Part shown: positions 1-10,349 of the stretch, piece after piece | Layout: each line of letters opens with the position of its first letter | Numbering within the stretch: the first letter of the stretch is position 1 | Assembly (NCBI GenBank): GCA_002779075.1 | Contig: PEXK01000032.1 | Span: 1-10,349, forward strand | DNA: 10,349 nucleotides | Direction of reading: 5' to 3' | From: Candidatus Diapherotrites archaeon CG08_land_8_20_14_0_20_30_16 | GTDB taxonomy: Archaea > Iainarchaeota > Iainarchaeia > Iainarchaeales > 0-14-0-20-30-16 | Made by a program: the position numbers and the translations under genes | The notes under the pieces: model-generated | Told to the model about the DNA's origin: nothing | Database searches by the model: none | What the model saw: only the letters and a program-made list of their open reading frames with translations

Positions 1-386
1 CTTGCATATTCCTGTGCAACATGTGTGCAATCACTTTCTGAAAACCCAGTTAGTTGACGATATTTATACAAATAATAAATAGGATCGCCTGTACTTTGGT
101 AAATCATAACTTTATCTATGCCTTGTGGCCTTCTAAATAAAGACTCTTCAACTGGAATTCCTTTATCTATTAATTTCCAAGCGATATCTAATTCTTCTTG
201 GGTTACATTTTCTCTAATTACAAATTCTTTTCCTTTTATTTTTACAAGTCTAGTTCTTCTTAACAATCCGCCAACCCTTGGTAGTTTTTCTTTATTAACA
301 GTAATTAATTCTGGTTTTGTATATTTTGGTTTTTTATTTCTTTTCAGCATCCTTGAAAGTATCTCTTTAAATCTTAATGTTGCCAT
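1..386 (-). CDS. Hypothetical protein, N-terminal part (gene continues past the left window edge)
   Basis: The minus-strand frame is open from the ATG (reverse complement of 384-386) to position 1. Hand translation gives MATLRFKEILSRMLKRNKKPKYTKPELITVNKEKLPRVGGLLRRTRLVKIKGKEFVIRENVTQEELDIAWKLIDKGIPVEESLFRRPQGIDKVMIYQSTGDPIYYLYKYRQLTGFSESDCTHVAQEYA. Its composition is balanced and K/E/R-rich, as expected for a real protein. The opposite-strand ORF 118-390 is S/F/L/N-rich, as expected for an antisense shadow. No family was recognised. Confidence 0.55.
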   Translation of the reverse strand, partial: MATLRFKEILSRMLKRNKKPKYTKPELITVNKEKLPRVGGLLRRTRLVKIKGKEFVIRENVTQEELDIAWKLIDKGIPVEESLFRRPQGIDKVMIYQSTGDPIYYLYKYRQLTGFSESDCTHVAQEYA

Positions 387-410
387 ATAAGATATTCTTA
401 AGGAAATGTT

Positions 411-424
411 TATATATATATATA
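411..424 (-). promoter_or_regulatory. (TA)7 tract, candidate TATA box for the minus-strand gene starting at 386
   Basis: A perfect TATATATATATATA run lies 25-38 nt upstream of the minus-strand ATG at 386. That spacing fits an archaeal TATA box driving a leaderless or near-leaderless mRNA. Confidence 0.35.
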
Positions 425-435
425 ACATATATCTT

Positions 436-461
436 CACACTAGGCAGTGTAAATTTATATG
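436..461 (+). promoter_or_regulatory. Palindrome-plus-TATA element, copy A (CACACTAGGCAGTGTAAATTTATATG)
   Basis: The inverted repeat ACACT(437-441)/AGTGT(446-450) flanks AGGC and abuts the TATA-like AAATTTATAT (451-460). Near-identical copies occur at 2953-2977, 3011-3029 and 7481-7511. Confidence 0.4.
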
Positions 462-512
462 CTGCTAAGGTGTGATATCAAACAGATAAGTGTATGAAAT
501 TTTAAGCATTAG

Positions 513-529
513 CAAGAATTTTATACAAA
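513..529 (+). repeat. 17-bp perfect direct repeat, copy 1 (CAAGAATTTTATACAAA)
   Basis: It is identical to 561-577. The similarity extends to about 22 bp (512-534 versus 560-582, two mismatches). It contains a TATA-like TTTATA core. Confidence 0.9.
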
Positions 530-560
530 GTGTTAGAGTGTAGAAAATTCAAGACTCTGT

Positions 561-577
561 CAAGAATTTTATACAAA
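561..577 (+). repeat. 17-bp perfect direct repeat, copy 2 (CAAGAATTTTATACAAA)
   Basis: It is identical to 513-529 and lies 48 bp downstream of it. A related sequence, ATATTTTACAAAGTGT, occurs at 7525-7540. Confidence 0.9.
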
Positions 578-669
578 ATGTCAAAAGCTCACAGCCATTT
601 TGACACAAGTCGAAGCCTTACTAACACAAGTTTGTATGCTGGAAACAAGATTAAATAAGAGGGATTTTT

Positions 670-2967
670 ATGACACACAAAGATGCGAATTTGCCGTGGG
701 TTGAAAAATATAGGCCTGATTCTTTAAATGATGTTGTAGGAAACGAACTAGTTGTAAAAAGATTAAAGAAATACACAGAGGATAAAGATCTTCCAAATAT
801 GATTTTTGCAGGGCCCGCAGGTACAGGAAAAACAACCAGTGCAATAGCAATATCTAAACAATTGTTCAAAGAAAATGCTGAGAGAAATTTTTTAGAATTA
901 AATGCGAGTGTAACACCAGATACACCAATTTTAATAAAAGAAGGCAAAGAAATACATAGAGTTAATTTTGGTTGGCTCGCAGAGAAATATTTTTTAGATT
1001 TTGTATCTAAGCGGGTTTGTATTGATGATCTAGAAGTGTTATCTTTAGATAAGTGCAACAATGTTAAATTTATGAAAGTAGGACATTTGTTTAGACATAA
1101 AGTAAACGAAATATTAAAAATAAAATATGAAGGTGGCGAAGTAAAAACAAGTTTATCTCATTCTATAATGGTTTTTGATGATTGTGGCAATATAATTACT
1201 AAAAAAGCCTCAGAAATAAAGAAAGGCGATCTTTTGATTTCTTTTAAAACAGATTTTGAAGGGCAATCAAATTATATTGATTTAGAAAAATATAAATCTG
1301 CTGAATTTTGTCAATTAAGAAGTGGTATTCAACCAAATCCTACATTCAAAAAAAATTTTGACACACTTTCAATTGATGATGATTTAAGTTGGTATTTTGG
1401 AATGTATTTAGCAGAAGGTTGTACTTCTATGTCAAACACAGGTACTAGTGGTCAGATTATTTATACTTTGGGTTATCCCAACCCAAAAGATGTACCGCAT
1501 ATAGAAAATATACAAAAAATAAGTACTTCTTTAGGATTAAACTATTCTTGTTATTTAGGAGCATCTGGTTTTGATAGAACAAAGAAAACCTCTTTGCAGA
1601 CAAGAGTTTTTAATACACAATTAGCAAAGTTTATGCAAGCTAATTTTTATGGTGGCGATATATCCCACAAAGCGAATACAAAAAGAGTACCCACCTTTAT
1701 TTTTGATACAAATTCAAAACAAAGATTATCATTTATAAAAGGATATTGGGATGGTGATGGTTCCGGAATTTGGGAAAAAGTTGCACGAATATCATCAGTA
1801 TCTCAAGAATGTCTTATAGATGTTGTTTGGTTAAGTAGACTATCTAATGTTGAATCAAGCGTTTTTCCAAAAGAAACAAGATTAATTTGGCCAAATAAAT
1901 CTTTTAGTTATACTAAAGCAGAACTTTTGCCATCAAAAATATTCAACAAATTAGCAGAAAAATACAAAGGGAAGACAAAATATTTGCTGAGACATTCACT
2001 TTATAGTAAAATGTGTGATCGTATTTCGAAGACTGCTGCAGAAAAAGTATTGGCATTATTAAAAAATAAAAAAGGATTAGAAAAGCTCAACAAATTAGTA
2101 AATTCTGATTTATATGTTCTAGCGGTAACAGAAATAAAAAAGGAAAAACATAATGATTATGTGTATGATGTTTCTGTTCCGGGTGCTGAAGTTTTTTGGG
2201 GTGGCACAGCCCCTGTTTTGCTTCATAATAGTGATGACAGGGGCATCGATGTTGTTAGAAAAACAATAAAAGATTTTGCAAGAACCCTCCCCTTAGAGGC
2301 TGAGTATAAAATTATTTTTTTGGATGAGGCGGATGCTTTAACACAAGATGCCCAGCAAGCATTAAGAAGAACAATGGAAAAATATACAAGAACATGCAGA
2401 TTTATTTTATCTTGCAATTATTCATCACGCATTATTGAACCAATACAATCAAGATGTGTTGTCTTTAGGTTTAAGCCTTTGGAAAAAGAATCTGTTATAA
2501 ACAGACTAGAAGAGGTTTCGAAAAACGAAAAACTAAAAATAGATAATAAAGCATTGAGCGCAATATTTTATGTTTCATTAGGCGACATGAGAAAAGCAAT
2601 AAATATTTTACAAGCGTGTAGTGTTTTGGATGATTCTATTGGTGAGCAAGAAGTATTCACAGTAAGTGCCAGGGCAAGGCCTGAAGAAGTAAAAAAAATG
2701 GTTTTACTCGCAAAAGATGGAAAATTTAAAGATGCAAGAGATCTTTTATACAAACTGATGTTTAATTATGGTATGTCTGGAGAAGATATTTTGAATCAAA
2801 TTTATCGCGAAGTAGTTGATTTTTCAGAGGATTATTTGAATTCGAGAGAAAAAGTAAGTTTAATTGAGATTATAAGTGAAATTAATTTTAGAGTATCTGA
2901 AGGTGCAAACGATAGGCTTCAAATAGAGGCTATGTTGGCCATGTTTAATTTACACACTAAGCAGTAA
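670..2967 (+). CDS. rfcS: Replication factor C small subunit (clamp loader AAA+ ATPase), intein-containing precursor
   Basis: The RFC boxes are readable in the translation:
- PWVEKYRP (box II);
- GPAGTGKTT (Walker A);
- LELNA...SDDRGIDVVR (box IV, split by the insert);
- IIFLDEADALT (Walker B);
- ALRRTMEKY;
- IQSRCVVFRF (SRC motif);
- GDMRKAIN.
The two exteins total 324 aa, a typical size for an RFC small subunit. An AGAGGGA ribosome-binding site at 658-664 precedes the ATG at 670. Confidence 0.95.
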   Translation: MTHKDANLPWVEKYRPDSLNDVVGNELVVKRLKKYTEDKDLPNMIFAGPAGTGKTTSAIAISKQLFKENAERNFLELNASVTPDTPILIKEGKEIHRVNFGWLAEKYFLDFVSKRVCIDDLEVLSLDKCNNVKFMKVGHLFRHKVNEILKIKYEGGEVKTSLSHSIMVFDDCGNIITKKASEIKKGDLLISFKTDFEGQSNYIDLEKYKSAEFCQLRSGIQPNPTFKKNFDTLSIDDDLSWYFGMYLAEGCTSMSNTGTSGQIIYTLGYPNPKDVPHIENIQKISTSLGLNYSCYLGASGFDRTKKTSLQTRVFNTQLAKFMQANFYGGDISHKANTKRVPTFIFDTNSKQRLSFIKGYWDGDGSGIWEKVARISSVSQECLIDVVWLSRLSNVESSVFPKETRLIWPNKSFSYTKAELLPSKIFNKLAEKYKGKTKYLLRHSLYSKMCDRISKTAAEKVLALLKNKKGLEKLNKLVNSDLYVLAVTEIKKEKHNDYVYDVSVPGAEVFWGGTAPVLLHNSDDRGIDVVRKTIKDFARTLPLEAEYKIIFLDEADALTQDAQQALRRTMEKYTRTCRFILSCNYSSRIIEPIQSRCVVFRFKPLEKESVINRLEEVSKNEKLKIDNKALSAIFYVSLGDMRKAINILQACSVLDDSIGEQEVFTVSARARPEEVKKMVLLAKDGKFKDARDLLYKLMFNYGMSGEDILNQIYREVVDFSEDYLNSREKVSLIEIISEINFRVSEGANDRLQIEAMLAMFNLHTKQ
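907..2229 (+). mobile_element. Intein (441 aa) with a LAGLIDADG homing-endonuclease domain, inserted in RFC box IV
   Basis: Removing 907-2229 restores the canonical LELNA-SDDRGIDVV.
- The N-terminal splice block is SVTPDTPILIKEG (Ser1).
- The block-B-like motif is KTSLSHSIMV (1147-1161).
- The two LAGLIDADG-type motifs are LSWYFGMYLAEG (1384-1419) and LSFIKGYWDGDG (1726-1761).
- The C-terminal blocks are YVYDVSVPGAEVFWGG and VLLHN, followed by Ser+1 at 2230.
The insert is in frame and has no stop codons. Confidence 0.9.
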
Positions 2968-2977
2968 AATTTATATG
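2953..2977 (+). promoter_or_regulatory. Palindrome-plus-TATA element, copy B (CACACTAAGCAGTAAAATTTATATG), overlapping the rfcS stop codon
   Basis: It differs from copy A by one substitution and one indel. The last four rfcS codons and the TAA stop (2953-2967) lie inside the element. Confidence 0.4.
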
Positions 2978-2996
2978 TAAATTTTATGTATCGATT

Positions 2997-3014
2997 GTGT
3001 ATTGGCTAATACAC
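2997..3014 (+). other. Perfect 7-bp stem / 4-nt loop hairpin or palindrome (GTGTATT-GGCT-AATACAC)
   Basis: All 7 pairs between 2997-3003 and 3008-3014 were checked by hand. It sits between rfcS and the pilus ATPase gene, and its 3' arm overlaps element copy C. It could be a terminator-like hairpin or an operator. Confidence 0.3.
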
Positions 3015-3029
3015 TAAACAGTAAAATTT
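3011..3029 (+). promoter_or_regulatory. Palindrome-plus-TATA element, copy C (ACACTAAACAGTAAAATTT), likely promoter of the pilus ATPase gene
   Basis: It has one mismatch to the corresponding part of copy B. The A/T box at about 3022-3029 lies roughly 30-35 nt upstream of the ATG at 3058, which fits an archaeal TATA box with a very short leader. Confidence 0.4.
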
Positions 3030-3057
3030 GTGGTTAGGTATAAATATTGGTGATTTG

Positions 3058-4734
3058 ATGGGAGAAATAATGGGAGATTTATTTAAGGATACTCAACAGA
3101 AGAAAAAGAAAGATATTAGACAAGACGATTTTAATAAAGAATTGCAGAGTATAATTGGTTCGCCAAAGAAAATTTCTTTGCCAGAAGAGGAACAGTCAAC
3201 AAAAGATGTACCAATTCAAAAAATTGATTCAAAACATTTTGAAAATCTCAAAAATATACTGAATACAACAAAAGAAATAAGTGTAGATTCTTTAGGAGAA
3301 GTTCAAAAAACAGTTGTTGCAAAATATAATCAAGTTACAATATACAAATTAGAAGGACGCCCATTATTGCATTATGAAGTGCCTGTGCCAAAAGCAAATA
3401 CGAGCGAACAAGAAATAATAAATACAATAAAGGAAGCAGCTACAAGAATAATTTCTCTAGCACCATATAAAATAAGGGACGAGAAACAAAGATGGAATGT
3501 TTATTATCAAAAAGTTATGGAAATAATTAATTCATCTCCAGAATTGAAAATTCCAGAGAGCATGTTAAGTTTTTATGCTGAAAGTGTTGTAAGAGAAATG
3601 GTGGGTTTTGGAAAAATAGATCTTTTGTTAAAAGATGATTTATTAGAAGAAATAATGATTATTGGCCCAAACCACCCAGTGTACGTTTTTCATAGGCAAT
3701 ATGAAATGATGACAACAAATATTGTTTTTTATACTGATAAAGAGATTCAAGATATTGTTGGAAGAATTGCAAGATATGCAGGAAGAAGAATAGATTATTC
3801 ACAACCATTATTGGATGCTCGTTTGCCTGATGGATCAAGAGTAAATGCTACTTTGCCCCCAGCATCTGTTCAAGGCTCTACCTTAACTATTAGAAAATTT
3901 AGAGAAGAGCCATATACTGTTGTTGATTTGATAAGTTATAAAACATTTGATTCTTATGTTGCTGGTTTTTTATGGACTTGTGTTGAAGGCTTAAGTACAA
4001 AACCAGCAAATATCGTTATTTCTGGAGGTACAGGATCAGGTAAAACAACAACTCTAAATGTTTTGTGTTCTTTGATCCCTGAATATGAAAGGATTATTTC
4101 GATCGAGGACACTTCAGAATTAAATCTCCCTTTGAAACATTGGATTAGATTAGAATCTAGGCCACCAGGAATAGAAGGCACCGGGGAAATTACTTTAGAG
4201 ATGCTTACAAAGAATGCTTTGAGAATGAGACCCGATAGAATAATAGTTGGTGAAGTAAGAGGTGCTGAAGCAGATACTCTTTTTACTGCTATGTCAACAG
4301 GACACGATGGAAGTATGGGAACATTGCATGCAAACAATTCTGATGAAACTTTAACACGAATTACAAACCCACCAATGAACGTTCCTAAGATGATGTTGGC
4401 AGGATTGGATATGATAATTGTTCAAAATAGGTTGCACGACAAAAAAAAAGGAACAATAAGACGAATTGTGGAGATTTCTGAAGTTTCTGGCGTTATTGAA
4501 GATCAAATTAAAACACAAAGGATATTTGAATGGGATCCTAAACGCGATAAAATATATGATACTTCTATACCTTCAAGAGTAGTTAAAAATATTTCAACAT
4601 ATTCTGGAAGAACAACACAAAATGTAAAAGACGAAATAGATAATAGAGCACAATTCTTTGATTTGTTGTTAGAAAAAAATATAAGAAAAAAAGACGATGT
4701 CGCAAAATATATTGCGAAATATTATGAATCTTAA
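3058..4734 (+). CDS. Type IV pilus / archaellum-family assembly ATPase (FlaI/ArlI, EpdL, TadA/CpaF, VirB11 superfamily)
   Basis: Four signature motifs are present:
- Walker A GGTGSGKTTTLN (4024-4050 region);
- Asp box ISIEDTSEL;
- Walker B RPDRIIVGEVRGAEA (4234-4263 region);
- His box TGHDGSMGTLHANN.
I moved the start from the track's TTG at 3028 to the ATG at 3058, which is preceded by GGTGA at 3049-3053. The ATG at 3070 is an alternative start. Confidence 0.9.
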   Translation: MGEIMGDLFKDTQQKKKKDIRQDDFNKELQSIIGSPKKISLPEEEQSTKDVPIQKIDSKHFENLKNILNTTKEISVDSLGEVQKTVVAKYNQVTIYKLEGRPLLHYEVPVPKANTSEQEIINTIKEAATRIISLAPYKIRDEKQRWNVYYQKVMEIINSSPELKIPESMLSFYAESVVREMVGFGKIDLLLKDDLLEEIMIIGPNHPVYVFHRQYEMMTTNIVFYTDKEIQDIVGRIARYAGRRIDYSQPLLDARLPDGSRVNATLPPASVQGSTLTIRKFREEPYTVVDLISYKTFDSYVAGFLWTCVEGLSTKPANIVISGGTGSGKTTTLNVLCSLIPEYERIISIEDTSELNLPLKHWIRLESRPPGIEGTGEITLEMLTKNALRMRPDRIIVGEVRGAEADTLFTAMSTGHDGSMGTLHANNSDETLTRITNPPMNVPKMMLAGLDMIIVQNRLHDKKKGTIRRIVEISEVSGVIEDQIKTQRIFEWDPKRDKIYDTSIPSRVVKNISTYSGRTTQNVKDEIDNRAQFFDLLLEKNIRKKDDVAKYIAKYYES

Positions 4735-4818
4735 AATTTGTGATGAATATGGCCAGTAATTATTTTTCTCAAAAAGAAAAATAACAACAGGTCCAAAAAA
4801 ATAAAAAGAGGAATTTTT

Positions 4819-5952
4819 ATGGCTTATCAACAAACCTTTGTTTCAGATACCAGCAAAAATAAAGTTGAAATACAAGAACAGATAGACATGTCTAAAGTTG
4901 ATGCCATAGTTAATAGAATAAAAGAAAAATATGAGAAGCAAGGATTGTTAGGGGATTCAGAAACATATAATTTAAAAGAATTAAGATCATTGATCTCCGA
5001 GGGAAAAAGAGCAAAGATAGAAGTGTTGAAGCCTGCTGATTTATCGTACAGTTTTAATCCTGTTGTACGAAATATTGGCACAATATATACTAAATTCAGC
5101 AAGTTTTTTGGATTTATTGCAAAAAAGATTTTAGGAAAATTGCCAGAGTCTAAAGTGTTAGCATACGAACTTTATTCTGCAGATATAAATTATAGTGTTT
5201 CACAATATTTGGCAATAGCATCAGTTTCTGTTTTTTTATTTAATTTGGTAGTAATTATTGCATTATTTTCTGTATTTTTATTGTTAGGAGTAAGTTTTTT
5301 AATACCTTTAATATTGTGCATCTTCTTTTTTATAGGGGGTGCATTTTTTGCTTTGAAATACCCCTCAATGATTGCAAAAAAGAGAGCTAAAGAAATAGAT
5401 ACTAATTTGCCTTTTGCATTAAGGCACATGGCAACTCTCTTGAGAGCTGGGGTGGACTTGTATAAAGTGGTAAGAACAGTTGCTGTATCTGATTATGGTG
5501 TTTTGTCACAAGAATTAACAAAAACAATAATGGAAGTTGAAGAAGGCCAAGACATTAAAGATGCTTTGAGAGCATTATCCCTCAGAACAAAATCATTTGC
5601 TTTGAAAAACGCAATAAATCATTTGTTAAGAGCATTAAAGAGCGGAGGAAATTTGTCAGAAATAATGACAACAATTGCAGATGATGTGTCTTATCAATTG
5701 TCTGCAGATATTGATACCTTTTCTGGGAAATTAAATTTTTTAGGAGTAATTTATATTTTTGTTGGAATTGTTGTTCCTGTAATGTTGGCAATATTATCTG
5801 GAATAAGGAATGCGCCTTTGGGATCGAGCATTTCCTTTTTTGATGCTCTTCCTTTAACTCCAACTGTAATAATAATTTCTTTTTTAGTAATATTCCCGCT
5901 GATATTATTGGGTTTGTTATTGTATATTAGAAGTATAAGGCCAAGTATATAG
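4819..5952 (+). CDS. Pilus platform membrane protein with a single T2SSF domain (TadB/EpdJ-like)
   Basis: One T2SSF-type cytoplasmic domain is visible (LPFALRHMATLLRAGVDLYKVVRTVAVSDYGVLSQELTKTIMEVEEGQDIKDALRAL ... LLRALKSGGNLSEIM). It is flanked by hydrophobic transmembrane segments. An AGAGGAA ribosome-binding site lies upstream of the ATG at 4819. Confidence 0.85.
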   Translation: MAYQQTFVSDTSKNKVEIQEQIDMSKVDAIVNRIKEKYEKQGLLGDSETYNLKELRSLISEGKRAKIEVLKPADLSYSFNPVVRNIGTIYTKFSKFFGFIAKKILGKLPESKVLAYELYSADINYSVSQYLAIASVSVFLFNLVVIIALFSVFLLLGVSFLIPLILCIFFFIGGAFFALKYPSMIAKKRAKEIDTNLPFALRHMATLLRAGVDLYKVVRTVAVSDYGVLSQELTKTIMEVEEGQDIKDALRALSLRTKSFALKNAINHLLRALKSGGNLSEIMTTIADDVSYQLSADIDTFSGKLNFLGVIYIFVGIVVPVMLAILSGIRNAPLGSSISFFDALPLTPTVIIISFLVIFPLILLGLLLYIRSIRPSI

Positions 5953-5961
5953 TGATATTTT

Positions 5962-6870
5962 ATGTTCAATATAAATTTGATGTTGCAAAAATACCAAACT
6001 GTTTTGTACAGGAACAAAATAAAGATAAATGTTAATCTTTGGCTTCTCCTTGCTTTGATTGTTGGTTTGATAGTTTTGTTTTTGTTTATTTTATTAGGAA
6101 ATATAGTTTTAGGGATCGTAGGATTTTTGTGTGCATTTGATTTGTTTATAGGTTATCCCTTATTTTTAGAAGAGAAAAGAATTTCTCTTATAGAAAAGTA
6201 TTTTCCAAATGCATTAAGAGAAATTGCATATCTTTTAAAAACCGGAGGAACGTACGAATACGCTATAAGAGAGTTGACAACTTATGATTATGGGCCATTG
6301 AATGATGAATTTGAAAATGTTTTGCTAAGATTAGAACAAGGTTATAATTTTGAAGAATCATTATCTATTGTTGCTGAAAATGTAGATTCACAAATGGTGA
6401 AAAAGACAATATCTATAATTTCAGATTCTATAAAAGCTGGTGCTTCTTTATCAGATATTTTAGAGGATTTGTCTGAAGATATGCGAAAATTATACAAATT
6501 AGAATTAGATAGAAAAGCAAAAACAATGATGCAAATGCTTTTTATTTTTGCAGCTGGAGCAATAATTGCTCCCGCAATCTATGGTTTGGTTTTAACCCTA
6601 ATCGATTTTTTACTTACTGTAACATCATCTGCAGGACTGGCAAAGCTAGAAACAGTTGCAACTGCACTAGGTGTTAGAAATTTAATCGAAAGCGTATTAA
6701 CTATATTTGTTTTTATTCAGGCTTTGGCATCATCTATAATGGTTGTTTTCATGCGTGAACGTAAATTTGCAAAAACCTTTTTGTATCTGCCATTGTTTTT
6801 ATTGTGTGCGTATATTGCATTCTACGGCATAAAGTACCTTTCGAAATATTTATTAATAGGAATGATGTAA
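5962..6870 (+). CDS. Pilus platform membrane protein with a single T2SSF domain (TadC/EpdK-like)
   Basis: This is a second, divergent T2SSF-type domain (FPNALREIAYLLKTGGTYEYAIRELTTYDYGPLNDEFENVLLRLEQGYNFEESL ... IKAGASLSDILEDLSEDM). It has an N-terminal transmembrane segment and C-terminal transmembrane segments. The gene starts 9 nt after the previous stop. Confidence 0.85.
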   Translation: MFNINLMLQKYQTVLYRNKIKINVNLWLLLALIVGLIVLFLFILLGNIVLGIVGFLCAFDLFIGYPLFLEEKRISLIEKYFPNALREIAYLLKTGGTYEYAIRELTTYDYGPLNDEFENVLLRLEQGYNFEESLSIVAENVDSQMVKKTISIISDSIKAGASLSDILEDLSEDMRKLYKLELDRKAKTMMQMLFIFAAGAIIAPAIYGLVLTLIDFLLTVTSSAGLAKLETVATALGVRNLIESVLTIFVFIQALASSIMVVFMRERKFAKTFLYLPLFLLCAYIAFYGIKYLSKYLLIGMM

Positions 6871-6885
6871 TTTTAGTGAGCATTT

Positions 6886-7065
6886 ATGAATGAAAGTTAT
6901 ATTGATGATAAAAAAGCACAAACATCTTTGGAAGTAATATTGATTGTAGCTGGTGTTTTGGTACTAGTTACATTAATAGGTTATTATATTAAAACCAAGG
7001 TTGTTGAATCTCAACCAGATGAAAACAAGTGGAAAGAATTGTATGAAAAAACAAGTGGAAAATAA
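6886..7065 (+). CDS. Mini-pilin 1, class III signal peptide protein (59 aa; absent from the ORF track)
   Basis: Hand translation gives MNESYIDDKKAQTSLEVILIVAGVLVLVTLIGYYIKTKVVESQPDENKWKELYEKTSGK. It has a basic KKA followed by Q, then SLE and a hydrophobic helix of about 20 aa, the same design as the two neighbouring pilins. Confidence 0.75.
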   Translation: MNESYIDDKKAQTSLEVILIVAGVLVLVTLIGYYIKTKVVESQPDENKWKELYEKTSGK

Positions 7066-7088
7066 AATTATTTTTGGAGGGGTAAAAA

Positions 7089-7292
7089 ATGAAATTTCTA
7101 AAAGATGAAAAAGCACAAGGCGCTTTGGAGTACCTTTTAATTATTGGTGGGTCTATTGTTCTGGCTGCTGTGGTTATTGCTATTGTAATTAATTTGGGCA
7201 AGAAAGGCGGCTCAGATGTAAATAGCCAAACCGAAGTTTACACGAATACCTTAAAAAGCGGAAAAAATGCAATACCAGAAATAGAGCAGTGA
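7089..7292 (+). CDS. Mini-pilin 2, class III signal peptide (former DUF361-type) pilin, 67 aa
   Basis: The protein begins MKFLKDEKAQGALEYLLIIGGSIVLAAVVIAIVINLG. This matches the archaeal class III signal peptide consensus of a basic residue, a small residue, Q, then xxLEYLL. A strong GGAGG at 7076-7080 lies 8 nt upstream of the ATG. Confidence 0.9.
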   Translation: MKFLKDEKAQGALEYLLIIGGSIVLAAVVIAIVINLGKKGGSDVNSQTEVYTNTLKSGKNAIPEIEQ

Positions 7293-7299
7293 TCCTTTT

Positions 7300-7479
7300 A
7301 TGTATTTTAAAGAAAAGAGGGCTCAAGTATCTTTAGAGTACCTCTTAACTATTGTTTTTGCAATTGTTTTGGTTGCAATAGTTACTGTCTTTGTTTTAAA
7401 TGTGCATTACTTAGGTGATGTTGCAAAGGACAGAATAAAAAATTATAAAACAAAATACTTTGAAAAAATCTTCGCCTAG
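7300..7479 (+). CDS. Mini-pilin 3, class III signal peptide protein (59 aa; absent from the ORF track)
   Basis: Hand translation gives MYFKEKRAQVSLEYLLTIVFAIVLVAIVTVFVLNVHYLGDVAKDRIKNYKTKYFEKIFA. It carries the same KRA-Q-xSLEYLL motif and starts 7 nt after the stop of pilin 2. Confidence 0.8.
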   Translation: MYFKEKRAQVSLEYLLTIVFAIVLVAIVTVFVLNVHYLGDVAKDRIKNYKTKYFEKIFA

Positions 7480-7480
7480 C

Positions 7481-7511
7481 ACACTGGGCATACAGTGTAG
7501 AATATTTTATG
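7481..7511 (+). promoter_or_regulatory. Palindrome-plus-TATA element, copy D (ACACTG-GGCATA-CAGTGT-AGAATATTTTATG)
   Basis: A perfect 6-bp inverted repeat (7481-7486 / 7493-7498) begins 2 nt after the pilin-3 stop and is followed by an A/T-rich, T-run-containing box. It could act as a post-pilin terminator hairpin, as an operator plus TATA box, or as both. Confidence 0.4.
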
Positions 7512-7575
7512 TCTATTGACACAAATATTTTACAAAGTGTCACAAGATCTTTGGAATACAAAGCCTTAATGACAC

Positions 7576-7587
7576 AAATTTTATGTA
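7576..7587 (+). promoter_or_regulatory. TATA-like box AAATTTTATGTA, likely promoter of the prepilin peptidase gene
   Basis: This 12-mer is identical to 2979-2990. It lies about 40-48 nt upstream of the ATG at 7624, which leaves room for a short leader carrying AGGA (7614-7617). Confidence 0.35.
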
Positions 7588-7623
7588 GTGCTAGGATGTG
7601 TGGTTGTGTTGCTAGGAATTACT

Positions 7624-8739
7624 ATGTCTATCTACTTCTTAATAAATTGTATTATTGTTTTTGTCTGTCTTCTTTATTCAACAATTACTGATATTAAAAA
7701 AAGAGAAGTATCAAATTATATCACTATTGGCCTTTTGGTATATGGTACAATTGCAAATGCAATTTATTTCTTTCTGATTAAGGGCTATTTATCAACTATA
7801 TATTTTCTTATGTTTGATGCTCTTGTTTTTTTGATTTGTTATTTGCTTTGGAAATTAGGAATTTTTGCAGGCGGAGATGCAAAACTATTTTCTGGAATTG
7901 CAGCAACCATTCCTATATTGAGTCAATCAATTTTTTTTATGGGGTGGTCTGGGTTTCCATTTATTTTATCTCTTTTTATTTTGTCTATTTTAGCAATGTT
8001 CCCTATAGTATCAGTAAAACTTCTTTTTGTATACTTTAAAAGAGCAAATATAAAAGAAAAAGTAGTAAGTAGTTTAAGAAAAAATTTTGCAGGATTTGTT
8101 TTCAATATTCTGTATGTTGTTTCTCTTTTTTTTGTATTTTCGTTTTTTACTCTTCCATTTTGGATATTTTTAATAATATCCATATTTTTGGGTTTTGTAT
8201 CAAAGAGAATAAGGTACCCATTATCTGTTGTAATTTTTGTAGTTGCTGTAATAATAAACCCGAGCAGTACTATTTCTGTTATGCTATTATCTATTGTGAT
8301 TGCTTTGTTTATTGCTTTAATGATTAACTTGTTTGTACTTTCAAAATCTGGAATCTTCAATTATAAAAAAAGAGTCGCGGATTTGATGGAAGGAGATTTA
8401 TTGGCACATAATTTAATACAGGATAATAAGAAATTAATTCCATTGAAGTTTGATTTTTGGCTACACCTAAAAATAGCATTTAAACAGAGTCTGAAAAAAG
8501 GTATAAAACCTATTTTTGAATTGTTGGAAAAGAGAAAGCATTTATATAGAGAAATTGTTATTAATAATACCTTGGCAGCAGGGGTGTCAAAAAAAGAAAT
8601 TTCACAAATAAAGAAAAGATATTTTGAGAAGGAAATTGAATTAAAGGAAACAACGCCTTTAGTTCCAAGCATATTGCTTGCATATGTTGTTTTAATTGTT
8701 TTTGGTGATGTTGTATGGTTGCTGGTTTCTTTAATATAG
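7624..8739 (+). CDS. Archaeal A24-family prepilin/preflagellin peptidase (FlaK/PibD/EppA-like), long form (371 aa)
   Basis: The first catalytic Asp sits in LLYSTITDIKKREVSNY (D at 7690-7692). The second sits in GIFAGGDAKLF (D at 7876-7878). The protein is polytopic. A C-terminal soluble segment is followed by TPLVPSILLAYVV. I moved the start from the track's GTG at 7588 to the ATG at 7624, so the protein begins MSIYFLINCIIVF with a transmembrane helix, as in FlaK/PibD. Confidence 0.9.
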   Translation: MSIYFLINCIIVFVCLLYSTITDIKKREVSNYITIGLLVYGTIANAIYFFLIKGYLSTIYFLMFDALVFLICYLLWKLGIFAGGDAKLFSGIAATIPILSQSIFFMGWSGFPFILSLFILSILAMFPIVSVKLLFVYFKRANIKEKVVSSLRKNFAGFVFNILYVVSLFFVFSFFTLPFWIFLIISIFLGFVSKRIRYPLSVVIFVVAVIINPSSTISVMLLSIVIALFIALMINLFVLSKSGIFNYKKRVADLMEGDLLAHNLIQDNKKLIPLKFDFWLHLKIAFKQSLKKGIKPIFELLEKRKHLYREIVINNTLAAGVSKKEISQIKKRYFEKEIELKETTPLVPSILLAYVVLIVFGDVVWLLVSLI

Positions 8740-9299
8740 GCAAAAAGGGGCAATTGAGTGTTGAGTTTTTGCTTATTTTGCTGGTTGTTTTGATAATTAT
8801 AGAAACAATAATTATTCCATTAAGGGATTATTCACAGGCATCTGTTGAGGATATGGTTGCAATAAGTTATTTAGAAGAAAACATATCAAAAATTCAAAGC
8901 GTAATTCAAGATTTGAATACCTATTCAGAAGCAAAATTGACACTAAAGATTCACGTTCCAGAAGATGCAAATTTTTATATTACAAATGTAAGTTTTACGG
9001 GACCTTTGGTATCAACAACTATAAGTTATTCATATGTTTTAAAATCTTATGATTTAAATGTGGGCTCATGTAGTTCTAATGGTTGTCTAAATTCAACAAA
9101 CACATCTCCAATATGTATAACCAATTCCCAGCAAATATCTACACCTCAAATAGTATGTACGCTTACAGGGAACTTTAAGCCTTGCATTTTTTTTCCCATT
9201 ACTAGATATGGTTATTTATTGTCCGAAGGGAGCTATTTATTGGAATTTAAAAAATCGGGAAATACAACAACAATATCAAAAGAGGAATTATATGAATAA
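8715..9299 (+). CDS. Pilin-like protein with class III signal peptide (194 aa)
   Basis: The N-terminus is MVAGFFNIGKKGQLSVEFLLILLVVLIIIE, that is KKG then Q, with E at +5. The C-terminal part is Cys-rich (5 Cys) and carries several N-x-S/T sequons (NIS, NVS, NST, NTS, NTT). The gene overlaps the peptidase gene by 25 nt. Confidence 0.75.
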   Translation: MVAGFFNIGKKGQLSVEFLLILLVVLIIIETIIIPLRDYSQASVEDMVAISYLEENISKIQSVIQDLNTYSEAKLTLKIHVPEDANFYITNVSFTGPLVSTTISYSYVLKSYDLNVGSCSSNGCLNSTNTSPICITNSQQISTPQIVCTLTGNFKPCIFFPITRYGYLLSEGSYLLEFKKSGNTTTISKEELYE

Positions 9300-9624
9300 A
9301 GGGCAAGTAGCAATAGATCTGCTTTTTGCAGTTATTTTATTTTTGGTTATTGTAACCTTCTTTCTTAATTATGTTAATGATTTGAATCAAACAACAGATG
9401 ATTATATTTCAAATGTTTCTTTATTTAATTCATATATTTTAACCTACGATTTGGTAAAAAGCACTGATTATATAAAAGATATAAACGTAATATTTTATTT
9501 CAAAGACATTAATTTTTCCTACGATACAACCAATAAAAGAATAATTTTGGACGAAAATAACAATTATATAATATCTACAAAGAATATTTTTTGCAAGCCG
9601 CAAATAAAGGCTTGTGGTAAGTGA
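9292..9624 (+). CDS. Pilin-like protein with class III signal peptide (110 aa)
   Basis: From the ATG at 9292 the protein begins MNKGQVAIDLLFAVILFLVIVTFF. GAGG at 9282-9285 precedes the start, and the ATGAATAA overlap with the upstream stop suggests translational coupling. The track's start at 9208 would add 28 non-pilin residues that overlap the previous gene. Confidence 0.7.
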   Translation: MNKGQVAIDLLFAVILFLVIVTFFLNYVNDLNQTTDDYISNVSLFNSYILTYDLVKSTDYIKDINVIFYFKDINFSYDTTNKRIILDENNNYIISTKNIFCKPQIKACGK

Positions 9625-9630
9625 TTCTAT

Positions 9631-10131
9631 ATGCAAAAAGGATTTTTCATATCTTTAGATTTAATTATCTGTGTTGTTGCAGTATTCTTTTTGTTTGGAA
9701 TTCTAGGGGCTTATTTGCATTCAGGAATACAAGACTTTGCAACCTACAAAGATGATGCAAAAATGCAATCAACAATGAATATTGTACTCAATAGATTAGC
9801 AAGCTCAGAACATAGTTGTGATATGGTAGATGATCTAGGGTTTAGTATTAAAAAAGTGAATTTTTGTATACAGCTTAACACTAATTTGTCAAATCTGATT
9901 AATGATTTGGATTATAACGTTTCTATAGGTTGTTACGCCTACTCTAAAAACCTATTTGTGCCCTGTTTTCAAATACATCCTTTTGTGCTTTCAAATTCAG
10001 AGAAATATATTGCAAAAGATATTTTTCTTTTGGTACCCTCAAATACTTTATTTAAACAAAAATATTTTGAATGTACTGAAGGAAATTGCGGCATAAATAT
10101 TACATTGGTGAGAGTGTATGTTTGGAATTAG
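9631..10131 (+). CDS. Pilin-like protein, class III-type signal peptide with KG-F junction (166 aa)
   Basis: The protein begins MQKGFFISLDLIICVVAVFFLFGILGAYL, a very short basic leader followed by a hydrophobic helix. The remainder is a Cys-containing domain with NLS, NVS and NIT sequons. Confidence 0.65.
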   Translation: MQKGFFISLDLIICVVAVFFLFGILGAYLHSGIQDFATYKDDAKMQSTMNIVLNRLASSEHSCDMVDDLGFSIKKVNFCIQLNTNLSNLINDLDYNVSIGCYAYSKNLFVPCFQIHPFVLSNSEKYIAKDIFLLVPSNTLFKQKYFECTEGNCGINITLVRVYVWN

Positions 10132-10349
10132 CCCTATATTGGAAGATAATAAAGGAATTATTTTTATTCTTGATTTAGTTTTCTGCGTTGCGATAGTTGT
10201 TTTGGCACTAGCAGTTATAACACAAATAAAAACCCCTAAAATTACTACTTATCAAAACGATTTAACTTATTTTGAAGCAGGTTCTTTTTTAATGAATCAG
10301 GAGATTGTAACAACAATAGATGCAAATAAAGATTATGTTTGTAGAAACT
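10118..10349 (+). CDS. Pilin-like protein, N-terminal part (continues past the right window edge)
   Basis: Hand translation from the ATG at 10118 gives MFGISPILEDNKGIIFILDLVFCVAIVVLALAVITQIKTPKITTYQNDLTYFEAGSFLMNQEIVTTIDANKDYVCRN, with no stop before the window edge. It has an NKG junction followed by a hydrophobic helix. It overlaps the previous gene by 14 nt. Confidence 0.55.
   Translation, partial: MFGISPILEDNKGIIFILDLVFCVAIVVLALAVITQIKTPKITTYQNDLTYFEAGSFLMNQEIVTTIDANKDYVCRN

Follow-up and report, generated by a model that had tools for sequence, protein, structure and literature searches.

The single co-directional block that runs on the + strand from position 3058 to the edge of the window (the whole stretch of 10,349 nucleotides analysed here) is likely to be an operon that by itself encodes an archaeal 'system 1' type IV pilus, Epd-like and related to Tad, with all its genes lying within roughly 8 kb. 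The source contig belongs to a MAG of a small Candidatus Diapherotrites archaeon from groundwater (Iainarchaeota, formerly Diapherotrites; DPANN), and the window has a GC content of ~30%, in line with the AT-rich DNA described in the first-pass annotation. An archaeal gene for the RFC small subunit adjoins the block, and synteny and gene context are archaeal throughout the phylum. All five component classes previously proposed were recovered on the + strand as ORFs with domain matches: a T2SSE ATPase, two single-T2SSF platform proteins, three mini-pilins, an A24 peptidase and four larger pilin-like genes (L1–L4), with the profile searches for T2SSE, T2SSF, A24 and class III signal families matching PF00437, PF00482, PF01478 and PF04021 (Table 1). 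The proposal of at least seven pilin-type genes thus holds within the window itself (three mini-pilins and four larger genes), and the locus does overrun the window as had been suspected: L4 is cut by the edge, and relatives carry one more pilin-like gene (L5).

Table 1. Coordinates and sequence features of the pilus operon (positions in the window).
Feature	Length	Position	Strand	Matches and signals
Assembly ATPase	558 aa	3058..4734	+	PF00437 E 1e-46
Platform 1	377 aa	4819..5952	+	one PF00482 domain, residues 200-326, E 3e-21
Platform 2	302 aa	5962..6870	+	one PF00482 domain, residues 84-207, E 5e-16
Mini-pilin 1	59 aa	6886..7065	+	PF04021 E 4e-8; MNESYIDDKKA/QTSLE; mature 48 aa predicted
Mini-pilin 2	67 aa	7089..7292	+	PF04021 E 6e-5; MKFLKDEKA/QGALEY; mature 58 aa predicted
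Mini-pilin 3	59 aa	7300..7479	+	PF04021 E 2e-4; MYFKEKRA/QVSLEY; mature 51 aa predicted
Spacer, mini-pilins/peptidase		7480..7623	+	two predicted hairpins
A24 prepilin peptidase	371 aa (383 aa from GTG 7588)	7624..8739	+	PF01478 E 1e-10 and PF06819
Minor pilin-like L1	194 aa	8715..9299	+	PF04021 E 2e-5; signal GKKG/QLSVEF
Minor pilin-like L2	110 aa	9292..9624	+	signal MNKG/QVAIDL; gene calls in related loci L001/L002; orthologues in L005-L007
Minor pilin-like L3	166 aa	9631..10131	+	signal MQKG/FFISLD; orthologues in L005-L007
Minor pilin-like L4	77 codons to window edge	10118..10349	+	signal EDNKG/IIFILD; orthologues 82-96 aa

An identical operon order was found in 13 other Iainarchaeota loci, including that of the complete AR10 genome, and three further loci agree with this order but are truncated. 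These relatives also served to extend the locus rightwards: L4 is followed by L5, which completes a set of five minor pilins, after which the locus ends and convergent M48/LemA genes lie beyond. Archaellin and FlaF/G/H/CDE genes were found neither in the window nor within 10 kb to either side of related loci, and ArlX genes neither in the window nor downstream in relatives, so that the earlier statement that this is not an archaellum operon stands also beyond the window edge.

In the ATPase (alternative starts at 3028 and 3070), a TadA/CpaF-like catalytic core is followed by ~65 aa of archaeal-type C-terminal region, while the N-terminus is variable and rich in Lys/Glu. It scores below all NCBIfam equivalog cut-offs (FlaI 313 bits vs 550; TadA 245 vs 373), with the FlaI model giving the highest bit score; in public annotations, JGI automatically labels its homologues FlaI, many are named 'CpaF family protein' at NCBI, and one of 57% identity is labelled as deriving from an Izemoplasmatales bacterium MAG. 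Over the 301 shared columns of the core, with CpaF, afGspE and FlaI as the references, the ATPase shows its highest identity to Caulobacter CpaF (45.5%), ahead of afGspE (41.2%) and FlaI (37.5%), the last being the most distant of the three: window ATPase and CpaF were paired in 200/200 bootstrap quartets, whilst afGspE and the Thermoplasmatota ATPases fell together, apart from this pair. The Walker A sequence ISGGTGSGKTT and the RLExRPP and TGHDGSMGTLHAN motifs are common to the window ATPase and CpaF. Amongst PDB entries afGspE nevertheless scored highest (275 bits, against 252 for CpaF and 226 for FlaI), albeit only because its alignment is longer and takes in the C-terminus, a part of the protein that aligns with the C-terminal regions of both afGspE and FlaI.

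The two platform proteins, correctly recognised before as separate single-domain T2SSF proteins, are paralogous to each other (30% identity, E 2e-16). Platform 1 aligns to positions 7-211 of 555 of the ArlJ model NF004704 and platform 2 to positions 175-462 of 465 and 269-552 of 555 of ArlJ models, with scores of 45-81 bits against cut-offs of 400-550; judged from these alignments, they correspond to the N-terminal and the C-terminal half, respectively, of a two-domain ArlJ/PilC protein. In the scheme of Denise et al. the N-half is TadC-like and the C-half TadB-like (PMC6668835). Such a split platform had been taken as a hallmark of Epd pili; it is present here, but it is not exclusive to Epd, given that clade 2 archaeal systems often have two tadC-like genes (Makarova 2016, PMC4858521), that the Thermoplasmatota loci L022-L025 show the same arrangement next to an afGspE-type ATPase and that a pair of platform proteins is also found in subsystem 4A of some DPANN.

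The three tandem mini-pilins are of Flp/EpdE size, each with Gln+1 and a PF04021 match: mini-pilin 1 lies above the gathering score of 23.7 (33.4 bits) and mini-pilins 2 and 3 just below it (23.4 and 21.5). Their class III signal follows the form K-A/Q-x-x-L-E, with K-A in mini-pilins 1 and 2 and R-A in mini-pilin 3, and Gln+1 and Glu+5 are shared by all 18 mini-pilins compared, which fall into three conserved paralogue types. Mini-pilin 1, with a single N-terminal hydrophobic helix, represents the type 'AQTSxE...YxKT' kept across Iainarchaeota, mini-pilin 2 a second type and mini-pilin 3 the type 'AQVSFEYLLTV'. Mini-pilin 2 is preceded, at a distance of 8 nt, by the strongest Shine-Dalgarno sequence (GGAGGGG) and is the best candidate for the major pilin. 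For the spacer that follows mini-pilin 3, the minimum free energy is -15.7 kcal/mol (z = -3.2 relative to shuffled sequences), and it might act as a site of attenuation or processing; it is not kept in the related locus L006, where the gap is only 5 nt.

The A24 prepilin peptidase, also identified as such before, is of the GxGD aspartyl protease type. It has ~9 TM helices, the last of them preceded by a soluble alpha/beta domain (residues 247-340), and its D23 and GGD85 motif are invariant. Its best NCBIfam family is EppA, whose model aligns along its whole length (3-331 of 334) at 48.9 bits, far under the cut-off of 450, whilst the FlaK model covers only the N-terminal 115 residues. The AF2 model (pLDDT 83) gave FlaK (3S0X) as the sole real fold match in the PDB. 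By model coverage and predicted structure, the peptidase has the large EppA-type architecture.

The larger pilin-like genes are tightly packed, although the overlap of starts with preceding stops that had been ascribed to all of them applies to three of the four: L1 shares 25 nt with the end of the peptidase gene, L2 8 nt with the end of L1 and L4 14 nt with the end of L3, while L3 starts 6 nt past the L2 stop. The 138-aa ORF listed earlier for L2 proved too long, with the conserved start being MNKGQ at 9292. L1 was predicted by AF2 (pLDDT 82) to have an N-terminal helix of 52 residues and an 8-strand beta domain, which would make it a classical pilin 'lollipop'; a PDB fold search with this model gave no match. 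Its N-terminal half is conserved and its C-terminal half hypervariable. L2 and L3 each have an N-terminal hydrophobic helix, and L5 of the relatives (138-185 aa) has KG/FFS at its signal and no acidic residue. Gln+1, claimed for the pilins of this locus, is present in five of the seven pilin-type genes of the window, the exceptions being L3 (KG/FFISLD) and L4 (KG/IIFILD); L5 lacks it as well. Among near-identical strains, substitutions are concentrated almost wholly in mini-pilin 2, L1 and L3 and almost all are non-synonymous, with non-synonymous differences restricted to pilin genes: mini-pilin 2 differs from sister strains by 6-7 substitutions in its C-terminal tail, nearly all of them non-synonymous, and L3 differs from that of locus L001 by six non-synonymous and no synonymous changes.

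Amongst the closest known systems is the EppA-dependent pilus of M. maripaludis (EpdA-E, EppA, EpdJ/K/L; Makarova clade 1 or 'system 1', PMC4858521). Shared with it are two half-size platform genes adjoining the ATPase, very short pilins (59-67 aa with 8-11-aa signals here; 74 aa with a 12-aa signal in MMP1685, PMC4187195), Gln+1 with an acidic residue at +5, a dedicated A24 peptidase enlarged by about four TM helices relative to FlaK, five or more minor pilins, and a presumed adhesive role of the system. Unlike in Methanococcus, where the ATPase/platform genes, the gene for the major pilin and an 11-gene epd locus lie apart (PMC4187195), there is one operon here, its host is a DPANN archaeon rather than a methanogen, and Methanococcus-specific accessory genes are absent. 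Bacterial Tad/Flp (type IVc) pili such as the Cpa system of Caulobacter crescentus resemble the operon in the ATPase core, with identical Walker A and His-box, in the TadB/TadC-like split platform and in helix-only pilins of ~50 aa, two of the three with EY at +5/+6. They differ in platform order (N-half, then C-half here), in having a small TadV/CpaA peptidase instead of the 371-aa archaeal type, and in the -1 residue, which here is mostly Ala with Gln+1; the archaeal C-terminal region kept by the window ATPase is a further difference. In DPANN, system 1 loci with ATPase and two platform genes are reported in a preprint (Sivabalasarma & Albers 2026); going by their description, they share host group and defining trait with the operon studied here.

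Combining split platform, Flp/EpdE-sized pilins, EppA-type peptidase and CpaF-grouping ATPase with the lack of archaellum genes, the Epd/Tad-like reading originally put forward is upheld when judged by published descriptions of these systems (PMC6668835, PMC4858521, PMC4187195). Several observations count against it: all NCBIfam matches are far under equivalog cut-offs, in the case of the peptidase that for EppA itself; a MinD/FleN-, MinD/TadZ- or FlaH-like second ATPase was found neither in the locus nor in the 10-kb flanks of relatives, unlike in Methanococcus Epd and in Tad; three minor pilins are without Gln+1, a residue of importance to cleavage by EppA in M. maripaludis; and split platforms also occur with non-CpaF-like ATPases. 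The likeness to Epd and Tad could be superficial and the operon belong to another archaeal class, subsystem 4A or the euryarchaeal-type clade 2, where paired platform genes are likewise encountered; afGspE (A. fulgidus, 2OAP), whose T2SSE ATPase has the same C-terminal region, is moreover the best single PDB hit. We regard this as unlikely: the core places the ATPase in a different clade, with CpaF, the pilins match PF04021 and show a QxSxE motif, the peptidase is of the large type and a PilY-like adhesin gene is absent. The Thermoplasmatota loci L022-L025 additionally carry a second ATPase gene, and they returned no homologue of the window mini-pilins or peptidase (phmmer E <= 1e-3, window proteins as queries).

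Somewhat less probable still is a pseudopilus or a machine for T2SS-like secretion or uptake of DNA, with the short and the five minor pilins acting as a piston for import or export in a metabolically reduced symbiont. The five minor pilins, resembling bacterial T2SS and competence sets, and the ability of CpaF-type motors to extend and retract, as described in PMC11300603, speak for it. Against it, no ComEC/ComEA-like, nuclease or secreted-substrate genes were found in the locus or flanks, adhesion is the role of the relatives that have been characterised (Epd and Tad), and a filament displayed on the cell would agree with positive selection on exposed pilin tails. The bacterial names of ATPase homologues mentioned above would suit a bacterial Tad locus gained through horizontal transfer, or else a bacterial contig sorted into the wrong bin, a reading that is nonetheless very improbable given the archaeal RFC neighbour, the archaeal synteny throughout the phylum (complete genome included), the archaeal A24 peptidase with Arc_PepC, the ATPase C-terminus and the absence of secretin, TadZ/CpaE, TadD and TadG genes from the window and the flanks of relatives. 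An archaellum operon for motility is scarcely credible: the FlaI model and label speak for it, whilst the scores for FlaI and ArlJ far below cut-off, the split platform, the distance of FlaI in the core comparison and the missing archaellin and ArlF/G/H/CDE/X genes all oppose it.

For the Epd-like/Tad-related pilus, a mechanism can be proposed in which class III signal and hydrophobic helix would direct the precursors of the three mini-pilins and of the five larger proteins into the membrane. The peptidase of the operon would then cleave behind K-[A/G], so that a short basic leader is lost and Gln+1 exposed, Glu/Asp being at +5. The two half-size platform proteins would jointly equal one two-domain PilC/ArlJ, driven by a hexameric CpaF-like ATPase so that pilins are lifted from the membrane into a thin filament made mainly of a helix-only pilin, for which mini-pilin 2 is the best candidate. 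The L1–L5 set may prime assembly and occupy the tip, with L5, lacking the acidic residue, as a potential cap.

The proposed 'uncharacterised' member is so in experimental terms; however, type IV pili have been noted in Diapherotrites genomes (Vazquez-Campos 2021), DPANN system 1 loci are on record, and the AR10 genome cited in this literature carries the orthologous operon, so that the operon is a further example of a catalogued kind. Its pilus probably serves in sticking to surfaces or other cells, an attachment that the exposed, fast-varying parts of mini-pilin 2, L1 and L3 may mediate.

A single co-directional block comprising an ATPase, two T2SSF platform proteins, three mini-pilins (mp1–mp3), an A24 peptidase and at least four larger pilin-like genes (L1–L4 in the window) had been described in the first-pass annotation, and open reading frames together with profile matches bear out this arrangement in the window, whose GC content is ~30%. 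Rfam and tRNA scans of the window returned no matches.

Features of the window with coordinates, strand and the evidence or description for each
Feature	Position	Strand	Description
Partial gene	1–428	-	N-terminal part of a 251-aa gene; divergent relative to RFC
RFC small subunit with intein	670–2967	+	765 aa
T2SSE ATPase	3058–4734	+	domain match
T2SSF platform, N-half	4819–5952	+	one PF00482
T2SSF platform, C-half	5962–6870	+	one PF00482
mp1	6886–7065	+	59 aa; PF04021 Class III signal peptide
mp2	7089–7292	+	67 aa; PF04021 Class III signal peptide
mp3	7300–7479	+	59 aa; PF04021 Class III signal peptide
Two predicted RNA hairpins	7474–7530	+	spacer, right after mp3 stop
A24 peptidase with Arc_PepC region	7624/7588–8739	+	domain match
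L1	8715–9299	+	short basic leader, K-G, hydrophobic helix
L2	9292–9624	+	short basic leader, K-G, hydrophobic helix
L3	9631–10131	+	short basic leader, K-G, hydrophobic helix
L4	10118–edge	+	short basic leader, K-G, hydrophobic helix

The starts of the larger pilin-like genes had been reported to overlap the preceding stops, which holds for all except L3, where there is no overlap with the L2 stop; the start of L2 (9292) is not the first in-frame start. The locus does continue past the window edge, as had been proposed: each of the four other contigs with an identical ATPase stops at or before the window's right edge, and the view beyond it was therefore taken from orthologous loci with ATPases 84% and 73% identical, which show the rest of L4 and a further gene, L5. 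In these loci five small genes (L1–L5) come after the peptidase in the same orientation, beyond them lie convergent Peptidase_M48 and LemA genes, and from this gene order only the end of L4 and L5 should be missing from the window. Upstream of the block, the RFC intein exhibits a LAGLIDADG-type region (roughly residues 90–520), whilst the RFC orthologues in the closest relatives, L005 and L006, are intein-free at 320–323 aa; the 251-aa gene shows a weak Pfam protein-kinase match in the longer contig L001, which carries the same ATPase. The two hairpins behind mp3 have an MFE of -15.7 kcal/mol (z -3.2), and this spacer between mp3 and the peptidase gene is absent in L006; the hairpins could serve as an attenuator that lowers read-through from the pilin genes into those for the peptidase and the minor pilins.

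A genome scan across species representatives returned 21 loci. All of the close ones come from Iainarchaeota/Diapherotrites or from related DPANN MAGs, and the complete genome GW2011_AR10 is represented among them; four belong to Thermoplasmatota (~35% identity). Searches with the proteins of the window recovered the gene order ATPase, N-half platform, C-half platform, 2–4 mini-pilins, peptidase and L1 in 13 distinct other loci, and a further three agree with this order but are cut by contig ends. In some more distant Iainarchaeota, a few kb separate the core operon from L2–L5-like genes downstream of it (L009, 11885–13459; L008, 20705–21417), and this interval holds unrelated genes, including one for a ~390-aa membrane protein. 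Many Iainarchaeota orthologues of the pilus ATPase contain inteins of 183–533 aa, giving open reading frames of 755–1180 aa, at two catalytic-motif sites: after TGHDG^S in L014, L015, L017, L018, L019 and L026, and after SIED^T in L020 and L021. The window ATPase is intein-free.

In order to place this ATPase, we compared it with the PDB references CpaF, FlaI and afGspE, which also served as the references in the tree. Its NCBIfam matches lie below the cut-offs (FlaI 313 bits against 550; TadA, TIGR03819, 245 against 373). Total bit scores were 275 for afGspE, 252 for CpaF, where the alignment was restricted to the core, and 226 for FlaI; over the 301 core columns common to the four proteins, however, identity to the window ATPase was highest for CpaF (45.5%), followed by afGspE (41.2%) and FlaI (37.5%). 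The motifs ISGGTGSGKTT, RLExRPP and TGHDGSMGTLHAN are shared between the window ATPase and CpaF, whilst FlaI and afGspE exhibit GETASGKTT instead and differ from both in their His boxes. In a neighbour-joining tree of the 301 columns, the window clade and its Hydrothermarchaeales relatives group with CpaF (94.5% support) and the Thermoplasmatota ATPases with afGspE, and the quartet ((window, CpaF), (FlaI, afGspE)) was recovered in 200 of 200 bootstraps. Amongst these three references FlaI is the least identical, and the ATPase does not group with it; branching inside the archaellum clade is a placement that the first-pass annotation had named as counting against its reading. Since published trees unite Tad and Epd-like systems in a single clade (PMC6668835), the grouping with CpaF, the reference used for this clade, supports a probable Epd/Tad assignment. 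Amongst the homologues on the CpaF side are ATPases of 790–970 aa with long extra N-terminal regions and ~46–52% identity (P0012, P0014, P0035 and similar, for example from Hydrothermarchaeales), and hence this clade reaches beyond DPANN. One homologue, P0099 (595 aa, 57% identity), bears the name 'CpaF family protein [Candidatus Izemoplasmatales bacterium]' and nests among DPANN sequences in the tree, which points to a misbinned archaeal contig or a transfer.

The platform shows the split described for Epd-like/system 1 loci: two adjacent genes each encode a single T2SSF domain, and the two proteins align to the N- and C-halves of ArlJ models (45–81 bits against cut-offs of 400–550) and are paralogous to each other (30% identity, E 2e-16); searches against PDB sequences gave no matches for either. 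Fission of a two-domain platform has been described for Epd-like and Tad systems by Denise et al. (PMC6668835), but clade 2 of Makarova et al. also shows a split platform (PMC4858521), a 2026 preprint notes one in subsystems 4A and 4B, and the Thermoplasmatota loci possess it as well, so that the split alone is not diagnostic of Epd. In these Thermoplasmatota loci (L022–L025) the genes for the ATPase, the N-half platform and the C-half platform are followed by that for a second ATPase, and each of the two ATPases resembles afGspE (54–56% core identity), placing this split platform outside the CpaF-like clade.

The AF2 model of the peptidase (pLDDT 83) shows the enlarged EppA-type form: ~9 TM helices, in agreement with hydropathy, plus a soluble alpha/beta domain. 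Both catalytic aspartates (D23 and GGD85) are retained without exception across 18 homologues. FlaK is the sole real PDB fold match of the model and, as EppA has been described as FlaK plus four TM segments, a nine-TM variant (PMC4858521, PMC4187195), the ~9-TM peptidase matches the published description. The best family match is likewise the EppA model (NF053826), aligned end to end; its 48.9 bits nevertheless fall far short of the NCBIfam equivalog cut-off of 450, and a homologue search gave 21 matches, all close relatives and none named EppA. The peptidase shares the EppA-type architecture but is very divergent in sequence.

Short pilins of this type have precursors of ~60–75 aa and no globular domain, and mp1–mp3 (59, 67 and 59 aa) each have a single hydrophobic helix. 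Their class III signal (QxSxE) is conserved, with Gln+1 and Glu+5 invariant in 18 of 18 aligned mini-pilins; mp1 and L1 score above the PF04021 gathering threshold, mp2 and mp3 slightly under it, and a mini-pilin profile gave only non-significant PDB matches, archaeal pilins being on top. Each mini-pilin represents a paralogue type conserved across the phylum and hence the three are not recent duplicates. The minor pilin-like genes number five, four in the window and the complete set L1–L5 in the orthologous loci L005, L006 and L007 ahead of the convergent M48/LemA genes. For L1, the AF2 model (pLDDT 82) has the shape of a classical pilin, with an N-terminal helix of 52 residues leading into a beta domain of eight strands; Foldseek found no meaningful PDB match (best E 0.14, probability 0.15), and the homologue search gave 11 matches, all close relatives. 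Gln+1, which had been attributed to the pilins as a whole, occurs in the products of five of the window's seven pilin-type genes, including L2 (QVAID), but not in L3 and L4; L5 also lacks it and has no acidic residue near its N-terminus, so that L3–L5 depart from this Epd feature.

An archaellum can be rejected: the FlaI and ArlJ models match only below their cut-offs, and archaellin, ArlF/G/H, ArlCDE and ArlX domains are absent from the window and from its relatives, including downstream of the locus, as the first-pass annotation had held for the window. Acquisition of a bacterial Tad/Flp system by transfer is likewise rejected: the TIGR03819 score is below cut-off, no secretin RcpA/CpaC, TadZ or TadD/G was found (neither secretin nor TadZ follows the locus in the orthologous relatives), and the peptidase is a 371-aa archaeal-type enzyme and not a small TadV. 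Furthermore, the C-terminal ~65 residues of the ATPase align with afGspE and FlaI and not with CpaF, which, together with the archaeal genomic context, makes a recent bacterial origin unlikely. A bindosome can be set aside as well, since BasE reaches only 203 bits where the cut-off is 1000 and substrate-binding proteins are absent. Subsystem 4A, according to the 2026 preprint, is marked by pilins of arCOG11238/arCOG06117 and by a PilY-like adhesin, both encoded behind the platform genes; no large adhesin-like open reading frame occurs in the window locus or in the loci of its relatives.

The Epd-like reading accommodates the split platform, the enlarged peptidase and the short pilins, albeit with differences. 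The second ATPase of Epd-like/system 1 loci was not found: the window encodes neither FleN/MinD (arCOG00589, TadZ-like) nor FlaH-like (arCOG04148) proteins, and the 10-kb flanks on both sides in L001, L005 and the contig of the ATPase homologue P0004 encode none either. Here, moreover, one operon holds the parts, whereas M. maripaludis has its ATPase/platform genes, its major pilin gene and its 11-gene epd locus at separate sites (PMC4187195). Type IV pili have already been noted in Diapherotrites reference genomes (Vazquez-Campos 2021) and Makarova et al. 2019 showed examples of divergent pilus loci from DPANN; the locus is a well-supported case of such a system, experimentally uncharacterised but not conceptually new.

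Two contigs that represent the same population in other samples, L001 and L002, were set against the window. RFC, ATPase and mp1 show no differences in ~4.2 kb and the peptidase 0–2, whilst mp2 shows 6–7 in 204 nt: 5–6 non-synonymous or stop changes against 0–1 synonymous, all within codons 46–67. Amongst these changes, S46N gives rise to a glycosylation sequon (N-Q-T), and a stop takes the place of Q67. L1 shows 4–5 differences (non-synonymous to synonymous 4:0 against L001, 3:1 against L002), and its variants, at 92–96% identity, differ in two beta-domain patches; L3 shows 6 in 409 nt against L001 (6:0) and 1 in the 201 nt shared with L002. Substitutions between these near-identical strains are thus concentrated in mp2, L1 and L3 and are nearly all non-synonymous, a pattern that fits diversifying selection on exposed pilus surfaces. 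All assemblies with this strain's ATPase (L001–L004 and the window) stop in or before L3/L4, which would follow from downstream genes varying too much for co-assembly, and these breaks suggest that co-assembly failed through strain variation in the distal minor-pilin genes. As the only mini-pilin varying between strains, and the one with the strongest Shine-Dalgarno sequence, mp2 is our candidate for the major subunit.

By the standard type IV filament cycle, the peptidase of the operon would remove the leader after K-[A/G], a CpaF-like hexamer would power the heteromeric platform, the filament would be built mainly from helix-only pilin, and a five-member minor-pilin complex would prime or cap it. 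Adhesion is the probable function, judging by what Epd and Tad pili are known to do and by the microdiversity pattern. A bolder proposal is that the Iainarchaeota/DPANN operon is the closest archaeal sister of Tad, more CpaF-like than methanogen Epd and transferable as one TadZ-less operon, with mp2 and the minor pilins under strong diversifying selection because they recognise host cells; we regard this as improbable, although, if the sister relationship were true, the transfer from archaea to bacteria that gave rise to Tad could have started from a DPANN-like lineage.

Neither the operon nor its variation overturns current understanding. The operon is nonetheless a data point on the origin of Tad and provides a compact Epd/Tad-type reference in DPANN, with all parts, the peptidase and the full minor-pilin set included, in one ~8 kb operon conserved across the phylum; it is thereby a convenient system to reconstitute in a heterologous host and in which to study the structure of helix-only archaeal pilins. 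The almost exclusively non-synonymous variation between strains in exposed parts of the pilins suggests that the filaments meet a selecting partner, such as hosts, viruses or grazers, and thus bears on how ultra-small archaea attach to their partners.

Follow-up and report, generated by a model that had tools for sequence, protein, structure and literature searches.

Three tandem mini-pilin genes in a putative Epd-like type IV filament operon of a DPANN archaeon align in register with bacterial Flp pilins

Three short, adjacent open reading frames (ORFs) of a DPANN archaeon, closely related to the Diapherotrites/Iainarchaeum MAGs, likely encode class III signal peptide pilin precursors (PF04021/DUF361) of the EppA-dependent type, and the genes around them likely complete a self-contained Epd-like type IV filament operon (Makarova clade 1, or "system 1"); we assign this reading a probability of about 0.8. 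The ORFs lie in a 10,349-bp stretch of DNA, analyzed here at its full length and called the window, which has a G+C content of ∼30% and carries a row of genes on the + strand (Table 1). The sequence-only reading that preceded this work had described three neighboring genes of given lengths with basic-Ala-Gln junctions, and these are present exactly as claimed, on the + strand, both in the list of ORFs and in the sequence itself.

Table 1. Features of the putative filament operon in window coordinates (a slash marks a predicted leader cut)
Feature	Position	Strand	Remarks
Pilus assembly ATPase (T2SSE/VirB11 superfamily)	3028..4734	+	Pfam T2SSE E = 1.1e-46
Platform protein 1 (TadB-like)	4819..5952	+	Single T2SSF domain, PF00482 E = 3e-21
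Platform protein 2 (TadC-like)	5962..6870	+	Single T2SSF domain, PF00482 E = 5.2e-16; identical to NCBI PIU22289.1
Mini-pilin 1	6886..7065	+	59-aa precursor; "first" positional type; PF04021 33.4 bits; identical to PIU22290.1
Mini-pilin 2	7089..7292	+	67-aa precursor; "middle" positional type, candidate major pilin; PF04021 23.4 bits
Mini-pilin 3	7300..7479	+	59-aa precursor; "last" positional type; PF04021 21.5 bits; identical to PIU22291.1
Terminator-like hairpin	7481..7498	+	Just 3′ of the pilin 3 stop; 6-bp stem, 6-nt loop, T-rich tail AGAATATTTT
EppA-like class III signal (prepilin) peptidase	7624..8739	+	371 aa from ATG 7624; listed ORF from GTG 7588
Larger pilin-like protein, candidate minor pilin	8715..9299	+	194 aa, KKG/QLSVEFLL; PF04021 24.8 bits, above the cut-off
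Pilin-like protein, candidate minor pilin	9292..9624	+	110 aa from ATG 9292, NKG/QVAIDLLF; found by motif scan
Possible pilin-like protein (tentative)	9631..10131	+	166 aa, MQKG/FFISLDLIICVV; QKG/FFISLD, a basic-Gly junction and then a hydrophobic helix

Each of the three precursors has the class III pattern of a short basic leader ending in Gly or Ala, Gln at +1, Glu at +5, and a hydrophobic helix, which here amounts to ∼20 hydrophobic residues after each junction. The N termini read MNESYIDDKKA/QTSLEVILIV in mini-pilin 1, MKFLKDEKA/QGALEYLLII in mini-pilin 2, and MYFKEKRA/QVSLEYLLTI in mini-pilin 3. The predicted cuts (KKA/Q, EKA/Q, and KRA/Q, respectively) thus fall directly before the Gln codons at 6919–6921, 7116–7118, and 7324–7326. 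Cleavage between Ala and Gln is predicted by analogy with the EppA substrates of Methanococcus maripaludis (PMC3875500, PMC4390842). With a cut at this position, the mature proteins would be 48, 58, and 51 amino acids long, with Glu at +5 in all three and Val, Tyr, and Tyr, respectively, at +6; the very short mature lengths and the Glu-Tyr (or Glu-Val) register proposed for them are therefore borne out on the sequence, the cut being assumed by analogy. As read from their sequences, the three window pilins contain no N-glycosylation sequons.

All three proteins match the Pfam family PF04021 (Class III signal peptide), with E-values of 4e-8, 5.7e-5, and 2.1e-4 for pilins 1, 2, and 3, respectively. 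The comparison with class III profiles that had been suggested as a check on the pilin assignment accordingly found the family in every member of the trio, with pilin 1 above the gathering score of 23.7 bits and pilins 2 and 3 marginally below it (by 0.3 and 2.2 bits, respectively). The same profile was matched by 58 of 58 short relatives of the mini-pilins (best E-value, 3.4e-9). Another candidate family for pilin 1, TIGR04205 (archaeosortase D/PIP-CTERM-associated class III protein), was rejected at a score of 19 bits against a cut-off of 65 bits. When a profile built from 13 mini-pilins was compared with 1.84 billion representatives, 1994 clusters were recovered at E ≤ 1e-3, and about half of the best 150 of these 1994 clusters are 75 amino acids or shorter. 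Because so many clusters were found, we conclude that the mini-pilins form a large family that is not peculiar to the window.

The three ORFs also have the properties of genuine genes. Located 4–6 nt 5′ of each mini-pilin ORF is a Shine-Dalgarno (SD)-like element that is a piece of the GGAGGTGATCC consensus, and the longest such site of the trio, GGAGGGGT, belongs to pilin 2. In comparisons with their orthologues at locus L006, which is on a metagenome contig, pilins 1, 2, and 3 have dN/dS values of 0.22, 0.20, and 0.29, respectively, at dS values of 0.7–1.6, which are near-saturated. The platform genes have dN/dS values of 0.13–0.15 in the same comparison (0.15 for platform protein 1, which is 72% identical to its orthologue, and 0.13 for platform protein 2). 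Based on the Pfam matches, the SD-like sites, the dN/dS values, and the synteny described below, the possibility that these are spurious ORFs was ruled out. The expectation that genes this small would be missed by routine annotation proved wrong, as the gene callers of NCBI, JGI, and ENA called the 59- and 67-aa genes. It is their naming that is poor: the public proteins identical to pilins 1 and 3, both assigned by NCBI to Candidatus Diapherotrites archaeon, are each called "hypothetical protein," and the public names of relatives include "class III signal peptide-containing protein," "Flp family type IVb pilin" (in Candidatus Micrarchaeia), and "Flp pilus assembly pilin Flp."

The genes on either side of the trio encode the parts of a type IV filament machine. 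When compared with NCBIfam models, the ATPase scored 313 bits with FlaI and 245 bits with the TadA family, both under the cut-offs; against the PDB, it scored 275 bits with Archaeoglobus fulgidus GspE2, 252 bits with the Tad protein CpaF, and 227 bits with FlaI. The true start of the ATPase may be the Met codon at residue 11 or 15 of the listed ORF. Denise et al. (PMC6668835) define the Epd-like/Tad clade by a pair of single-domain platform genes and by short pilins, and the window contains both: its two adjacent platform genes encode one PF00482 domain each, and its pilins, with predicted mature lengths of 48–58 aa, lack a globular C-terminal domain, pilin 2 being modeled as a single helix. 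The FleN/MinD/TadZ-like or FlaH-like accessory ATPase that is associated with Epd-like/system 1 loci is absent among the window proteins and may be encoded elsewhere in the genome. Pfam and NCBIfam searches of the window also detected no secretin, TadZ, or adhesin domain.

The peptidase gene lies 3′ of the trio and of the terminator-like hairpin. Its product contains a Peptidase_A24 domain (E = 1.1e-10) and the archaeal Arc_PepC domain (E = 6.4e-5) in Pfam, and its top NCBIfam match is EppA (E = 5.7e-13), covering profile positions 3–331 of 334. Because this match, at 48.9 bits, falls far short of the 450-bit cut-off, we describe the protein as EppA-like and not as an EppA equivalog. Read from the ATG start, the peptidase contains ∼9 hydrophobic segments, and the two motifs needed for catalysis are present as Asp23 and GGD85; this predicted topology, together with the motifs, appears to fit the 9-TM EppA variant of Makarova et al. 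(PMC4858521). A PDB search with the peptidase returned no match at E ≤ 0.01, and none of the 186 pattern matches from a profile scan of genome contigs with it was confirmed. A consensus scan found three terminator-like sites in the region compared with 0.4 expected, and the hairpin listed in Table 1 might attenuate read-through from the pilin genes into the peptidase gene. A σ70 promoter scan (5 sites versus 5.6 expected) was uninformative, the model being unsuited to archaea.

Three genes with pilin-like N termini follow the peptidase gene. Counterparts of the one at 8715 are present 3′ of the peptidase gene in five other loci (L005, L009, L010, L012, and L013). The gene at 9292 has an upstream SD-like GAGGA, and its product gave only weak N-terminal matches, to ComGE and DUF7287. 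The protein encoded from 9631 has no family match in Pfam or NCBIfam.

The sequence-only reading had placed Glu+5 and Tyr+6 in the register of the bacterial Flp pilins, and profile-profile alignment upheld this part of the claim. For this analysis, the Caulobacter PilA query sequence (100% identical to P0180, "Flp family type IVb pilin") was used and 41 retrieved Flp pilins were aligned. Using hhalign, the profile of 58 archaeal mini-pilins scored 45.4 against the Flp profile (probability, 95.9%; E = 5.5e-9), compared with 9.5 ± 2.3 (maximum, 15.6) for 100 column-shuffled Flp profiles and 16.1 for the reversed profile. The alignment sets KA/QGALEY over SG/ATAIEY, with −1, +1, Glu+5, and Tyr+6 in matching columns, and it extends into the leaders (FLKDEK in the mini-pilins and FLKDES in Flp). 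In a BLASTP alignment of 36 aa, pilin 2 and Caulobacter PilA have 42% of their residues in common. These data support homology of the archaeal mini-pilins and the Flp pilins in the same register.

Membership in the Flp family itself was not borne out. None of the window pilins matched PF04964 (Flp_Fap) at E ≤ 1, the match of pilin 2 to Flp1_like having an E-value of only 0.29, and 9 of the 58 relatives reached PF04964 weakly (best E-value, 3.2e-4). The full Flp motif, G/XXXXEY followed by Gly at +7, a residue that forms a 3-10 helix (PMC10710030), is incomplete in the window pilins, which have Ala at −1, Gln at +1, and Leu or Ile at +7; Gly+7 is absent from all 32 mini-pilins of the nine loci described below. 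Given the lack of a PF04964 match, the residues at −1 and +1, and the absence of Gly+7, the window pilins are not Flp members by curated criteria.

Structure prediction agrees with the earlier proposal of an essentially helix-only pilin. Using an alignment of 13 sequences, AlphaFold2 modeled pilin 2 as a single helix spanning residues 2–61, with a mean pLDDT of 78 and values of >90 in the N-terminal half. When the mini-pilin profile was searched against PDB sequences, it produced non-significant matches to archaeal pilins and archaellins (best E-value, 0.16) and did not retrieve Caulobacter PilA. A Foldseek search of the PDB with the pilin 2 model gave no matches, a result that is expected because the model is a lone helix.

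The gene arrangement was surveyed in nine loci, namely the window and eight others that were reached by exact-protein look-ups of relatives: L005 (the same locus as L007, from Candidatus Iainarchaeum SKW153), L006, L008, L009 (Micrarchaeia-like), L010, L011, L012, and L013. In all eight of these DPANN-type loci, an array of class III mini-pilin genes is followed by an A24 peptidase gene. The ATPase gene and two T2SSF genes are directly 5′ of the array in seven of the eight, the exception being L013, where the T2SSE gene is elsewhere on the contig. The sole match in a TadC-like alignment scan of genome contigs was the Iainarchaeum SKW153 locus, already in the survey. A lack of conservation of the small ORFs in related genomes would have counted against them; the trio-type array is kept at the same place in all eight other loci. 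By motif scan, an array contains 3–6 genes, which gives 35 array pilins over the nine loci, and 32 of these have predicted mature lengths of 30–61 aa. In these 32 mini-pilins, Glu+5 and Leu or Ile at +7 are each invariant (32/32), and Tyr+6 is present in 26.

The position of a gene within its array is conserved as well. Array genes were classed by position as first, middle, or last, and of 280 best matches between loci, 203 joined genes of one class, compared with 100 expected at random; an earlier version of this test was run on six loci. UPGMA clustering on raw identity did not cleanly separate the three types, whereas the best-hit positional test did. Pilin 1 represents the first type, which is the shortest and accounts for four of the six mini-pilins without Tyr+6; in four of the eight other loci, the gene that best matches pilin 1 is the first of the array. 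The middle type, represented by pilin 2 (QGALEYLLIIGG), is present in 1–4 copies per locus and in a single copy in the window. The last type, that of pilin 3 (QVSxEYLLT..F.I), is exactly 51 aa long in its predicted mature form in eight of the nine loci. Strain-level variants of pilin 2 differ at 10 sites, all of which lie within residues 46–66, the C-terminal tail, and a stand-alone paralogue of the middle type (PIU22504.1) adjoins secDF in a closely related Diapherotrites MAG, very likely the one to which this operon belongs.

These sequence features point to pilin 2 as most likely the major subunit: it has the strongest SD-like site of the trio, its type is present in 1–4 copies per locus, its strain variation is confined to the tail, and it has a stand-alone paralogue. 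The pattern as a whole favors a trio made of one major pilin and two dedicated small subunits over one that switches among equals, and distinct roles for the three types are suggested because they would be ancient paralogues retained side by side.

In the mechanism that we propose, the prepilins would insert into the membrane via the hydrophobic helix, and the co-encoded EppA-like aspartic peptidase would remove a basic leader of 8–11 residues between Ala−1 and Gln+1. The ATPase and the two single-domain platform proteins (4819–6870) would pull the mature helices, 48–58 residues long, from the membrane, and these could then pack into a thin filament made of helices only, like that of the Caulobacter Tad pilus, with the polar C-terminal tails forming its surface. 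Pilin 2 would most likely supply the bulk of this filament as its major subunit, pilins 1 and 3 would act as conserved, specialized small subunits, and the larger pilin-like proteins (8715–10131) would be minor pilins, probably with a role in priming, at the tip, or in adhesion. A likely use of such a filament would be adhesion to surfaces or host cells. DPANN archaea probably depend on surface filaments for host attachment.

The sequence-only reading had raised subunit switching, in which the trio would be interchangeable major pilins used for switching or for surface variation. The four near-identical type-2 copies in locus L008, which differ mainly in their tails, are consistent with this proposal, as are the tail-only differences among the strain variants of pilin 2 and the finding that, in Haloferax volcanii, each of six PilA pilins is able to form a pilus (PMC4858521). 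However, each of the three window genes represents a positional type of its own, and these types are kept together in nine loci and find best matches of their own class about twice as often as chance would give, and the last type is fixed in mature length in all loci but one. Switching among the three window pilins is thus disfavored, and we consider it quite unlikely. It may still occur, together with surface variation, among type-2 copies where several exist, as in L008, and would perhaps be limited to this type, which is single-copy in the window. A different use of the machine would be one in which the trio are processed class III substrates that build no external adhesive pilus and serve instead in a short secretion or DNA-uptake pseudopilus or as membrane signaling peptides. 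Secretion and DNA uptake are functions to which machines of the type IV filament class have been turned repeatedly (PMC6668835), and the absence of a detected adhesin domain from the window and the dependence of DPANN archaea on exchange with their hosts both fit such a use. The closest characterized relatives, the M. maripaludis Epd and bacterial Tad systems, are nevertheless external adhesive pili (PMC3875500, PMC10710030), and a tail that diversifies, as that of pilin 2 does, is in keeping with surface exposure, which leaves the pseudopilus and signaling options very improbable next to an external pilus.

A bacterial Tad system recently acquired by an archaeon would account for the Flp-like motif in another way. 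The identity of pilin 2 to Caulobacter PilA, which includes the leader residues FLKDE, and the use of the name "Flp family type IVb pilin" by NCBI and JGI for some relatives could be read in this sense. Several features of the locus speak against a recent bacterial origin: the peptidase contains the archaeal Arc_PepC domain and has EppA as its top match, Gln+1 is the EppA signature (PMC4390842), the best solved relative of the ATPase is archaeal, and a secretin, TadZ, TadD, and TadG are missing. In addition, Gly is found at +7 in 0 of the 32 mini-pilins, and the window pilins miss the Flp_Fap model. We find recent acquisition hardly credible and retain the reading of an archaeal, Epd-like filament operon.

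The kind of system described here is already known, since short Epd-like pilins without a globular domain, the descent of Tad from an Epd-like system, and system 1 in DPANN archaea have all been published. Denise et al. (2019, PMC6668835) attributed short pilins and a pair of platform genes to Epd-like systems and traced bacterial Tad back to an archaeal system of this kind; a 2026 preprint (10.64898/2026.04.22.720090) reports system 1 (Epd) loci in DPANN archaea and an Epd pilin that, as in Tad, has no globular domain. Our analysis goes modestly beyond this work in three respects: the presence of Tyr+6 and a Flp-like leader in DPANN mini-pilins, the consistent absence of Gly+7 from them, and the conserved three-type mini-pilin array. 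The finding that the Glu5-Tyr6 dyad of Flp is present in archaea, in the same register, provides sequence-level support for the published Epd-like origin of Tad. The three-type array offers a testable hint on how a helix-only filament might start and finish, and it opens no new category.

A more speculative reading, and one that we hold to be possible yet unlikely, is that, among living archaea, these DPANN loci could be nearest to the system from which bacterial Tad pili arose and that the trio of first, middle, and last types could assemble into a heteromeric filament of helices only, in which small subunits serve as initiators or terminators. The first part of this reading is suggested because the DPANN clade keeps the FLKDEK-A/G leader, Glu+5, and Tyr+6, whereas the M. 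maripaludis Epd pilins, the only ones characterized, lack Tyr+6. To our knowledge, a heteromeric helix-only filament with dedicated initiator or terminator subunits is undescribed for any type IV filament.

Among characterized systems, the M. maripaludis Epd pili (major pilin EpdE/MMP1685, small pilins MMP0528/0903/1283, and peptidase EppA) resemble the window products in Gln+1, Glu+5, and a very short pilin, in two platform genes and larger (here candidate) minor pilins, and apparently also in a dedicated long (∼9-TM) A24 peptidase (PMC3875500, PMC4858521). Nair et al. (PMC3875500) described EppA substrates of 67–76 aa with Gln+1 and Glu+5, noted their Flp-like size, and stated that both Tyr+6 and the Flp motif are missing from them; the mature pilins of this type are 54–63 aa long, and Gln+1 is required for their processing by EppA (PMC3875500, PMC4390842). 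The window differs in having Ala instead of Gly at −1 and in having Tyr+6, which is absent from the M. maripaludis pilins (PMC3875500), in two of its three pilins (and in 26 of the 32 mini-pilins of its clade). It also differs in that its genes form one compact operon and not at least four loci, in the absence of N-glycosylation sequons from its pilins, and in its organism of origin, which is a DPANN archaeon and not a methanogen.

The bacterial Flp/Tad pili (type IVc; Caulobacter crescentus PilA, PDB 8U1K, PF04964) share with the window pilins a mature length of 40–60 aa, a continuous helix without a globular domain, the Glu+5/Tyr+6 register, and the leader (FLKDEKA here and FLKDESG there), and both systems have two single-domain platform genes. 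The Caulobacter Tad pilus is itself helix-only, with a packing like that of archaeal pili (Sonani et al., PMC10710030). Unlike the bacterial systems, the window contains no secretin (RcpA), TadZ, or TadE/F/G, its EppA-like peptidase ends in an archaeal C-terminal domain and is not of the short TadV/CpaA type, and its pilins have Gln+1, Ala−1, and Leu or Ile in place of Gly+7.

The operon also resembles archaeal TFF system 1 (Makarova clade 1, the Epd-like clade), which has been reported in methanogens, Thermococcales, and DPANN archaea (10.64898/2026.04.22.720090; PMC4858521; PMC6668835). Compared with the methanococcal system 1 loci, the window is without a FleN/MinD-type ATPase and many accessory genes. 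With this clade the window shares an assembly ATPase, the two platform genes, the short pilins, and apparently the 9-TM peptidase variant, and its operon is a clean and compact example of an archaeal Tad-like pilus system in a DPANN archaeon.

The stretch of 144 nt that separates the third mini-pilin gene (pilin 3) from the likely start of the EppA-like prepilin peptidase gene contains a terminator-like hairpin, which begins two bases 3' of the pilin 3 stop codon and, as judged from its sequence, could attenuate transcription downstream of the pilin genes. The peptidase ORF, on the + strand, is listed with a GTG start at 7588, but comparison with the orthologue from Candidatus Iainarchaeum SKW153 (L005) suggests that the true start is the ATG at 7624, with the segment 7588-7623 preceding it. 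The 60-aa ORF in this region looks spurious.

Features of the window and of the locus with the stand-alone paralogue
Feature	Location	Strand	Basis or detail
Low-complexity 90-aa ORF	window 118-390
42-aa ORF	window 530-658
Replication factor C small subunit with intein	window 670-2967	+	Pfam Intein_splicing, length comparison
Terminator-like hairpin, T-rich tail	window 7481-7498	+	ACACTG-GGCATA-CAGTGT
60-aa ORF, probably not a gene	window 7509-7691	+	
Pilin 2 paralogue PIU22504.1, 58 aa	L003/L004 8001-8177

At the 5' end of the window (1-669), the only ORFs are a low-complexity one of 90 aa and another of 42 aa, and no convincing gene was identified there. The replication factor C (RFC) small subunit is split by an intein, based on a Pfam Intein_splicing match (61.9 bits, residues 126-520) and a length of 765 aa versus 320 aa in the intein-free orthologue of the related locus L006. 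An RFC gene also directly precedes the pilus operon in L006 and L012, and lies near it in L013. The window ATPase (568 aa) contains no intein, unlike the pilus ATPase genes of L008 (1-4584), L009 (1839-4724), and L010 (1803-4784), which have one or two; these inteins bear LAGLIDADG homing-endonuclease domains, sometimes together with an HTH domain.

Some related arrays include mid-sized pilins of 96-109 aa when mature (L009 7303-8114, L010 7721-8044). These share the QGAxEY N-terminus of the mini-pilins but continue into a fused, Cys-rich extension at the C-terminal end, so a head domain can be added to the mini-pilin scaffold. In two related loci, PMT-family glycosyltransferase genes (PF02366/PF13231) adjoin the pilin peptidase gene (L008 9088-10683, L011 8844-10049), a hint that the pilins of these organisms may be glycosylated; the window has no counterpart of these genes.

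The paralogue PIU22504.1 aligns with 76% of pilin 2, at 63% identity, and the Diapherotrites genome that holds it is very likely the MAG with the window's pilus operon. Its gene adjoins secD/secF on their upstream side, away from any pilus operon, a stand-alone position that recalls the likewise distant major pilin gene of M. maripaludis.
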